From: Tortispora ganteri
Lineage: Eukaryota
Length of the DNA: 64,000 bases
Assembly: GCA_003707115.1 (NCBI GenBank)
Contig: PPNB01000001.1
Span: forward strand, 310,001-374,000
Direction of reading: 5' to 3'
In this document: one piece after another, positions 1 to 64,000 of the stretch
Layout of the letters: each line of letters starts with the position of its first letter
How positions within the stretch are numbered: the first letter of the stretch is position 1
Translations under genes and position numbers: made by a program
Notes under the pieces: model-generated
The model's input: only the letters and a program-made list of their open reading frames with translations
Told to the model about the DNA's origin: nothing
Database searches by the model: none

Positions 1-2757
1 TTCTGTAAGTGCATCTGGTGAATCTAGCGAGCTCAACTGATCAATTAATTCAAGAGTGTATGCTTTCTCCCACAACTTGAGTTTCGATGCGATCCGTACA
101 TCTGCCCATGTCAAAATGCGTTGAATTCGGCCAGATAAAGGTATGATGCTATGAAACTCTTCAGAGGCAAAAATCACAACCTTAGTCATAGCAATATTTC
201 GTGTAAGAGCTGGGTAAGTAAACATTTTCCCAAATACAGAATACATAACGTTCAGAGGAGAAATCAACAAAAATCTTGATGCACGGAATGGTAATTCATG
301 ACACTCCAAACCTCTGTCAAGCTTATCTTCAAATAAATCCAGTGGAAATCTTTCCAGCATAGATTTAAATTGTTTTAAGCCATCGATGATAATACCTGGG
401 CCCATGAAAGACATGAATTGAACTAGAATATGAGCAATAAGGCTGGAGACTTCAGAAATCGCAAAATTTATAGGGATGCACTCTAAAGAACATATTCTGA
501 TAAGAAGGTGAGGTATTTTCACATTGTCAAAATTTCTAAAAACTTCATTAGTGGCAGTCATGGAGTCAAGGAAACGGACCATGCATTCGATACGCAAAAC
601 ATTTGGAGACTTCAGAGTTAGAACTTCACGAAGTTGGCGGTTACTGGAATTCCATTCCGAGCCGAGCACTATCTCAAGGTCACTACTAACATTCGAAAGC
701 ATATCCACTAGTACCTCAAGTTCGGAAACAAATGATTCACATATATTTCCAGCTAATTCAGGTTGATGTCTCATCAGTTCTCCACAGATAGTAGCTAAAT
801 GATTAGAGTAATCATGCGCAATAATTTCGGCGCAGCATTCTGTATATTGAAAAAGTCGAAATATTTTCCTGAACGTGTCGGATGATTTAACAATCTCCAA
901 ACCAGAGTTATTAAGACAAATTGCCTCGGTAATTTGGAAAAGAGAAGTCAAGAGCTCGGGATATGGTTGAACAAGATCATCAAGAGAGTCCACAAACTTT
1001 AGTGGGAAACTCAGCTCCTGTAACATGAAAAACGAAGTAGGTTCATTATTTATAAATGCAGTAATTATACCAATTGCAGAGGTGACAATACGTGCACCAA
1101 AGATGTGTACATTCTGAACCACGATACTAAGAGAACTTAGCAGCTTTGATTCAAATATTCCTCTGAGTCTATCAAAAAGACCAGAGTTTTGCTGCATATG
1201 GTGTAGGAATTTAAGCGAAAAGCGTAGAAGGGTCAAACCACTTATGTTGAGAGCAGGATCAATTGAAGGATATTTAATCTTAAGCTGGATTTCAGAAGCC
1301 TGCTCCATTGACTGGGTGACCTCACGGTGGATTATATCCACCAACACCTGCAGCCCGCTACATTCATAAAATGCGTCAAATGCAGCAGGAACATAAGATA
1401 TAAGGTTATCAAGAACAGTGATAACAGAATAAACTGTAGCAGTCATCGAAGAGTGAGTGTTCATGATGCTAGTCAGCACAGGTACTAAGCCTGAACTAAC
1501 TAATAAGTGTCCAGGACTATGGGTGGCAAGGACACTTGTCAAGGAACAGTACCCTATATGAAGCGCTTGATTCTCTGATACTCCATCAGTAACTTCGCGG
1601 AGAATTCTGCGAAATATATATACTAATGTTCCATGATTAACATTGGCTCTGAATGCTCCAAATATTTCAGATATCATTTGAGGATAGAGCGTTATAGCCT
1701 CAAGAGCTTCAAGGGCGGCCAGTCGTAAATTCCGAGCAACATTTTGGTCAGGGTGAGCAACCAACGCAAGGTCTTTTATCAACATAGGCTGTGGATTCAA
1801 TATCCTAGTCTCAAAATTGTGAAGATACGAAGTCAACGCAAGAAAGCTGATCGCCAAGAACTTGCAAGTCAATAGTTTAGAACGTAGCTCAGCAGAATCG
1901 ATAGAATTGAAACATGATTTAGCTACCAAGATACTAATAAAAGCTTCTTTCGGGTCATAATTTTCAAGTTGAGAAGAAGCAAGGTATTTTAAAATATCAG
2001 CTAAAGACTTGTACCTTATTTCTGTGGGATTCAAAGTAAGGGAGAATATATCACCAGGTTTTGAAGCAGACGAGTGGCCATGGTTTGGCTTATTAGGCGA
2101 TAAAATAGTGGTGGGAGCGGTAAACGATGAGAAAGATGTTGTCCGGCTTTTCGTAGGAGGATCATAAGTGGAGGAAAGCAAGTCAGAAATGCTATGAGAT
2201 GTATTATGCGACAAATTTGAGGGGAATATGGAAGCATAACTGAACAGATAGTCTTTTAATAATATGTTAACTGATGATTTGCCAGCATGATGCGAACTGT
2301 ATCTATGAGCGATTCGATGCGCCACAAACATAGAGTTGATAATGACATCCATATCGCTCGCAAACATGAGATCGGCCAGGCGGTCAGCGCTATTGTATAA
2401 GCCACGACTGGAACAATGATCAAGCAACATTAATGTGAACTTGAGAATGTTATTCAATATAGTTATTTCGCCAATTTCGAAGAGTAGCAATGGGGCCGAA
2501 CCGGTATCAACGCGAGATCGGGCAGAAATTATGAGAGACTCCATTAACTCATCAAATATATCCAGAACAGGTATCCAATTGTACAGATCTCCACGAGGGA
2601 ACTTCCATTCAAAACCAAACTTTTCAATTAAATGAGAATAGTTTTCAGCAGTTTTGTCATTTTTGTTCAGTAAGAATTCATCAATAAATGCCTTCGCCTC
2701 ATCGGGAGGCTGAAAGAGCACCCTTTCGGAGGAAGGCAATGTTTTCTGCACCTTCAT
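1..2757 (-). CDS. TOM1: HECT E3 ubiquitin ligase Tom1/HUWE1, N-terminal part (continues beyond window)
   Basis: Not in the ORF track. ATG at 2757 reads MKVQKTLP...WKFPRGDLYNWIPVLDIFDELME...ILKFTLMLLDHCSSRGLYNS, the DUF908-type N-terminus of Tom1/HUWE1. Only the 5' part was translated by hand; extension to the window edge is assumed. Confidence 0.88.
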   Translation of the reverse strand, partial: MKVQKTLPSSERVLFQPPDEAKAFIDEFLLNKNDKTAENYSHLIEKFGFEWKFPRGDLYNWIPVLDIFDELMESLIISARSRVDTGSAPLLLFEIGEITILNNILKFTLMLLDHCSSRGLYNSADRLADLMFASDMDVIINSMFVAHRIAHRYSSHHAGKSSVNILLKDYLFSYASIFPSNLSHNTSHSISDLLSSTYDPPTKSRTTSFSSFTAPTTILSPNKPNHGHSSASKPGDIFSLTLNPTEIRYKSLADILKYLASSQLENYDPKEAFISILVAKSCFNSIDSAELRSKLLTCKFLAISFLALTSYLHNFETRILNPQPMLIKDLALVAHPDQNVARNLRLAALEALEAITLYPQMISEIFGAFRANVNHGTLVYIFRRILREVTDGVSENQALHIGYCSLTSVLATHSPGHLLVSSGLVPVLTSIMNTHSSMTATVYSVITVLDNLISYVPAAFDAFYECSGLQVLVDIIHREVTQSMEQASEIQLKIKYPSIDPALNISGLTLLRFSLKFLHHMQQNSGLFDRLRGIFESKLLSSLSIVVQNVHIFGARIVTSAIGIITAFINNEPTSFFMLQELSFPLKFVDSLDDLVQPYPELLTSLFQITEAICLNNSGLEIVKSSDTFRKIFRLFQYTECCAEIIAHDYSNHLATICGELMRHQPELAGNICESFVSELEVLVDMLSNVSSDLEIVLGSEWNSSNRQLREVLTLKSPNVLRIECMVRFLDSMTATNEVFRNFDNVKIPHLLIRICSLECIPINFAISEVSSLIAHILVQFMSFMGPGIIIDGLKQFKSMLERFPLDLFEDKLDRGLECHELPFRASRFLLISPLNVMYSVFGKMFTYPALTRNIAMTKVVIFASEEFHSIIPLSGRIQRILTWADVRIASKLKLWEKAYTLELIDQLSSLDSPDALTE

Positions 2758-3214
2758 GGCTAATTCAATATATGATAATTGCACTGGAATACAGTAAAAA
2801 TCTGAAATGTGAATAATCTCTAAATCAGGGTGGAGTAAAAAACCAAATCGCCTAAGATGATGTCAGTCTTGGATGTATAAGGGCAAAAGCGAAAAAGACA
2901 AAAAAGTGACTGGGAGCTATTAGTAACGACTGCCTATAAATTGTGTTATGCGTGATAGAGACTGGAAAGTATATTTATAGAATTTTCAAACACCTATGTA
3001 TTACGACAATATGCAAATCTGTTGGGCAAATAATTGGCAACTGAAATAGGCTCATAAGCAGACTTGAGTGTCGAATTTATAGTATGAATGAAGGAAAGGT
3101 AAGTGGGAAGGTCTAACATAAAACGCGATTATGTCGGGGCCGTTGAAACGGTTTTCATTTTGGTTAAAGCAGGGTAAGTGAATTTCATTAGAATTACTAC
3201 TGTATTGACAGATT

Positions 3215-5212
3215 TTATAAAGAAAGGATATTAAAGTCAGCCAAATATGCATACGCCTCTCCTGAGTTTCTAATTATGCAGTAATGCTTTTGTAAATCAA
3301 GTTTCAAAGATTCATACTTCTTGGTTAGGACGGCACCAATACCGGTAGAGATACCTCTTCTGAGATTGTGACCTCCATAAATAACATAACCAAGCAAATG
3401 ATCAGGTGTAGGATTCAAATTCCGATTTAACAAGAGATGCTTTCGATCATAAGATCCCAGCAAACTTGCTGTTACATAATATATCCTTGCATTTGGTTTG
3501 ATTGAACCTCTGCCTGCACGTGTCACTTGAATTAATGTTAGGCTATTCTCGTTCGTAAGAACTGCATCAACCACCTTTAATTTTTCCTGTACCGAGTATT
3601 TGAACGACAAAGGAAGACTTTGTGAAGTGGTCAAGTATTGCCAGTCGCAAGCAAAGGGATTGCCTATCTCTCCTCGGTTAGAAGGATCGATTCGTACTTT
3701 TTCATACGCTAATCGTTTAGCTCGAGGCTTTCGTGCAAACTCTTGATAATTAGCAGCAGCATTATCAATACTGGAAATTATTCCAGCAGGAGTTGTAGGG
3801 CAGAAATAGGGGAATTCGTATGTGCCATTTTCAAATGCAATCTGTTTCAGCTGCGTTTGTCCACCAAACATCACGTGAGGAGCCTTGTTTAGCGATACCC
3901 AGAACCGTAGAACCCATCTCCAAGGGAGTACAAGTGTTAGTTGGGATGAGCTGTCTTTTAATATGAGAGCAGGTATTTTGATCTCATGATTGAGAGTGCC
4001 GGACGCGTGGTATGGGTTTTCAGATGTTAGAGGTGCTTTTTCTGTACCTAAATCAAGCACCGAGAGACCCGTTCCATCTAAGGCATACTCATTCCAACCA
4101 TTTAAACAGTCAATCAGCGTTACTTTAGACCGCTTCTTGTGAATTGAGTGCTTAATGTAAGGATCTATTAGATTGGTTTGGATTGCCGCAGCGTTGGGGA
4201 GATGCCTCTGGTCGTTGTACTGCCGTAAGACATTCCACAATATTTTTGTAGAATGACTGGATTCACAAGGTGTGCATACAGAAAAAATAGCGGCTAAAGC
4301 TTTAGGGCCAGTCAATTGAATTGACCCAAGTATGAATCTGTAATCGAATAAAAGACAATCAGAAGGGGCAGAAGTCAAGTAGTGCCAGCAGCTATCAAAA
4401 ATAGCCGGATGCACACGAAACAGCACAGATGGGTTAGTTGATTTAAATACCCATACAGTAGCAGGACCAATAATTCTATTACATAGCGATATGTAACTGG
4501 TATGCGCGCGGGTACCGCAGTCCGACCGTAGGTACGCGTCAACAGAGGGCATAATCGGGGACAACAGGGCGACAAGTTGATCAATTGACCCAGATATCTT
4601 AATGGAAGAGTAATAAGATGTATCAAAGACAACACATCCACTATTTGTAGACATTCTATGTATAGGTCGGGCACATTTTAGAGTAGGCGCAGTGGGTAGA
4701 GCAAACCCGAAGAGCGTAGAAATGTGAGCACGTTTGGCATGCCACACATGAGTAGGTAACCACATGCGATGCATTTGGCGATTTTTAAAGCGTGGATGTA
4801 AAATAGGAAATTTTACAAGCTGACGACTTACAGACAATAATCGATTAGTGTGATACTCTTTAAGTTCTTTTCTAGCCAATTTGTTCAAATACGAGATGAC
4901 AGCTGCCCTTCGTTTCTGTGCCTTAACTGACTTTGTGCGTCGAACTATTGGTACCGGAAGATTAGCAATTTCTCTTAAAGCACGGTCTCGTAAACGTTTA
5001 GGCACACGTTTCGGGTTGTGGCTAGCTGTTCTTCTTCTTAAGTGACGCGGTAATTTCTGAAAAGCTCTCTGAGACGAGTTCGACTTGGACGATAGCGACG
5101 CATTGAGTAAAGAAATTTCATTCTTTCGTGCTTCAACAAATTTGGTAACATCAAGCACACCATTAGAGAATGAATCGTCATTTGATGCTAGCTTTAAGGC
5201 ATCTTTCGACAT
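3215..5212 (-). CDS. POP1: RNase P/MRP protein subunit Pop1
   Basis: FQKLPRHLRRRTASHN and WLPTHVWHAKR motifs; POPLD-like C-terminal region. Confidence 0.95.
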   Translation of the reverse strand: MSKDALKLASNDDSFSNGVLDVTKFVEARKNEISLLNASLSSKSNSSQRAFQKLPRHLRRRTASHNPKRVPKRLRDRALREIANLPVPIVRRTKSVKAQKRRAAVISYLNKLARKELKEYHTNRLLSVSRQLVKFPILHPRFKNRQMHRMWLPTHVWHAKRAHISTLFGFALPTAPTLKCARPIHRMSTNSGCVVFDTSYYSSIKISGSIDQLVALLSPIMPSVDAYLRSDCGTRAHTSYISLCNRIIGPATVWVFKSTNPSVLFRVHPAIFDSCWHYLTSAPSDCLLFDYRFILGSIQLTGPKALAAIFSVCTPCESSHSTKILWNVLRQYNDQRHLPNAAAIQTNLIDPYIKHSIHKKRSKVTLIDCLNGWNEYALDGTGLSVLDLGTEKAPLTSENPYHASGTLNHEIKIPALILKDSSSQLTLVLPWRWVLRFWVSLNKAPHVMFGGQTQLKQIAFENGTYEFPYFCPTTPAGIISSIDNAAANYQEFARKPRAKRLAYEKVRIDPSNRGEIGNPFACDWQYLTTSQSLPLSFKYSVQEKLKVVDAVLTNENSLTLIQVTRAGRGSIKPNARIYYVTASLLGSYDRKHLLLNRNLNPTPDHLLGYVIYGGHNLRRGISTGIGAVLTKKYESLKLDLQKHYCIIRNSGEAYAYLADFNILSL

Positions 5213-5290
5213 CTTGTTCTGATGTCGAAAAGTTCGAGATGGGAGTCTTCGCTACAAGGGAGATTAATATGAATATATGATTTATTCGAG

Positions 5291-5764
5291 TCAAATGGCT
5301 TTGTTTAAAGAGAATTCAATGCCTGTAGATTCAGAAATTTCTTTATTTAGAACATCAAGTAGATTTGAATTGTCCCTGAGACTTATCCATTCACCATTAA
5401 TCAAATCATATCGGTTCGGTCCAGAAATAGGACTAGAGAGCCAAATTTGCTTATTCGGTGGCTGTTTATTAACAACATAGGTCCCTACCCCAGACAATTC
5501 TATTGTTAATATGCCCTGTGAATATTCACAGTCTATCGATGGATACTTTTCAATGAACTCTTCAATATCGTCACATATGCTCTCTAGTGTGGTTCCGGAT
5601 AAATGGTGGTATTCTGATTCGCTGAGATTGTCGGGCTTTGTTTCAATTGAGTAAAATCTACGGTTCACATCTAAACGTCGTGTATATATCGCAACAGGAC
5701 GTTTTAAATACGGTGATCTAGATTTGATTAGTAATCCACAGAGTTTAGCTGCGCGTTTGTACAT
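5291..5764 (-). CDS. YFH1: Frataxin, mitochondrial precursor (probable start ATG 5764)
   Basis: GILTI..GTYVVNKQPPNKQIWLSSPISGPNRYD; basic presequence-like start MYKRAAKL. Confidence 0.93.
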   Translation of the reverse strand: MYKRAAKLCGLLIKSRSPYLKRPVAIYTRRLDVNRRFYSIETKPDNLSESEYHHLSGTTLESICDDIEEFIEKYPSIDCEYSQGILTIELSGVGTYVVNKQPPNKQIWLSSPISGPNRYDLINGEWISLRDNSNLLDVLNKEISESTGIEFSLNKAI

Positions 5765-5944
5765 TTTGCCAACACAATCGGATGTCGCAATATAATCTCT
5801 TTCGATGGAACCATACGGAAACTCTATTTTTTTAGCGTCAGGTTCCATTGTCATAAAATAGCATTCTATCAAGCTCGTCAAACAGATGTAGATTGTTTAG
5901 TACAGTAATGCAATTCACACCTATATAAAATGTCTGACATGTTA

Positions 5945-6901
5945 TTATTTCGTTAAGCTCTTTGAACTTTCAATCATTTTGGGGAACTCTTGGATAACGA
6001 TGTTGCACGAGAACTCTTTGCAAAGCTGCCTAGGCTCGTACTTCAACAAAGGCAAAAATTCTATTCCGGCACTGTTTTCAATTGCACTAATATCCACTTC
6101 AAAGCTTTTAAGAGGAACTTCATTTGGAATTGCTGTGTTAGGAAGTATAAAGGCAGCAAGCGCAGCTCGCTCATCATAAGGTTTGGACTTATGATGCTCT
6201 GCAACTATGATCTTGAAGAAATGCGTTGGTACTGCAACGTTTGGTGGGTTACCGATCATTTCATACTGAACAATATACTTGCCATTGTCCATCTTTTTCG
6301 GTAGATATAACGGTCCAGTAACAATTCTAACGTCACGATACTGCTCGGTAAGTCGACGACAAAAATCCTCCAAGTGTGCCCAATAGTCCCGGTTGAATCC
6401 ATCCCCTACCTGTGGACACATATTAGTCAAGTAGAATGTTTCATCCATAGCCTCCTGTGAGAACTTCGCGTCTGCAGCAGGAGCTTGATGTCCACGATCA
6501 TAGCCCGATCTGAAATAGTCTCTCAATAAGGCGCGGAACCTACTAGGTATACTTTCGTCCTCTTTGAAAACAGATTTCTTGCGATCGCCGTTCCTAGTTT
6601 TCAGCGACTCCGCTGTTATATGCTCTATAACCCAGTTCGGATTTCTAGTTCTGCGGTCATAACATCTCACATACTCATTATATCTTTTGACATCGTGGAC
6701 TGGTGCTGGAAAACCATACTTGAAATATCCTTCCGGTTCAACGATCGAAACTGTACCTTGAGCGCCTTTTCCTCGATCTATTCCACCACCGATTGGTCTA
6801 CCTGTTTCAACATTTTCCTTCTCTTTTTTATCCTTACACAATCCAAAAAATCCAGCACGTAAAGGCACAGCAGCTACAGCGAAACGATACGAGGTCTTCA
6901 T
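5945..6901 (-). CDS. NUC1: Mitochondrial endonuclease G-type nuclease
   Basis: SGYDRGHQAPAAD catalytic motif, FNRDYWAHLE, VAVPTHFFK. Confidence 0.95.
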   Translation of the reverse strand: MKTSYRFAVAAVPLRAGFFGLCKDKKEKENVETGRPIGGGIDRGKGAQGTVSIVEPEGYFKYGFPAPVHDVKRYNEYVRCYDRRTRNPNWVIEHITAESLKTRNGDRKKSVFKEDESIPSRFRALLRDYFRSGYDRGHQAPAADAKFSQEAMDETFYLTNMCPQVGDGFNRDYWAHLEDFCRRLTEQYRDVRIVTGPLYLPKKMDNGKYIVQYEMIGNPPNVAVPTHFFKIIVAEHHKSKPYDERAALAAFILPNTAIPNEVPLKSFEVDISAIENSAGIEFLPLLKYEPRQLCKEFSCNIVIQEFPKMIESSKSLTK

Positions 6902-7132
6902 TGTTCGAAATCCGATTTTAATACTTGTCGTACAAACAAGTCAAAAAATATTAAAGTTTCTTCTCCTCCGCGTAAACCTAGTTCATTTCCACCGCGACGT
7001 ATCGTTGTTACCCTACACTTACAAACTTCATTTAACAATCACACCGACTTGGAACTGCTGAGGAGTCCCTTTTTTGTACACTTGCTGTTACTGTATTTCT
7101 TTAGAAAGTTGAACCCCCTTCTATTCGTAATA

Positions 7133-9283
7133 ATGACACAAGTACATCAATTACCGGAAAACTTTGTTGAAGTAAAACCTCTGAACTCCTTGCCGGTTAA
7201 TAGGAATGCTCCAATAGTGATAGATTTTGGTACGGGCAACGTTCGCGCAGGATACGCTGGTTCTGACAAATTCTTAACTTTTCCTTCAATAGTCTCTAAG
7301 TTTCGCGACCGGAAAAATAACACACCTTATCTGCTGATAGGAAATAATGCATTTCGAGATGCCCAATCTAGACAAAATCTTAAGACTCCTTTCGAAGGCC
7401 CAGTGATCTCAAATTGGGACGCCGTCGAGTATATACTTGACTATTCATTCTCAAAGCTGAATGTTGCATCGTCTGGATATGTAGAAAATCCTCTACTGAT
7501 AAGTGAACCGCTAGCTTGCCCTAACTACCAGAGGAACTATATGCAGGAACTTATTTTCGAACAGTATAATGTTCCCTCTGTGGCATACGGTGTGGATTCC
7601 CTGTTCAGTTACCGCTACAACAATGGCACAGATGGCATAGCTATCAATTGCGGGCACGAGTCAACTACTATTATTCCTGTATCTAATGGTAAAGGTATAA
7701 TGTCGCTTGCGAAACGCTTGAATATTGGCTCTCACCAAGCTTCGAACTTCTTATTAGCATTACTGCAGCTCAAGTATCCTGCGTTTCCAGCGAAGTTAAG
7801 CTCTAGCGGTGCAGAATACCTTATGAAAGAGTTCTGTTATGTGTCCTCTGAAAACTATCGCGAAAACATCGAGAACTACCTCAACCTTGATACTATAAGC
7901 GAGAATGACATCGTGGTCCAGTACCCATATGTCGAAACACAAGTAGCCCAAAAATCCGAAGAAGAATTGGCAAGAATAGCCGAGCGGAGGAAAGAAAGCG
8001 GAAGAAGATTAAAAGAGCAGAATGCCAAGGCACGTCTTGAGAAGTTAATGCAGCGGGAGAACGATCTAGAATACTGGAGCAGAGTACTTGAGCAGTACCA
8101 AAATGCTACGACAAAGCGCGAACAAATGCATATATTGAACCGTGAAAGTCTCAAAAGTCTTAATGAACTAGAACAAAACATCAAACAGCTGGAAAAAGTT
8201 ATAAAGCGCTCGCGAAAACAAGATATCGGCGATGATGATATGGAACAAGAAATCAATGCGCCAAAAACAGACCTTTTGGATATTCCTGATGAGCAATTGA
8301 ATGATGATCAAATTAAGGAGAAGAAAGCGCAAAAGTTGCAAAAGGCTAACTGGGATGCCAGAATGCGCGCTAAAAAGGAAAAGTTAGATGCCAAAGCTCT
8401 TGCAGAGGCTAAGGAAAGGGAAGACGAAGAACTTCGGAAGAACAATCTTGAACGCTGGCTGGAATTACGAAGAAATGAGTTGTCTCAACTTGTGGATCGC
8501 TTGAAGGAAAAAGAAAGATTGAAAACGGACCTTTCTAATAAACGGTCAATAGCTTCTCAGCAGAGAATGAAAAATATCGCCAACTTGGCCTCTGATTCTT
8601 CGAAAGGTAAAAGAGGTCGCGGGAAAGACGATGATGATACATTTGGGGCCAATGATGATGATTGGGGAGTATACAGAGATATCGCTGCTAATGAGTCTGA
8701 TGAAGAAGAAGAAGAGCAAGAAATATACAAAGAAGTTGAGCGAATAGAACAGTTGCTACTGAAATACGACGAGTCCTTCACATACGAGTCTACCCTTGCG
8801 CATGCCAATGATACCAGCAAGGGCCTTATAAACGTTTTTCTCAGAGGTGGACAAGCGTTTGATCCAGAATCTAAAGCTGAAGCATACCAGTTACATTTGA
8901 ACGTTGAACGAATCAAAGTTCCTGAAATTTTGTTCCAGCCATCTATGGCCGGAGTGGATCAAGCTGGAATTGCAGAGATTGTCTCAAATATACTTAATAT
9001 AAAGGACATTTTTTCTACTAATTCCTACGATACTTTTTTGACTGGTGGATTTTCACTGCTCAAGAACTTAGATAGACGACTCCACAACGAGTTAATTGGA
9101 ATGCTACCTTGGAAGTCCAAATTGAATGTGCGCCGGGCTGCTGATCCAATTGGAGATGCATGGCGAGGTATGTCGTCATGGGCCAATGAGAAGTCCTCCA
9201 GCAAATACTTTGTCACTAAAGCGCAGTATGATGAAATGGGGTCTGATTACGCGATTGAACATGGTTATGGTAATGCTTTCTAA
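7133..9283 (+). CDS. ARP5: Actin-related protein Arp5 (INO80 complex)
   Basis: Actin fold (IVIDFG, LTGG), long charged insert, DDTFGANDDDWGVY, QLHLNVERIKVPEILFQP; first ATG at 7133. Confidence 0.95.
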   Translation: MTQVHQLPENFVEVKPLNSLPVNRNAPIVIDFGTGNVRAGYAGSDKFLTFPSIVSKFRDRKNNTPYLLIGNNAFRDAQSRQNLKTPFEGPVISNWDAVEYILDYSFSKLNVASSGYVENPLLISEPLACPNYQRNYMQELIFEQYNVPSVAYGVDSLFSYRYNNGTDGIAINCGHESTTIIPVSNGKGIMSLAKRLNIGSHQASNFLLALLQLKYPAFPAKLSSSGAEYLMKEFCYVSSENYRENIENYLNLDTISENDIVVQYPYVETQVAQKSEEELARIAERRKESGRRLKEQNAKARLEKLMQRENDLEYWSRVLEQYQNATTKREQMHILNRESLKSLNELEQNIKQLEKVIKRSRKQDIGDDDMEQEINAPKTDLLDIPDEQLNDDQIKEKKAQKLQKANWDARMRAKKEKLDAKALAEAKEREDEELRKNNLERWLELRRNELSQLVDRLKEKERLKTDLSNKRSIASQQRMKNIANLASDSSKGKRGRGKDDDDTFGANDDDWGVYRDIAANESDEEEEEQEIYKEVERIEQLLLKYDESFTYESTLAHANDTSKGLINVFLRGGQAFDPESKAEAYQLHLNVERIKVPEILFQPSMAGVDQAGIAEIVSNILNIKDIFSTNSYDTFLTGGFSLLKNLDRRLHNELIGMLPWKSKLNVRRAADPIGDAWRGMSSWANEKSSSKYFVTKAQYDEMGSDYAIEHGYGNAF

Positions 9284-9610
9284 TGACAGGGCATACGAAA
9301 TGAATATTGGACAATACACTTTTGAGAATCTGAATACAAAGATGTATGCTTATGTTGCATTTCCTCAGATATGAATTCTGGAAGTAGAGATGGCATTGTT
9401 GTATTGGTTATGAAAATTTGGCCGAATAATTCTACTCACTGTAAAGGCGAGTATATCGACGGGAGCAAAAGACTGAATGTAGAGACTATCGAAGCCAACT
9501 GCACGCGAATCCAACTATTATGAGATATGAGTTTGTTCAATATAATTAGAGAAATGTATAAATCTAAATAGTGGTGCTATGTACCATAATTGGTGTACAA
9601 TGCTGATTCG

Positions 9611-9985
9611 TTATTTGATTTTTACGCAAGAGCACTGATCGAAGTCTTGTTGTTGGATAGTTGCACCTAGAGTTTCTGCAAACTCTTGAGTCTGCTTAGC
9701 AAGTTTAACGTCTTTAATACTTAAAGCATTAATCTCATGTGTTGTCCACGTGACTTCAACGTGTCTGAATGTGTTCTTGATAGTAGGATGGTGGTTCGTA
9801 GCTGCTGCACGTAATGAGATCTGAGTGAGGAAAGCACAAGCAGCGTGATAAGTAGGGAACATGTATAGGGCCACTAATTTCTCATTGTCTAATCGAAAAC
9901 CACAATCTATAAGAGGTCTCAACAGTTCTTTTCGCTCAGATTGGGCTAGTGGTTGTGCCATTCGCAGTAGATAGGTGTATCGCAT
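9611..9985 (-). CDS. Pterin-4-alpha-carbinolamine dehydratase family protein
   Basis: NHHP..V.W.TH...LS.KDV.LA signature. Confidence 0.85.
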   Translation of the reverse strand: MRYTYLLRMAQPLAQSERKELLRPLIDCGFRLDNEKLVALYMFPTYHAACAFLTQISLRAAATNHHPTIKNTFRHVEVTWTTHEINALSIKDVKLAKQTQEFAETLGATIQQQDFDQCSCVKIK

Positions 9986-10079
9986 TAATAGAGGTCACTA
10001 AGTACAAAGAGTTTAGCCAGGTCCCACCTATTTCTCACCCACACATTGTTTATACATTCAAAATTAACCACAAAATAAA

Positions 10080-11069
10080 ATGGACGATTACAGGCGATTA
10101 AGCATATCTCCGATGCAAGTAGATAGCGATTACAGCTCAGACAGAATGGATATAAGCGATGAAAAACCGTTTAATAATAGTACTCCATTGCAGTCGAATA
10201 TATTCACCAAACTGTACCCCAAAGATTCTCCTTCGAAATCTCAAAAACCTGCCAGCAACACTCCCATAAATCTTACTCAACTAGCTATTCACACCGAAAT
10301 AGATTCAAAACAAGCAAGTTTGCCAAAAAAGACGGTGCTATCTCCTGCAAAATCCAAATCTCCTGTAAAGCAAAGACCAGCATTGCTTCGATACGGCACG
10401 GATGATGAAGCTGTCGATGAATCAACACAGTTTACTCAAAAGCAACAACAACTAACTGAACCACAACCACATTGGCTTGTGCAGAATCACGCCTTGCCCT
10501 TTGTATTTAGTGCATATCTTCAGCTTATATTTAATCTCATACTATCTTCGCTCTTTGTTTACCTGATCGCTACATTTGTTCTTACAATTAAAAGCGATGT
10601 CGATGCTAAAGTGGACGAGTACTCCGCGAAGATCTTGGAAGAAATAGCACAATGCACGAATAAATACCTCGTAAATCGGTGCGCTCCTGGGACTAGAGTA
10701 GAAGCTCTAGAGGCGCAATGTGAATACTGGGAAAAATGCATGAAACGTGATCCCGCCGTCGTAGGCCGTGCTCGCGTTGGCGCAGAGACGTTCGCCGAGA
10801 TAATAAACAGTTTTATAGAACCAATCACTTACAAAACCATGTTTTTTTTTCTCATAATGGTTTTTGGATCTCTGTTTGTGTCTAATGCAGCATTCGGGTT
10901 TTGGAGGTCGAAAGTATCTGCCCCGGAACCAACTGTACAGAACCCTTCGACTTCTATGTTAAGTTCACCAGCAACACAGCATCATAGCACCGCAATTCAA
11001 TCGCCAGTACCACATACTCCTGCAAAGAGATTGACTTCCCCGAGCAAAATATGTCCTCCTGATAGTTAG
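10080..11069 (+). CDS. BRL1: Brl1/Brr6 nuclear envelope protein
   Basis: YLQL.FN TM helix, four-Cys C..Y..N.C...C..WEKCM motif, AEIINSFIEPI, second TM. Confidence 0.9.
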   Translation: MDDYRRLSISPMQVDSDYSSDRMDISDEKPFNNSTPLQSNIFTKLYPKDSPSKSQKPASNTPINLTQLAIHTEIDSKQASLPKKTVLSPAKSKSPVKQRPALLRYGTDDEAVDESTQFTQKQQQLTEPQPHWLVQNHALPFVFSAYLQLIFNLILSSLFVYLIATFVLTIKSDVDAKVDEYSAKILEEIAQCTNKYLVNRCAPGTRVEALEAQCEYWEKCMKRDPAVVGRARVGAETFAEIINSFIEPITYKTMFFFLIMVFGSLFVSNAAFGFWRSKVSAPEPTVQNPSTSMLSSPATQHHSTAIQSPVPHTPAKRLTSPSKICPPDS

Positions 11070-11161
11070 GACTCGCCCCACAGGGCTCTACATTTTCTAA
11101 ACGTACAATCATAATGAGATCACGATATCTATCTGTCCACAAAGAAAATAAAGAATATTAA

Positions 11162-11954
11162 TTAGCAGCATTTACCTGAGGAAGAAGAACCAGAGGAAGC
11201 TATGTTTAGTCCGCTTTGACCAATGGTGCTAGTGGGCATTCCAGTGTCAACAAGACGTTGCTTTATTTGGCGTGACAAGGAAAAGAAAGCCTCATCAACA
11301 TTTGTATTCGACTTAGCACTGGTTTCGATAAATGGAATATTTAGTCTATCGGCCAGTTCTTTGCCCTCATCATAACTAACAACTCTTGCGTCATCAGAAT
11401 CGCACTTGTTGCCCACTAAAATCTTATTGACATCATCTGCTGCGTGCTCTTGAACGTTCTGGTACCATGTTTGGATGTCTTCGAATGATTTCCTGTCCGT
11501 AACATCATACACGAGCAAGATTCCCATAGCATTACGGTAGTAAGCAGTAGTAATAGTGCGGAATCTCTCCTGACCGGCTGTATCCCAGATTTGCATCTTG
11601 ACTCTTTGTCCATCTAGGGGAACTGTTCGGATTTTAAAATCAATTCCGATCGTGGTAATAAAGCTTGGGGTAAATGAATCATCGGTAAATCTTAGAAGTA
11701 AACACGACTTGCCGACACCTATTTATTTAATTTAGCGGTTAGCATCCAATATCTTTAAAAAAATGTTTAACTGCTTAACTGTTCAGTGCGTCGGAAGTGC
11801 AACGATACAGATGCTCGATATATAACCCCTTTTTCGGAGTGACGCCTCCTTTTCAAGCACCATCAACGCACTGATTTCAAACAGCTTAGTACTTACCTGA
11901 ATTGCCAACAAGTAGCAACTTGATCAGTATATCATAGTTTCGAGAATTGCTCAT
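11162..11954 (-). CDS. SEC4: Rab8/Sec4 GTPase, 204 aa; exons 11954-11897 and 11718-11162
   Basis: Splicing GTAAGT...GCTAAC...TAG gives [58 protein letters not shown]. Confidence 0.92.
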
Positions 11955-12175
11955 GGTCGATTTTTGTCAATTTGCAGAGTATTAGGCAAATAACTGGGCC
12001 GTCCCCGTATAAAAGGTAAAGTGGTGGTTAGTGGTGGTAAGTGTTACCCTTCTTATAAAAGCCACACTTCCACATAGAAATTGCTATCGCAGCTTGGGAC
12101 TTTCCGGGGCCCAAGGGTTAAAATTGACTAAAAAAGCTTACAGTCACGTGTGCATTTAAAATAAAACTCATGAAC

Positions 12176-14086
12176 TCATATGTACATACGCCAGATCCTT
12201 TCGATTGTTGCTTTCTGACGGGACGCCCCCAGGTTAATATTCTCTAAGTCTCTCAGATCATCAATCCAGCATCTGCGTAACGACGGTTTTATGGCATTGC
12301 TCATAGACCTCAACACATGTACATTACACAGTATCAGACCCTGTACATGATAAGGTAAGCGGAGGGATAACGAGTCTGCGGTCATTAGAGTGGACCGCTC
12401 AATCGCTCTGAGCGTGATGACGATCTTTTGCCTATCACGACTTCTTGATCGGATACCTCGCCCAGTGATCGTTACATATATCCACTTTAAGGTGAGATAA
12501 GTGACGATTAAACTTGGGCTAGCACCTAACGCACCAAAAAGTAAGCTTTGGCTTTGAAGTAAGTCATCAATACCTGTCATGGCTAGCTCAACATCGACCT
12601 TGGTTTTCTGCATCTGTATCAGCAATGTTCTTAGTAAGTCACCGGATATTGTACCCTTTATTGGCCTTTTTATGTCTGTCTCATAGCTTTGTAGCACTAA
12701 TGACAAGTCTCCTTTGTGAACTCTTTCACGTAAAAGTTGAATATCTGCTGACGACGGATCCGCACCTGTTTTTTCAACTGCGAAGTCAACAACCATCCGC
12801 TCTAGACTTTGCATATCAGATGTAAGGCTCTGTTTGCTTATAAGTGCAATGCGATTTGATTCAATATGTCTAATAGTGCGAATCATTCCTTTGATGGGAT
12901 CGATTACCCAATTTTGCCAAAAATCTTCCAGCGTTCCAGCAATATCAAAAATCCATTGTTTGAGTTCAGCTTGCCTGTTGGTAACGAATTTCAATATCGA
13001 AGATCCAGAAAACGACACTACCAAAAGTGTGGGCCAATGACGCAGCATGAACGACGGTTTGCCATTCATCTTAATTACAGATGACTGTGCTTCAATAATC
13101 TTGGGAAAAACTTCAGAAGATATTTCAATTATTCTTTCTGCAACTTTAGACGGGGAAGAAAGACGGCTACTACCGTTACTTTTAGGCATAACATTGGATA
13201 TAAAGTCCTGAATGTCATGTACTTCGTCGATCTTGATCGTTGCTTCAACCATCTCCCCTATGTTTTCCACGCCATCGCTAATTGCACGTCTCCAGTCGCT
13301 TTGGGCATCAAGATCAATACCGCTATCTACAAGATACCCTAGAGAAGCAGCTTGAAGTTCTAAGAGAGTTCTTAAGCGTCTCCGCTTCAGATGAATCTCT
13401 TTCCTTATTATGGGTACAGGCCAAAACAGTAAGCTAACCCAAGAGACTACACCTTGTGGTATAGCGGACATCATGTCACGCTTTCTGCAGACTATTGCCT
13501 CCTTAAATACATGAAACCACTTTTTCAGTTTAGCCCATAAGGATCCTGAAAATACGTTGGTGACATCATCGACAGTGACGGCATTAGCGCGACGCACATG
13601 TGTACGCGCCTCTGTGAAAACTTCACGGGCCAATTGCATTCCACGAAGTGGCGCAGTTTGAAGCGAGTAATAAAGTAGACGGTTAGGCATAGAAAGGACC
13701 TGGTCCCAGTAATATATGTCTTCCGATACAGGCAGAGTTCTATCTAGCAGCAAGTTCAAAGCGTTACCGTACAAGCTGATAGAAGCAGTACCGACAAGGA
13801 CCCATTCCATTTCGTCAATCGCTAATTCCGCCTCAGATAAAGACTTGCGCGGTGACTTACGCGAAGTAGATCCAGTTAAAGAGGCATGTTGAAACTCTTT
13901 GAGTGCGGAGACCAGGGTCGGAAGGGCGACAATGTTTGATGGTTTTGAGGTTAATCGACTTTGAATTGTTTTGAGACGATCAAGTCTTGCCTGGATATCG
14001 ATGTCTCTGATTCGCGGTAGTACAGGCGTGCAAAACTCCAATTGAGCAGTTAATGCCCTAATACGTTCGTCAGCCAATGTTTCCAT
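12176..14086 (-). CDS. NCA2: Nca2 (nuclear control of ATPase) family protein
   Basis: FWQNWVIDPI, SLERMVVDF, GDLLRTLLIQMQKTKVD, GIDDLLQSQ. Confidence 0.9.
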   Translation of the reverse strand: METLADERIRALTAQLEFCTPVLPRIRDIDIQARLDRLKTIQSRLTSKPSNIVALPTLVSALKEFQHASLTGSTSRKSPRKSLSEAELAIDEMEWVLVGTASISLYGNALNLLLDRTLPVSEDIYYWDQVLSMPNRLLYYSLQTAPLRGMQLAREVFTEARTHVRRANAVTVDDVTNVFSGSLWAKLKKWFHVFKEAIVCRKRDMMSAIPQGVVSWVSLLFWPVPIIRKEIHLKRRRLRTLLELQAASLGYLVDSGIDLDAQSDWRRAISDGVENIGEMVEATIKIDEVHDIQDFISNVMPKSNGSSRLSSPSKVAERIIEISSEVFPKIIEAQSSVIKMNGKPSFMLRHWPTLLVVSFSGSSILKFVTNRQAELKQWIFDIAGTLEDFWQNWVIDPIKGMIRTIRHIESNRIALISKQSLTSDMQSLERMVVDFAVEKTGADPSSADIQLLRERVHKGDLSLVLQSYETDIKRPIKGTISGDLLRTLLIQMQKTKVDVELAMTGIDDLLQSQSLLFGALGASPSLIVTYLTLKWIYVTITGRGIRSRSRDRQKIVITLRAIERSTLMTADSLSLRLPYHVQGLILCNVHVLRSMSNAIKPSLRRCWIDDLRDLENINLGASRQKATIERIWRMYI

Positions 14087-14167
14087 TGATTATTGACGAA
14101 GTCTTAGAACTTAGGCCTTTCCCAAACTTCCCAAACCTCACAATAACACCACACACCACACCAAGCC

Positions 14168-17100
14168 ATGTTCAACAGAATATCACAACTAGGTAAATCA
14201 ATAACTGAAGAATTAGAACAGGTAGTAGGTGACTCACCCAGATCAAAGAAAAAGCAACATACACCGGATGTCAAGTCTCTTGAAGTATTGTTTGATAACG
14301 AAGACAGCGATGAGCAATCGGGTACAACTGATAGCCCAGCCGAACAGACTCCTGATTCTGCCAATTTACCGACATCCGCTACTCTAGATAACGTAACAAA
14401 AATATCTCCCGAAGCTTTGAATAAAAAACTAAAGAGATTAGATAAGTTTGAAGAGAAATACCCACAGTTGTTGCAGGCATACAGATCAGAAAAAGCAAAA
14501 ACCGCGCAGGTCGAGAAATTCGAGAAAGTCCTTAAGGAAGCCACTCCTTGCAGTTCAATCTCCGAGCCTGAAATTTTACAAGAGTATCTCAACAGCTCTA
14601 CATTAAGATATGATATGTTACAAGAAGAATTGCGTCGCGTTACTACAGAACTGAGCGATCTGAAGAAACAGCAAGCTAATATCAGCCCAACTAAGTCAGG
14701 CCCTCAGCCTTCCATATCCACAGAGGCAATTTCTAATGTTAAAGCCCGCGTTGATCACGCAATTGAAATCTTGAATGCTCAAATCTCAGCTATGGATTGC
14801 AATCCCTGCGGTACGGTGGATAGTATATCCGTCGCATTGGGTAGTAGGAAAACAAAACAGCTTAAAGCATTGGCAGATATTAAGGCCTGTACGTCTACGC
14901 TAACAAGCTTATCAGAATCTGTAATATTAAATCCTACCCTCAGGGAAATGTTACAGAATTTCAAAGATGATATCAAGGAATCACGAAGCACATTGTCTGA
15001 TATCACCACTAAAGTGGCATCGTCCCAAAAACTCATACAAGAAGCTTACAATAGAACTAGTACCTCTACAAACTTTGAAGAACAACTAGATGGTGCTGCA
15101 AAATCTCTCCAGGAAACAAAACAGCAATTGACTGTGTCCAATAGAAAAGTCGATGACCTCGAATCACTAATCAATACGCTCAAATCTGAAAATTCGGACC
15201 TTCAAGAAGAAGTCCAACGACTCAATGACTTAGTAACCGCTTCAGCAGAAAAACAGCTCGCCTCAGAGCAAAATATTCGAGACTTAGAAGCTAAAAGTGC
15301 GAATACTGACATTCCTGTTACTACGTCTACCAACAAGAATAAATATCAAGCGAAGAAACAAAATCAGAAAAGGAGTAAGAAGCAAGGTACCAAAGTACAA
15401 AGTAACTTTGCCGTAACTCAAACTGATATACAAGCTGAGTTGGAAAGTAGTCGTGAACGTGAAAAGAAAGCGAGCGAGGAATTGGATGAAGTTAAGGAAA
15501 TGCTTAAAGAAGTGGGTCAGTCTTTGGTTGAAGCTCAAGACGAAATTAAAGAACTCAAAGAAAAATGTAAAGAGCTGGAAGATCATAAGACAGAAATTGA
15601 GACGAAGCTACAGATAACTTTGAAAGAAGTTAACTCATCTGAAGATTCCGAATCGGCGAAAAGAGAGCTTGAGGCAACAGTGCACAAACTTAACAGTGAT
15701 TTGAAAGCTGCACAAATGGAAATATCCAACATTGAGAAATTGGAGAATACGCTATCTGAACAGAGAATACGGATAAGTCAACTGGAAACAGAACTTGAGC
15801 GAGTCTCTAAATATGAAGAAGAACGAAGCTCTTTACTTGCTGAACTAGAAGCAGTGAGCTCGCAAAATCGGCAATACTTAACTAAAGAGAAAGACTTATT
15901 GCAAAATCTCGAAGAGGCATCGAACGGAAAGATGCGAGCCAACACCGAGCTTGATAAACTATCATCTGAAATGTCCGTTTTATCTGAGAAGATGTTAGCA
16001 CTCAAAGCAGATAAAGAGAAAGCCGCCAAGGAGACCGAAGAAATTTCCGCAAGAAATTCTGAGCTTTTAAGTAGAATCAAGGTCCTTGAAAATAATGCAA
16101 ATGACTATTCTAAAGCGCAGGAAATTATTGTCACATTTGAACAGGAAAAGGCTGCCTTAGAAGGTAAAGAAGATGAACTGAAGAAGATTATACTTGAAAA
16201 GAATGATTATATATCTAAGCTGAGCAAAGAGCTGGAAGAATTGAAAGACGCGACTAACTCTCATGAGAATTTGCAGAAAGCGAATGATACTCTCAAATCT
16301 GAGAAGTGTCATTTGGAAAAGGAACTGGAACACATGAACAAATACATTGCTGAAAACAAATCTAAAATCTCAGAGTTACAAGAGGAGAATAAGAACTTTA
16401 ACGATCTATGTTCTCAACTGACAAATAATACCAGTAAGTTGAAACAGAAGTTGTCAAACTGTGAAGTTGAACTCAAAATCGCTATTGAAGACAAGAATAA
16501 GCTTTCAAAAACCATCAATAAGCTGAATAATGAAATAGATATCATGGGAGACAAGATTGAAGCAAGTGAAAATGCAAGACATAAACTGAACCGGGAGAAA
16601 TCTCGCCTACTGGAAGAATATTCTAATTACCGGTCCAAGACTGATGAACTCAAGCGAAAACTGGAAGTTTCTGAAAGTTTTGCTAAAGAAATGGAAGCCA
16701 AGAACAAAGATCTACAACGAAAAGCGGAGAATTTGCAAGAGCCGTTAGCCGAATTTGAGCAATTGCTAGCTGAACGTAACCGCGAAATCCAAACAATTCG
16801 AAGAGTCTTAGCCGAGGAGAGGTCTCGATTCCACAATGAAATTGAAGATTTGAGAGCACAGTTGATACAACTCACAGAGAGCCATGAAGAGGAGGATAGC
16901 CGCACATTACAGAACGCTAATAGGTTGCACCAGGAAGTTGACTTGCTAAAGGAGACAAATGCTCTTAAACAACGAACAATTGACGAACAGTCTACGAAGA
17001 TAGATTTTATACAGGCTCAATTGAAAGAGGCTATTACGGGACAAGTATCGAAGGACAGAAATATAAAGGAACTTCTTGAACAGATTCAAGAGTCCAAAAA

Positions 17101-17530
17101 TGCATTCAGACAACTACGTTCCAGTTATGAAGAGATTGAGAAGAATCTTAGAGAGTCTGAGAAAAATAGACTCTCTCTCCGAGAACTTGTGGAAGATTAT
17201 CGTAAAAAGGAAGAATTACTCCGAGCCAGTCTTAAGCATAAGCAACAAGAGCTAACAGCTTTATCTGCTCGCAAACGTGCTGGATCTGCAGGTTCCAGCA
17301 GCGTACATTCTGATTCTGCGTCTCAAAGTCAAAGAGCACCTTCTGCACAGTCAAACCGATTGGGTTTAGGATCGATTTCTGAAGACAGCATGGCCATTGA
17401 ATATTCCAAGAACATTCTTCTCAGCTACCTCGAACAATCAGATAAGCGAGCACAACTTCTCCCAGTGATGCGATCTGTATTCCATTTCACACCCGGTGAT
17501 GAAAAACGGTTAGTTTCTGCATTGCGATGA
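14168..17530 (+). CDS. IMH1: GRIP-domain golgin (long coiled coil)
   Basis: About 1000 aa of coiled-coil composition; C-terminal EYSKNILLSYLE...QLLPVM..VFHFT GRIP motif. Confidence 0.8.
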   Translation: MFNRISQLGKSITEELEQVVGDSPRSKKKQHTPDVKSLEVLFDNEDSDEQSGTTDSPAEQTPDSANLPTSATLDNVTKISPEALNKKLKRLDKFEEKYPQLLQAYRSEKAKTAQVEKFEKVLKEATPCSSISEPEILQEYLNSSTLRYDMLQEELRRVTTELSDLKKQQANISPTKSGPQPSISTEAISNVKARVDHAIEILNAQISAMDCNPCGTVDSISVALGSRKTKQLKALADIKACTSTLTSLSESVILNPTLREMLQNFKDDIKESRSTLSDITTKVASSQKLIQEAYNRTSTSTNFEEQLDGAAKSLQETKQQLTVSNRKVDDLESLINTLKSENSDLQEEVQRLNDLVTASAEKQLASEQNIRDLEAKSANTDIPVTTSTNKNKYQAKKQNQKRSKKQGTKVQSNFAVTQTDIQAELESSREREKKASEELDEVKEMLKEVGQSLVEAQDEIKELKEKCKELEDHKTEIETKLQITLKEVNSSEDSESAKRELEATVHKLNSDLKAAQMEISNIEKLENTLSEQRIRISQLETELERVSKYEEERSSLLAELEAVSSQNRQYLTKEKDLLQNLEEASNGKMRANTELDKLSSEMSVLSEKMLALKADKEKAAKETEEISARNSELLSRIKVLENNANDYSKAQEIIVTFEQEKAALEGKEDELKKIILEKNDYISKLSKELEELKDATNSHENLQKANDTLKSEKCHLEKELEHMNKYIAENKSKISELQEENKNFNDLCSQLTNNTSKLKQKLSNCEVELKIAIEDKNKLSKTINKLNNEIDIMGDKIEASENARHKLNREKSRLLEEYSNYRSKTDELKRKLEVSESFAKEMEAKNKDLQRKAENLQEPLAEFEQLLAERNREIQTIRRVLAEERSRFHNEIEDLRAQLIQLTESHEEEDSRTLQNANRLHQEVDLLKETNALKQRTIDEQSTKIDFIQAQLKEAITGQVSKDRNIKELLEQIQESKNAFRQLRSSYEEIEKNLRESEKNRLSLRELVEDYRKKEELLRASLKHKQQELTALSARKRAGSAGSSSVHSDSASQSQRAPSAQSNRLGLGSISEDSMAIEYSKNILLSYLEQSDKRAQLLPVMRSVFHFTPGDEKRLVSALR

Positions 17531-17672
17531 TAGTGTGTAACATACCACGCAATGAGCTGGATAATAGTGTAATATTCCAATTTATGCCTGTCACGCCCAA
17601 GCTGAAAAACAATACAAAATAACATTACCAGATCTGATTTATAACCTACAAGCCCATTAGTAAATTCAAGAC

Positions 17673-19199
17673 CTATTTTTCTTCTAAGGTACCACCGCTA
17701 CCTTCCCATTTAGGTGTACCAATTTTAGCTCTGATAGTTGGTCCAAAGTAATGAATCAGAGAAAATCCAATCAAACATGGGAAGAAAGTAAGCATAGCTT
17801 GGATACCAAATGACCAACCATATCCGTTAGTGTCGACCCAGTCAGACGTAAACCAAGGACTGCAGAAAGCAGAGAAATTTAGCAGAACAGAATAGAATGT
17901 AATGACGTCCATGAAGTGATCAGGGAAGCAGTCGACAGCGTAGGCTGATATTGCAGCATTGCCCATTTGAATACCCCACCCAACCAAGAAGCTGGAAAAC
18001 TGTGCCCACATCCAGTGCCAATTACCTTCAGCCATGGCACCGAAGAGAGCTAGTCCAACTGCTGTGAGAATAACACCCGGGTACATAAGCCATAAGCGAG
18101 GTTCCGGAGTGCGAGGTAAACCACGTCTGACACGTTTATTCATAATGTAATCAGATAAAGTACCAGAACACAAAATTTCAGCTGCCAAAGTGCCAATTGC
18201 AAGTCCTAAAAACATAAGACCTTGGATACCAGCAGAATCATCAACAAAAATTGCGGGTATCATCGTGATAACGCAAATCATCCACCAATAACAGAAGAAG
18301 CAGAACAGGAACACAGGGAAGGACATTTGGACATAAGGAATGAGACGCAAGAAACGCCATAATGTATCCCACGGTTTCACAGGAGCAATACCGGGAATAA
18401 AAGTGAATGTCAATAGAGGTAGTTGCATAGTTCTTTTTAGTGTGATTTGATCAGGGGAAATGCCGGTATTGAGCTGAGAGACAATTTCTTGTCGTGGGTA
18501 GAGCGTTTCCCGCATGAAGATAAATTCAAGCACCAAAGCAAGTCCAAAAAATATAGCAACAAGCCAAGCGACCCAGGCAGAACCATGTGCAGAGACAAAG
18601 CCACCAATGAGTGGTCCAATGAAACAACCCATATCAATAGCGAGGACCCACAGTCCGACCTTCTGACCCCGCTCGTGCTCGAAGAAAATATCCTGGAGAA
18701 CAGCTAAGCCTATATTACTTGCAGGTGAAACACCAAATCCCATGAAAAAACGGGCAGTCATATAGCCCCCATAGCTATTAGTTGCAGCAGAACCGATGGT
18801 TGCACCAATAGCAATCAATGTGCCCAGTAGAAACACCATTCTGCGTCCAAAAGTTTCTCCCAGAGAGCCCCAGAACAAAGGTCCGACTGCTAAACCAAGA
18901 GCAGGGATAGCGAGAGTCCAGTTGACTTCTGCGTATGTGACATTAAACTGTTCCTGAAGCATAGCGAAAGTAGGAACAGTAGTGGTAGTGATATATGTGA
19001 ACAGAAAGTACATCCACATTACTATACCGAGAAGGACGTACTTTCTCCATCTGGGGAGATTCAAAGGGTCATAGGGGTCAATGGTAGGATGTGGTATGAG
19101 TTCCAAGCCATGTGCAGTCTCACCGCTGAATACCTGACCGATTGCATGGTCTTCTTCGACCTCTGGGTCGACAACGTGCTTTTCAGTATTTTTACTCAT
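17673..19199 (-). CDS. MFS transporter, DHA1/Hol1-like
   Basis: LIPHPT.DP.DPLN.P.WRK leader, GRR motif A, DIFFEHERG, PEPRL, multiple TM helices. Confidence 0.88.
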   Translation of the reverse strand: MSKNTEKHVVDPEVEEDHAIGQVFSGETAHGLELIPHPTIDPYDPLNLPRWRKYVLLGIVMWMYFLFTYITTTTVPTFAMLQEQFNVTYAEVNWTLAIPALGLAVGPLFWGSLGETFGRRMVFLLGTLIAIGATIGSAATNSYGGYMTARFFMGFGVSPASNIGLAVLQDIFFEHERGQKVGLWVLAIDMGCFIGPLIGGFVSAHGSAWVAWLVAIFFGLALVLEFIFMRETLYPRQEIVSQLNTGISPDQITLKRTMQLPLLTFTFIPGIAPVKPWDTLWRFLRLIPYVQMSFPVFLFCFFCYWWMICVITMIPAIFVDDSAGIQGLMFLGLAIGTLAAEILCSGTLSDYIMNKRVRRGLPRTPEPRLWLMYPGVILTAVGLALFGAMAEGNWHWMWAQFSSFLVGWGIQMGNAAISAYAVDCFPDHFMDVITFYSVLLNFSAFCSPWFTSDWVDTNGYGWSFGIQAMLTFFPCLIGFSLIHYFGPTIRAKIGTPKWEGSGGTLEEK

Positions 19200-19262
19200 T
19201 GAGTTTACACTACAGAGAAAATTGTCTCCAGCTCCAGATCGTGTTTCTTATATAGAGACCCA

Positions 19263-19481
19263 GATAAAAATTATTCAACCAGCTGCATATTGATAAGAAC
19301 TCCGTTAATTTATCATTGAGAAAAGAAATGGACTAATTAACCTTTTCGATCAACGTCCAGCTCCAATTGACGTTGTAGTACTGGTCGGTGATTGATTAAG
19401 ATAAAGATAAGTTCAAAATAAAGTTATTGATAAAGGTGGTGAAGCGGAAAAGTTGACGAATTAGTCAAAAGAAGCGTTATC
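19263..19481. promoter_or_regulatory. Cluster of seven GATAA/TTATC sites in divergent promoter
   Basis: Sites at 19263, 19292, 19310, 19400, 19406, 19429, 19477. Confidence 0.6.
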
Positions 19482-19869
19482 TTTTTAAACTTTTAACCAA
19501 TCACAACTTTGAAAGTCCTATCCATTTAAACCATACTCACTCTTGGCAAGCGTTTCACAAATCTCGTTACCGCTAGGCGCTAGCACATTCGCCAAACTCA
19601 ACACAATATTACGCTTATACGTCGCGTATTATGCGACTACGCGCAGATTTCGTATATATCGAAGGAGGTTTTGTCGCATCAGTCGATTTATACGTTGTTA
19701 TAGTGATAGCGAAGCTGTTCTTGCAGGTATTGTGATGCCTGGCATGATGTCTGGGTAATGTCTCATTGGTGGACGCGGTTGCCCACCCGCCGTCGGGCTT
19801 GCTAACGCAACTCACCCAGCAACAGAAATCACGATCAACAGCGCTTGTCATCCAGTTACACTAAGGCCA

Positions 19870-21276
19870 ATGATGCGCGTAGCGGTCATAGGTGGTGGTA
19901 TAGCCGGGATAACTGCCGCTAAAGAACTTGCAGGCAAGAAATTTCAGGTCACGCTTTTCGAAGCAAAATCGACTTTAGGTGGCAAGGTTGGTAGTACATA
20001 TCGGCCAAACCAGGCATGCTATGAATGAGTCAATATGCTAACAAACCAGACGTGCACATTGCAAAGCGCTATTCCGTTAGACTTAGGCCCCAATTGGATT
20101 CATGGAGATGACCCCAAACATAACCCAATTGTCAACTTGATTTCATCTGAAGTCCAGTTCCATGATTTCAATTCAAATAAGGAAACTCTGTTCGATCGCA
20201 ATGGTGAGACAATTGATGATCCACAATTAAAAGGCGTGATGTGGGAAGTGTTGGACGCAGCAATAAAGTTTTCTTACAAAAATACAGCCATAATTGATCC
20301 GAGCCTATCTTTGATGGACTTTGCTAAAACAAAATATACAGACCAGGTTATACTGGATTGCGTAACCAATTTTGGCAATTACCCAGGCATTGACGTACGT
20401 GATCAAAGTCTCAAGTACATTTTCTTAGAAGATTCCTGCCCTGGAAAGACATTGTTTGTTAAAGGTGGTTACAGTAAATTAGTTGACGTGTTGACAGATT
20501 CTCTACCGCAAACTGTTAAGATCATTACAAACACCAAAATCGAATCTATTACTACCGATGAAAACTCTGCTTCAATCACTTACAATAACGTATCCGAAAG
20601 TTTCGACGCAATTGTATGCGCATTACCTCTGGGTTCACTGAAATCTAACTTGATCCAAATCTCTCCTGCTTTGCCAAAACAAATCACACAGTTCTTTAGT
20701 CAGATAGGCTTCGGAAATCTTGAGAAAATTTATATCAGATTCTCATCCAAGTTTTGGCAATCAGATTTATACCAGTTCCCGGATAGCTTTGCATCTTGTC
20801 AAAGTGCAGTTGATGTTTTTGCAATTAGCGATGACCCACCTATGCTACTGATATACTATTCTGGAATCCTGGCGAGAAAACTGCAGCGTGATTTAGGACC
20901 GATACAGACCCCAGATTGGGATCCAAATTTGGCAGATAACGACTGGCCTATAGTCCTAAAATATTTCCATGAGCATTTTCAGGTAATAGGATACGTGCCT
21001 GATTTACACGAGATCAAGTCAATCGTTGCTACTAGATGGTTCTGTGATCCCCTAGCGGGATACGGATCGTACCCTAACTTTCCTACTACACTTAAAGACA
21101 TTGAACCACTCGAAGATCTGAAAAAAGGTTTGCCTCATCAAAGGTTATGGTTTGCCGGTGATTATACTGGCCCGCTGATTGCGATAAGTACTGTTACCGG
21201 GGCTTACCTGGGTGGGCAGAATGCCGCCGCAAGGATCAGCGACTATTTTCTCCCAATCAACACTGCAAACTCTTAA
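19870..21276 (+). CDS. FAD-dependent amine/polyamine oxidase (Fms1-like); exons 19870-19986 and 20050-21276
   Basis: Exon 1 encodes RVAVIGGGIAG..FEA..LGG (Rossmann). The 63-nt intron GTTGGT..GCTAAC..CAG has an in-frame stop. Exon 2 has DLGPNWIHG, GSY, WFAG, TVTGAY. Confidence 0.85.
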
Positions 21277-21293
21277 ATTCTCACCACAATATC

Positions 21294-22545
21294 ATGGACG
21301 AACACGTTGTCGCAAATGTAAGTACTCAAAACCATGTATTGGCTGTTGAACGTCAAATGCTAACATCAAAAATAGTTATGTGAGTTTTTATCTTCGCCTC
21401 AGGCTCAAATTCGTCAGTATGCTCTAGAACAGTTCACTGCTATTTCCGGGCAGGATAATTTCCCAGCTTACCTTACAGGTTCAACGCTTAAGAGTTTGAA
21501 GGTCATGGCTCTAGGCAATAACGACACCGCTAAATTGGCTGTAACCTGTTTAGTTAATGGGTGCCGAGATATCACTATAATTCACACAATCGCATCTGAC
21601 CTTTCATTTATTAAGGCTCAAGCAACTCTTGCAACTTCGGAGGACGATATAGCTGCTGATCTGCGAACTATGCTTCTTGCCAATTTGGCGAAAGACGATA
21701 AAATTGAATTTTTAGCTACGGCGACCACTACAAAAAAACGATCTTACACATCGTCAAGCCTTCTATTGGATCAGATGATAGAATGTTTCGTGCAAGGGGA
21801 GGGCAAAAAACTTAATCCGAACTCCGCATACGATCATTTCATTTTAGTTCTTTGCGATATTTCGCGATTCGAATCAGTACAAGATCATATAATGAACGGA
21901 AAAGCAACATTACCGCCAATAGTTAAGTTTTTCGGATACGTATCTTCGCCAAATGATTTAAGACGAATCGGATCAATAGCCCTTATAAAGAACTGTTTGT
22001 TTGCTTCAAGACATCATGATATGCTCATAAAGGACTATAACATCTTAGATATACTCGTGTATCCTTTGATTGGACCGGAAGAAATAGAGGATTTTTATAC
22101 CAAGACAATGTCTCCTTATGCTCAACGTCTTGTTGGTTCTAAAGCCAGGGAATCTAATATGACTGTCCTTCTAACCGCCCTTGAAGCTATTATGCTGCTT
22201 ACTGCCACCAGAAAAATCAGAGACTACATGAGGTTCAGGAAAATTTATCCTTTTATTCGTGAAGTACATAAATCTGTCCCAAAAGAAGAAGAGGATATTC
22301 TGCTAAAATGTGAAGAGTTAGTAAATGTCCTCGAAGCCGATGAAGAGCCTAAATTCTCAGCAGATCAAGAATACACTGGATGGTTACGCGGAACTCTTAG
22401 AAATGACGCTGAGCAACTTCAGTTACTGGATGAATTCTTGAGCAAACGGTATCCGATTCATGAAATTCAAAGCTCAGAGTCACCAATAAAGGAAGTTCAA
22501 GACGACAACTTTGAAGACGACAATATTATTTCGGAGATATTCTAA
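21294..22545 (+). CDS. HGH1: Hgh1 (eEF2 chaperone, DUF383/384); exons 21294-21317 and 21376-22545
   Basis: Intron GTAAGT..GCTAAC..TAG (58 nt); MLLANL, RRIG...IKNCLF, LEAIMLL, IYP.IREVH. Confidence 0.85.
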
Positions 22546-22551
22546 ACAGAA

Positions 22552-24120
22552 CTACTTGAGCACCAAATAATTATCCTTTAATTTGGCCACTTGCTTAACA
22601 AGCCCTTTCAGACGTTCACTGTTCTTCGGATTGTCTTTAAGTTTTGCTTTAAGATGTCGAAGCAGTTCCTTGGCAGTTAACTTCTCGTTCTGTTCAAGAA
22701 CCCTCCTTATATCATCGGCTGTTAATAAAGTTGGATCATCCTCTTCACTAGTGGTAGAGTTAGGAGAAACCATTTTCAACTTGATTTTCTTGGAAACTCC
22801 CCCGCCGTTGCCTGTTTCATCTAGCGACCGCTTATTATTATTTTCTCCGATAGCATTCCGTAACTTCGGAGGCGAACTGTATATAATAACTGATGCAGGT
22901 TTCTCAACTTTTACCTGAGTGGTAATATGCGGCGATTCGCTTCTGGAAATAGGAGAGCTCGACATTGACGCCATACCGCCACGTGAATAGACACCTGATA
23001 TTCTTGGAATCTTCTGATCTCTTTTTTCATTGAAGTTCTCATTATTAATCCCCGTAGTAGCATCAGCTTTATCGTCATGATCATTAAACAAGCTGTCATC
23101 TGAATCATCTGACATGTAGGGATTAGCATCCTCATCATCACTTTCATAAAGAGCATTCTTTTCTAAAGACCTTAGATATTTTTTTAACTTTCGGCCTTCC
23201 TGATTCAACTTCTCTTCTTCGGAAGAATCATATACATCTTTGACATCTAAACTATTAGCGGTCTGCATTTCTTTCTTGATACGCTCCTCAACTTCTTTGT
23301 TTTCTTCTTCTGGTCCTTCTATTATAGGTGCACCTTCATCATCATCAAACGCTTCTTCGTAATCGAGATCTTCCCTATCAGCTTCGCCACTTCGGGTTCG
23401 ACTTTCACCACCCAACACCATGCGCATTCGTCGCTGCGGTGCTGAAACAGGTGACTGTGACCTATTCTCGTCTAGTTTTCGCATAAACCATCTGGGTAGC
23501 TTATCTTTAGCAGACATTTTAGCCTCAGCCTCTTCAAGGGATAACGTGGCAAATTGATTGCGGGGCGTAAATCGATACCAGCGATCAACAGGGACCATGC
23601 GGAAACCATCGTCGTCAAACACAAATATTACATAGCAGTTAGATTGTGCAGCTTCATAATTGCCCACCCAAACATTTTTATCTTCAAAATCTTCCAGGAC
23701 CCACGGGAAGTGTTCCTCATATCGTAGTTTCTGTGCTTCTTCACGCCCGGTGAAAACTTGTCTTGTTTTGCGATTATTGGGGCCATACTGGCGACGGCCA
23801 GCACCATCTGGAGCCACAGAAGACATATCTTTTGGCTCTATTTTTGATTCATTACTATTTTCAACGTTATTGTTCTCTTCGGGAGTTTCACTGGAATTTG
23901 TAGTAGCATGATGCTTAACTAGTTTGGGATCTTTTCTACTTAAGCGGACAGGCTCATCAAAAGTCTTAAGGTCGATTTTATGCCGTGAATGCAGTTTCAT
24001 GACATTATGCCGAATTCCATTAACTTCTTCTGGGGTTGCGCATTTCAACCTGAATTCAGTGTAATTGCCACCACCTGGTGAAGAAGATGTAGACTTAGCG
24101 TGGTTATCGGAGGTCGACAT
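22552..24120 (-). CDS. TFG1: TFIIF large subunit (RAP74)
   Basis: KTRQVF, RYEE.FPWVLEDF..KN.WVG.YEA, F.MVP...YRFT.R..FATL..EEAE; first ATG at 24120. Confidence 0.93.
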   Translation of the reverse strand: MSTSDNHAKSTSSSPGGGNYTEFRLKCATPEEVNGIRHNVMKLHSRHKIDLKTFDEPVRLSRKDPKLVKHHATTNSSETPEENNNVENSNESKIEPKDMSSVAPDGAGRRQYGPNNRKTRQVFTGREEAQKLRYEEHFPWVLEDFEDKNVWVGNYEAAQSNCYVIFVFDDDGFRMVPVDRWYRFTPRNQFATLSLEEAEAKMSAKDKLPRWFMRKLDENRSQSPVSAPQRRMRMVLGGESRTRSGEADREDLDYEEAFDDDEGAPIIEGPEEENKEVEERIKKEMQTANSLDVKDVYDSSEEEKLNQEGRKLKKYLRSLEKNALYESDDEDANPYMSDDSDDSLFNDHDDKADATTGINNENFNEKRDQKIPRISGVYSRGGMASMSSSPISRSESPHITTQVKVEKPASVIIYSSPPKLRNAIGENNNKRSLDETGNGGGVSKKIKLKMVSPNSTTSEEDDPTLLTADDIRRVLEQNEKLTAKELLRHLKAKLKDNPKNSERLKGLVKQVAKLKDNYLVLK

Positions 24121-24456
24121 GCTGCTGTTCAATAAGGACCGCCTGATTTTAGTGGATTATGGTGAAAGAATGAAATTAATTGCCTAGTTTTCCAAAATAT
24201 TATTAGATACGGAGCAATAAACTGCGTATCTATATTGGTTAGAGGGGAAAGCGTGCCTGTTGGCGCAAAAATACAGTAGGAATCGAAGTGTAAACCAAGA
24301 ATGGCGGCTGGAATGGTCGCTTTTGGGATAAAGCCCACCTCTCTGACCGGCGGCGTAGACCAGCAGCGAATTGGCCCATTCACGCTATTGCTGTTGATTC
24401 AAAGAAGATGCAGATATAAAATCGTTGATGGGCATTGTTATTATAAATAGTTTCGT

Positions 24457-25197
24457 TCATATATCAATCTGTGATTGGTAATTAAGTCGCTTTAATGTCT
24501 CAGCTTGTTGATGACGAGCAATGTACTTGGTTTCAAATCCATTACCACGATCAACTCCGTCCCAATGAATGCCTGGTTTTATGTCGAATCTATTAGGTGG
24601 ATACGCACCTTTATATGTGGGTAGAGCTCCAATATTTTCTTGCTGTGTTCTGATATTGAAAGGATCTTCAGTTCTGGGTGCAGCTTTTTGTATAGCTGTA
24701 ACTTCCTGGTCATCTTGTCCGACAGTAAGACGCATAGTCCGAGCTTGTTGTAGCCTAGCACGCTCTTTATCTTCCTCTTTTTTTTGTACATCTCCTTTTA
24801 AAGCCTCTACTCGTTGTTTTAATTGATCCTCTTTCAATCTATCTAGATCAACTACCCGTCCGCTCTTGTCTCTATACGTCGTAGACTGTTCTGGTTTTAA
24901 GTCATCGAGTTTTTTATCCGGCTCGTTAGTAAAGTCCGAAGCAGAAATAAGTCCATATCCTGATTTATTAATTGGTTTCCATTTGCCGCTAGTATTAGCC
25001 GTGTTAGTTGTGTCTGTTGAGCTTGCCCGTTCGATAGAGCTGTTAGGCAAATCGACTTGAGTATTGATCTCTAATTGATTGATATTTGAGTCCTGGAAAT
25101 CGGGCTCAATCACTACATTAGAAGGTACATTTGTCTTTGAACGTTTCTTAGATTTTTTACTGGCATAATTTTTTGACAAATAATCAGCCAAACTCAT
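24457..25197 (-). CDS. BUD13: Pre-mRNA splicing factor Bud13/Cwc26
   Basis: MSLADYLSKNY, T.YRD.SGR, PPNRF.I.PG..WDGVDR.NGFE. Confidence 0.92.
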   Translation of the reverse strand: MSLADYLSKNYASKKSKKRSKTNVPSNVVIEPDFQDSNINQLEINTQVDLPNSSIERASSTDTTNTANTSGKWKPINKSGYGLISASDFTNEPDKKLDDLKPEQSTTYRDKSGRVVDLDRLKEDQLKQRVEALKGDVQKKEEDKERARLQQARTMRLTVGQDDQEVTAIQKAAPRTEDPFNIRTQQENIGALPTYKGAYPPNRFDIKPGIHWDGVDRGNGFETKYIARHQQAETLKRLNYQSQIDI

Positions 25198-25265
25198 TGG
25201 CGTTGGTAAAGTCAGTGTTCACCTTCGCATTGCCCTTTCCCTGATTCTCACCACACGCATCGCTA

Positions 25266-25712
25266 ATGCTGATTTTACTCCTATTATGTCCTGTATATGG
25301 ACACAAAATATTGATTAAAACGGAAAATATATTAAGAGGTGAAATAATATATGACGTTCATCTAAATACTATAGACTATACTCTCGAATCTTATTATAAC
25401 GACTGTCCAATGAGTGTGGAGTTCATAGACGAATCTACTGGTTTGTTAAATTCAATATACACTAATTCCTCACTCCAGGGCGAATATAACCTTATCACTT
25501 ATGGCAAATCGGCTAAATTTGTGGAGTTTATACCAGGCTCCAACACTACTGTGGCTTTTAAATCACCTTCGGTCTTCTCGAGCCCTATACTTCGACAGAT
25601 GACTGATTTTTCTACTGTTGTTGTCGACGACTCTACATTCTTACAAAAATATTGGTTACCTATATTGGTCGGTGTTATATTTGTACTTGTTTCTGGTGGA
25701 CAGTCTGGTTAA
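25266..25712 (+). CDS. EMC10: ER membrane complex subunit 10-like
   Basis: Signal peptide; C-terminal TFLQKYW followed by a TM helix. Confidence 0.6.
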   Translation: MLILLLLCPVYGHKILIKTENILRGEIIYDVHLNTIDYTLESYYNDCPMSVEFIDESTGLLNSIYTNSSLQGEYNLITYGKSAKFVEFIPGSNTTVAFKSPSVFSSPILRQMTDFSTVVVDDSTFLQKYWLPILVGVIFVLVSGGQSG

Positions 25713-25734
25713 ACTTGGATCATGAGGCTAATTT

Positions 25735-28209
25735 TTATGCTCTTTGTCCGGCAACCCATGCAGTAATAACCTCATAGCATAGTGTGTACTGCGACAATGT
25801 TTCAACCATGCAAAAGCGTTCATTTCTCAATTGCGAAACAATATCGTAAACAAGGTCATTACGGTATTTCTCGTGTAGAGCGACCTCAGAGCTGTCAGTC
25901 AGCAAACAAGAGGATTCGGCACACACCCAAGGTTTCTTTCCTTTATTAGATTTCAGATAGTCAATTGCATAGGCAACAGTACAAAATGTACCAGTCCTGC
26001 CACAACCAGCACTACAATGAACAACTGTTGGCTTGTTATGATCATCCCATAAAGCAAAGCATGAATCCACAAGCTCCACGATCTCTTCTGCACTTTTAGC
26101 AGTCGCACAGTCCGACCAGCTGGAATAATGAACATGTATTATTTTTTTCACAGTTCCCGATTCTTTATGTTCCAATCTTATCTCTCTCTTGATAAATGTT
26201 TCTTCTCCATCGTCCTCGATACCCAATTTTCTTTCGTCTCTATCATTAAAGCGCGCTTTTGTCTCACTTACCAGTGAGACGCGAAATGCGCTATATTCCT
26301 TGCTATTCCAATAAACAAGGCCTTTGGTGCGCTCTAGATCTCCGGAAAGCATAACAATCACCTGCACCTCATTCTCCCATATCATTTTCCAAAATTCATC
26401 CAACGTAGCATCTAAGGGCGCTTGTGTAGCAATGAATTTCATGTCTGACTGAGCAATAACAATCGTGCTCGCATTGATATACTGTCCTGGTGTCCCGGAG
26501 AGGATAACACGGGTATACTCATATGGTAATATATTAGCATAACGATTTTTGTCGCCTCTTTGTATGCCAGACGACACTGAGAACCTTGACCTACCCTGGG
26601 CATTCTGATCTAACAGCCCAGCCGAATCAGGAGCAACCTGACGCAATCGCTGCTGTTCAATTCTGTCCAACATTTGAAACTTCTCAATCAGCTCGCTAGC
26701 CCACTCACTATATCCAGTTTCGATCTGTAAAATTTCACGCACACACCCAATAGAAGCACTATACGTTTCACTGAACTGCTTTATACGCGATTCAACCATA
26801 TCGTAGTCCTTTTTCTGCGGAGTAAACACTTGTGGTTTCATATAGTGCAAAAAGAATTCGTTTACATTATCTCCAAATGTTGAAAACGGCGTATTAAGAC
26901 TCAAGCCTTTCAGTAGTCCGCCAGGACTAGCAGAAGACTCACGTTCGGGAATATCTAAGTGCAAAGTGAAATGCTCGCGTGTTTTCTCGGTATCAGCAAC
27001 ATCCACTGCCGAAAAGCTTCGTTTGTAGGCTGCAGCCGGGTGCACAGACATGTCTTTATCGGTAGTGATATCAGAGCAATTGCACTCAGTCATATCCGGG
27101 TACTGTCTACTGAAGATGGTGTAGCCTCCTATCAGATAAGCTATCGTACCTGTATATCCCGAGCGGCGAAACTTACCGGCAATAGCGTACAACTGGGAAC
27201 TGTGCATTATTTTGCGAGCTTCCGTATCATATAATAAAATGACTTCGGATTTCCTCCAGTTGGGATCATGCGCCGAATTTCGGCTACTTTGAGACGTAGT
27301 AGACAGCATAGAATCTGCTGTGACATTATTTCTGCGCAGCAAGGTAGACGGCATACATATGTTAGTTGCGTTCTTAATATGACCTGCAAGGAACCGAGAC
27401 AAAGGTCTCAAATCTATCAGGAGCGTCTTCTTATCATCTTTCAGGATACTATAAGCTTGCCTAGCAGACAAAGCTGTAATTCTGAGTGACTCATTGTTAT
27501 AAAAGATTTTTCTCTCCACCTGTTTGCTATTCGGAGCAATTTTTGAATTTCCAATTGTTTTCGATCGTTGGAATTCAGAGAAAGGGTCTCGCAGATCAGG
27601 CGAGTTTTCAGTATATGTAGAGGAGTTGCGAATATTTGAGTTTAGTACTGTGTTGTTAATCCCATGATGAGATAAATTCATCTTACTTTGCATAGCTTTT
27701 GAGCAATATTTTGACAATTGAGAATTATCTCGCATTATCGATGAGGATGAACGAGATGAATCGTCAGTCATCGCTGATAATCCATTAATATGCACATTTC
27801 TAGCAGAATTTCGTTCGATTATATCAGTGGAATATGAGTTTTCTGACGTCATGTCAGAATGCAACGCTGCCTCAGCAAACATTATATCAACAGAAGTAGT
27901 ATTGGAAGCAATAGCATTTGAGCACGGGGTGTCAGCCTCAGGCTGCAGATCTACCTTTAAATCCATATTCGGAACAGACGGAAAACGCTTAGGTACAGGT
28001 TTTTCATCCGTCAAAACACTGGTCTTATCAGATGATGGAAAGTATCCGTAAGAGTCTATAGTTGACGCACGCTCCAGGTCACGAATATCTGGAGGGGAAA
28101 GAACTGGTCGCTGTGAAATAGATGAGGATATATCACTAATTGTACCGCGATCAGAACTATTCGCTTTCTTTATATCATCATCATAAGGCGGTTGTGACGA
28201 TGAGAACAT
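25735..28209 (-). CDS. MAPK tyrosine phosphatase (rhodanese + PTP; Ptp2/Ptp3/Pyp1-like)
   Basis: DLRP...GHI..A.N rhodanese, KNRY.NI.PY, YINAS, IATQ.P, VHCSAGCGRTG. Confidence 0.92.
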   Translation of the reverse strand: MFSSSQPPYDDDIKKANSSDRGTISDISSSISQRPVLSPPDIRDLERASTIDSYGYFPSSDKTSVLTDEKPVPKRFPSVPNMDLKVDLQPEADTPCSNAIASNTTSVDIMFAEAALHSDMTSENSYSTDIIERNSARNVHINGLSAMTDDSSRSSSSIMRDNSQLSKYCSKAMQSKMNLSHHGINNTVLNSNIRNSSTYTENSPDLRDPFSEFQRSKTIGNSKIAPNSKQVERKIFYNNESLRITALSARQAYSILKDDKKTLLIDLRPLSRFLAGHIKNATNICMPSTLLRRNNVTADSMLSTTSQSSRNSAHDPNWRKSEVILLYDTEARKIMHSSQLYAIAGKFRRSGYTGTIAYLIGGYTIFSRQYPDMTECNCSDITTDKDMSVHPAAAYKRSFSAVDVADTEKTREHFTLHLDIPERESSASPGGLLKGLSLNTPFSTFGDNVNEFFLHYMKPQVFTPQKKDYDMVESRIKQFSETYSASIGCVREILQIETGYSEWASELIEKFQMLDRIEQQRLRQVAPDSAGLLDQNAQGRSRFSVSSGIQRGDKNRYANILPYEYTRVILSGTPGQYINASTIVIAQSDMKFIATQAPLDATLDEFWKMIWENEVQVIVMLSGDLERTKGLVYWNSKEYSAFRVSLVSETKARFNDRDERKLGIEDDGEETFIKREIRLEHKESGTVKKIIHVHYSSWSDCATAKSAEEIVELVDSCFALWDDHNKPTVVHCSAGCGRTGTFCTVAYAIDYLKSNKGKKPWVCAESSCLLTDSSEVALHEKYRNDLVYDIVSQLRNERFCMVETLSQYTLCYEVITAWVAGQRA

Positions 28210-29356
28210 GATTTAGCGTGAAGTTTCTCGGAAAGCGGTAAGCCAAACACTTAATTTAAAAATGTAGAGATAGTCGCGTGCACAACTATGTTCAAGAACG
28301 TAAAAGATCTGGGATTCCCACGAGGAATGAAGTAGCAAGGATTTTAGTATTTAGTGTCTTTCTCCTTGATCTGCAGCGCTGGTCAGGCCCAAAACAAGTT
28401 ACCGTGTGTAGATGCAATGTCTTTATGCGGAATCTATGATTTTATAGTTCCTGATTGTTAAAGCCTGTGCTAGTCAATAATTCTTTAGTAACTCTAGGAC
28501 GCACACGAGCTTATCTAATATGACGTAATGAGGAGACCTGTTTATGAACGGAATGTGTCAAAGAAAGTAGTAGAGAATTAACAAGTTTCGATCTAGATTT
28601 AATATTGTTCTATAAACTAATTTGCCGCGTGTAAATTCAGAATCTAACTCAAGCTATCAGATGGAGTGCCCAATTTAAATTCTTTATGTCAGACGGAGTA
28701 TGCGATGCTGAATAGAATGTATTCTATGAAAGTGTGTTTAATATCACTTTTAATCCTATCAACAGTAGTAAATTTTCTCCTCCTAACTGTACACTTCTTG
28801 ATCTATATAATAATTCTCTCCAGGGGGTTAATAAAGCCCAAAACTTGCCGATATTCTCGAGGTATTCTTCAACCTTCCTGCTTCAAGGAATTCCAAGTTC
28901 TTCAAAAGTCGTGGAGGAGGGCACCTCGATAAATTCAACCAATCAAAAGTGTTCAAAAGTCTAATGGGGCAATTGTTATGACGTAAGTCATTTCTCATCT
29001 CCCACATTGCTATTAAGGTTCGCGATTTGGCTCCATAGAACGTTTCATTTAACTGGTGCCTAGCCGATGTTCGAATTATCTTGCACTTAATCACAAAAAC
29101 ATTGAAGTAATATGATAGCATTATTGATTGTGCACATTTACAAATCTATATACATTATAATAACCCTCTAAATATAATGGATACTAGCTGATCACACGAA
29201 GCAAGCTACTAGTTCAAAAGCGAAACAGGTAAATCGGAAGAGCAAACCTTATTATGCTCACGCTCTCGATGCATTTATGTCATACCGCGCTGCCTCAAAC
29301 TCCAAAATTCGGGATTCTCTTTCCTAATCTGACTATTAGTATTTTCCCTGTCAATC

Positions 29357-32341
29357 TCAGAGAATCGCGTTTTCGAGCTTTGTAAGATAAGAATAGGATT
29401 CCTGAGGCATGCGATATTGAATCATACCAGCATAGATCATACAGTTCTTAGCACGTTCTTGCACTTCCGCAATAACTTTGTGTCTAGTAGGATCTTTGCC
29501 AAATTCTGTATCAGATACTGCATTCTTGATCTCAATAAGTGCTTCCATACACATCCTTAGAATCATAGGAATGTTTCGAGTAATAGCTTCATTTAGTGAG
29601 CCAAATTGCTGAGCTCTTTTTCGCACTAAATTTATCGCACTGTTTCCTCCTCCTGATCTGGTTACTATTCCTGACATGGGAAGCATTGGCACAAGATTAG
29701 CGGAGTCCATATCTGCAATACACTGTGTATACTTTCCAGCTTCAAAATTCTCTCGAGCAGAAACTATTTTCAACAACATATTACAGGTATCTCTTGTGTG
29801 AGTTTGCACTGCTGACATTATTTCCTTGTTGGTCTCATATAGTTCCATTATGTCACTGGCCAATGTTCCCGGATTCACAGACGCTGCAATAGACATAGGC
29901 AACTGCATGTCATGCCCACGTTCTCCATATCCGTTCACGCCACCAATCAGGCTACCACTCCTCAGCTCTGTGCTCGCTAAAAGATCACCTAACAAGCGAT
30001 TCAACAGAGAAACTACAGAATCATAATCCTCGCTGAGATGATAAAGTAGTATGGCATCGCTATATCTTCCTTCTTCGTCAGTTCTAGTTGCGGCTTGCTC
30101 AGTGATGGTTAATAAAAATTGCTCTTCATCATCGATGTTGAACAATTTCATTTTGCGTTCAAGGATGCCCGGGTCTCGGATGCCGGACGCTTGGACATCT
30201 CCTAAAAGGGCCGCAAACGCTCGAGTATCTAGGACGAGTTCTCTGATCGCCTCGTGTGCAATATGTTGCTGTTCAGGCCAAACATCCCCGCCAAGGCAAA
30301 TCAAGCTGATGTAGTCAACCGCCATTTCAGGGTCTTCAACTCGGAAATCTTGTGTATATAATCCCATTAGTCGTGCAATCGAGATTTGTGGCAGATCATC
30401 AGGTGTGAGGGTAAGTATATCATCCGAGGATAATTGGTCAATTCCAGAAACTCGCAGAAGGCCATAATAATACGATGCAATGCTGAAGTGGACACCATCA
30501 TCAGGATACTGTTGATGAGCGTAATAAGCGGCTCGCTCAAATTGTCCAGTTAGCAAAAGCAAATGCAAATAAAGTCCATTATTTTGGCCATTGGCCGAAA
30601 AGTGGCGAGCACCAAATTGTAAAAGTGTTGTTTGCAAGTCGGTAAGTGAGTATTGCTCATGTAGTGGCTCTTCCATCGACATTCCAGTATTATGAGAAAC
30701 CTCTCGGGTTAACATTAGATGAGACCAAATCCAATCTTCTGCAGTAGGAAGAACATCGGGGATATTTTTGTTGCTAAGATCTGCGCGCCCTACTAACTTA
30801 TATACAGCATATTTGTAAGGATCCGATGTTCCCTCCTTGTAAAACCTCAAATTCTGCTTAAATTCTGATCTTAAACGCTCATTCAGAACACGAGGTAGCC
30901 TTCTATCAGAAGAGGTAGCATATGCTTTCATATAGGAGGGAAAAGACCTGTCAGTCTTTTGGAATGCAAATTCATTCTCTAAAGTAAGTTCCATAGCCTC
31001 TGTTATCATTCCAGAGCGGAGAAGATAAAATATGATAGCCCAGATGGGGATGTCGTTTATTATTTCAAGATGAGGCACAACCCACATATCACCACGTTTA
31101 AATAGGATGTTCACATATGCTTTAATTTTGTTGATTGGTTTCGGCAAGCCACCGAGTTGAGCTTGTGCGCGCTGCTTAGCTATTTGAGATTCAACCAAAG
31201 CAAAAAATTGCTTCTCTAAGTAATAAAGTGCTCCAGCAACTAAACTTGATCTCAAGCTAGCAATTTGCACAGAATTATCGTTGGGATTAGCGTAAATTTT
31301 AGCAAATCTTCTGCACTCTGGAGTGCCACGAGAGCCATTAGCATCAGAATCTGCCAGAGCGTGTGTAATCATTGTAGAGAATATCTGCCATGCCTCAGAT
31401 ATTTGCAAAGACTTTTGGTCGGTGCCAATCGATCGAATTGTTTCCGACATCCTAGACGCAAGGGGATAATCAGTATTATTCAAGCGGGCTGCGTTAAGCT
31501 CCAGTACGACTCCAGCGTATACCTGACGCCTGTGTGTATTCGTACGGCCAGAGTTTTCAGAAGCAGTAGATTCTAGTAGAGGTTTTCTGTTATAATGTTT
31601 GCGAATGGTAGAAGCACGAGGTTGTGGATATGCTGAAGTGTTCACTGAGTATCCAAGAGCAAGGCGTCCAATGGAAGGCTTGGTCCATGCTTGGTTTTTG
31701 GTGGTCAGTGAGGTATCAGAATTTTTAATAAGCTTCTGCTTTGTGTGATCGCCAAATGACCCTGACCAAGGCTGCCGGCTTGCTGTCGGAGAGCTTGAGG
31801 CTCCGGAAGATGAAACGTTGATTTCTTCATTAACGCTGGCAGAATCATCACCAGGAGAAATAATGCCGAATTGACGAAAAATAGCCTGAAGTTGGGCATC
31901 CCAATCTATTGACAAGGAATGAGCAATAGATTGGTCAAATCTCTGAGTGGACTGGCGGATATTATCTTCTATAGCTGACAGAATATTTTCATCTCTATGA
32001 CTCTGTAAGAACATTTCGAGATTATCTGTGTGGACATCAAGACCTAATTGTATGTCGAAACCGGGTCTGATATCGACTTCTGCCAAAAAGTGTTTAATTT
32101 GCTCTGCATTTATTCCATTAGATGCAAACAAATAATGAGCTCTGGTTTCTGCAGTAGAATCTAGTAGCAATGTCGATTTCAGCAGCTCAGCATACTTCGA
32201 AGCACGCAATGCTAGGTCCGAAAGACCTAGAATCAATGTGTTTTGTGGGGGTTGGAGTTGTGGAAAACTTTTACAGGCTAGCTCTAAATCGTCTAATAAT
32301 TGAGCGGACGACATAGTTAGTACCTCTGTTTTTTTAGCCAT
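29357..32341 (-). CDS. NIC96: Nucleoporin Nic96/Nup93
   Basis: AHYL.A..G, PIWA.IFYLLRSG, DPYK.AVYK..GR, EDW.W.HL, GQFE.A. Confidence 0.93.
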   Translation of the reverse strand: MAKKTEVLTMSSAQLLDDLELACKSFPQLQPPQNTLILGLSDLALRASKYAELLKSTLLLDSTAETRAHYLFASNGINAEQIKHFLAEVDIRPGFDIQLGLDVHTDNLEMFLQSHRDENILSAIEDNIRQSTQRFDQSIAHSLSIDWDAQLQAIFRQFGIISPGDDSASVNEEINVSSSGASSSPTASRQPWSGSFGDHTKQKLIKNSDTSLTTKNQAWTKPSIGRLALGYSVNTSAYPQPRASTIRKHYNRKPLLESTASENSGRTNTHRRQVYAGVVLELNAARLNNTDYPLASRMSETIRSIGTDQKSLQISEAWQIFSTMITHALADSDANGSRGTPECRRFAKIYANPNDNSVQIASLRSSLVAGALYYLEKQFFALVESQIAKQRAQAQLGGLPKPINKIKAYVNILFKRGDMWVVPHLEIINDIPIWAIIFYLLRSGMITEAMELTLENEFAFQKTDRSFPSYMKAYATSSDRRLPRVLNERLRSEFKQNLRFYKEGTSDPYKYAVYKLVGRADLSNKNIPDVLPTAEDWIWSHLMLTREVSHNTGMSMEEPLHEQYSLTDLQTTLLQFGARHFSANGQNNGLYLHLLLLTGQFERAAYYAHQQYPDDGVHFSIASYYYGLLRVSGIDQLSSDDILTLTPDDLPQISIARLMGLYTQDFRVEDPEMAVDYISLICLGGDVWPEQQHIAHEAIRELVLDTRAFAALLGDVQASGIRDPGILERKMKLFNIDDEEQFLLTITEQAATRTDEEGRYSDAILLYHLSEDYDSVVSLLNRLLGDLLASTELRSGSLIGGVNGYGERGHDMQLPMSIAASVNPGTLASDIMELYETNKEIMSAVQTHTRDTCNMLLKIVSARENFEAGKYTQCIADMDSANLVPMLPMSGIVTRSGGGNSAINLVRKRAQQFGSLNEAITRNIPMILRMCMEALIEIKNAVSDTEFGKDPTRHKVIAEVQERAKNCMIYAGMIQYRMPQESYSYLTKLENAIL

Positions 32342-33147
32342 TGCTAATGAGATCTTTTAGTGAATCTAGTGTCGAAAAATGGTCTATTCGTGTTGGTTTG
32401 ACAATAACAATACAGCGTCGGCATAGCAACGTTGGTTTTGTTACCGTTGCTACATGACTACTTAATTTAAAGTGAAGACTCAACTAATATAGCGGCATTA
32501 AGGAGTTAAATACCCGAAATTGGCGATCAGCGGAATCATCCGGATAACCCCGTTGCGTGGCACCTTTATCAGATCGAAATTTAGCCGAACTCGTTTTCAA
32601 TAAAATCGTTAAGAGGAACTGATTCTTTTTAAAGGTTTCTCTCAATTAAAGCAAGTAAATTATTTACTCATACGCAACACATATATTTTTGTGAGTGTAG
32701 GATAGAACATGGGATCTACAAAACGAAAGCGCTGCGTCAGTGCTACATCGGTACGCATACTGACGTTTTAAAATCCGGCAAGCAAGCCCAAAACGGTTAG
32801 ATAATTAAGTTTTAAAAGCTAGCTAGAGTTACTTTAAGCCCGAATTATTCCGGCACTTTTATCTGGGGTAAAAGCGAAAACATCGTGTCATTTTAACTTT
32901 CGCAGTCTTTATTCTACTTTTTCTTCCTTCCCCCCGAGGTATGCCGAAGACACAGTAGTAACTTTCTTGCATATAGTACATTTCAGTCGCCCGGTAATTC
33001 CTATTTCTTCTCTTTATACCTTCTGAATCGCTCTCTTTCTAATCGAACCGATCGTCGCGTAATACTTACGCAGTATCTCACAAGCCTTCTGATCGCTATT
33101 TCGAACTATTGAACCTATTTTATTTTCTTATATAAGTTTAGATAAAT

Positions 33148-35064
33148 ATGCCTCCAGGACCTGCAAGCAGCGTCACTTCTGTTGCTTATATCATCCGCCA
33201 ACGGCACTCATCATTTACACAACAGTATCGGCACTTATCGCCTTCGAATTTTCTCAATTCTCAAAAATCTCGCGAAACGCATGTTCATACCCGCCTGCAA
33301 ACTGATTCATCGGCTTCTGCTTCTTCCATACTTAGATCTCTCCCACACCCTGGTTTAGGGACGCTTAATAGCTTCTATGCCAATTCCAGCCTCTACGCAC
33401 GTGCAAACACCCCAGCATTTCTGTTAGATACGCTAGAACCTTCTTCAAATGTATCTATACTTGAACATGAGGCTCCTCACACCAGTGACGCTCTTGTGAA
33501 TGGCGTACAGGCCGCTTTGTATGGAGAGTCTGACGATGTAATTTACGGGGCACCGTATCTAGACGCCTGGGGCCTTTTCGATCCACAATCGATCTCTACC
33601 ACAGAGCCAATTTTAAGGCCTCTTGTTGATGCAATTGCTGCAAGAGACGATACAGCTGCGTATAATGCCTATATTGCTCTTTGCAAGTCAGGTAACGACT
33701 CAAAGATTACACGTCGTCTTTATTCCATGCTCTTGCTATCAATTAGACCAAGAGGTGAATCAAAATCCTCTACTCACGGAGCTCGACCTGTTTGCATGCT
33801 GAGGCTCGAACATGTCGAGCGCGATATGTACAAGCATGGCTATAAGGTTGATGCTATGGAATATTCGCACATGTTATGGGCTGCTCGGAACTGCGGTGAT
33901 ATACCTGACAATGTCCATGGACTCTGGGAACGCATTCAGACTCATTCGGTGCCTCTTGATGTTTGGATGTGGAATATGTACATTGCCGCTTATTGCTCCG
34001 GTTCTCCTATGCAATGGCAGATACGATTTCAGCTATCAGACTTTATTGAATCCGGTTCTGTGGAAGCTGCTGATAAGCCTACAACCCGAAAATCGTCTCC
34101 GCTGACCGATAAATATGCCTCTACTGCAGGTGATCGTGCAATAGCAATCCTAAATCAGATGCTGGATGCCGGATACCATCCAGACGCTACTACCTACTCT
34201 TATGTTGCGCTTGCACTTGCGAGAAGTAATCGACCGCAAGAAATAGAAGGGCTTGTAACTAGTGTTTGGGGAGTGACTCTTGATGGTCCGATTGAATCAT
34301 TTAAGCTAGTACCATACGGATCTATGCTTCGTCCGAATGGTGCTACTTTAGAAGCACTCGCTAATGCTCTTGGTGCTTCGGATCGGGTTTTCTCTGCCAT
34401 TGCACTGGTCAGCCGTATGGCTGAGGCTTACAGGATTGATCTTCGCCGGACTCAGCGTGTCTGGAAAGCACTTTTAAGATGGTCATATCATACTGCTAAA
34501 CCGTCGGGAAACACCCCACGCACTGTAACTTTTGCGATTTGGAAACTTATAGAGCGGTACCATGTACCTTTGGATCAAGAAATGTTCGAGTACGTGCTCA
34601 AATCAGAGCGTCGAGTGGGCCATTGTGATAATTTGGAAAGTTTGGCTTCAAAGCTATATTACAAATCTGACATTGCTGGTCATTTGACGCTGGTAGACTG
34701 GGCTTTAAAATTCTGCGTTCTCAAGCTAGTACGCCTTGGACGTATAGAGAAGGCGCTAGATATATCTAATAACTGGGTTCGCTTGAATCCTGCGCTGTAC
34801 CAACCTGTTAAGGATAGAGTCGAGCGGTTTATCGAAGAAGGCAACTGGGTTGTCAAACAACAACAAAGACAAGAAAGGTTAAAGCAAATACATGCTGCTA
34901 TAGAGAACGGCCGTGATCCGTTTAACGAATCTGGAGCAGCTACTGCCAATCATCGCAAAGAAGATCAAGAAATTGTGGAAGAACTTATCCAAAAATATTT
35001 CCCTGAATCTCGACCTAACTCACCTATGTCAAGTTCTGGTTCAATTTCTGCTGGTTCACTATAA
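33148..35064 (+). CDS. AEP2: Mitochondrial PPR-like ATP13/Aep2 family protein
   Basis: PPR-like WN.YI..Y and PDATTY; ATP13-type RP...L.A....G.....AI..V......Y.I.....W..LL.W.Y. Confidence 0.7.
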   Translation: MPPGPASSVTSVAYIIRQRHSSFTQQYRHLSPSNFLNSQKSRETHVHTRLQTDSSASASSILRSLPHPGLGTLNSFYANSSLYARANTPAFLLDTLEPSSNVSILEHEAPHTSDALVNGVQAALYGESDDVIYGAPYLDAWGLFDPQSISTTEPILRPLVDAIAARDDTAAYNAYIALCKSGNDSKITRRLYSMLLLSIRPRGESKSSTHGARPVCMLRLEHVERDMYKHGYKVDAMEYSHMLWAARNCGDIPDNVHGLWERIQTHSVPLDVWMWNMYIAAYCSGSPMQWQIRFQLSDFIESGSVEAADKPTTRKSSPLTDKYASTAGDRAIAILNQMLDAGYHPDATTYSYVALALARSNRPQEIEGLVTSVWGVTLDGPIESFKLVPYGSMLRPNGATLEALANALGASDRVFSAIALVSRMAEAYRIDLRRTQRVWKALLRWSYHTAKPSGNTPRTVTFAIWKLIERYHVPLDQEMFEYVLKSERRVGHCDNLESLASKLYYKSDIAGHLTLVDWALKFCVLKLVRLGRIEKALDISNNWVRLNPALYQPVKDRVERFIEEGNWVVKQQQRQERLKQIHAAIENGRDPFNESGAATANHRKEDQEIVEELIQKYFPESRPNSPMSSSGSISAGSL

Positions 35065-35212
35065 GTTACGCACGTGCCTGATAACTATTGGGGCTCCATG
35101 AGTTTCCCTGATGTTTTATCTTACTTGACGCGACCATTCTATTTCACATTTAATCATATTGTTTCCTCCATTATCACATCTAATATCAAGAAGGAGTCGA
35201 CCGCTTTTGTGT

Positions 35213-35926
35213 CTAGCAATTAATACATTGTAGTTCATTGACATATAAGTACCGTGAGAACATTAGCCAGAAATATCTGAACCACAACATCTGTGATTGG
35301 TGTCCTCGGGTCATAGCAGCCCAAGCCTTCAAGTAATCGGTAAAACTAGACATTGCTACGACTTTCTCACTAGTCCAGGTTGTGTATATACCATCAAGTA
35401 CACCGGTGTACTTCTTCCAGAGAGGAACACTCAACAGTTGATAGCACGGGGTCGTGACAGCCTCTAAGGCTTTCGACACTGCTATGTGATTCGTGTGTTT
35501 AGATATACCTAATTTATCAAATGTCAATATAGTTCTCGATGACGCAATGTGATCCTTCAAGGATTTCAATATTACATCAATCGGCCATTGTAGTGTCATC
35601 GAATCGGGTAGTTCGGGCACGTCATAAACATGGACATATTCCTTTGGTATTCCAAGCAGTTCACATGAATGCTGTAATTCTTCATTACGTATAGATCCTA
35701 ATCCTTCAGCATCTCCTGTTGATAATGAAACAACCGAAATAGGAACATTTTGACTTACAAGTTTAAGAATAGTGGGCGAAAAGAACATTACTTCATCATC
35801 AGGGTGTGCAATAACCAGCAGCACGGGGCCTTCCAGACTAGCTAAACTATTGTCACTAGATGTAACTGTAGCTTCCCATACGACTAACAGAATTACTAAA
35901 GATGTAACCAGGTTTCTAAGCCACAT
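35213..35926 (-). CDS. GPI12: GlcNAc-PI de-N-acetylase (PIG-L)
   Basis: AHPDDEVMFF.PT, G.S.H.NH, H.SQ..WFR, FSRY..VN.L. Confidence 0.95.
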   Translation of the reverse strand: MWLRNLVTSLVILLVVWEATVTSSDNSLASLEGPVLLVIAHPDDEVMFFSPTILKLVSQNVPISVVSLSTGDAEGLGSIRNEELQHSCELLGIPKEYVHVYDVPELPDSMTLQWPIDVILKSLKDHIASSRTILTFDKLGISKHTNHIAVSKALEAVTTPCYQLLSVPLWKKYTGVLDGIYTTWTSEKVVAMSSFTDYLKAWAAMTRGHQSQMLWFRYFWLMFSRYLYVNELQCINC

Positions 35927-36217
35927 CTGCTGTTGAACAATGTATCAATCACCTGGTTTCGCGCAAAAGGAAACAAGGTCAACTTATAACATCACGTGAT
36001 GTAGTGCTGATCTGAACTAACGGCGATGAACTTTAACTTAAAGCCTAGAAAACTAACATCTGCAGTAACATGGCGTGAAAATGAGGGGTTACGCAATAAA
36101 TTAAAGCAGAGCCGTACAAACCGAATGGAATAATGACCTAGACATTATATAAAGAAACGTTATTTATACATTTGTTCACAGGAACTCTGTACACTATTTC
36201 GCAGACACAAGTTTACA

Positions 36218-37327
36218 ATGTCACCCGTTAAGAGTATGACTGCCGTCAGATTTCATGGAGCAAATAATATTGCTGTTGACGAAGTAACCTGCCCGCAGAT
36301 CAGCAAACCTGACGATGTATTATTTGAGCCATATTGGTCTGGTATTTGCGGTACAGACTTGCATGAGTATGAGTGTGGGCCAGTACTAATCCCACATCCT
36401 GGTCATCCTCACCCCCTCACCAACGCTGAGCCTCCAGTTACGATTGGACATGAGATGTCTGGAGTAGTGATTGAAGTCGGTTCGGCAGTGACGAAACTGA
36501 AGCCCGGAGACAAAATATGCATTGAAGCAGTTATTAGCTGTGGCAAATGTTATGCATGTTCTCGAGGACAGACCAATTGCTGTACTGATCGCGGGTTCTA
36601 CGGCTTGTCAGGTATTGGCGGAGGGTTTGCAGAAATGTCAGTGGCACCTGAATCTATAGTGCACAAGCTCCCTGATGACATTGATCTGAAAATTGGCGCG
36701 CTTGTAGAGCCATTGGCCGTGGCTTACCACGCAGTGAAGCTTGGAAACGTGAAGGAGGGCGACACTGCACTCATATTGGGTGCAGGTCCTATCGGCATAG
36801 CATGCATTCTTGCTCTTCAAATTGAGGGGTTTTCCAAAATATATGTGTCTGAGCCAGCTCTTATACGCCGTAATCAGGCAGAAAGATTTGGTGCAACTGT
36901 TATCGACCCTTTGACGGAAGATACTCTGGAACGAGTCCGGGAAATCACCAATAACGCCGGCGTCGATGTCACATTTGACTGCGCAGGAAATCAGCTTGTA
37001 GCAGAGTTGGCGCTGAACGCTCTCAGGCCCGGAGGAAAAGCCGTCACTATCGCAATTTCTGCTAAACCTTTCACTATTGACTACTATTCTTTGCTGATCG
37101 ACCAAGAGAAAAGCGTGGTAGGATCTATTTGCTATAATTACCAGGATTTTGAAGATGTGATAGCTGCTCTCCACATGAAGAAGATAGATCCTTCTCCGAT
37201 GATTACGGGCATGATCAATGCTCGTAATATCGTCGAACACGGATTTGAGCAGCTTATCCACCATAAAGAGGAGCACATAAAAATAATTGGAACCCTCAAG
37301 GACGAACTACTCTATCATCTTATATGA
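36218..37327 (+). CDS. Zn-dependent 2,3-butanediol dehydrogenase-like MDR
   Basis: GICGTDLHEY, GHEMSG, structural-Zn Cys cluster, LGAGPIG. Confidence 0.9.
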   Translation: MSPVKSMTAVRFHGANNIAVDEVTCPQISKPDDVLFEPYWSGICGTDLHEYECGPVLIPHPGHPHPLTNAEPPVTIGHEMSGVVIEVGSAVTKLKPGDKICIEAVISCGKCYACSRGQTNCCTDRGFYGLSGIGGGFAEMSVAPESIVHKLPDDIDLKIGALVEPLAVAYHAVKLGNVKEGDTALILGAGPIGIACILALQIEGFSKIYVSEPALIRRNQAERFGATVIDPLTEDTLERVREITNNAGVDVTFDCAGNQLVAELALNALRPGGKAVTIAISAKPFTIDYYSLLIDQEKSVVGSICYNYQDFEDVIAALHMKKIDPSPMITGMINARNIVEHGFEQLIHHKEEHIKIIGTLKDELLYHLI

Positions 37328-37386
37328 TCTGCATTTATTTAGTGACATTAACTGTGAAAAATAATAATAACATTCATATTTGTACA

Positions 37387-39069
37387 CTAGACAGCTGCAT
37401 GTAATTGTTTAGCCATCCTTTGCTTTCGGATATCTTTCTGCCTTGCTCTTTTGTTTACATCATGTTGTTCTTTCTTTAATTGTGCGTCATAAAAATCCAA
37501 TCCACTGTCATCTTCAGAGTTCCATTCCGAGCCAATTTCGTCAATTGAGACTTTCGGAGCAGGCCCGCTATATTCCAAACATTCGCGCACACTTTTGTTA
37601 TGCGCAAAATGAACATGAAATCCGTTACCTAATACGCGCCTCAAAATCTGAAGTCGAACATAAACATACCAAGAATCAATAGTTAGCTGAGCTCTTGCGG
37701 TCTTGCCCTTTCCAGAAGCTTTAACGTCACCAAAGGCCAACGTCAATTGTGGCCTTCCAGCACTGGACGCCTCATTTGCATCAATATACTCGTCATTACC
37801 TACTGTAGAGAACTGTACAGGTTCTCCTTGGTCGTCTTTCAAGTCATTTTGGTACATGTTGTATTCCTGTATGGCTTTAGATATTGAAGTGACGGTATCC
37901 AGTACATCTCTGAAGAGCACATGTTGCGTTTTCCGATCAGCTTTGGCTCTCCATTTAGAGCTCTCTGTAGCTAGTTCAGATAGTGTATCCCATAAAACTT
38001 CGACATCTTCTACAGGATTAGGAATTTCCAATGTAGACCGAGCACCACTACTGGGGTCAGACAGCTCATCCGGGAAGCAATCGTATATAGCCTCGTAAAC
38101 CGTAGCAATCGCTTGACCAGCTGTAATTCTTACAGGAAAAGAAGTTGAATCTAACTGATCAATCAGCCCTGGTAGCGTTTCTGTAGCCAAGCTAAATATA
38201 CATTTGCTGTTGGCTCGAACAGCAGTGAGGAGCAACGATAACGCATGAATAGCAGCTGCTACAACAATTTCGTTATCGGGGAACCCTATTGATGCACCAT
38301 CAGATGAAATTATAGAGTTGAGATCATCCATTCCCATTTGGCATTCATAATTACCCGAACAGAAATATAGCACTATCGCATATGTTGATATTGCGGCACT
38401 AATAAGACGTTCATTTCCACCATCATAGAGATCATCACTATCATCGTCTGCTGCAGCCGCAGAGTCATCAAGCATATCATCAACAGTAACTAGTGTGTCA
38501 CCACTTGATCCTTTCAGTATGCCACGTATTAACTTCCCGGAAATCGCTACGTCATAAAGATCTTCCAAATCAGGAATAGTGATAGCCAGCAGCGACATCA
38601 CATTGAGTCCGAGTACAGCTTCAGAAACAGATCGTGCGCGTCTCACACATCTCCCTAAGGCTAATGCCAACGCTGAAGGGTCGCATTTGGTTTCTAACAC
38701 ATCCCGCGTATAATGTTCAGTCATGATAGAGACTAGATCAGAAAGCGCTGACTCTCGCGACAATAACGATGAAGACTTATGTTCTTCACATAAATGTTTA
38801 GAATTCTCCACAAGTCTGCGATCCCATGATTTTTTCGCAGTACGAGAGTTCAATCCTTCAAGTGCTAATTTAGACATTCCATGAGCCAAGTTCTCGGAGG
38901 CGGTGCCTGGATCATTGATCTCATCTTCCGTGTCAGAAACGGCTCTAGAACTGGCTTTAGACGAAGCACGCGGGGAAGACAGGGCTCCTCGTCTTTTTGG
39001 AGATTCTGATCCAGAAAGTAATCCCGAACTAGATAGCTTGCTCGCCACTTTTCGTTGTAAATTTGACAT
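37387..39069 (-). CDS. IFRD-domain protein (interferon-related developmental regulator family)
   Basis: V.I.AG..IA..YE, L.ELA..S.K...K.DRK.Q...FRDV, I.SW....R...LR..LG.G...H; ATG at 39069. Confidence 0.8.
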   Translation of the reverse strand: MSNLQRKVASKLSSSGLLSGSESPKRRGALSSPRASSKASSRAVSDTEDEINDPGTASENLAHGMSKLALEGLNSRTAKKSWDRRLVENSKHLCEEHKSSSLLSRESALSDLVSIMTEHYTRDVLETKCDPSALALALGRCVRRARSVSEAVLGLNVMSLLAITIPDLEDLYDVAISGKLIRGILKGSSGDTLVTVDDMLDDSAAAADDDSDDLYDGGNERLISAAISTYAIVLYFCSGNYECQMGMDDLNSIISSDGASIGFPDNEIVVAAAIHALSLLLTAVRANSKCIFSLATETLPGLIDQLDSTSFPVRITAGQAIATVYEAIYDCFPDELSDPSSGARSTLEIPNPVEDVEVLWDTLSELATESSKWRAKADRKTQHVLFRDVLDTVTSISKAIQEYNMYQNDLKDDQGEPVQFSTVGNDEYIDANEASSAGRPQLTLAFGDVKASGKGKTARAQLTIDSWYVYVRLQILRRVLGNGFHVHFAHNKSVRECLEYSGPAPKVSIDEIGSEWNSEDDSGLDFYDAQLKKEQHDVNKRARQKDIRKQRMAKQLHAAV

Positions 39070-39994
39070 TATCAGAAGTGTGGGGTAAATCTTTCGACAA
39101 ATAGGGTGATGCACAATATATTCGGGAATAGCTTATGGGCTAACTTAATTAGCATTACCCTGCATATTCATCCTTGACTGACAAATAAAAATACATGTTC
39201 TCTAAATCATAAATACAAATAAATAACTAGCATACTGAAGAAATGTCATATTATTGATATTAGTATTGGAATTGATAACATTCGCTATCAATGACTTCGA
39301 GGCCTGTGTTTTTATTGCCATGCTCGCTATGGGATGTGTAAATATCAATGCCTTTAGATCTTTTACCTACCTGCAAATGGCCGTACCATGTCTGATGTCC
39401 GATTTTACTCAAAGCTTGACCCGTAATGACGCAGAGCATTCTGTATATACTCAAATTTTTTGGTGAAGAAACTGAAATTTATTTAAACATTCATGGTACA
39501 GGTGTGTGTTATGAGCTAATGATATACTGAATCGTTCAATGTTGCATAATCCAATTGTTTTGTGAACAGTCTTTTTAAATACGTCTCTTCTCCTTTTGCC
39601 TCTCTTTTGATTCACATGAGCGTTGAAACCTTTGTTAATTATAAGAAGGACTCTTAATACTGGCGACGATATGCACAGTCGTATATATAAAGCGTTACAT
39701 TTGAACTCGAATGACACGATCCAAACTATTAATTTTTAACATGAAGGAATATCTGTAAAAACAGAGAAACAGCTGTTTCATAAAAGTCATATAGTACTGT
39801 TTTCAAGATATCTAGATCTCGAAGCTCTTTCTCATAAAACCAAATCAAGAAAGAGCGTTATATCCGTCAAACTTTGTTACGGACCCGAACCCTTATTTCA
39901 CCAATGTATGTAAAAGGGGAAAGGGCATGATCTATTTGAACACTAGCCATAAATACAATAGGAGAGACTTAAAACCGGATGATACTGAAATATA

Positions 39995-42136
39995 ATGGAG
40001 TACAATGAGAAATCTAATATATTTGCGAACTATGAAGTTTTGGATTCTATAAGCACAAACTCCACCTCTAAGGCTTCAACGCGCGCACAAGCTATTATGC
40101 ATAACGAAACTGCGGGATCTAGCAACATAGCTGCGACTACAGATTTTGTCATAGTTTTTGAATATGGTTCAATTAAGTCTAGCAATGAAAAGGAGAAGGA
40201 ACTGTCGAATATTCTTGACGTTCTCACCCACATAAGTGCAACCGCCACAACGCGACCTTGTTCTCCGACCGCGTTGTTGATTCTAGTCCACATGCCTGCT
40301 AACGTTATCAATAGGAAATACGCTGAATCACGTGTCCAAAGTTGGTGTCTCGGTTTAGATACGAATGATTTGCTTGATTTAACTAGCGATATGACATTGT
40401 CCGATAAAATTAGCATTGGTTACAACATTTTAACTGCTCCTCTCGCTGAAGGAGGTTGCGGAATCACCCCTAATTATGGAAAATGGAAGTTCGTCACATC
40501 TATCTACGCTCCCCAAGATAAGAAGTTTAACAAGGATTTTCTTGAGAAATGGTCTAAAAAGTACTTTGTCTCTGATTCCGATCTAGAAAGCATTAAGATA
40601 AATTTTGGTGCTGAGGTAGCATTATACTTCCATTTCCTGCAAGCTTACCTTAAATGGGGTTTGTTTCTCTCTCTAATTGGTATACTGACTTACTTCTTTG
40701 CTACTCCTTATAGTGCTTTCTACGCTATTATTACAATTGCATGGGCTATATCTTTTATAGAATATTGGCGCCGAAAACAAACACGCTTGGCTGTCGAATG
40801 GGGTACACTTGGTGTATCTAATGCTGAAGGTTTACGCGCTGAATTTAAAGGCTCATACCAAGTAAAAAATCCAATTACTGGAATATTACAGCCGTACTAT
40901 CCAGCATGGAAACGTTCTCTTATTCAGATTGTAATGTTCTCTTTTTCGTTGGTTGCTGGTTGCATACTCATATTCTTTCAAACTTGCATCTACTCGATAG
41001 AGATATATTTCCGTCAAGTATACACAGGTCCATTTCAGCCTCTTTTTGTCTTTATACCTACTGTCCTGCTTACTGTGGTGGTGGCTACTTTCACTGCAGC
41101 TTACCAATTTTTCGTCTCGGTGTCGCTGCGAATCGAAAACTATGCGAACAGAAGCGACTATGATTTCTTTTATATTCAAAAGGTTTTCGTCTTGAATTTT
41201 TTAGTCAGTTATGGGGCATTACTTTGGACGGCTTACCTCTATCTTCCATTTGGCAATTTGGTTGACAATAATTTGGATAAAATTGTACTACATCTTAGCC
41301 AATATTCTGAGAAAAGCCACGAATACACTTGCTCGAAATTCGTCCTGGACAATAATAAGCTCCGTGATCAATTTATTTATTTCATGGTCACAGCTCAAAT
41401 AATCAACTTAGCGGTAGAAACTTTGTTGCCTATTGCTTTACAATATTTAAAATTGTTTTTCCGAACAAAGATCTTGAAGATCAAATTTGAACCAGATGAC
41501 GACCCGAAAGAGCACCAATTCTTAACACAGTTACGTGCCGCTTCCGAAAAGCCACCTTATACTCCACCAGATGACTACAGAGAGATGGTCATCCAATTTG
41601 GCTATTTGGTAATGTTTGGCACGATCTGGCCACTGGCCCCAGTTGCCGTGACTATTAACAATTGGTTTGAAATGCGTGGCGACGCTGTGAAGATGTGTGT
41701 TGATTGCCAAAGACCCATTCCTCGCAAAACTGACTCAATTGGTGCTTGGCTTATGCATTTGGAATTTCTTACCTGGTTAGGAAGCATAGTCTCGGCTAGC
41801 CTTGTGGCAATGTACTCTCCAAGCGATTCGCCATATTTTTGGCCGATTCACCGCAGCCCGAAAAGAATCCTGCTGATAGTGTTGGCAGCAGAACACTTAT
41901 ACTTGCTTATTCGAATGTTTATCCGGCATATTTATGGTTCTAGTGACTTAGGAACGTTAGCGCACGACCGAGCGCTGTACGCAACTCGCAGTAGAATCGT
42001 CTTAGAGAGCGTGAACCTTGATCGACAGTTCCCCGAGACTTCATCGCGGTCGGAAGCATTAGCTATTAACCGTGCTCAATACAAGCACGGGATCTCACTG
42101 ATGAATAATAAATCCGATAATAAGAAGAATGATTAA
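39995..42136 (+). CDS. IST2: Anoctamin/TMEM16 family membrane protein
   Basis: FG..VA.YF.FL, F.EYW.R.Q, DY.EM..QFGY, NNW.E.RGD, IG.W. Confidence 0.9.
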   Translation: MEYNEKSNIFANYEVLDSISTNSTSKASTRAQAIMHNETAGSSNIAATTDFVIVFEYGSIKSSNEKEKELSNILDVLTHISATATTRPCSPTALLILVHMPANVINRKYAESRVQSWCLGLDTNDLLDLTSDMTLSDKISIGYNILTAPLAEGGCGITPNYGKWKFVTSIYAPQDKKFNKDFLEKWSKKYFVSDSDLESIKINFGAEVALYFHFLQAYLKWGLFLSLIGILTYFFATPYSAFYAIITIAWAISFIEYWRRKQTRLAVEWGTLGVSNAEGLRAEFKGSYQVKNPITGILQPYYPAWKRSLIQIVMFSFSLVAGCILIFFQTCIYSIEIYFRQVYTGPFQPLFVFIPTVLLTVVVATFTAAYQFFVSVSLRIENYANRSDYDFFYIQKVFVLNFLVSYGALLWTAYLYLPFGNLVDNNLDKIVLHLSQYSEKSHEYTCSKFVLDNNKLRDQFIYFMVTAQIINLAVETLLPIALQYLKLFFRTKILKIKFEPDDDPKEHQFLTQLRAASEKPPYTPPDDYREMVIQFGYLVMFGTIWPLAPVAVTINNWFEMRGDAVKMCVDCQRPIPRKTDSIGAWLMHLEFLTWLGSIVSASLVAMYSPSDSPYFWPIHRSPKRILLIVLAAEHLYLLIRMFIRHIYGSSDLGTLAHDRALYATRSRIVLESVNLDRQFPETSSRSEALAINRAQYKHGISLMNNKSDNKKND

Positions 42137-42291
42137 TACAAATAGCAGTGTATTTTGCTGTTCATTCTTTCTTAATCAGAATATGACATCGCAATAATAG
42201 CAATCAGCAAAGAGCGCTGTTGGTTTCCCCCGTACTTGGCTCCCACCCCCCACTGACCCCTTCCCTTTTGACAACTACACAATATATTATA

Positions 42292-43669
42292 ATGGCTACA
42301 ACCGTTGAAGCCGATAGCGGCATCCGACCCGTAAGTATTTAAACTATATTTCATTTTAATGTGAGAAATTTTTACTAACCGCTACGGCTGCTCCGTTATG
42401 CCCTTGTTTGTTGCGATTGTGGCGCTATTGTTAGGGTAGACTCGTGCCACCCGCAGAATGCCATAGACCTAGACCTACAAGGACTAAACGACAATTTGCC
42501 GGACCTATTTGTAGTACTACTTAAAAAAGATCGAAGAGACTGAATTTGAAATTAATGAAAAAGAAGAAAATGTAAGACGCTTGGAGGCACAGCGCAATTT
42601 ACTTAACGCTAGAGTGCGTCTATTAAGAGAAGAGCTTCAGTTTTTACAAGAACCTGGCTCATATGTTGGCGAAGTTATCAAAACAATGAGCAAGAATAAA
42701 GTACTGGTTAAAGCACATCCTGAAGGTAAATATGTGGTTGATATTGCTTCTGATATAGATATCAAAGCTATAACGCCCAGTCTCCGTGTGTGTTTACGAT
42801 CAGACACATATCAACTTCACAAGATTTTGCCTAACAAAGTCGATCCCTTAGTATCGCTCATGATGGTTGAAAAAGTTCCCGACAGCACTTACGATATGAT
42901 CGGTGGTCTTGATAATCAAATTAAAGAAATCAAGGAGGTGATTGAGTTACCAGTGAAGCACCCTGAACTCTTTGAATCGTTAGGCATCGCACAGCCTAAA
43001 GGTGTCTTGCTCTACGGTCCTCCCGGTACTGGCAAGACACTTTTGGCTAGAGCTGTTGCGCACCACACTGAATGCAAATTCATCCGCGTTAGTGGTTCTG
43101 AACTTGTACAAAAATACATCGGTGAAGGAAGCCGAATGGTTCGAGAACTTTTTGTCATGGCTCGTGAGCACGCTCCTAGCATTATCTTCATGGATGAGAT
43201 TGACTCCATTGGATCTAGTCGGAATGAAGGCAGTTCAGGAGGCGATTCTGAAGTGCAGCGCACTATGTTAGAACTACTAAATCAGTTAGATGGTTTTGAA
43301 CCCTCCAAGAATATCAAAATTATCATGGCAACTAATCGGTTGGATATTCTGGATCCGGCACTTCTTCGACCTGGAAGAATCGACAGAAAGATTGAGTTTC
43401 CCCCACCAACAGTTGAAGCGAGAACGGATATTTTACGGATCCATTCGCGTAAGATGAACCTGACGCGTGGAATAAATTTGAGAAAGATTGCTGAGAAAAT
43501 GAGTGGTTCTTCGGGTGCAGAGGTGAAAGGTGTGTGCACGGAAGCTGGTATGTATGCGCTGCGTGAGAGACGCATACACGTTACTCAAGAAGACTTCGAA
43601 TTAGCGGTCGCTAAGGTCATGTCGAAGAACGAAGAAGGACAGGTTTCTTTGGCCAAGCTATTCAAGTAG
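42292..43669 (+). CDS. RPT6: 26S proteasome AAA ATPase Rpt6; exons 42292-42330 and 42515-43669
   Basis: Splicing gives [27 protein letters not shown]-terminal KLFK. Confidence 0.96.
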
Positions 43670-43707
43670 TTTCTATGAGATCTATGTTGTGTAAATATGT
43701 GTTTGTA

Positions 43708-43737
43708 ATATATATATATATATATATACATATATAT
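43708..43737. repeat. (AT)n microsatellite in convergent terminator region
   Basis: About 30-nt AT run with one CA interruption between RPT6 and BTS1 stops. Confidence 0.85.
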
Positions 43738-43793
43738 TTGCGCATCTTGTTTTGCAGGCTATAATATTATTAGTTCTGTAAAAGAAAAGAAAG

Positions 43794-44772
43794 TCATGAT
43801 TCCATTAAATTGGCTATTCCTTGCACCATCTTGGTTATCAAAGCCTTTATTGCGTCATTTGGAGGCAGATCAGCTAGTATGTTGCTCAAGTTCGTGATTT
43901 CTAAAGCAGCAATGGTCTGACAATAGTCAAAACTCCCGGCCTTATTCTTCATGTAGTCTCTTGCAATGAGCTTAATTTCGTTGTCAGTGGAATGTTGCTT
44001 GATAATGTATGGTATAGGATTATTAGGATCCTTGAAGTTGTATGCATGTATGACTGGTAAAGAAAATTTGCCTTCGGTGATATCATCGCAGAATCCTTTT
44101 TGTGCATGGTAAGATGAGGATGCCAAACTCTTTATGTCATCTAGAATCTGAAATATAACACCTAGAGACTGAGCTACTGTTAGTATAGGTTTCATTGTAG
44201 CTGCATCAGTATTCGAGGCGCCCATCATGAGAGCTATAGCTAGTTCGAACAGACCGCCAGTTTTGCATTTCACCATAGCGATATATTCTTCGGTAGTAGG
44301 ACACTGTCCAGTATCTCTCCAGTGTAAATCCATCGCTTGGCCTTCATGAAGTTTAAGCATAGCTCTGGCATATATTTCAGCGCCGTCTTTGATGTCGAAT
44401 CGTAGTAGTAACTCCAAAGCCTTGAAGTACATGTAATTGGCAGAATTAATTGTTTGTGGTACGCCAAATATTAGGTGCGCTGATGGTTGGCCTCTCCTTC
44501 GCATAGCTGTATCTTCTATATCGTCAATCAGTAGCGAAGCGTTGTGAAGCCAGTCAACAATGGTGTTAATGACTTGAAGCTTCAGTTCAGGCACATCTAG
44601 CCATAAATTGAAAGCTGCGATCACATCTTTCCTGAAATTCTTACCAGGTGCGTTAGCAAGGTAGTTGTACGGCGCTTGAGCAATCTATTGGTTAGTATAT
44701 TTGTAATTTGAATATAAATATTATTTTACTTACCTGAATTGCAGTCTGCAAATCATTCAGATCATCACACAT
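43794..44772 (-). CDS. BTS1: Geranylgeranyl diphosphate synthase; exons 44772-44734 and 44684-43794
   Basis: 49-nt intron GTAAGT..TACTAAC.CAATAG; PY.YL..PGK, LLIDDIED...RRG, KTGGLF, FQILDD, DDITEGKFS. Confidence 0.93.
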
Positions 44773-45810
44773 TATTCGTGTGATGGAGGTTGATTAGTTA
44801 GTGGCCGTTTTTGGGATTAATACCTGTTAAAAAGAAACAAAGTTTAAATGGAATTCAGTAAGTCGATAGTACAGTATAAATCATAAGCTGATTTTAATAA
44901 CATCAAAAATACAATATATCTACTATGTTTAAGTGCATAATTTGAGGCTATTATGTTCTGAACGTTTTCTACAACAAATACCGAGAACTAGTAGCACTTA
45001 AATATAATGAATAAACGACAAACGTTATTTTGCGGTTTACAAATATCTATAACAGCTTAATTTATATACACCGTCAACAAAACCCTAAAGCGCTCAAATT
45101 ATAGATATTACTTATTAGATGATAAACTTGAATTAATAAAATAGTAAAATAATAAAATAATAAAACAATAATTAGTTTATAGTTATAGACATCTGACATA
45201 AACTATTAATGTCAGATAGGGTGTCAGATAATAGAGAACTGCACATATTAACCCCCTTGTGCAGCGTTTGTGCGTGCATCGCAATTGGGAAGCTAAGTAT
45301 TGCAACTTTTATACGAAAGAACTCCAACAAATATCTGCAGATCCTTTGGGTGCGTAATAGTCCGGTAAAATCGGGCACTGAAATTCCTACAAGGACTTAA
45401 TAGCGACATATTAGTTTTGCATAATTAACTAATAACCCCAACGCTTTTAATGCATCCAACTTACAAATATGGTCGGTAATTGGTAACTTACTGCACGTTA
45501 CTCGTGGTGAAACAACCTTCACGTGTGTCGGGACTGACGCCAGCCTGTAGTACCATCAATAGTGGCCAACCGTCCAGTGAACTTTAAACTAACACAGCTT
45601 AACCACTGCAAGTTCACTAATATATACTACTGACTTAAACGTTTAACGGCCAAACTTGTCCGATTTAGTGCTCTTTCTTGGTTAGCAATTGATTAATTTT
45701 GCTTCAAGCTATATTTTGCTCAAATCCATTTGCTCTGGGTAACTTATCGTTTCATTAGCCGCTCCACCGCCCCCGTGTAGCAATCAAAACGTCAAGCATT
45801 TAACACAACA

Positions 45811-48696
45811 ATGGTTTCGGATCGCGACCAAGACACACACCGTCCAAGCATATTCAGCGTAGACGATGATCAGTCGGAAATTCAAAATTTTGATCCTGAA
45901 TTGGCCAGTCGGCATCGTTTGCCCCGAAGACCGCCGAGAATCCCTGGTACTGACACTATTGCTTCTTCTATCCCAGAACACCTCGATGAGCTAAGAGACA
46001 TTGACGATGCCGATGATCTAGACTCTTCAGGTAACATAAATGCTGTCAATTATGAGCCAAGTTTAGCAGATTCTTTTGAGTCATTCACGCTAAGAGACAA
46101 GCAAGCAGCTATAAATGTAACACACCCCTTTGGTATCCGTATATGGAAACCAGCTCTTTACAAGAAACTCCGTTCCGTCCAGAAGAATGCTGAGGCTGAT
46201 ATCCATTCATCTCCTAATCAGAAAGTCACTTTTGGCCTCTGGCTGGGAAATGCATTCTATACTATCACCTTTGGCTTATTCTTATTTATTTTCTGCACTT
46301 CTGTCTCAGCTGCCATCTTATGCTTCGCCTGGATCTATAGCGCGCAAGAATACGGTTTTCTCACTTTTCGACTTGGACTCTACCTTTTGACGCCCTACAA
46401 ATATTTTGTTGTTCTTACCCGTGATGAGAACTACCTTTTAGAGGATTCACATGAAGGCAGATCCCTGGGTGATTACTACCGCTGGCAGGCCGGCGACATC
46501 GAAGGTGGAAGACTTGTGTTTGGCCCCACTCAACAGGAACACAACTCTACTGGTCAATCATCTCAGTATAACTCGCTTCCAAATACTGCATCATCTTCTT
46601 CAACTGATCCTCTTCTTTCGTCAAGTCAAGAACACCCTCATTTTAAAAGGAGACTTTTTGGAAGGGGTTCTTGGAACTTTGGGCGTATCTTGTTTTATGT
46701 CAGCTATTACACCTTTTTGCTCCCCGTCTTCTCCCTGATGTCGCTGATTTTTTATTTCCTAGTCTTTTCAATCCCAATGGCTAAAGTACTTCGACATATG
46801 TCGTACTTCTTACGTCGTCATCCTTTAGCTCTGGGATTTGTTCACACTAACTCTCCATCCGAAGTTCATCGAGCTGAATCAAAACCGATCTTACTCTGCA
46901 CGCACACCATGTTTAGCGCAAAATACTATAAGTATACCATCGATGGTACAAATATCTTTCTTATCAATTTAATGGCTATTGTGGTGTTTGCCATCGTCGA
47001 TAATTATCTATTCAGAAAAGCTTTAGGTATTGAGCATCTGATCGCCAGTCCTTATAGCATTTTTGTTCTTTCCTTAGCATCGGTCATTCCTTTGGCTTAT
47101 TTCATTGGGCAAGCTGTTGCTTCTATTTCTGCGCAGTCATCAATGGGACTCGCAGCTGTCATTAATGCCTTGTTCTCAACTATTGTGGAAGTCTTTTTAT
47201 ATTCTGTTGCTTTATATGGTGGTAAAGGTGACCTTGTAGAAGGCAGTATTGTGGGGAGTATTCTAGCCGGAATTCTTGCTTTACCAGGTATGTCTATGGT
47301 GGGTGGAGCTACTTATCGGAAAACTCAACGTTACAATCCTAAATCTGCCGGCGTGAGCTCAACTATGTTGATGTTTGCCATAGTATGTGCATTTATCCCT
47401 ACTATCTTCTACCAGATATTTGGTTCATATGAGCTGAACTGTCGGTCCTGCTCCGGTGACTCAAGCTCACCCATTGAAAAGTGTAAGGAATGCCACTTTT
47501 TCCAAGTGCCTCTGGATAACGACTACTTGTTTCAAAATGCTGTGCGCCCTTTATGCTATATCTGTGCTGTACTTCTATTTGTCTCTTATCTTATTGGCTT
47601 GTGGTTTACTCTACGTACACATGCTGCTCTCATTTGGCAATCTGCCACTACGCACGAAGACACACATCCTGTTAAACGGACTGGAGAACTCCCTTACGAT
47701 AGATCATTAGGTATCGCTACTTCCCATACCGTTATATCACCTCGGCCAGCACAGGATAATAATAATCGATATTCCCGGAAATCCTCTACAGATTTGAAAA
47801 AACCGCCACAGCTTAACCTCACTAGTCTGTCAAAGGAAGATAACGACAAATTGAACGAATTCATAGCTGCAGCTACTACTCAAGGCGCGTTTAGCACCTC
47901 AAAATCACACAGCTATTCCGTCTCCATGGGAAGAACGGGCGTCAAAAGCAGATCCAACTCAACTACAAATACAAGTGCCTTAAGGCAAAGATCATCTGTT
48001 GTTCCTCAATTAGATGTACCCACAAGTACTAGTATCTCTTCAGAGGCAGTATGTCCTCCTGGTTCGGCTCTGCAAAATAGACCTTCTTCGCAACAGCAGA
48101 TCTTAGAAGAAGAAGATCCATTTCTGGTCAACGCTGAGGCTGATGCAGGTGGTCACGATGCCCCTAATTGGAGCAAAAAGAAGAGTACTGTTATTCTTCT
48201 TGGTGCCACTGTTCTCTATGCTGTAATAGCAGAAATACTTGTTGACACGGTTGATGTTGTCATAAGTAAATGGAACATTGATGCGAAGTTCTTGGGCATC
48301 ACCCTCTTTGCGGTAATTCCTAATACTACCGAGTTCTTAAATGCTATATCTTTTGCTATGCATGGAAATATTGCGTTAAGTATGGAAATTGGATCGGCAT
48401 ATGTACTCCAGGTATGTTTGTTGCAAATGCCTGCCTTGGTTTTTATAAGTATTTTTACACTGCCATACGCTAGCAACTTACATGACTTCACATTCACACT
48501 TATATTTCCACAGTGGGATGCTCTTGTTGTTATTCTTTGCACACTTTTGTTTCTTCATATTTATCAAGAAGGAAAAAGTAATTACTTCAAGGGGTCAATC
48601 CTTATTCTGGCATATTTAGCGGTAATGTGCGGATTCTTCTTCTCTGACTTCGCTGACTCCGTTACACGTTTTCACAGTGTCATAATTACAAACTGA
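45811..48696 (+). CDS. VNX1: Vacuolar cation/H+ exchanger Vnx1 (CaCA family)
   Basis: THPFGIRIWKPALYKK, IGQAVASIS, GHDAPNWS, PNTTEF.NAI.FA. Confidence 0.93.
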   Translation: MVSDRDQDTHRPSIFSVDDDQSEIQNFDPELASRHRLPRRPPRIPGTDTIASSIPEHLDELRDIDDADDLDSSGNINAVNYEPSLADSFESFTLRDKQAAINVTHPFGIRIWKPALYKKLRSVQKNAEADIHSSPNQKVTFGLWLGNAFYTITFGLFLFIFCTSVSAAILCFAWIYSAQEYGFLTFRLGLYLLTPYKYFVVLTRDENYLLEDSHEGRSLGDYYRWQAGDIEGGRLVFGPTQQEHNSTGQSSQYNSLPNTASSSSTDPLLSSSQEHPHFKRRLFGRGSWNFGRILFYVSYYTFLLPVFSLMSLIFYFLVFSIPMAKVLRHMSYFLRRHPLALGFVHTNSPSEVHRAESKPILLCTHTMFSAKYYKYTIDGTNIFLINLMAIVVFAIVDNYLFRKALGIEHLIASPYSIFVLSLASVIPLAYFIGQAVASISAQSSMGLAAVINALFSTIVEVFLYSVALYGGKGDLVEGSIVGSILAGILALPGMSMVGGATYRKTQRYNPKSAGVSSTMLMFAIVCAFIPTIFYQIFGSYELNCRSCSGDSSSPIEKCKECHFFQVPLDNDYLFQNAVRPLCYICAVLLFVSYLIGLWFTLRTHAALIWQSATTHEDTHPVKRTGELPYDRSLGIATSHTVISPRPAQDNNNRYSRKSSTDLKKPPQLNLTSLSKEDNDKLNEFIAAATTQGAFSTSKSHSYSVSMGRTGVKSRSNSTTNTSALRQRSSVVPQLDVPTSTSISSEAVCPPGSALQNRPSSQQQILEEEDPFLVNAEADAGGHDAPNWSKKKSTVILLGATVLYAVIAEILVDTVDVVISKWNIDAKFLGITLFAVIPNTTEFLNAISFAMHGNIALSMEIGSAYVLQVCLLQMPALVFISIFTLPYASNLHDFTFTLIFPQWDALVVILCTLLFLHIYQEGKSNYFKGSILILAYLAVMCGFFFSDFADSVTRFHSVIITN

Positions 48697-48943
48697 GGAG
48701 ATTATGTTACTAAATTACAGATACATTTATAAATATATATATTCAAGCTATAAATCTGAACATTGACCACATTATGTATGTCGTGGAGTTAATGATTCGT
48801 CAAATTAAGATAAGGTTAAACTTTTTTGTCCGCAACGGCACAAATATGTAGATCATATTTGCAGTGAGTTTGACGAGGCCCGTATATAAACCGAAGCGCG
48901 TTTTTTTGTTCCGTTGCAAGCGTATTATTTACATTCACAGATA

Positions 48944-49714
48944 ATGTCACAGGATGGTAAAGTTCATTTCGTTCCGAGAGTCCCTGTAGGGCAATCAGCG
49001 AGTACGCAGATTCCGGACCTTAAATTCACTTTTAATGAAGAGCTCCCTGCTATTAAAGTCGCTGTCAATGATGTCCTTCAAGAGATAAATGAGGTAGATG
49101 AAGTGAAGCTATCATCTTCAACCCATGCAGCTCATTTGAAAGTGGAACAAGAGCTAAAACCAGTTGCAGAAGCACTGAAACATATTGAAAGGCTCTTGGA
49201 AATGCACTACGATATTGCGATCAGCGTAGCATGCTCAATCTCAAAGACAATTGGAAAATCAGCATGGTGGAGAAAAGACGATCAGAATAATGCAGTGATC
49301 CCAAGAATATGGCTTCAGCATTTAGGAACCGCCTTCAAAGACCTTCGAGAGATTAGCAACCAGATCGAATGTTTAAACAAAAAGATTTCGACCAAAAAAT
49401 CAACTATCTCTGAACCTTCTAGCAACTATAACAATATGCCTTTAGATCATTATATAGTGAGAAACGGACAAAAGGAGTCGCCAATTTTCCCCCGCTCGGT
49501 CTCTTTACCATCTGCTATACAAGAAAATCGTCCCCAAACATACAACTTCGCTACTTCAAATGATACTGAAATTACCAGTCAAGCGAATTATATTCCAAGG
49601 CCACCAACTGCGGTTCGAAAATTGGCACAGAGAGCAGGGGGTCAGGGTCTTTCTACAGAGGGACCAGCTGTAAAGCCTGCAATGTTTCACAAACCGTCAA
49701 GATATTGGAAATGA
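48944..49714 (+). CDS. Hypothetical protein (256 aa)
   Basis: Long open frame between known genes, with TATATAAA about 60 nt upstream; no recognisable motif. Confidence 0.65.
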   Translation: MSQDGKVHFVPRVPVGQSASTQIPDLKFTFNEELPAIKVAVNDVLQEINEVDEVKLSSSTHAAHLKVEQELKPVAEALKHIERLLEMHYDIAISVACSISKTIGKSAWWRKDDQNNAVIPRIWLQHLGTAFKDLREISNQIECLNKKISTKKSTISEPSSNYNNMPLDHYIVRNGQKESPIFPRSVSLPSAIQENRPQTYNFATSNDTEITSQANYIPRPPTAVRKLAQRAGGQGLSTEGPAVKPAMFHKPSRYWK

Positions 49715-49921
49715 TCAAAATCATCATGCAATAATCACTACTGCTGCTTGATATATCACTTAGAATTACTCTGATAATTCACCGCATAAGCAATAATCGT
49801 TTATAAAGCACAATTAAGCGCTCACCAAAAGCAGTTAGTAGACTTTATCTAAGGTCCGTGACCATAAGAAATGATGATTCTAAGATAAAGTTTATGTCAG
49901 TGTCTTGGGAGGCTGGATGGA

Positions 49922-49969
49922 CCCCACACAGCAGTACCCCCCGGGGAAACTGGCGCGCTTAGTCTGGGG
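49922..49969. promoter_or_regulatory. SYGGRG (Mig1/CreA-type) site cluster
   Basis: CCCCAC, CCCCGGGG and CTGGGG within 50 bp, upstream of a sugar kinase. Confidence 0.5.
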
Positions 49970-50075
49970 TGATTCCACTACTTCTACATTTACGATTTTG
50001 CCCCTATACACATATAGCATATCATTTTCACGACTGGAAAAGGGAAAACCATTAAATTAGCTTATTTGGTTTGTC

Positions 50076-51883
50076 ATGTTTTCCGAGGAAGTGTATTATT
50101 TTGGTATCGATGTTGGTACAGGATCTGCCCGTGCATGCCTTATAGACCGCTCTGGCGAAGTGTTGGTAAGTCTATAATATGAGTTCATTTGATCTTCGAA
50201 CACCATTCTAACAGCCCTAAGGGCGTTGCAAGCAAGGAAATTACCAAATGGGAACCTAAGGTATCTTACTTTAATCAATCTTCTAATGAAATCTGGCAGT
50301 CGTGCTGTTATTGCACCAAGAAAGTTCTCGAGGACACCGGTGTGGACCCCGCCAAAGTGAAAGGCATTGGGTTTGATGGAACGTGCTCATTAGTTGTGAT
50401 TAACGAGACAACAGACGACCCCATGCCTGTGGGGCCTAATTGGAATGAACCGGAGCAGAATATCTTACTTTGGATGGACCATCGTGCAGGCAAACAGACT
50501 AAGGCAATTAATGCAACAAAACATAAACTTCTAAAATACGTTGGTGGACAAATGTCTATTGAGATGGAAATTCCTAAAGCAAAATGGCTAAAGGAGAATA
50601 TGCCTGAGGGAATGTTTGAGCAATGCAAATTCTACGACTTAGCGGACTATCTCACCCATAGAGCTACGGGTAGCGAGAAACGAAGCTTCTGTTCAGTGGT
50701 ATGCAAGCAAGGATACATTCCTGTTGGCGTAGATGGATCTATTAAGGGATGGTCTGAAGATTTCTTGAGTTCTATCGGTTTAGAAGAACTTGTTGAGGAT
50801 AATTTCCGTCGCTTGGGCGGCGTGAACGGCGACAATGGCACTTACCTGTCTGCAGGTGAGTTTGTTGGTTTTCTATCCGAAAAATCTGCCAAAGAATTGG
50901 GTCTCACTGAAAGAGTTGCTGTAGGATCAGGTGTGATTGATGCCTATGCTGGCTGGGTGGGTACTGTTGCGGCGAAATCTGATCTTCTAATTGCTGAGAA
51001 TTCCCCCGACGTAGACCCACATCATGAAGACTGCACTTTCAATCGTTTAGCTGCAGTTGCAGGAACTAGTACTTGTCATCTTGTTATGTCTCCTACTCCT
51101 GTCTTTGTGCCTGGAGTATGGGGACCTTATAGAGATGTGCTTATTCCTGACAGATGGCTTGCAGAAGGTGGACAATCTACCACAGGCGAGCTGCTAAAGT
51201 TTGTTACTACAACACATCCTGCTTATGATGAGTTAATTTTGAAGGCGCAAGGTAAAGGAGTAAGTACCTTTGACTACCTGAACTCATTGTTGGAAGAGAT
51301 GCGTTTGCACAATAGTGCTCCTAATATCCCGTATGTAGCCAAACATTATTTCTTTTATGGAGACCTCTACGGAAATAGGAGTCCGATTGCGGACGAAACT
51401 ATGCGCGGAAATACTGTTGGTCAGGAAATGGATACAAGCCTCGAAAATCTTGCTTTGCAGTATTATGGTGCTATTGAGTTTATTGCTCAGCAGACCAGAC
51501 ATATAACTGATTCTCTCAATAAGGCTGGACATCAGATAACTTCTATTTTTCTTTCAGGAGGACAATGTCGTAACCATTTATTGACTTGGTTAATTGCATC
51601 TGCCACCAAAATGCCTGTGGTTATTCCACGATACATTGACGCCGCTGTCGTATTAGGAGCGGCTATGCTTGGTGCCAAGGCCCATATGGACCATAAATTG
51701 GGCGTGAATACAAAGTTATGGGATATAATGAGTGCTATGTCTAAGACTGGCAAGGTTGTTTGGCCAACGGATGATAAAGAAGTCAGTACCTTACTTGAGG
51801 CTAAGTACGAGATATTCTTAGATCAGGCTGACAGACAGCGCAAGTACCGTGAGGCTGTTGATAGAGCTTTAGGAGAGCTTTAA
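50076..51883 (+). CDS. FGGY carbohydrate kinase (D-ribulokinase, Ydr109c-like); exons 50076-50165 and 50222-51883
   Basis: GIDVGTGSAR, GFD.TCSL, WMDHRA, GTSTCH, EGGQS, GNRSP. Confidence 0.92.
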
Positions 51884-52124
51884 TGCTCACCCAGTTATGC
51901 TTTCATTTTGTTTTTATTGATTCCTTTTAAGATATATACGTACATATTCATACACATATATTATGTAGTTAGTCACTTCTGTAGATCATATTCACACCCA
52001 TCCCCAATTGGCACAAGCCTAATAATAACACCGGACACACCCTTTTACGAGCTAAACGTTTGCACTGTTTAATTGTTCTTACGATTTTCAATCAAACTGC
52101 ATGAATATCTGAAAGCATTGTCAA

Positions 52125-52760
52125 ATGTCTCAAGATTCTAATAGAGGCATCAATCAGCCGCCAAATTTGCAAAATTCTGAGGCTGCTCCTCTGTTCAACG
52201 AAAGCGAAGCCGCGGCATTCTCTGAATTTTTTGATAATGTCGCATTCGATCAGTACTTTGTAATGGACCCTAAAGTTCCTAGTTTTTTGCCCGCAGGCTC
52301 TTCTTTACCATCTGCAAATACGCAACCCAGTCCTCTTCATCCACCTGTTTCGCGCAATCAAAGTGTTGAGGTCGGCTCCTCGTCACCATTTGTCCCCGAT
52401 CAATCACAAACTCCGGGCAACATACCTGTTCGCTCACATCACGCACAGTCTGGCTTTTTGGATTCTGCGCTGTCATCTGAACACCAGATGGATCAAACGT
52501 CTGAACCGGCGCCGGCGACTAAGCGACAACGGCGATCTGAACATGATAAACGTCAAAGCCACATAACAAGTGAGAAACGCAGGCGTGATCTCATCAAACA
52601 GAAATTCGATCAAATTTACGAAATGATTCCTAATAATTCTGAAAACAAAACTCAAAGTCGAGCCGATATACTTGGATCTGCTCAACAATTCATCGCAGCC
52701 CTGGAATCGTCGAATGAGAAACTACGTGCTCTACTGTCTTCAAACGGAAAAAATTCATGA
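52125..52760 (+). CDS. bHLH transcription factor (Ino2/Ino4-like)
   Basis: KRQSHITSEKRRRDLIK basic region and SRADIL helix 2. Confidence 0.8.
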   Translation: MSQDSNRGINQPPNLQNSEAAPLFNESEAAAFSEFFDNVAFDQYFVMDPKVPSFLPAGSSLPSANTQPSPLHPPVSRNQSVEVGSSSPFVPDQSQTPGNIPVRSHHAQSGFLDSALSSEHQMDQTSEPAPATKRQRRSEHDKRQSHITSEKRRRDLIKQKFDQIYEMIPNNSENKTQSRADILGSAQQFIAALESSNEKLRALLSSNGKNS

Positions 52761-52777
52761 CATCTATATTCTTTAAA

Positions 52778-54802
52778 TTACCAGGAAAATGATTCTTCAT
52801 GGAATCCTATGTAGCAATCGGTTTTACTTTGAAGAAACGACACAGCGTTTCTTGCTGCATCGTTGACACTTGCAGGCCCGCACACTAAGACTCCAACGTC
52901 ATTATATCCTTCTATTTGTTTTTCTATGAAAGTTTCAATGTCAGGCTTTTCGTTAACAATAGATTCATTCCACATCATATCAGCATCCCCTACACTTTTC
53001 CTTGTGACTCTGATATGCGTTTCGATATCACTGTCGCTGAACTCGCATAAACTGACCCAACTTAGACAATTAGTGTCTTTCACTATCCACAAAATACATG
53101 CACTGATTCTTATATTCTTTTCGATCAGATCCTTCAGCTCTAGAGCATATGGAACAATACTGGATATTCCTACTCCGCCAGCAATAAGTATTACTTTCTC
53201 ATAATACTTTAGATTCACATGATGTCCGTAAGGGCCTTCTATCCACACTGGCCAGTCGCATCGTTGCAGTAAACGTTCTGATGTGTACTCGACAACTTCA
53301 TATGTTATTCCTTTTTCAGCTTTTATTAAAATCTCCATCTCTTTTCTTCCTGAACTTGCGTTCATAACGGTGAACGGATGTGATTGCCAGAACTTGCGTC
53401 CAAGAAAGTATAGGTAGACATAGTCACCTGCTTGGTATTTGGTGTTTGTTTTAACGGTCAATTTAACGAATCCTGGAGTTACCAAAACGCAGTTTGCCAG
53501 CTTTGGTTGACCTGCTGCCACTATGTGCAACACTCTCAACACTCTGTCAAGAGCCCATAGTGCCATTGAGCCGTACACGAATTTTATCCATGGAAACCCC
53601 TGGCTGTGGTACATGCAGCCCACCAAAAACACAAATGCTGCTGCTATGTGTATGCAGAGGAATAGTTCATAATTTCGGTGGCGTAGCTTATATAGTGAGT
53701 GTATAAGCAGAACGAAGCACATACTGATTGCAACTATGCCGCCAAAGTATAGAGGACTGTTCCATTGGTCTCTTATACGTTGTCTCTCTGTATACGAAAA
53801 ACAGCCCAGGTGCAGCGTTGCCAGCAAAATCATCATCCTTGATGCCCATCTATGGTACACGTTCATCGTCTCGAACGTCCACCCGGTTACACTCGATAGA
53901 ATATTATTACGACTGGCGAACATGATCAGCGGGGGGATATTTGCAAAGGCTAATAAACCCGTTCGGTCTCCGATGTATCGTATGGCTTGATCTTGCGGCC
54001 TGGGGAATAGAGGATTGTTCTGGTAAAACTTGTAAGGATAGGCCACAAATGCCGCTGTAAGAAAACAATAGACTCCAAGTACGCAAACTTGGTACCTTAG
54101 TGGTGTGGACATTGCAAGGTACTTACCAATAGGATAAGGTCTTGAATGGTATCCTTTCAATCCTGTTGGTAAAATAAAGGCTGCATTTATTTTCGCAAAA
54201 TAGTGTCTGAACTTTCTTGATTTCCTCCTGTAAGAGTAAAATACGGGATTCAACAACCTTAATAAACCAGCAAAGCCGCACACTATAAAGAAGAATGAGA
54301 TAGTTATCAATGTCAATATTGCAGTTATTCTCTTGTTGTAATAGAACACAGACAGTGCATGGTATGTTGGTACAAAAATTGAATCAGGGATACGCACCGG
54401 CTGAGTGAGTTTTCCTGCAGGCGCATGTTGTGGATCTATCAGCACCTTGCTTGCATTTTTTGCTATATCTATCCAGTTATCTGTAACTTGAACTTTAGCT
54501 AAAGCGACGCAAGTATTTTGTATTTGTGCCCATGCGTTTGCGGCAATAGGCGATTTCTGTTTGTCGTATATACAGCTAGCCATAGTCCCTAGAGCCGGCA
54601 CGGCTTTGCAAAGACATGTAAATAAATCTGCACCGTTACATTCGTAAGGATATTTTGCTGCTAGCGACATGCACGACAAGCCTAAGGCTTGCATATTAGT
54701 GAAGGAAGCTTCCTCTTCGACTAACACTTTCGCACTAAACTCCGTAGGATACCCTATCTGCTTTAGTATCATACGCTGCATAGACACGTCATTCTGAATC
54801 AT
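52778..54802 (-). CDS. Ferric/cupric reductase (FRE family)
   Basis: DRTG, RNN, YHRW, YE.FL..H, SHPFT, EGPYG, AGGVGI, CGP, ESFSW. Confidence 0.93.
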   Translation of the reverse strand: MIQNDVSMQRMILKQIGYPTEFSAKVLVEEEASFTNMQALGLSCMSLAAKYPYECNGADLFTCLCKAVPALGTMASCIYDKQKSPIAANAWAQIQNTCVALAKVQVTDNWIDIAKNASKVLIDPQHAPAGKLTQPVRIPDSIFVPTYHALSVFYYNKRITAILTLITISFFFIVCGFAGLLRLLNPVFYSYRRKSRKFRHYFAKINAAFILPTGLKGYHSRPYPIGKYLAMSTPLRYQVCVLGVYCFLTAAFVAYPYKFYQNNPLFPRPQDQAIRYIGDRTGLLAFANIPPLIMFASRNNILSSVTGWTFETMNVYHRWASRMMILLATLHLGCFSYTERQRIRDQWNSPLYFGGIVAISMCFVLLIHSLYKLRHRNYELFLCIHIAAAFVFLVGCMYHSQGFPWIKFVYGSMALWALDRVLRVLHIVAAGQPKLANCVLVTPGFVKLTVKTNTKYQAGDYVYLYFLGRKFWQSHPFTVMNASSGRKEMEILIKAEKGITYEVVEYTSERLLQRCDWPVWIEGPYGHHVNLKYYEKVILIAGGVGISSIVPYALELKDLIEKNIRISACILWIVKDTNCLSWVSLCEFSDSDIETHIRVTRKSVGDADMMWNESIVNEKPDIETFIEKQIEGYNDVGVLVCGPASVNDAARNAVSFLQSKTDCYIGFHEESFSW

Positions 54803-55358
54803 TATTTCTACACACTTAGTGATTTTTGCAAATATTTTCAGATTGTATGTGTCGATACTAATATATATATATGTGCAGCTTTGTAAGATGAGATTTTGGA
54901 GTTAATTGGAGTTGACTGCATTGTTCGGTAGAAGCCGGTTTTAATCAGATTAATCTCAAACTTTATCTTATCACATCCAATCATAATGCTTTATTCGATA
55001 AGATTATTTATTACAATGGAGTCTCCTGTCAAGCTCACTCGTAGGACAAATATATGCCAACTCCATTATCGAGCGCAACCCTGAAAAAATGCAAAATATC
55101 ATACAGCTGCTTATGCCTGTCTATGAGTGAAATTCAGAGATGGCGCTAACCCTTAAAAAAAAGAGGGTTGGTCAGGGCAGATGAGTTGCCGGGGTCCGGG
55201 TTAATTGACAGGGTCACTTGATTGCAAATCAAAGGCTGCGGCTAATAAACTGAAGGGTTTGCAAGCCATGTTTAAGCGTTGAGTGGCTCAACTAAGGGAC
55301 TATAAAGCAGCTATATATTGAGGCAGTATGATAATTTCTGTTAACTTGTAAATTGACA

Positions 55359-56876
55359 ATGGGACAACTTTTCTTTTGGGCTCTTAGCGCCTTCACAAGT
55401 GTTGTCTTTGCAGCTAACATTAATCCCGTTATCATCAAAGGTAAACACTTCTTCGACAGTGTAACTGGAGAGCCATTCTTTATTCGAGGTGTAGACTACC
55501 AGCCTGGTGGAGAAGGTGGAGTTAATTTTGGAGCCGACGTTCTATCAGATCCTACCAGCTGTGCACGCGATGCGTACCTTCTTCAGAATCTAAAAGTGAA
55601 CACTATTCGTGTTTATGCAGTCGATCCAACAGTTCAACACGACGAATGTATGTCGCTTTTTGCTGCTGCAGGTATTTATGTAATGCTTGACTTAAATTCA
55701 CCGCTCAAAGACCGTCATCTGCATCGGTACGAACCCTGGACAACATACACACAAAGCTACCTAGAGAACACATTTTCTGTGATTGATGCCTTTTCTGGTT
55801 ACGACAACATTCTTGCTTACTTTGTCGGTAATGAGGTAGTCAACGACCATATCTCTGCCGAAGCAAGTCCTGTTTACATCAAGGCATTGATTCGTGACGT
55901 GAAAAACTACATGGATATCAGTTCCGAGGTCAACAGACCGATCCCCTTGGGCTACTCAGCGGCAGACGACCTCAGATTCAGAGTTTCTCTTCCGAAATAC
56001 CTCGCTTGTGGCCCAGAGAAAGAATCAGTCGATTTTTACGGTGTCAACTCCTATCAATGGTGTGGAGATCAGACTATGCAAAGCTCTGGATACAACATTC
56101 TCGTTCAGGACTACTCAGACTTCTCTATTCCTATTATTTTTTCTGAGTTCGGATGCAACGCTGTCACACCGCGAATGTTCCAGGAGATTGACGCCCTGTT
56201 TAGTGAGCAAATGACGTCCGTATTCTCAGGCGGGTTGGTATACGAGTACACTCAGGGTATTAACAACTACGGCTTGGTCAGTATCGATCCAAACACCGGT
56301 GCTGCACATACTTTACCCGATTACGACACTGTAATGTCTCGATACACGAAGAATGAGCATCCTAAAGCAAAAATCAGCGAAAGCGGTTCACGAGTATCTG
56401 AGTGCAAAGATACTTACTCTAACATCAGAACAGGCGCAATTCCAGAATGCCCGATTCCGATCAGGCCGGTTGACTCCAGCATGTACTTCCCAGGAAGGCT
56501 GCGCGAACTAGAGTCACTCTCTAGTACTCTAGATATCTACAACTCTACGGGTCATAAGATCACCGACTGGCATGTAGCCAAAACGCACAGTTACAGGCAT
56601 TCTGGAACCGTCGCCGATATTCCGCAGGCACTTTCTCCTAAAGCCGTAGACGATTCAATAGCTGTTGTTTCAGGAACAGCAACAGTCACTCCTGTAGCGA
56701 CGACAGTCAGTACATCAACTGAATCTCGAACCAGCAATAGCAACACCTCCTCAGCAGCATTGCGCACTACTATGGCGAAATCTGCGGCAAATAGTCTGAT
56801 TCACAACTGCGCTGCATTTAAGTTGGGGATAGCCGTCTCTATATTGGCCGGTACTATACCCCGAGCAATGTATTAA
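55359..56876 (+). CDS. GH72 beta-1,3-glucanosyltransferase lacking an obvious X8 domain, GPI-type tail (Gas4-like)
   Basis: Signal peptide, GVDYQPGG, NTIRVY, GNEV, GYSAAD, SEFGC, Ser/Thr tail and hydrophobic end. Confidence 0.9.
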   Translation: MGQLFFWALSAFTSVVFAANINPVIIKGKHFFDSVTGEPFFIRGVDYQPGGEGGVNFGADVLSDPTSCARDAYLLQNLKVNTIRVYAVDPTVQHDECMSLFAAAGIYVMLDLNSPLKDRHLHRYEPWTTYTQSYLENTFSVIDAFSGYDNILAYFVGNEVVNDHISAEASPVYIKALIRDVKNYMDISSEVNRPIPLGYSAADDLRFRVSLPKYLACGPEKESVDFYGVNSYQWCGDQTMQSSGYNILVQDYSDFSIPIIFSEFGCNAVTPRMFQEIDALFSEQMTSVFSGGLVYEYTQGINNYGLVSIDPNTGAAHTLPDYDTVMSRYTKNEHPKAKISESGSRVSECKDTYSNIRTGAIPECPIPIRPVDSSMYFPGRLRELESLSSTLDIYNSTGHKITDWHVAKTHSYRHSGTVADIPQALSPKAVDDSIAVVSGTATVTPVATTVSTSTESRTSNSNTSSAALRTTMAKSAANSLIHNCAAFKLGIAVSILAGTIPRAMY

Positions 56877-57826
56877 ACCTTATTATTTGTGTAACATGTT
56901 TGATTCGATATAGTAAATGCTCCTGATTGTAATTGTGCCAGGTGCGGATTAATCTCAGGTACTAAACTACTATATAGAAACTTTGCACTATTTGTCGGCT
57001 TCGCTAATGATGTATTGCATCTGCGAATTTCTCCGAAATCCCGGCTGCGCTGCTGTCAGAATCTGCTGCATGTTCGCACCTGTTACGCCAAAGCAATTCA
57101 CAGAATGTCTAGTCCCGTGCACAGTCTCAAGAGCGCTAATTAATTCAGCTACAGTTCTAATATTATAACCTCATTACAATCGAATAGACCTTTCCAGCCA
57201 TTTACCGCAACTTTAACTTATCCTAAACTATGCCTTAGACTTTGGCCGTCACTATAAATCGCGAAACCACAAACCGATTGATGTCACGAGCAGTATGGTT
57301 AAACTATTTACACCACCCTTGTGATAGGGTCTCGATGCCGATTGAACATCACACGAACAGTGTTGATTTTCCAATTTTCTGAACATACCGAAAATTCCTA
57401 CCAGATAACTTTGGCGCCACTACAAAAATATCGCTGTAATCGCTACTTTAACGTCAAGCCAACCCTTCCACATGTCAATTTCGCCGCACTAAAATGAGAA
57501 CTATGCACATTTTACCACCAACTTGGTAACCTTATTGCAGCTCTATTAGACTTTTGTAACCCCAAAGATCAGTCTAAAAAGCTATCGACTACTCCTATTG
57601 GTTGCATTCGATTAAATGACACATACATGGCCGGGTAACATACTAAGCCTATTTCTGGCAGATATCCCTTTATTTTAGACCAGTACCTTCATCTGGCCAC
57701 TAATTTGCTTTATCGCACCATCCCTGTTAGCCCGCCGACTCCGTTGCACTATATATATATAAATAGCCTCAAAACTATTTCCTCGCACTATTTCTCTTCT
57801 TAGAGCACGCTCTTCCTTAAAAAAAA

Positions 57827-59000
57827 ATGACTGTTCGCAAACGTTCTGAAACACCTACTCCTGTCGATCCTAGCAAACGCTCCACGATGTCCACAGAAGA
57901 ATGCGAGAAGCTTCTCGAGGCAAAAAAGAAAATGCCCCCCAGAAAGCGTGCAAAAACAGAAGACGAAAAGTACCAAAGATATGTTGAGCGTATACTTCGA
58001 AATCGCCGTTCAGCGCATTCCTCTCGCGAGAAAAAAAGACGCCAACTACAGGACATGGAGACAACAATCAGTTGCCTTCTAGAACATGTTTGCCGACTCG
58101 AGCAGAAGAACGCTATTTTGCATGATGCTATTGACAGCATCCCTTTACAAACCCGCTCGAAATACATATCTGAGGAAAATACAGCAAGAATCCCGGCTTT
58201 GCACTTTATAGAACCTCCAACTGTTTCCTCTGGTAACTCTCTCCAAATACGCGATTCCGCTGGTGCACCATTAGACTCATACGATGTCTCAAAAACTGTT
58301 TCGGCTCTAAAGGATGGTAACTACATGGTAGAGCAGTTGTTTAATATTGCGCCATATACTACCTCTTCCTCTACTTCAGCCTCGCCAGTGTCTTTTCGCG
58401 AGTCCGAAAGCATATCTGACACTTCGTCTGCCAACGTCAAAGCTGAACACGATCTTGTTTATGAAATCGCTGACAAGCATGATATTATCAAGCCTAACAG
58501 CAGTGATTCGGTTCCTAACTCTAATCACGCTACGCCCTCTTCCATCATATCCACGCCACATTTAATTTCGCCTAGCTCGTCTTTGGCAAGTGCCCCTTCT
58601 CCGGAAAACCTTGAACCAGCAATAGACTTCTTCCCTCGGTTTGGTTCAACCTCGGACAAGTCTGACTACGTTCCCTACGAAGTTGATATTGATACCATAA
58701 GGCCATCAAGTATGTTGCCTCACCCTGCAGTGGTGTTCGCTCAACAGTTGACCAGCAGTGCCTAACTCGATGGACCTTGATGGTATAATTTCACTTACGA
58801 ATGGTTACGATATTATGACAGACAACCGTGTTGATGCTGATAAATTGACTGAACTTACGCCGGATCTCGCTAAACGACATAACGACGAGTTCTTGGTCGC
58901 GTACGAACCAGCAGATCATAGTCTGCTGGTGGACGACTCAAGCTCTTTGAAAATCCTGGAGCTCGACGGCTCGTTCGAACGAAGCTTATTTAAATGTTGA
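57827..59000 (+). CDS. HAC1: UPR bZIP factor Hac1; spliced form 381 aa (exons 57827-58727, 58756-59000), unspliced form 312 aa
   Basis: PPRKRAKTEDEK.QR.VERILRNR.SAH.SREKKR; HPAV motif at the non-canonical intron. Confidence 0.95.
58728..58755 (+). other. Ire1-cleaved non-spliceosomal intron, 28 nt
   Basis: CTG|CAGT and CAG|CAGT 7-nt loops on stems; removal fuses the bZIP frame to the 58758-59000 ORF. Confidence 0.88.
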
Positions 59001-59295
59001 TCATTTTTTTGATGTACCACCAAGCTATACTCGTTAAGCGAGTGAAAGATGTTAATTTTAGTACTAATTTCGGTACCTTTCCTGAGCATTTATAAGATTG
59101 CTCTATTTTGCATATTTCTTCTTCTTTTTGTTTCTTAATTTACTGCTAAACCAACAGCAATCTCTCATTATCGTGACTAGCGATACTATTGTTGCGTTGT
59201 GTTCTTTCACTCGGATGCATATTTATTGACTGACTGAGCTCTTTATCCTCATCGAATGTTGATTCCTCTACGTTGAGGTCTGCCTGCTTTACAGC

Positions 59296-59460
59296 TTCTT
59301 TTAGCCTGACTTAAGTGAAAACTAGCCTAGTTTGCTGAGCCTGTTTATGTTAGACATGTGGCGCGCTTGTTACTCTTATAGCTGCGACTGGTCAAACTTC
59401 ACGGTGCTTGTCTCTGTACCAAACACATCGGCTTGCAGTTTTTGCTTAAGGCGCTAGGAA
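59296..59460 (+). promoter_or_regulatory. HAC1 3'UTR stem-loop carrying 3'BE-like motifs
   Basis: TGGCGCG 59359-59365 and GCGAC 59384-59388 face each other in a long hairpin (59310-59323 pairs with 59437-59450). Confidence 0.65.
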
Positions 59461-60017
59461 GCATTGGGCACAAGTAACCACTTCGATACTGTATAGAGAG
59501 ATGAGTCATACTAATCTTTGGACTGAGTAAAGTACACAACCATTTGCTTAGTTATACAGTAAATTACAATAAGATATGTTTTACGGATTATTGATCTGTC
59601 AGTTAATGTAATAACGTAGAAGAATTCGGCCAATCCTAAGCCTCGCATGATGTTTGATGCCAACAGATAGCAAATGTGACATGTCTAGCCTATAAGAAAC
59701 GTTTCATATGGTATACGTATCAATGTCAAGAATCATAAGGTTAATATTGAATAACTACATAGTCTCTTATTGGATATTCCTGTAATCTCCCGATGGAAAT
59801 AAAACTTTTACTATTGGTAGTTCAAACGTCAAAAATAAAAAAGCATATAGGAGTATACTTATTGGCTGATGACGACCAATCACAAATGTCCTATTGAACC
59901 CTGAGGTCGCATGATCGCTGCGAGAGTTGCATCTCTAACCATATATATAGCTGTTATTACTGATCTGCAGTTTTTAACCATTCAAAATATAATCAAATTA
60001 CTAATTTTCATATCAAA

Positions 60018-60260
60018 ATGGTCTGCTGTGGAAAATCATCTAACTCATGCATTTGCGCTCAAGAAGCTCGCTGCTCATGTGGAGCTCAGCCTGCTCGCGC
60101 TTGCGTCTGCGAGAAGGCATCTGTCGAGAACAGCTCTCAGGACGAGACATGCAGTTGCGGTATGAGAGCAGTTGGTCAATGCACCTGTTCGCGATCAGCA
60201 GTTGAAAACGTAAACAGTGGACTACGCGAAGGCGAAATTGATTTCACCAACTGCAAGTGA
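60018..60260 (+). CDS. CRD2: Crd2-like Cys-rich metallothionein
   Basis: C.CAQ...CSCG.QPA..C.C.KASVEN...C.CG.R....CTC....GE.DFT; TATA-like run at about 59941. Confidence 0.8.
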   Translation: MVCCGKSSNSCICAQEARCSCGAQPARACVCEKASVENSSQDETCSCGMRAVGQCTCSRSAVENVNSGLREGEIDFTNCK

Positions 60261-60389
60261 ACAGGTCAAACGTTTATTAATTTGTTCTCTCTTTTCACGA
60301 TCTGCATTAATTAATATAATTACGACTCATCTTGCTTAGCTAGATTTCATATTACTATGGCTTTATATGAACATGTGTATATATGTAGA

Positions 60390-61271
60390 CTAGTTCCTCT
60401 TGTACACATCTCTAGCAGATGCCTGATGGTTAGGGAAGATCAATGCATTAGCAAAGACGATGTTCTCTCTACGCGAAGCAATAAAGACTATGTACTCAGC
60501 AATGTCTCTAGCCACGAGGGGTTCAGCACCCTCATAAACCTTTTTAGCCTTATCCGTATCTCCGCGGAATCGCACGATCGAGAACTCGGTCTCCACCTGA
60601 CCGGGGTCGACTTCCATGACACGGATTCTAGTGTCTATAGATTCTTTGCGCAACGACTCGGTAAATGATCTGATCGCAGCCTTAGTAGCGCAGTAGATGC
60701 TTCCACCAGGATAAGGATCGAGTCCGGCAATTGAACCGAGGTTAATTATATCACCTCGGTTACGAGCTCGCATGCCCTTGATAACAGCCTGAGTGAGGGC
60801 GATGAGACCAATAACATTGGTTGCAAACATAACATCGATATCAGCAGCCTGAATCTCGCCAACCTTCTCGACACCAAATACCATTCCGGCGTTGTTCACC
60901 AGAACATCTACCTCGCTGAACTCCTTGGGAAGGTTTTCGACAAAAGCAGGAATGTCACTGGTTTTGGTCATATCAAGAGCGCCAGTATGCACCTGAATAT
61001 TTGGAAATTTTTCCTTTAGTTCACCTCGGAGTTTATCGAGACGATCAACTCGGCGGGCAGTCAAGACCAACTTGATGTTGCCATTGGAGGTAATAGCGAA
61101 TTCTTTAGCAGTGGCCTCGCCAATGCCTGCAGAGGCACCGGTAATAAGCACAGTTTTGCCAGAAAGACGATCAGCAGCAGCAGTGCTAAATGATGACATG
61201 GTTCTGGAAATATTTCTGGTTGTAATAACGTGTGATAGTCTTTGTCGTACAAGTCCGAAAGCCCAGTTCAT
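60390..61271 (-). CDS. NADP-dependent 3-hydroxy acid dehydrogenase SDR (Ymr226c/YdfG-like); second ATG at 61199
   Basis: TGASAGIG, NNAG, YCATK, PGQVETEFS.VRFRGD, PNHQAS. Confidence 0.92.
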   Translation of the reverse strand: MNWAFGLVRQRLSHVITTRNISRTMSSFSTAAADRLSGKTVLITGASAGIGEATAKEFAITSNGNIKLVLTARRVDRLDKLRGELKEKFPNIQVHTGALDMTKTSDIPAFVENLPKEFSEVDVLVNNAGMVFGVEKVGEIQAADIDVMFATNVIGLIALTQAVIKGMRARNRGDIINLGSIAGLDPYPGGSIYCATKAAIRSFTESLRKESIDTRIRVMEVDPGQVETEFSIVRFRGDTDKAKKVYEGAEPLVARDIAEYIVFIASRRENIVFANALIFPNHQASARDVYKRN

Positions 61272-61511
61272 ACACTTAAAGAGCCGGGGCAGTTATCACT
61301 TATGTAGAGTGTTGAGTATTGTTTGATAGCCAATTCTAAGTGAATGGAAATCGGCAATTCTTAGGAACTGATGGTGAACGCAGTCTATTATCCTATAATA
61401 ATAGGCTATTATATATATGCAAGCGATAAGTTTTAAATCGTTAGTGGAAAAGTGGGGATGGTATGCAATAGCGGAACATGTTACCCGGATGTCGAGATCG
61501 TGGGGGCTTTT

Positions 61512-61678
61512 TGTTGGAGAACTACCTGGTTAGGGTAATGTGGCTTAGGGTTTTGAGCACAATGAGAGAAACTACGTGTAAGTAGGTGATGTATTAAAAA
61601 GAGGGGAAACCTTAACCTGTAGTACAATCTGAGCTAAAACCCTCTGCTACATTATCCTAACCAGGTAGATCTCCAACA
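61512..61678 (+). repeat. 167-bp LTR-like unit with its own ~47-bp imperfect terminal inverted repeat
   Basis: Starts TGTTGGAGA and ends TCTCCAACA; TATTAAAA inside; immediately followed by the PBS. Confidence 0.75.
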
Positions 61679-61692
61679 GGTTAAAAGCCGAA
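61679..61692 (+). other. Primer-binding site for a tRNA-Lys(UUU) half-molecule
   Basis: GGTTAAAAGCCGAA is the reverse complement of UUCGGCUUUUAACC, the anticodon arm of yeast tRNA-Lys(UUU) as recalled from memory. Confidence 0.7.
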
Positions 61693-61698
61693 ATATCA

Positions 61699-62364
61699 AT
61701 GACTGGAACTCGAGGACGTGGCCGTCGCAACATTCAAAGCGAAGTTTCAACTGGAACAAACAATGACAACATTAATATTTTAGAAGCCTCTAAGGTTTCT
61801 GAAGAAACCTCACGACCTTCTCAACCTATCTTGTTAACTCGTAAAGAAATTAATGATCTGTCCAACAACTCCGAGGAAATAAGGATTCTTGAAAGCATCA
61901 ACGCCGAGAAGTTAGCCAACTCAATAAGAAGCACATTGCAAACTGCTCTTTATGTCATTAAGAAACAATATGTTTTAGATGCTGAATCATATGGCGATGT
62001 CCATTTTCTGCTATCAAACATACTTGGCTGTGCTAATTCAAGCCAACATCCTTTCAAGATTTCCCGTTGGATAAAAGAGGAACCTTACCTGGAAGAACAT
62101 TCAATCATTAGCGCTACTGGCCTAAGACTTCCAAGAAATTGGCGATTTGTTGAACATAATGAAGCCAAATTAGTTCTTCTGGCAATTGTCACTCCAAGCT
62201 CCTTAAGGAAACATGTGAATCTCTTAGCTGGCAATCCTGAATATGCCGCTGAACTAGGCACAATTGGTAACCGTACTGCTCCAACTTTGCGTCAAATCAT
62301 GGAAAAAGTATACATGGACTACATGGATGCTTATGCCACAAGCGGCCAAGCTGCTGATGACTGA
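61699..62364 (+). CDS. Gag/capsid-like ORF of the element (221 aa)
   Basis: ATG 6 nt after the PBS; weak resemblance to copia gag helices (NEAKLVLLAIV..S...HV ... TA....IMEKVY); no zinc knuckle, no pol. Confidence 0.55.
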   Translation: MTGTRGRGRRNIQSEVSTGTNNDNINILEASKVSEETSRPSQPILLTRKEINDLSNNSEEIRILESINAEKLANSIRSTLQTALYVIKKQYVLDAESYGDVHFLLSNILGCANSSQHPFKISRWIKEEPYLEEHSIISATGLRLPRNWRFVEHNEAKLVLLAIVTPSSLRKHVNLLAGNPEYAAELGTIGNRTAPTLRQIMEKVYMDYMDAYATSGQAADD

Positions 62365-62878
62365 CTCAATCAAGCCATAGGCTTTTAGATTGACCACTCT
62401 AATACTTCACCTACTTACACGTAGTTTCTCTCATTGTGCTCAAAACCCTAACTACATTACCCTAACCAGGTAGTTCTCCAACACTTTTTTGCGGGGCAGT
62501 AAAATTCGTATTGGTGATGCAGGATTTGATCAGGAGTGGCTGTAATATTATACTATTGGGCTGGTCATTTGACCATGAATGATTCACATACATTAAGAGT
62601 TGCGGTACGACTCCTGCACCGAGTGTCCTGTGCTTGAACAAAGCGGCACTAAATACATTCAAGTATATGAACGTTTAGATCATATATGCAGATGAATTTA
62701 CATATCGTGAAGGTTGATATACATAAAAAAAATCATGTTGAAACATACCTAAAAAGCTTAAAGAAACGTTCCTGCCGTTAATTCCTGTTAACCCGCTGGG
62801 TGTTTTCTTTGCATACTTTATTGATATCTTCAAGCTCGACCCTACCCAAACTGCTACCCTGATTCTATTCAGGGCACT

Positions 62879-64000
62879 ATGACGTCCAAAAATGTCGTAA
62901 ATAATATGAAAGGTAAGTGTTTAACCCCCACGTACTTATTATTTTATCTTTTTGAGCATCCAAGGTCTAACAAATGCTAGGATTGGTTCAGTTTATCTCA
63001 GATTTGAGAAATTCTCGCGATTCTAGTTATGAGGAGAAGAGAATCAACGCTGAGCTAGCAAACATCCGCTCTAAATTTAAAGACTTATCTTTAAATGGGT
63101 ACCAAAAGAAGAAGTATGTATGTAAATTACTGTATATATATACTCTAGGGTACCCAATTGATTTTGGACATTTCGAGGCGGTGCAATTGCTCGGTTCGCA
63201 AAAGTACAGCGAAAAACAGATAGGATACCTTTTTATTAGCCTGATTCTGAACGAAAAAGACGATCTCACTAATTTGGTTATCAATTCGATAAAGAAAGAT
63301 TTACAAAGTCATCTTGAGGTTTATAATTGTTTGGCTCTGCATTGTGTGGCCAATATCGGCAGTGCCGAAATGGCCGTTGCTCTTTCTGAAGTAGTACAGC
63401 AATTACTCAACTCACATGTGACCAAACCATACGTGCGCAAGAAAGCAGCTCTTGCCCTTCTTAGACTCTACAATAAGGACTCTGCTATATATAAACCGGA
63501 AATGACCCATAGAATCTGTGCAATTTTGCAGGACGAAGACCTTGGCGTGGTTACTGCCGGTTGTTCTCTTATTGCTACAATGGCCGAGTCAAATCCTGTC
63601 GCATTCACAGAGGCCTATAACCCTGCTGTCCAGATTTTGTACGAACTTATAGTGAACGGAGACTGCCCGCACGAATATATCTATTACAATCTACCATCTC
63701 CTTGGCTGTCTGTCAAGCTACTCCAGCTGCTTCAGATCCTGCCCGCACCTGATGATTCTGTGCTCAGTAACAGATTGTCCGAGATTCTGCGCTATGTGTT
63801 TAGTAACTACACTGCAATGTGTTCTAATGTGCAACAAAGCAATGCGCAGAATGCTGTAGTATTTGAAGCCGTCAACCTCGTTATTCACATGAACTCAGAT
63901 CCATCTTTGCTGCATAAGTGTTATCAAACGTTAGGAAACTCTCTCAGTGCCCCTCTAATTAATTTCCAGTACGTTTCCTTGGAGGCAATGGCGTATCTGG
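62879..64000 (+). CDS. APL3: AP-2 adaptor alpha subunit, 5' part; exons 62879-62912 and 62981 onward
   Basis: 68-nt intron; MKG|LVQFISDLRN..EEKRINAELANIRSKFK..GYQKKKYVCKL.YIY.LG. Confidence 0.95.

What the first reader, a model, noticed from the sequence alone, without database searches (positions are those of the whole stretch)
61507..62488. LTR-retroelement 5' half closed by an inverted LTR end: a gag-only element with terminal inverted repeats and an intact TSD
Seen: CTTTT | 167-bp TG..CA unit | PBS | 221-codon ORF | 35-nt spacer | reverse complement of the first ~85 nt of the unit (2 substitutions, 1 indel) | CTTTT. Known: TG..CA ends and 5-bp TSDs are the signature of Ty1/copia integrase, but those elements end in a DIRECT LTR after pol and a polypurine tract; long TGT..ACA inverted repeats are instead typical of Ginger-type DNA transposons. 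Inference: the matched TSD implies this 972-bp form integrated as one unit. It is either a one-off aberrant cDNA/autointegration product or a member of an unrecognised non-autonomous family intermediate between LTR elements and TIR transposons.
Basis: partly seen in the sequence, partly recalled or inferred. Interest (0 to 1): 0.9.

Follow-up and report, generated by a model that had tools for sequence, protein, structure and literature searches.

The report
Misassembled-by-nature dead yeast retrotransposon copy
This is one dead, truncated copy of a small yeast LTR-retrotransposon family whose right end is an upside-down piece of its own left repeat, most likely a copying error during reverse transcription that was still inserted into the chromosome, and it is a curiosity rather than a new kind of mobile element.

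Summary
CTTTT (61507-61511) is followed by a 167-bp TG..CA unit, a 14-nt primer-binding-like site, a 221-codon ORF, 35 nt, the reverse complement of unit nt 1-85 (2 substitutions, 1 indel), then CTTTT again.

The "spacer" is not a spacer. Homology to the only relative, a 330-aa hypothetical protein of Tortispora caseinolytica, runs in frame through two stop codons to about 62406-62409. The ORF is therefore a truncated, decaying gag-like gene.

Contigs from two public run records show a dispersed multicopy family:
- The contig crossing the gag/inverted-LTR junction has single-copy depth.
- A 2x-depth paralogue contig reads past the breakpoint for another 1.2 kb of unaligned sequence; its first 30 letters translate like the relative's next residues.
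- The junction carries a 6-7-nt microhomology, TAATAC(T).

Best reading (about 0.65): a one-off aberrant reverse-transcription product. A nascent plus strand (LTR nt 1-85) switched onto gag, and integrase inserted the product using two U3-type ends. It was dead on arrival.

No evidence was found for a family intermediate between LTR and TIR elements. No pol-bearing partner could be looked for, because no genome is held. Interest is low to moderate.

The parts
61507..61511 (.). Left copy of the 5-bp target-site duplication, CTTTT
   Evidence: Read directly. It is identical to 62484-62488 and abuts the TG of the unit.
61512..61678 (+). Complete 167-bp LTR (TGTTGG...CCAACA). Its own ends are inverted repeats: 61512-61554 against 61636-61678, 43 nt, 88% complementary.
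   Evidence: Summed contig depth over 61510-61610 is about 1050 against about 85 for single-copy flanks, so the LTR is multicopy in the genome.
61679..61692 (+). Primer-binding-like site, GGTTAAAAGCCGAA, directly after the LTR's CA. Its reverse complement reads as the 5' stem strand, the loop (anticodon UUU) and the first 2 nt of the 3' strand of a tRNA-Lys(UUU) anticodon arm.
   Evidence: Sequence. The arm motif (this 14-mer reverse-complemented plus 3 nt that close the stem) lies inside a tRNA-Lys(ttt) gene in 21 of 38 metagenome loci scanned. The other 17 loci gave no tRNA call, and no other tRNA type was called. The host's own tRNA was not available.
61699..62364 (+). 221-codon ORF plus TGA. 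It corresponds to the N-terminal two thirds of a gag-like protein.
   Evidence: BLASTP gives 62% identity over all 221 residues to P0001, a 330-aa hypothetical protein of Tortispora caseinolytica. No Pfam family at E 0.1 or better.
62365..62406 (+). Homology to P0001 ends at residue 209 of 330.
   Evidence: tblastn of P0001 residues 1-209 aligns to 61699-62409 through the TGA at 62362 and the TAG at 62386 without a frame change.
62400..62406 (.). Junction microhomology TAATACT. These letters fit both the gag frame (..S-N-T) and the inverted LTR (nt 85-79).
   Evidence: The paralogue contig (record 7) aligns up to 62406, then continues with other sequence. Most other LTR copies carry A at 61590, which makes all 7 nt shared; this copy's left LTR has T there, leaving 6 nt shared (tables 3, 7, 8).
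62400..62483 (-). Inverted copy of LTR nt 1-85 (84 nt), ending ..CCAACA against the duplication
   Evidence: The last 28 nt match the inverted LTR start with 0 mismatches.
62484..62488 (.). Right copy of the 5-bp target-site duplication, CTTTT
   Evidence: Read directly. Contig record 8 runs from 62422 into the right flank with 0 differences at depth 84.4.

Best explanation
A dead-on-arrival insertion made from an aberrant reverse-transcription product of a small LTR-retrotransposon family, in a yeast very close to Tortispora caseinolytica.

Proposed steps (all inferred):
1. Plus-strand DNA was primed normally at the U3 boundary.
2. After copying about 85 nt of the LTR, its 3' end (..AGTATTA) left its template and annealed to the complementary TAATACT in gag RNA, which had not yet been copied.
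3. It was extended as minus-sense DNA back to the primer-binding site.
4. A second, complete plus-strand strong-stop DNA made the usual PBS-mediated transfer, and both strands were filled in.

The product was a blunt linear DNA: LTR, PBS, 5' 0.7 kb of gag, then inverted LTR nt 85-1. Both termini are chemically ordinary U3 ends (TG..CA). This family's two LTR ends are in any case near-identical inverted repeats.

The element's integrase inserted the DNA between two divergently oriented genes and made the 5-bp CTTTT duplication. With no 3' R/U5, no polypurine tract and no pol, the copy could not transpose again. It has since picked up stop codons.

Shown here: the anatomy, the truncation point, the microhomology, the multicopy family, and the 1x depth of the junction contig.
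For: **The right terminus is an inverted LTR start, not an LTR end.**
- The last 28 nt have 0 mismatches to the inverted start and 2 to the unit's own 3' end.
- Similarity to the inverted start runs for 85 nt. Direct similarity to the LTR's 3' end stops at about 50 nt with a much lower alignment score, 61 against 153.
- This terminus abuts an intact 5-bp duplication.
- An end of U3 type was therefore the integrating end.

**The internal joint is inside gag.** P0001 residues 1-209 of 330 align in frame up to 62409.

**Relatives read through the breakpoint.** Paralogue contig record 7 is 1545 nt long with depth 184, about 2 copies. It aligns over 62070-62406 and then continues for about 1.2 kb. 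By my own reading, the first 30 unaligned letters translate to residues resembling P0001's next residues (tables 7 and 8).

**The junction contig is single-copy.** Record 6 spans 62070-62436 with 0 differences at depth 77.7, against 84-85 for the flanks.

**Microhomology.** TAATAC(T) is shared by both partners at the joint.

**Both arms come from one LTR lineage.** Both carry G at 61585, where contigs carrying 734 of 977 depth units have C.

**Retroelement hallmarks.**
- A 14-nt site directly after the LTR is complementary to a tRNA-Lys(UUU) anticodon arm.
- Priming of this type is reported for copia (a 'half-tRNA') and for Ty5, which starts from a cut in the anticodon loop (passages of PMC5371799).

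**Integrase tolerance.** In vivo, Ty1 integrase inserted DNA fragments whose only likeness to Ty1 cDNA was terminal TG..CA, with 5-bp duplications (abstract and passages of PMC2939329).
Against: - No pol gene, polypurine tract or second direct LTR was seen for any member of the family. The retroelement nature rests on the LTR ends, the duplication, the PBS-like site and the position of the ORF.
- The ORF and P0001 match no Pfam family at E 0.1 or better and no solved structure. No fused gag-pol protein was found.
- The PBS match was tested against tRNA-Lys genes from metagenomes, not the host's own tRNA.
- Contigs drop rare variants, and one search showed only part of its tables (75 pieces and 85 differences not shown). 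A diverged second copy of the junction cannot be excluded.
- X1 and X2 give identical contig depths and may be one data set filed twice.
- The order of template switches cannot be told apart from a two-step route (see rivals).
- One contig with an 'opposite strands' joint, 61545 to 61672 at depth 76.1, is unexplained.
Confidence: 0.65

Rival explanations
1. Two-step version. A head-to-head (palindromic) snap-back cDNA dimer with two U3 ends was integrated. An asymmetric microhomology-mediated deletion across the unstable palindrome later removed everything from gag position about 62406 to inverted LTR nt 86.
For: It accounts for the same termini, the duplication and the 6-7-nt microhomology. 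By recalled knowledge, long palindromes are unstable in yeast.
Against: It needs an extra event and leaves no trace that distinguishes it. Nothing in the sequence, such as a remnant of inverted gag or PBS, requires it.
Confidence: 0.1
2. Post-integration rearrangement of a normal full-length element (5' LTR, gag, pol, 3' LTR) by chromosomal inversion, deletion or replication template switching.
For: Rearranged and truncated LTR elements are common. The LTR's own 43-nt inverted ends offer substrates for recombination. Microhomology at the joint also fits replication-based repair.
Against: The right terminus carries both diagnostic letters of the inverted LTR start to within 10 nt of the duplication: 0 of 28 mismatches, against 2 of 28 for the LTR's 3' end. 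It also continues as inverted LTR for 85 nt. A chromosomal event would have had to replace the 3' LTR end exactly at the element boundary without disturbing the duplication.
Confidence: 0.12
3. Member of a propagating non-autonomous family bounded by long TGT..ACA inverted repeats, either Ginger-like or moved in trans by a retrotransposon integrase.
For: Formally it has 84-85-nt terminal inverted repeats, TG..CA ends and a 5-bp duplication. Depth over the first 100 nt of the LTR (about 1050) exceeds that over the rest of the LTR (about 580). Extra inverted arms elsewhere could produce that, among other causes.
Against: The junction contig has 1x depth, and the 2x-depth paralogue contig shown at the breakpoint reads through it. 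The internal sequence is a broken gene cut at residue 209 of 330, not a defined non-autonomous unit. No transposase or integrase is present. By established knowledge, an integrase does not excise DNA, and the transcript would lack a 3' R for strand transfer.
Confidence: 0.05
4. Assembly artefact: a chimeric join of repeat copies in a short-read assembly.
For: No single listed contig spans the whole 972 bp. Records 6 and 8 overlap by only 15 nt inside a repeated arm. No long reads were available.
Against: All three boundaries are each bridged at single-copy depth with 0 differences inside the element. The arms carry private variants. The two unique flanks carry a matching 5-bp duplication, which a random chimera would give with a chance of about 1 in 1024. 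The read sets differ from the window at two flank positions (60930, 60975), so they may be independent of the window's assembly.
Confidence: 0.03

Closest known systems
Ty5 / copia-type LTR retrotransposons (Ty1/copia superfamily) of yeasts
   Same: - LTR with TGTTG..CAACA-type ends and a 5-bp target duplication.
- A short PBS directly after the LTR, complementary to a tRNA anticodon arm rather than the tRNA 3' end. Priming of this type is reported for copia and Ty5 (passages of PMC5371799).
- A gag-position ORF starting 20 nt after the LTR.
   Different: - The primer would be tRNA-Lys(UUU), not initiator tRNA-Met.
- The LTR is very short (167 bp) with unusually long inverted ends (43 nt).
- The gag-like protein matches no known Gag family.
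- No pol was seen.
- This copy ends in an inverted LTR fragment instead of a polypurine tract and a direct LTR.
Integrase-mediated insertion of non-standard DNA with TG..CA ends (Ty1 integrase, PMC2939329)
   Same: Linear DNA with only the terminal TG..CA was inserted in vivo with 5-bp duplications (abstract and passages). This is the step proposed here for a cDNA with two U3-type ends.
   Different: That was an experiment using transformed PCR fragments and overexpressed integrase. Here the substrate is a natural aberrant cDNA of the element itself.
Ginger-type DNA transposons
   Same: Long terminal inverted repeats beginning TGT.. and short target duplications.
   Different: - Ginger elements encode an integrase-like DDE transposase and occur as families with both arms equivalent.
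- Here there is no transposase.
- The left arm is part of a complete LTR followed by a PBS.
- The right arm is joined to a broken gene at a microhomology, and the contig crossing that joint has single-copy depth.
DIRS retrotransposons (inverted terminal repeats; listing and abstracts of PMC7192593 and PMC3950715)
   Same: A retroelement with inverted terminal repeats of unequal length and a gag-position ORF after the left repeat.
   Different: DIRS elements use a tyrosine recombinase. By recalled knowledge they make no target duplication and carry an internal complementary region. Here there is a 5-bp duplication and TG..CA ends, and the relative shown at the breakpoint reads through the joint.

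Membership tests
LTR retrotransposon (Ty1/copia-like, Ty5-type priming) | LTR bounded by TG..CA | tested here: met
   61512-61678 reads TGTTGG...CCAACA. It is multicopy in the genome.
LTR retrotransposon (Ty1/copia-like, Ty5-type priming) | Two LTRs in direct orientation | tested here: not met
   In this copy the right end is an inverted 84-nt LTR fragment. The state in relatives is unknown.
LTR retrotransposon (Ty1/copia-like, Ty5-type priming) | Short target-site duplication (5 bp for yeast Ty elements) | tested here: met
   CTTTT at 61507-61511 and at 62484-62488.
LTR retrotransposon (Ty1/copia-like, Ty5-type priming) | Primer-binding site complementary to a tRNA, directly 3' of the 5' LTR | tested here: met
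   61679-61692 is complementary to an anticodon-arm motif. That motif lies in tRNA-Lys(ttt) genes in 21 of 38 scanned loci, with no other tRNA type called. The host tRNA was not available, and no tRNA gene lies in the window.
LTR retrotransposon (Ty1/copia-like, Ty5-type priming) | Polypurine tract before the 3' LTR | tested here: not met
   The sequence before the right arm is gag coding sequence. There is no purine run at 62365-62399.
LTR retrotransposon (Ty1/copia-like, Ty5-type priming) | Gag (capsid) protein | tested here: inconclusive
   - No Pfam hit at E 0.1 or better for the ORF or P0001.
- No solved relative.
- The AlphaFold model has pLDDT 36 and shows only that the protein is mostly helical.
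- The Atlas feature search gives weak leads only: a TYA Gag cluster at 0.86, below the tool's 0.9 bar.
LTR retrotransposon (Ty1/copia-like, Ty5-type priming) | pol with protease, integrase, reverse transcriptase and RNase H, in this copy or in an autonomous partner | not testable with these tools
   It is absent from this copy. No genome is held. No fused gag-pol protein was found in the protein libraries. A 2x paralogue contig continues 1.2 kb past the breakpoint, but its sequence cannot be read.
Ginger / TIR DNA transposon | DDE transposase, or for a non-autonomous member several copies sharing both inverted ends | tested here: not met
   The only ORF is the truncated gag-like gene. The junction contig has 1x depth, and the paralogue contig shown at the breakpoint reads through it. 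This is contig evidence only, and one search's tables were cut.
DIRS retrotransposon | Tyrosine recombinase and insertion without a target duplication | tested here: not met
   A 5-bp duplication is present. There is no recombinase ORF.

The most novel reading that the evidence does not exclude
In this family the two LTR ends are near-identical 43-nt inverted repeats, so cDNAs ending in two U3-type arms would be fully competent for integration. The copy seen here could then be one of several products of a recurrent plus-strand switch near LTR nt 85. That would be a natural route by which an LTR retrotransposon sheds TIR-bounded, gag-only units. The higher contig depth over the first 100 nt of the LTR than over the rest (about 1050 against about 580) would fit further inverted arms elsewhere in the genome.
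Probability: 0.07. Interest if true: 0.6.

Novelty: new variant of a known kind. Interest (0 to 1): 0.25.

Why it matters
If the reading is right, this is a clean natural record of two things usually shown only in experiments. First, reverse transcription can misdirect plus-strand strong-stop DNA onto an internal site by a 6-7-nt match. Second, an integrase will insert a cDNA whose two ends are both of U3 type.

It also flags a retrotransposon family in Tortispora yeasts for which my searches found no description. That family has three unusual traits:
- a 167-bp LTR with 43-nt inverted ends;
- a PBS matching the anticodon arm of tRNA-Lys(UUU);
- a gag-like protein with no detectable relatives outside the genus.

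It does not bear on the origin of TIR transposons unless further copies with the same architecture are found.

Tried and rejected
**Genome and other copies**
- A whole-genome search for other copies was not possible, because no genome is held for this window.
- The window itself holds no other copy of the LTR or the gag-like gene.
- No tRNA gene lies in the window.
- Earlier notes of this scan gave nothing by place, sequence or words.

**Protein searches for the ORF and P0001**
- Pfam and PHROGs gave nothing usable.
- The near-length search gave only P0001.
- The full HMMER scan of 1.84 billion representatives gave 2 hits at E up to 0.001: P0001 and one spurious repeat protein, P0002.
- The 'longer' search for fused gag-pol forms gave none, which the tool rates as weak evidence.
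- A profile search against PDB sequences gave none.

**Structure**
- The AlphaFold2 model of P0001 built from a 2-row alignment has pLDDT 35.9. No fold search was run on it, because a model that poor gives meaningless matches.
- The ESM Atlas gave only sub-threshold leads, and its own model has pTM 0.38.

**RNA and expression**
- Rfam over 61200-62800 gave no match at E up to 1.
- No RNA holder was listed among the sequencing runs.

**Organism**
- Exact look-up found 0 of 4 window proteins in the collection.
- The neighbouring dehydrogenase is 96% identical to a T. caseinolytica protein.

**Mechanisms considered and dropped**
- Autointegration was rejected because the internal joint is not at an LTR terminus.
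- An intramolecular snap-back of the elongating plus strand on its own LTR uses the same microhomology. It leaves the right end without a partner strand, so the intermolecular switch is preferred.

**Literature**
- Two searches for Tortispora transposable elements returned no paper whose title or abstract concerns them.
- Three searches for comparable inverted-LTR insertions found none. For these only listings and abstracts were seen.

**Empty site**
Full report
**What is in the sequence**

The window is gene-dense yeast-like DNA (33 ATG ORFs of at least 150 aa; 41% G+C, no N). The element lies between two divergently oriented genes: a short-chain dehydrogenase gene ending its ORF at 61271 on the minus strand, and an ORF starting at 62974 on the plus strand.

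| Part | Coordinates |
|---|---|
| CTTTT | 61507-61511 |
| 167-bp unit, TGTTGG...CCAACA | 61512-61678 |
| GGTTAAAAGCCGAA | 61679-61692 |
| ORF of 221 codons plus TGA | 61699-62364 |
| 35 nt | 62365-62399 |
| 84-nt reverse complement of unit nt 1-85 | 62400-62483 |
| CTTTT | 62484-62488 |

- The two arms differ by 2 substitutions and 1 single-base indel. blastn gives 96.5% identity, E = 4.9e-34.
- The terminal 28-mer occurs only inside this element in the window: 3 matches, 0 expected in 100 shuffles.

First, the 167-bp unit has long inverted ends of its own: 61512-61554 and 61636-61678 are 43 nt long and 88% complementary.
- The right terminus of the element therefore resembles both the inverted LTR start and, more weakly, a direct LTR end.
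- It is the former. The last 28 nt show 0 mismatches to the inverted start and 2 to the unit's own 3' end.
- The inverted match runs for 85 nt, whereas the direct match stops after about 50 nt (alignment scores 153 against 61).

Second, the 35-nt "spacer" is coding sequence that has decayed.
- The only real relative of the ORF in 5.8 billion clustered proteins and 1.84 billion representatives is P0001.
- P0001 is a 330-aa hypothetical protein of Tortispora caseinolytica NRRL Y-17796. BLASTP gives 62% identity over the whole ORF.
- The second hit, P0002, is a repetitive artefact.
- tblastn of P0001 against the window aligns residues 1-209 to 61699-62409, in one frame, through the TGA at 62362 and a TAG at 62386.
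- The gene is thus cut at about residue 209 of 330, exactly where the inverted arm begins.

**Host**

- 0 of 4 window proteins are in the protein collection letter for letter.
- The neighbouring dehydrogenase is 96% identical to a T. caseinolytica protein, and the next best hits are at 55-67%.
- The window therefore comes from a very close relative or another strain of that yeast.
- P0001, at 62% identity, is a diverged member of the same element family rather than the orthologue of this copy.

**Family and copy number**

No genome is held. I therefore laid the Logan contigs of the two run records that hold the stretch on 60500-63500 at 80% likeness. The two records give identical contig depths and may be one data set filed twice. 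Both differ from the window at 60930 and 60975.

- Flanks have depth 84-85.
- Summed depth is about 1050 over 61510-61610, about 580 over the rest of the LTR, and 285-764 over the ORF.
- Related sequence of at least 80% identity is therefore present in several copies. Depth suggests roughly ten LTR equivalents and three to six gene copies besides this one. The tool warns that summed depth is not a copy number.
- Loose ends before 61530 in 3 contigs show other LTR starts with different flanks.

Three contigs matter most.
- Record 6 (367 nt, 0 differences, depth 77.7) spans 62070-62436. It crosses the gag-to-inverted-LTR joint at single-copy depth.
- Record 7 (1545 nt, depth 184, 44 differences and 13 gaps) aligns over 62070-62406 and then continues for about 1.2 kb with other sequence. 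By my own translation, its first 30 letters read T-R-I-A-V-D-E-A-V-E, which resembles P0001's next residues, T-L-R-G-V-S-E-A-V-Y.
- Records 1 and 8 bridge the left and right ends into unique flanks, with 63 and 62 letters inside the element.

The shown relative reads through the breakpoint, and the contig crossing the joint has single-copy depth. One search printed only part of its tables (75 pieces and 85 differences not shown), and contigs drop rare variants. A diverged second copy of the joint is not excluded.

**The joint**

The letters TAATACT (62400-62406) fit both partners.
- They continue the gag frame (S-N-T), and record 7 aligns up to 62406.
- They are also the complement of LTR nt 79-85.
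- This copy's left LTR has T at 61590. Other family copies mostly carry A there (734 of 817 depth units), as does the right arm, which makes the shared stretch 7 nt. Counting only this copy's left LTR it is 6 nt.
- Both arms share G at 61585, where most other copies have C (734 of 977). The two arms therefore come from one LTR lineage.

**Retroelement hallmarks**

The 14 nt directly after the LTR, reverse-complemented, read as the 5' strand of a 5-bp stem, a 7-nt loop (pyrimidine, U, UUU, A, A) and 2 nt of the return strand. That is a canonical anticodon arm with anticodon UUU.
- I scanned the metagenome collection for this motif closed by three more stem letters. It returned 119 stretches, of which 80 were listed.
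- Of the 38 loci I passed to ARAGORN, 21 hold a tRNA-Lys(ttt) gene over the motif. The other 17 hold no tRNA call, and none holds another tRNA.
- Priming from inside the tRNA is reported for copia (a "half-tRNA") and for Ty5, which starts from a cut in the anticodon loop of initiator tRNA-Met (passages of PMC5371799).
- The host's own tRNA could not be checked, and no tRNA gene lies in the window.

The "gag" label is positional.
- No Pfam, PHROG or PDB relative was found.
- The AlphaFold model is unusable at pLDDT 36, although mostly helical.
- The Atlas gives only sub-threshold leads, including a Ty Gag (TYA) cluster at 0.86.
- No pol was seen. No fused gag-pol protein exists in the libraries searched.

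**Mechanism (inferred)**

The right terminus is a true U3-type end lying against an intact duplication, so it was an end of the DNA that integrase inserted. The internal joint lies at LTR nt about 78-85 and inside gag, with microhomology, so it was not made by integrase. The simplest route is one wrong template switch during plus-strand synthesis.

1. Plus-strand DNA was primed at the U3 boundary.
2. After about 85 nt it annealed by ..AGTATTA to TAATACT in gag RNA that had not yet been copied.
3. It was extended to the PBS.
4. That chimeric strand then accepted a normal plus-strand strong-stop DNA through the PBS, and both strands were completed.

The blunt product is exactly the 972-bp unit. 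Ty1 integrase is reported to insert DNA fragments that share only the terminal TG..CA with Ty1 cDNA, with 5-bp duplications, in vivo (abstract and passages of PMC2939329). Here the two natural LTR ends are near-identical anyway. The copy lacks a 3' R/U5, a polypurine tract and pol, so it was dead on arrival. The two stop codons and the 2-3% divergence between the arms show some age.

**Rivals**

- A palindromic snap-back dimer followed by an asymmetric deletion gives the same result in two steps (0.10).
- A chromosomal rearrangement of a normal element would have to replace the 3' LTR end exactly at the boundary (0.12).
- A propagating TIR-like family is contradicted by the 1x junction contig and the read-through paralogue (0.05).
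- A misassembly is unlikely given three bridged boundaries and a matching duplication on unique flanks, but no long read or single contig spans everything (0.03).
- Autointegration is rejected because the joint is not at an LTR terminus.

**Comparison and verdict**

The element works like, and most likely derives from, a Ty5/copia-style LTR retrotransposon. This copy fails the defining features of two direct LTRs and a polypurine tract, and pol is untested. It is not a Ginger or DIRS element: it has no transposase or recombinase, and a duplication is present.

I found no paper on Tortispora transposable elements and none describing a comparable insertion. For those searches only listings and abstracts were seen.

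Interest is 0.25.

One item stays unexplained: a 1x contig with an "opposite strands" joint between 61545 and 61672.

Noticed in passing
window 61512-61554 and 61636-61678: The 167-bp LTR has 43-nt inverted ends that are 88% complementary. By recalled knowledge this is far longer than the few-nucleotide inverted termini usual for yeast LTRs. It may explain why a cDNA with two U3-type ends could be integrated.
   Followed up: partly
window 60930 and 60975: Both run records read G where the window has A, at full depth (85.2 and 83), inside the dehydrogenase ORF. Either the window's assembly has errors there, or it comes from a slightly different strain than the reads.
   Followed up: no
window 61545 / 61672: One contig of depth 76.1 shows an 'opposite strands' joint between these places (table 5). 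It may be another LTR copy aligned across the LTR's own inverted ends, or another rearranged copy. It could not be resolved without the contig sequence.
   Followed up: no
window 62227-62298: This copy has 24 in-frame codons (HVNLLAGNPEYAAELGTIGNRTAP) that P0001 lacks. Two paralogue contigs skip 95 and 140 nt in the same area. This part of the gag-like gene therefore varies in length across the family.
   Followed up: partly
runs X1 and X2: The two run records, filed under different studies and years, give identical depths for many contigs (248.9, 93.8, 82.7, 77.7). They are probably one data set filed twice and are not independent support.
   Followed up: no
P0001 (Tortispora caseinolytica, 330 aa): The gag-like protein family appears confined to this yeast genus. 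There was 1 real hit in 1.84 billion representatives, and the protein ends in a basic tail (KRKRGRSNRKH). It is annotated as a stand-alone hypothetical protein. Whether it sits in a full element is unknown.
   Followed up: partly

What the first reader, a model, noticed from the sequence alone, without database searches (positions are those of the whole stretch)
61679..61692. Primer-binding site matching the anticodon arm of tRNA-Lys(UUU)
Seen: GGTTAAAAGCCGAA directly abuts the ...CCAACA end. Known: Ty5 and copia prime from an initiator tRNA-Met fragment (GGTTATG(A/G)GCCC), and Candida Tca2 from a tRNA-Arg fragment. This site has the same geometry but is complementary to tRNA-Lys(UUU) positions ~27-40 (S. 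cerevisiae sequence from memory). Inference: a lineage primed by a cleaved tRNA-Lys half, which I do not recall as described in yeasts.
Basis: partly seen in the sequence, partly recalled or inferred. Interest (0 to 1): 0.75.

Follow-up and report, generated by a model that had tools for sequence, protein, structure and literature searches.

The report
Lysine-tRNA primer site, yeast retrotransposon relic
A decayed copia-type jumping gene in a Tortispora yeast has, right after its terminal repeat, a 14-base site matching the anticodon arm of a lysine tRNA, so its family probably starts DNA copying from a cut tRNA half, a known trick used here with an unusual tRNA.

Summary
GGTTAAAAGCCGAA (61679-61692) directly follows the ...CCAACA end of a 167-nt LTR (61512-61678). 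It occurs letter for letter inside a published S. cerevisiae tK(UUU) antisense probe. It therefore complements nt 27-40 of that mature tRNA, and its first base lies opposite nt 40, the priming position reported for Ty5, copia, 1731 and Osser. It is the longest match to that probe in the 64-kb window.

The site belongs to a 972-bp dead element (61512-62483) flanked by a 5-bp target duplication, CTTTT. The element holds a gag-like ORF with two stop codons. Its 3' end is an inverted copy of LTR nt 1-85, not a direct LTR. Contigs of the same organism hold further, fuller copies. The host is very close to Tortispora caseinolytica.

Two things remain open. The host's own tRNA-Lys(UUU) could not be read, because no genome is held. 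No pol gene was available, so the element cannot be placed in a clade.

The novelty is modest. Anticodon-arm primer sites for tRNA-Lys (FunCo1 clade), Arg, Tyr, Ile, Asp and Asn are already reported in fungal copia elements. This is a new member of a known kind.

The parts
61507..61511 (.). Left copy of the 5-bp target-site duplication, CTTTT
   Evidence: GGGGGCTTTT|TGTTGG on the left and CCAACA|CTTTTTTG on the right.
61512..61678 (+). 5' LTR of 167 nt with TGTTGG...CCAACA termini. It has its own 43-47-nt imperfect terminal inverted repeats (61512-61554 against 61636-61678) and a purine run at 61596-61609.
   Evidence: Loose ends show other copies that also start TGTTGG behind differing flanks.
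61679..61692 (+). Putative primer-binding site, GGTTAAAAGCCGAA, complementary to nt 27-40 of mature tRNA-Lys(UUU) as known from S. cerevisiae
61699..62364 (+). gag-like ORF of 221 aa that ends at TGA 62362-62364. It is 62% identical to residues 1-193 of T. caseinolytica CANCADRAFT_147825 (P0001, 330 aa).
62365..62406 (+). Continuation of the gag-like reading frame past the TGA, with a second stop (TAG, 62386-62388). It still aligns by eye with P0001 residues 194-207, so this is a pseudogene tail.
   Evidence: One search gives the translation; the P0001 sequence is.
62401..62406 (.). TAATAC microhomology at the junction between gag and the inverted LTR fragment
   Evidence: the window and the reverse complement of the LTR share TAATAC here; a 1545-nt contig of other copies follows the window up to 62406 and then runs on with different, coding-like sequence.
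62400..62483 (-). Inverted copy of LTR nt 1-85 (82 of 85 columns identical, 1 gap), forming the right end of the element. As a direct match to the LTR 3' end it is only 86% over 50 nt.
62484..62488 (.). Right copy of the 5-bp target-site duplication, CTTTT

Best explanation
Window 61512-62483 is a dead, truncated copy of a Ty1/copia-like LTR retrotransposon family of a Tortispora yeast. The 14-mer directly after its 5' LTR is the family's minus-strand primer-binding site. It would work as in the hemivirus group (Ty5, copia, 1731, Osser). The element RNA anneals through this site to the anticodon stem-loop (nt 27-40) of mature, spliced tRNA-Lys(UUU). The tRNA is cut in the 3' strand of the anticodon stem. 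The 3'-OH of nt 40 then primes minus-strand strong-stop DNA through U5 and R. What is shown: the adjacency to the LTR, the exact complementarity to the S. cerevisiae tRNA, the nt-40 register, the 5-bp target duplication, and multiple copies in the organism. What is inferred: that the host tRNA has the same arm, that the tRNA is cleaved, and that priming happens. This particular copy probably integrated as, or decayed into, an aberrant molecule. The gag region breaks at a 6-nt microhomology (TAATAC) into an inverted copy of LTR nt 1-85. This fits a plus strand that switched template onto the 5' end of plus-strand DNA (snap-back), giving a DNA whose two ends both carry the integrase-recognised terminus.
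For:: the LTR end CCAACA is followed at once by the 14-mer, and CTTTT lies on both flanks of the 972-bp unit; the 14-mer occurs exactly in a published S. cerevisiae tK(UUU) antisense probe that spans the anticodon loop without an intron, so it matches the mature tRNA; it is the only match of 12 nt or more to that probe in 64 kb, both strands. [quoted passage not shown]: there is no TGG within 20 nt after the LTR, and the longest LTR complement to 61679-61705 is 6 nt, so neither a canonical 3'-end PBS nor Tf1-like self-priming is an alternative; single-copy depth is about 84, while the bin 61676-61722 that holds the site has summed depth 960. A 227-nt contig of depth 249 spans 61665-61893 with 24 differences, and no variant letter was listed between 61591 and 61703. 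A 1545-nt contig of depth 184 carries the gag region on past 62406; the ORF directly after the site has one relative, in T. caseinolytica, as expected for a lineage-specific Gag; fungal copia elements are already reported with anticodon-arm PBSs for Arg, Lys, Tyr, Ile, Asp, Asn and iMet, so changes of primer tRNA are usual.
Against: The host tRNA-Lys(UUU) was never seen. Anticodon stems differ between fungi (recalled), so identity with the S. cerevisiae arm is an assumption, although one supported by the match itself. The pairing is only 14 nt. No pol, PPT or direct 3' LTR is present in this copy, so assignment to the copia superfamily rests on the termini, the 5-bp duplication and the PBS type. 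The ORF has no detectable Gag family: Pfam found nothing significant, HMMER found only P0001, and the structure model was unusable. The table does not list differences close to contig ends and left 90 differences unshown, so variants within the 14-mer in other copies cannot be excluded. X1 and X2 may be the data the window was assembled from, so they are not independent support. The paired stretch would include the modified bases at tRNA positions 34 and 37 (recalled from S. cerevisiae), which may weaken pairing.
Confidence: 0.75

Rival explanations
1. The 14-mer matches tRNA-Lys(UUU) by chance and has no role in priming. The family would use some other primer that is not visible here.
For: The host tRNA was not checked. 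The match is only 14 nt. This copy is dead (stops at 62362 and 62386). A scan of metagenome contigs for CAACA plus the 14-mer gave 4 chance hits, which shows that such strings do occur by chance in very large collections.
Against: The match sits at the single position where a PBS must lie and in the nt-40 register of known half-tRNA elements. By my arithmetic, chance for a fixed position is about 1e-5 or less. It is the longest probe match in the window. No alternative PBS is present.
Confidence: 0.08
2. The site docks the anticodon arm of intact tRNA-Lys(UUU), for tRNA packaging or RNA structure, in the way the A-rich loop of HIV-1 contacts the tRNA-Lys3 anticodon. The real primer would be another molecule.
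For: Contacts between the anticodon and viral RNA, apart from the PBS, are known for HIV-1 (abstracts listed). Cleavage of tRNA-Lys(UUU) after nt 40 has not been shown in any yeast, to my knowledge (recalled).
Against: There is no second PBS-like site. TGG is absent within 20 nt and the best self-complement is only 6 nt. The ATG of the ORF lies 7 nt after the site, leaving no room. The site is in the place and register of the Ty5/copia PBS.
Confidence: 0.08
3. The 972-bp unit is not a retrotransposon but a DNA transposon or foldback element with 85-bp terminal inverted repeats and a 5-bp target duplication. On this reading the 14-mer is incidental.
For: The two ends are inverted copies, 82 of 85 columns identical, and the unit is flanked by CTTTT. 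No reverse transcriptase is in the window.
Against: Other copies do not have the inverted end at this place. A 1545-nt contig (depth 184) runs on past 62406 with sequence that, read by eye, continues the homology to P0001. The junction lies inside the ORF at a microhomology. The left end holds a complete 167-nt unit that ends CCAACA and is followed by a tRNA-complementary site. No transposase domain was found.
Confidence: 0.04

Closest known systems
Ty5 and the hemivirus group of Pseudoviridae (Ty5, copia, 1731, Osser)
   Same: TGTTG...CAACA-type termini, a PBS abutting the 5' LTR that is complementary to a tRNA anticodon stem-loop, and initiation at the 3'-OH of nt 40. The 5-bp target duplication is as in copia-type elements.
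   Different: The tRNA here is Lys(UUU), not initiator Met. The iMet site is called diagnostic of the Ty5 family. The LTR is only 167 nt with long internal inverted ends. The Gag-like protein has no detectable similarity to known Gags. Pol was not seen.
FunCo1 clade of fungal Copia elements (Donnart et al. 2017, PMC5445492)
   Same: The PBS is reported as complementary to an internal region of a tRNA-Lys gene. It is a fungal copia clade, and 2 copies were seen in Lipomyces starkeyi, an early-branching budding yeast.
   Different: The reported FunCo1 motif, ATTAAGAGTCT, is a different sequence. By my reading its complement has a CUU anticodon. The clade is almost entirely restricted to Pezizomycotina. 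Clade membership needs an RT sequence, which is not available here.
Tca2 (pCal) and related Candida albicans families
   Same: Copia-type elements of a budding yeast whose PBS matches an internal region of a non-initiator tRNA.
   Different: The tRNA is Arg(UCU). None of the seven C. albicans PBS classes listed in that review involves tRNA-Lys.
Copia and non-autonomous Helenus families of rust fungi (Kojima 2024, PMC10886601)
   Same: [quoted passage not shown] They have 5-bp duplications and repeated switches of primer tRNA.
   Different: The hosts are Basidiomycota, and tRNA-Lys is not among the anticodon-loop primers named in the passages I read.

Membership tests
LTR retrotransposon (general) | Two direct long terminal repeats | tested here: not met
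   In this copy the right end is an inverted copy of LTR nt 1-85, not a direct LTR. Whether intact copies have two direct LTRs could not be read (no genome).
LTR retrotransposon (general) | TG...CA termini and a short target-site duplication | tested here: met
   TGTTGG...CCAACA termini and CTTTT on both flanks.
LTR retrotransposon (general) | Polypurine tract directly before the 3' LTR | tested here: not met
   No purine run precedes the right terminal piece. The only runs of 9 or more purines are at 61596-61609 (inside the LTR) and 62073-62082. The 3' part of the element is missing in this copy.
Ty1/copia superfamily (Pseudoviridae) | pol with the order protease, integrase, reverse transcriptase, RNase H | not testable with these tools
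   There is no pol in the window. No genome is held. The 'longer' protein search found no fused Gag-Pol among 3529 candidates.
Ty1/copia superfamily (Pseudoviridae) | 5-bp target-site duplication | tested here: met
   The 5 bp for copia-type families is taken.
Hemivirus-type (half-tRNA-primed) elements | PBS next to the 5' LTR, complementary to a tRNA anticodon stem-loop, with the first PBS base opposite nt 40 | tested here: met
   Met against the S. cerevisiae tRNA-Lys(UUU) sequence implied by the probe. The host tRNA itself was not tested.
Hemivirus-type (half-tRNA-primed) elements | A cleaved tRNA 5' fragment found as primer on strong-stop DNA | not testable with these tools
   This needs particles or cDNA from an active copy.
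Ty5 family | [quoted passage not shown] | tested here: not met
   The loop complement in the site is TTAAAAG, which pairs with a UUU anticodon loop, not CAU.
FunCo1 clade | PBS motif ATTAAGAGTCT | tested here: not met
   The 11 nt after the LTR are GGTTAAAAGCC.
FunCo1 clade | RT/RNase H groups with FunCo1 in a phylogeny | not testable with these tools
   No RT sequence of this family could be obtained.

The most novel reading that the evidence does not exclude
Tortispora yeasts carry a still partly intact copia-type family that primes reverse transcription from a 5' fragment of the elongator tRNA-Lys(UUU) cut after nt 40. That would be the first use of this tRNA as a half-tRNA primer in budding yeasts. 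It could be an isoacceptor switch within, or parallel to, the tRNA-Lys-primed FunCo1 lineage. The copy in this window would also be an integrated snap-back cDNA, inserted by integrase acting on two U3-type ends.
Probability: 0.5. Interest if true: 0.45.

Novelty: new member of a known kind. Interest (0 to 1): 0.3.

Why it matters
It adds an elongator tRNA, Lys(UUU), and an early-branching budding-yeast lineage to the list of half-tRNA-primed copia elements. This supports the view that primer tRNA switches easily while the nt-40 register is kept. How the tRNA half is made is, to my knowledge, unknown even for Ty5 (recalled). A family using a different, heavily modified tRNA would give a second substrate for that question. 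In practice, LTR annotation that looks only for sites complementary to tRNA 3' ends will miss such elements. The inverted-end 972-bp copy with an intact target duplication is a small natural example of an aberrant reverse-transcription product that could still be integrated.

Tried and rejected
- **Whole genome:** not held, so tRNA genes and all LTR copies could not be listed. ARAGORN found 0 tRNA genes in the window.
- **Other copies in the window:** none. blastn of the element gave only its own internal repeats plus 11 hits of 12-15 nt with E of 1.7 or more.
- **Protein searches:** 1 hit among 249 candidates. 0 among 3529 longer candidates. HMMER over 1.84 billion representatives returned only P0001 itself. 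Pfam found nothing significant for either protein.
- **Structure:** AlphaFold2 on the two-sequence alignment gave mean pLDDT 35.9, so no fold search was made. ESM Atlas hits were all under 0.9. A zf-CCHC cluster scored 0.87 and Ty Gag 0.86; these are leads only.
- **Collection scans for CAACA plus the 14-mer:** metagenome contigs gave 4 loci, of which L002 and L004 have the same flanks. I read the flanks of all 4 and the ORFs of L003 only, where the site lies inside a 647-aa ORF. None showed an LTR-like context by eye, so I take them as chance. Viral contigs gave 0. The search for related loci in viral contigs gave 0 of 69 pattern matches confirmed.
- **RNA checks:** Rfam found 0 matches in 61300-62700. 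The RNA fold of 61600-61720 was unremarkable, z 0.86. Tf1-like self-priming is rejected because the best complement is 6 nt.
- **Earlier scan notes:** none.
- **Papers:** Neuveglise et al. 2002 and Ke et al. 1999 are not held. The main survey of yeast LTR primer sites was therefore not read, and a tRNA-Lys half-tRNA site in it cannot be excluded. A text search for the sense strand of the site found no paper.
- **Searches behind the statement that no yeast tRNA-Lys(UUU) half-tRNA PBS is in print:**. These cover the Creative Commons library only. Supplements were not opened.

Full report
**Observation.** The window reads ...GGTAGATCTCCAACA | GGTTAAAAGCCGAA | ATATCA ATG.... A full-text search for the 14-mer found one paper. 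Its oligonucleotide table lists a 35-nt S. cerevisiae 'tK (UUU) probe' that contains the 14-mer exactly (passage read). The probe is antisense to the mature tRNA and runs through the anticodon loop without an intron. In its reverse complement, a 7-nt loop carrying UUU is closed by a 5-bp stem. The 14-mer pairs with the 5' strand of that stem, the whole loop and the first two bases of the 3' strand. That is nt 27-40 when the anticodon is numbered 34-36. Neither flank extends the match. In the whole window, both strands, nothing else matches the probe for 12 nt or more, and the next independent match is 11 nt at 18497.

**Anatomy.** The site belongs to a 972-bp unit, 61512-62483, flanked by a perfect 5-bp duplication, CTTTT.
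- The left 167 nt (61512-61678) begin TGTTGG and end CCAACA. They carry 43-47-nt imperfect inverted repeats at their own two ends.
- Seven nucleotides after the site an ORF of 221 codons starts (61699-62364).
- The right end is not a direct LTR. 62400-62483 is the reverse complement of LTR nt 1-85, with 82 of 85 columns identical. The direct match to the LTR's 3' end is only 86% over 50 nt.
- The ORF has one relative, T. caseinolytica CANCADRAFT_147825 (P0001, 330 aa). Identity is 62% over P0001 residues 1-193.
- Past the TGA at 62362 the frame still follows P0001 residues 194-207 by eye. A second stop, TAG, lies at 62386. The gene is therefore decayed and is cut off at about 62406.
- The window and the reverse-complemented LTR share TAATAC at exactly that point.

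**Host and other copies.** No genome is held and the window has no tRNA gene. The neighbouring dehydrogenase ORF (60390-61271, minus strand) is 96% identical to a T. caseinolytica protein. The host is therefore a Tortispora very close to that species. The gag-like ORF, at only 62%, must belong to a different subfamily from P0001.

Two coded runs of one organism hold the stretch. They may be the data behind the window itself. I laid them at 80% likeness or more, which placed 40 and 39 records, of which 16 pieces were listed.
- Single-copy flanks have depth of about 84.
- The ORF region sums to 250-1000 and the LTR to as much as 1530.
- The bin containing the site (61676-61722) sums to 960.
- A 227-nt contig of depth 249 spans 61665-61893 with 24 differences and 4 gaps.
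- No variant letter is listed between 61591 and 61703. However, the table omits differences near contig ends and left 90 unshown, so this is suggestive only.
- A 1545-nt contig of depth 184 follows the window from 62070 to 62406 and then continues with other sequence. Read by eye, that sequence carries on the P0001 homology.
- Other contigs show LTR starts (TGTTGG...) behind differing flanks.

The family is therefore multi-copy, fuller copies exist, and the inverted right end is peculiar to this copy.

**What the ORF is.** It is called gag-like from its position (first ORF after LTR and PBS), its copy number, its restriction to this lineage and the basic C-terminus of P0001. No family could be assigned.

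[quoted passage not shown] The site here has the same place and register but matches tRNA-Lys(UUU). There is no TGG within 20 nt, and the longest complement to the LTR is 6 nt. A canonical 3'-end PBS and Tf1-type self-priming are therefore not available as alternatives. My best reading is as follows:
1. The family's RNA anneals to the anticodon arm of mature tRNA-Lys(UUU).
2. The tRNA is cut after nt 40.
3. That end primes minus-strand strong-stop DNA.

Complementarity, register and context are shown. The host tRNA sequence, the cleavage and the priming are inferred.

For this copy, the junction at a 6-nt microhomology and the intact duplication around the whole unit fit a plus strand that switched template onto the 5' end of plus-strand DNA and copied U3 nt 85 to 1. 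That would give a short DNA with integrase-competent termini at both ends. Both LTR ends share nearly the same 30 nt. A later genomic rearrangement cannot be excluded.

**Comparison with the known.**
- The iMet anticodon-stem site is called diagnostic of the Ty5 family, so this element fails that test.
[quoted passage not shown] There is no Lys class.
[quoted passage not shown] - Kojima reports anticodon-loop sites for Tyr, Ile, Asp, Asn and iMet in rust-fungus Copia and Helenus families. These match spliced tRNAs, and the elements make 5-bp duplications.

Half-tRNA priming with non-initiator tRNAs, including a tRNA-Lys, is therefore established by sequence analysis in fungi. What is new here is the UUU isoacceptor, the sequence of the site and the host lineage.

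**Verdict.** I file it as a new member of a known kind. The main yeast survey (Neuveglise et al. 2002) and the Ty5 priming paper (Ke et al. 1999) were not held, and no supplements were opened, so an earlier report of the same site cannot be ruled out.

Noticed in passing
window 62400-62483 with 61507-61511 and 62484-62488: The element's right end is an inverted copy of LTR nt 1-85, joined to gag at a TAATAC microhomology, yet the whole 972-bp unit keeps a perfect 5-bp duplication. It looks like an integrated snap-back reverse-transcription product.
   Followed up: partly
window 61512-61554 and 61636-61678: The 167-nt LTR has unusually long (43-47 nt, 87-88%) inverted repeats at its own ends, so U3 and U5 termini are nearly the same for about 30 nt.
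   Followed up: partly
window 61596-61609: There is a purine run, AAAAAGAGGGGAAA, inside the LTR. It begins exactly where the segment that is copied in inverted form at the right end stops. I could not tell whether this is chance or an internal plus-strand priming site.
   Followed up: no
window 62239-62310 compared with P0001 residues 170-171: The window ORF has 24 residues (HVNLLAGNPEYAAELGTIGNRTAP) that P0001 lacks. This is either a real indel between subfamilies or a stretch spliced out of the T. caseinolytica gene model.
   Followed up: no
window 18497-18507: An 11-nt match (minus sense) to the D-arm part of the tK(UUU) probe. About one such match is expected by chance in 64 kb, and ARAGORN finds no tRNA there.
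   Followed up: partly
window 62881-62980: The adaptin-like gene to the right seems to start with a short exon (ATG at about 62881), followed by a GTAAGT...CTAAC...TAG intron before the long ORF from 62974. This was read by eye only.
   Followed up: no
L003 119-2062 (minus strand): The metagenome contig that shares the 19-mer by chance holds a 647-aa ORF that looks like a bacterial transposase. It is unrelated to the finding.
   Followed up: no
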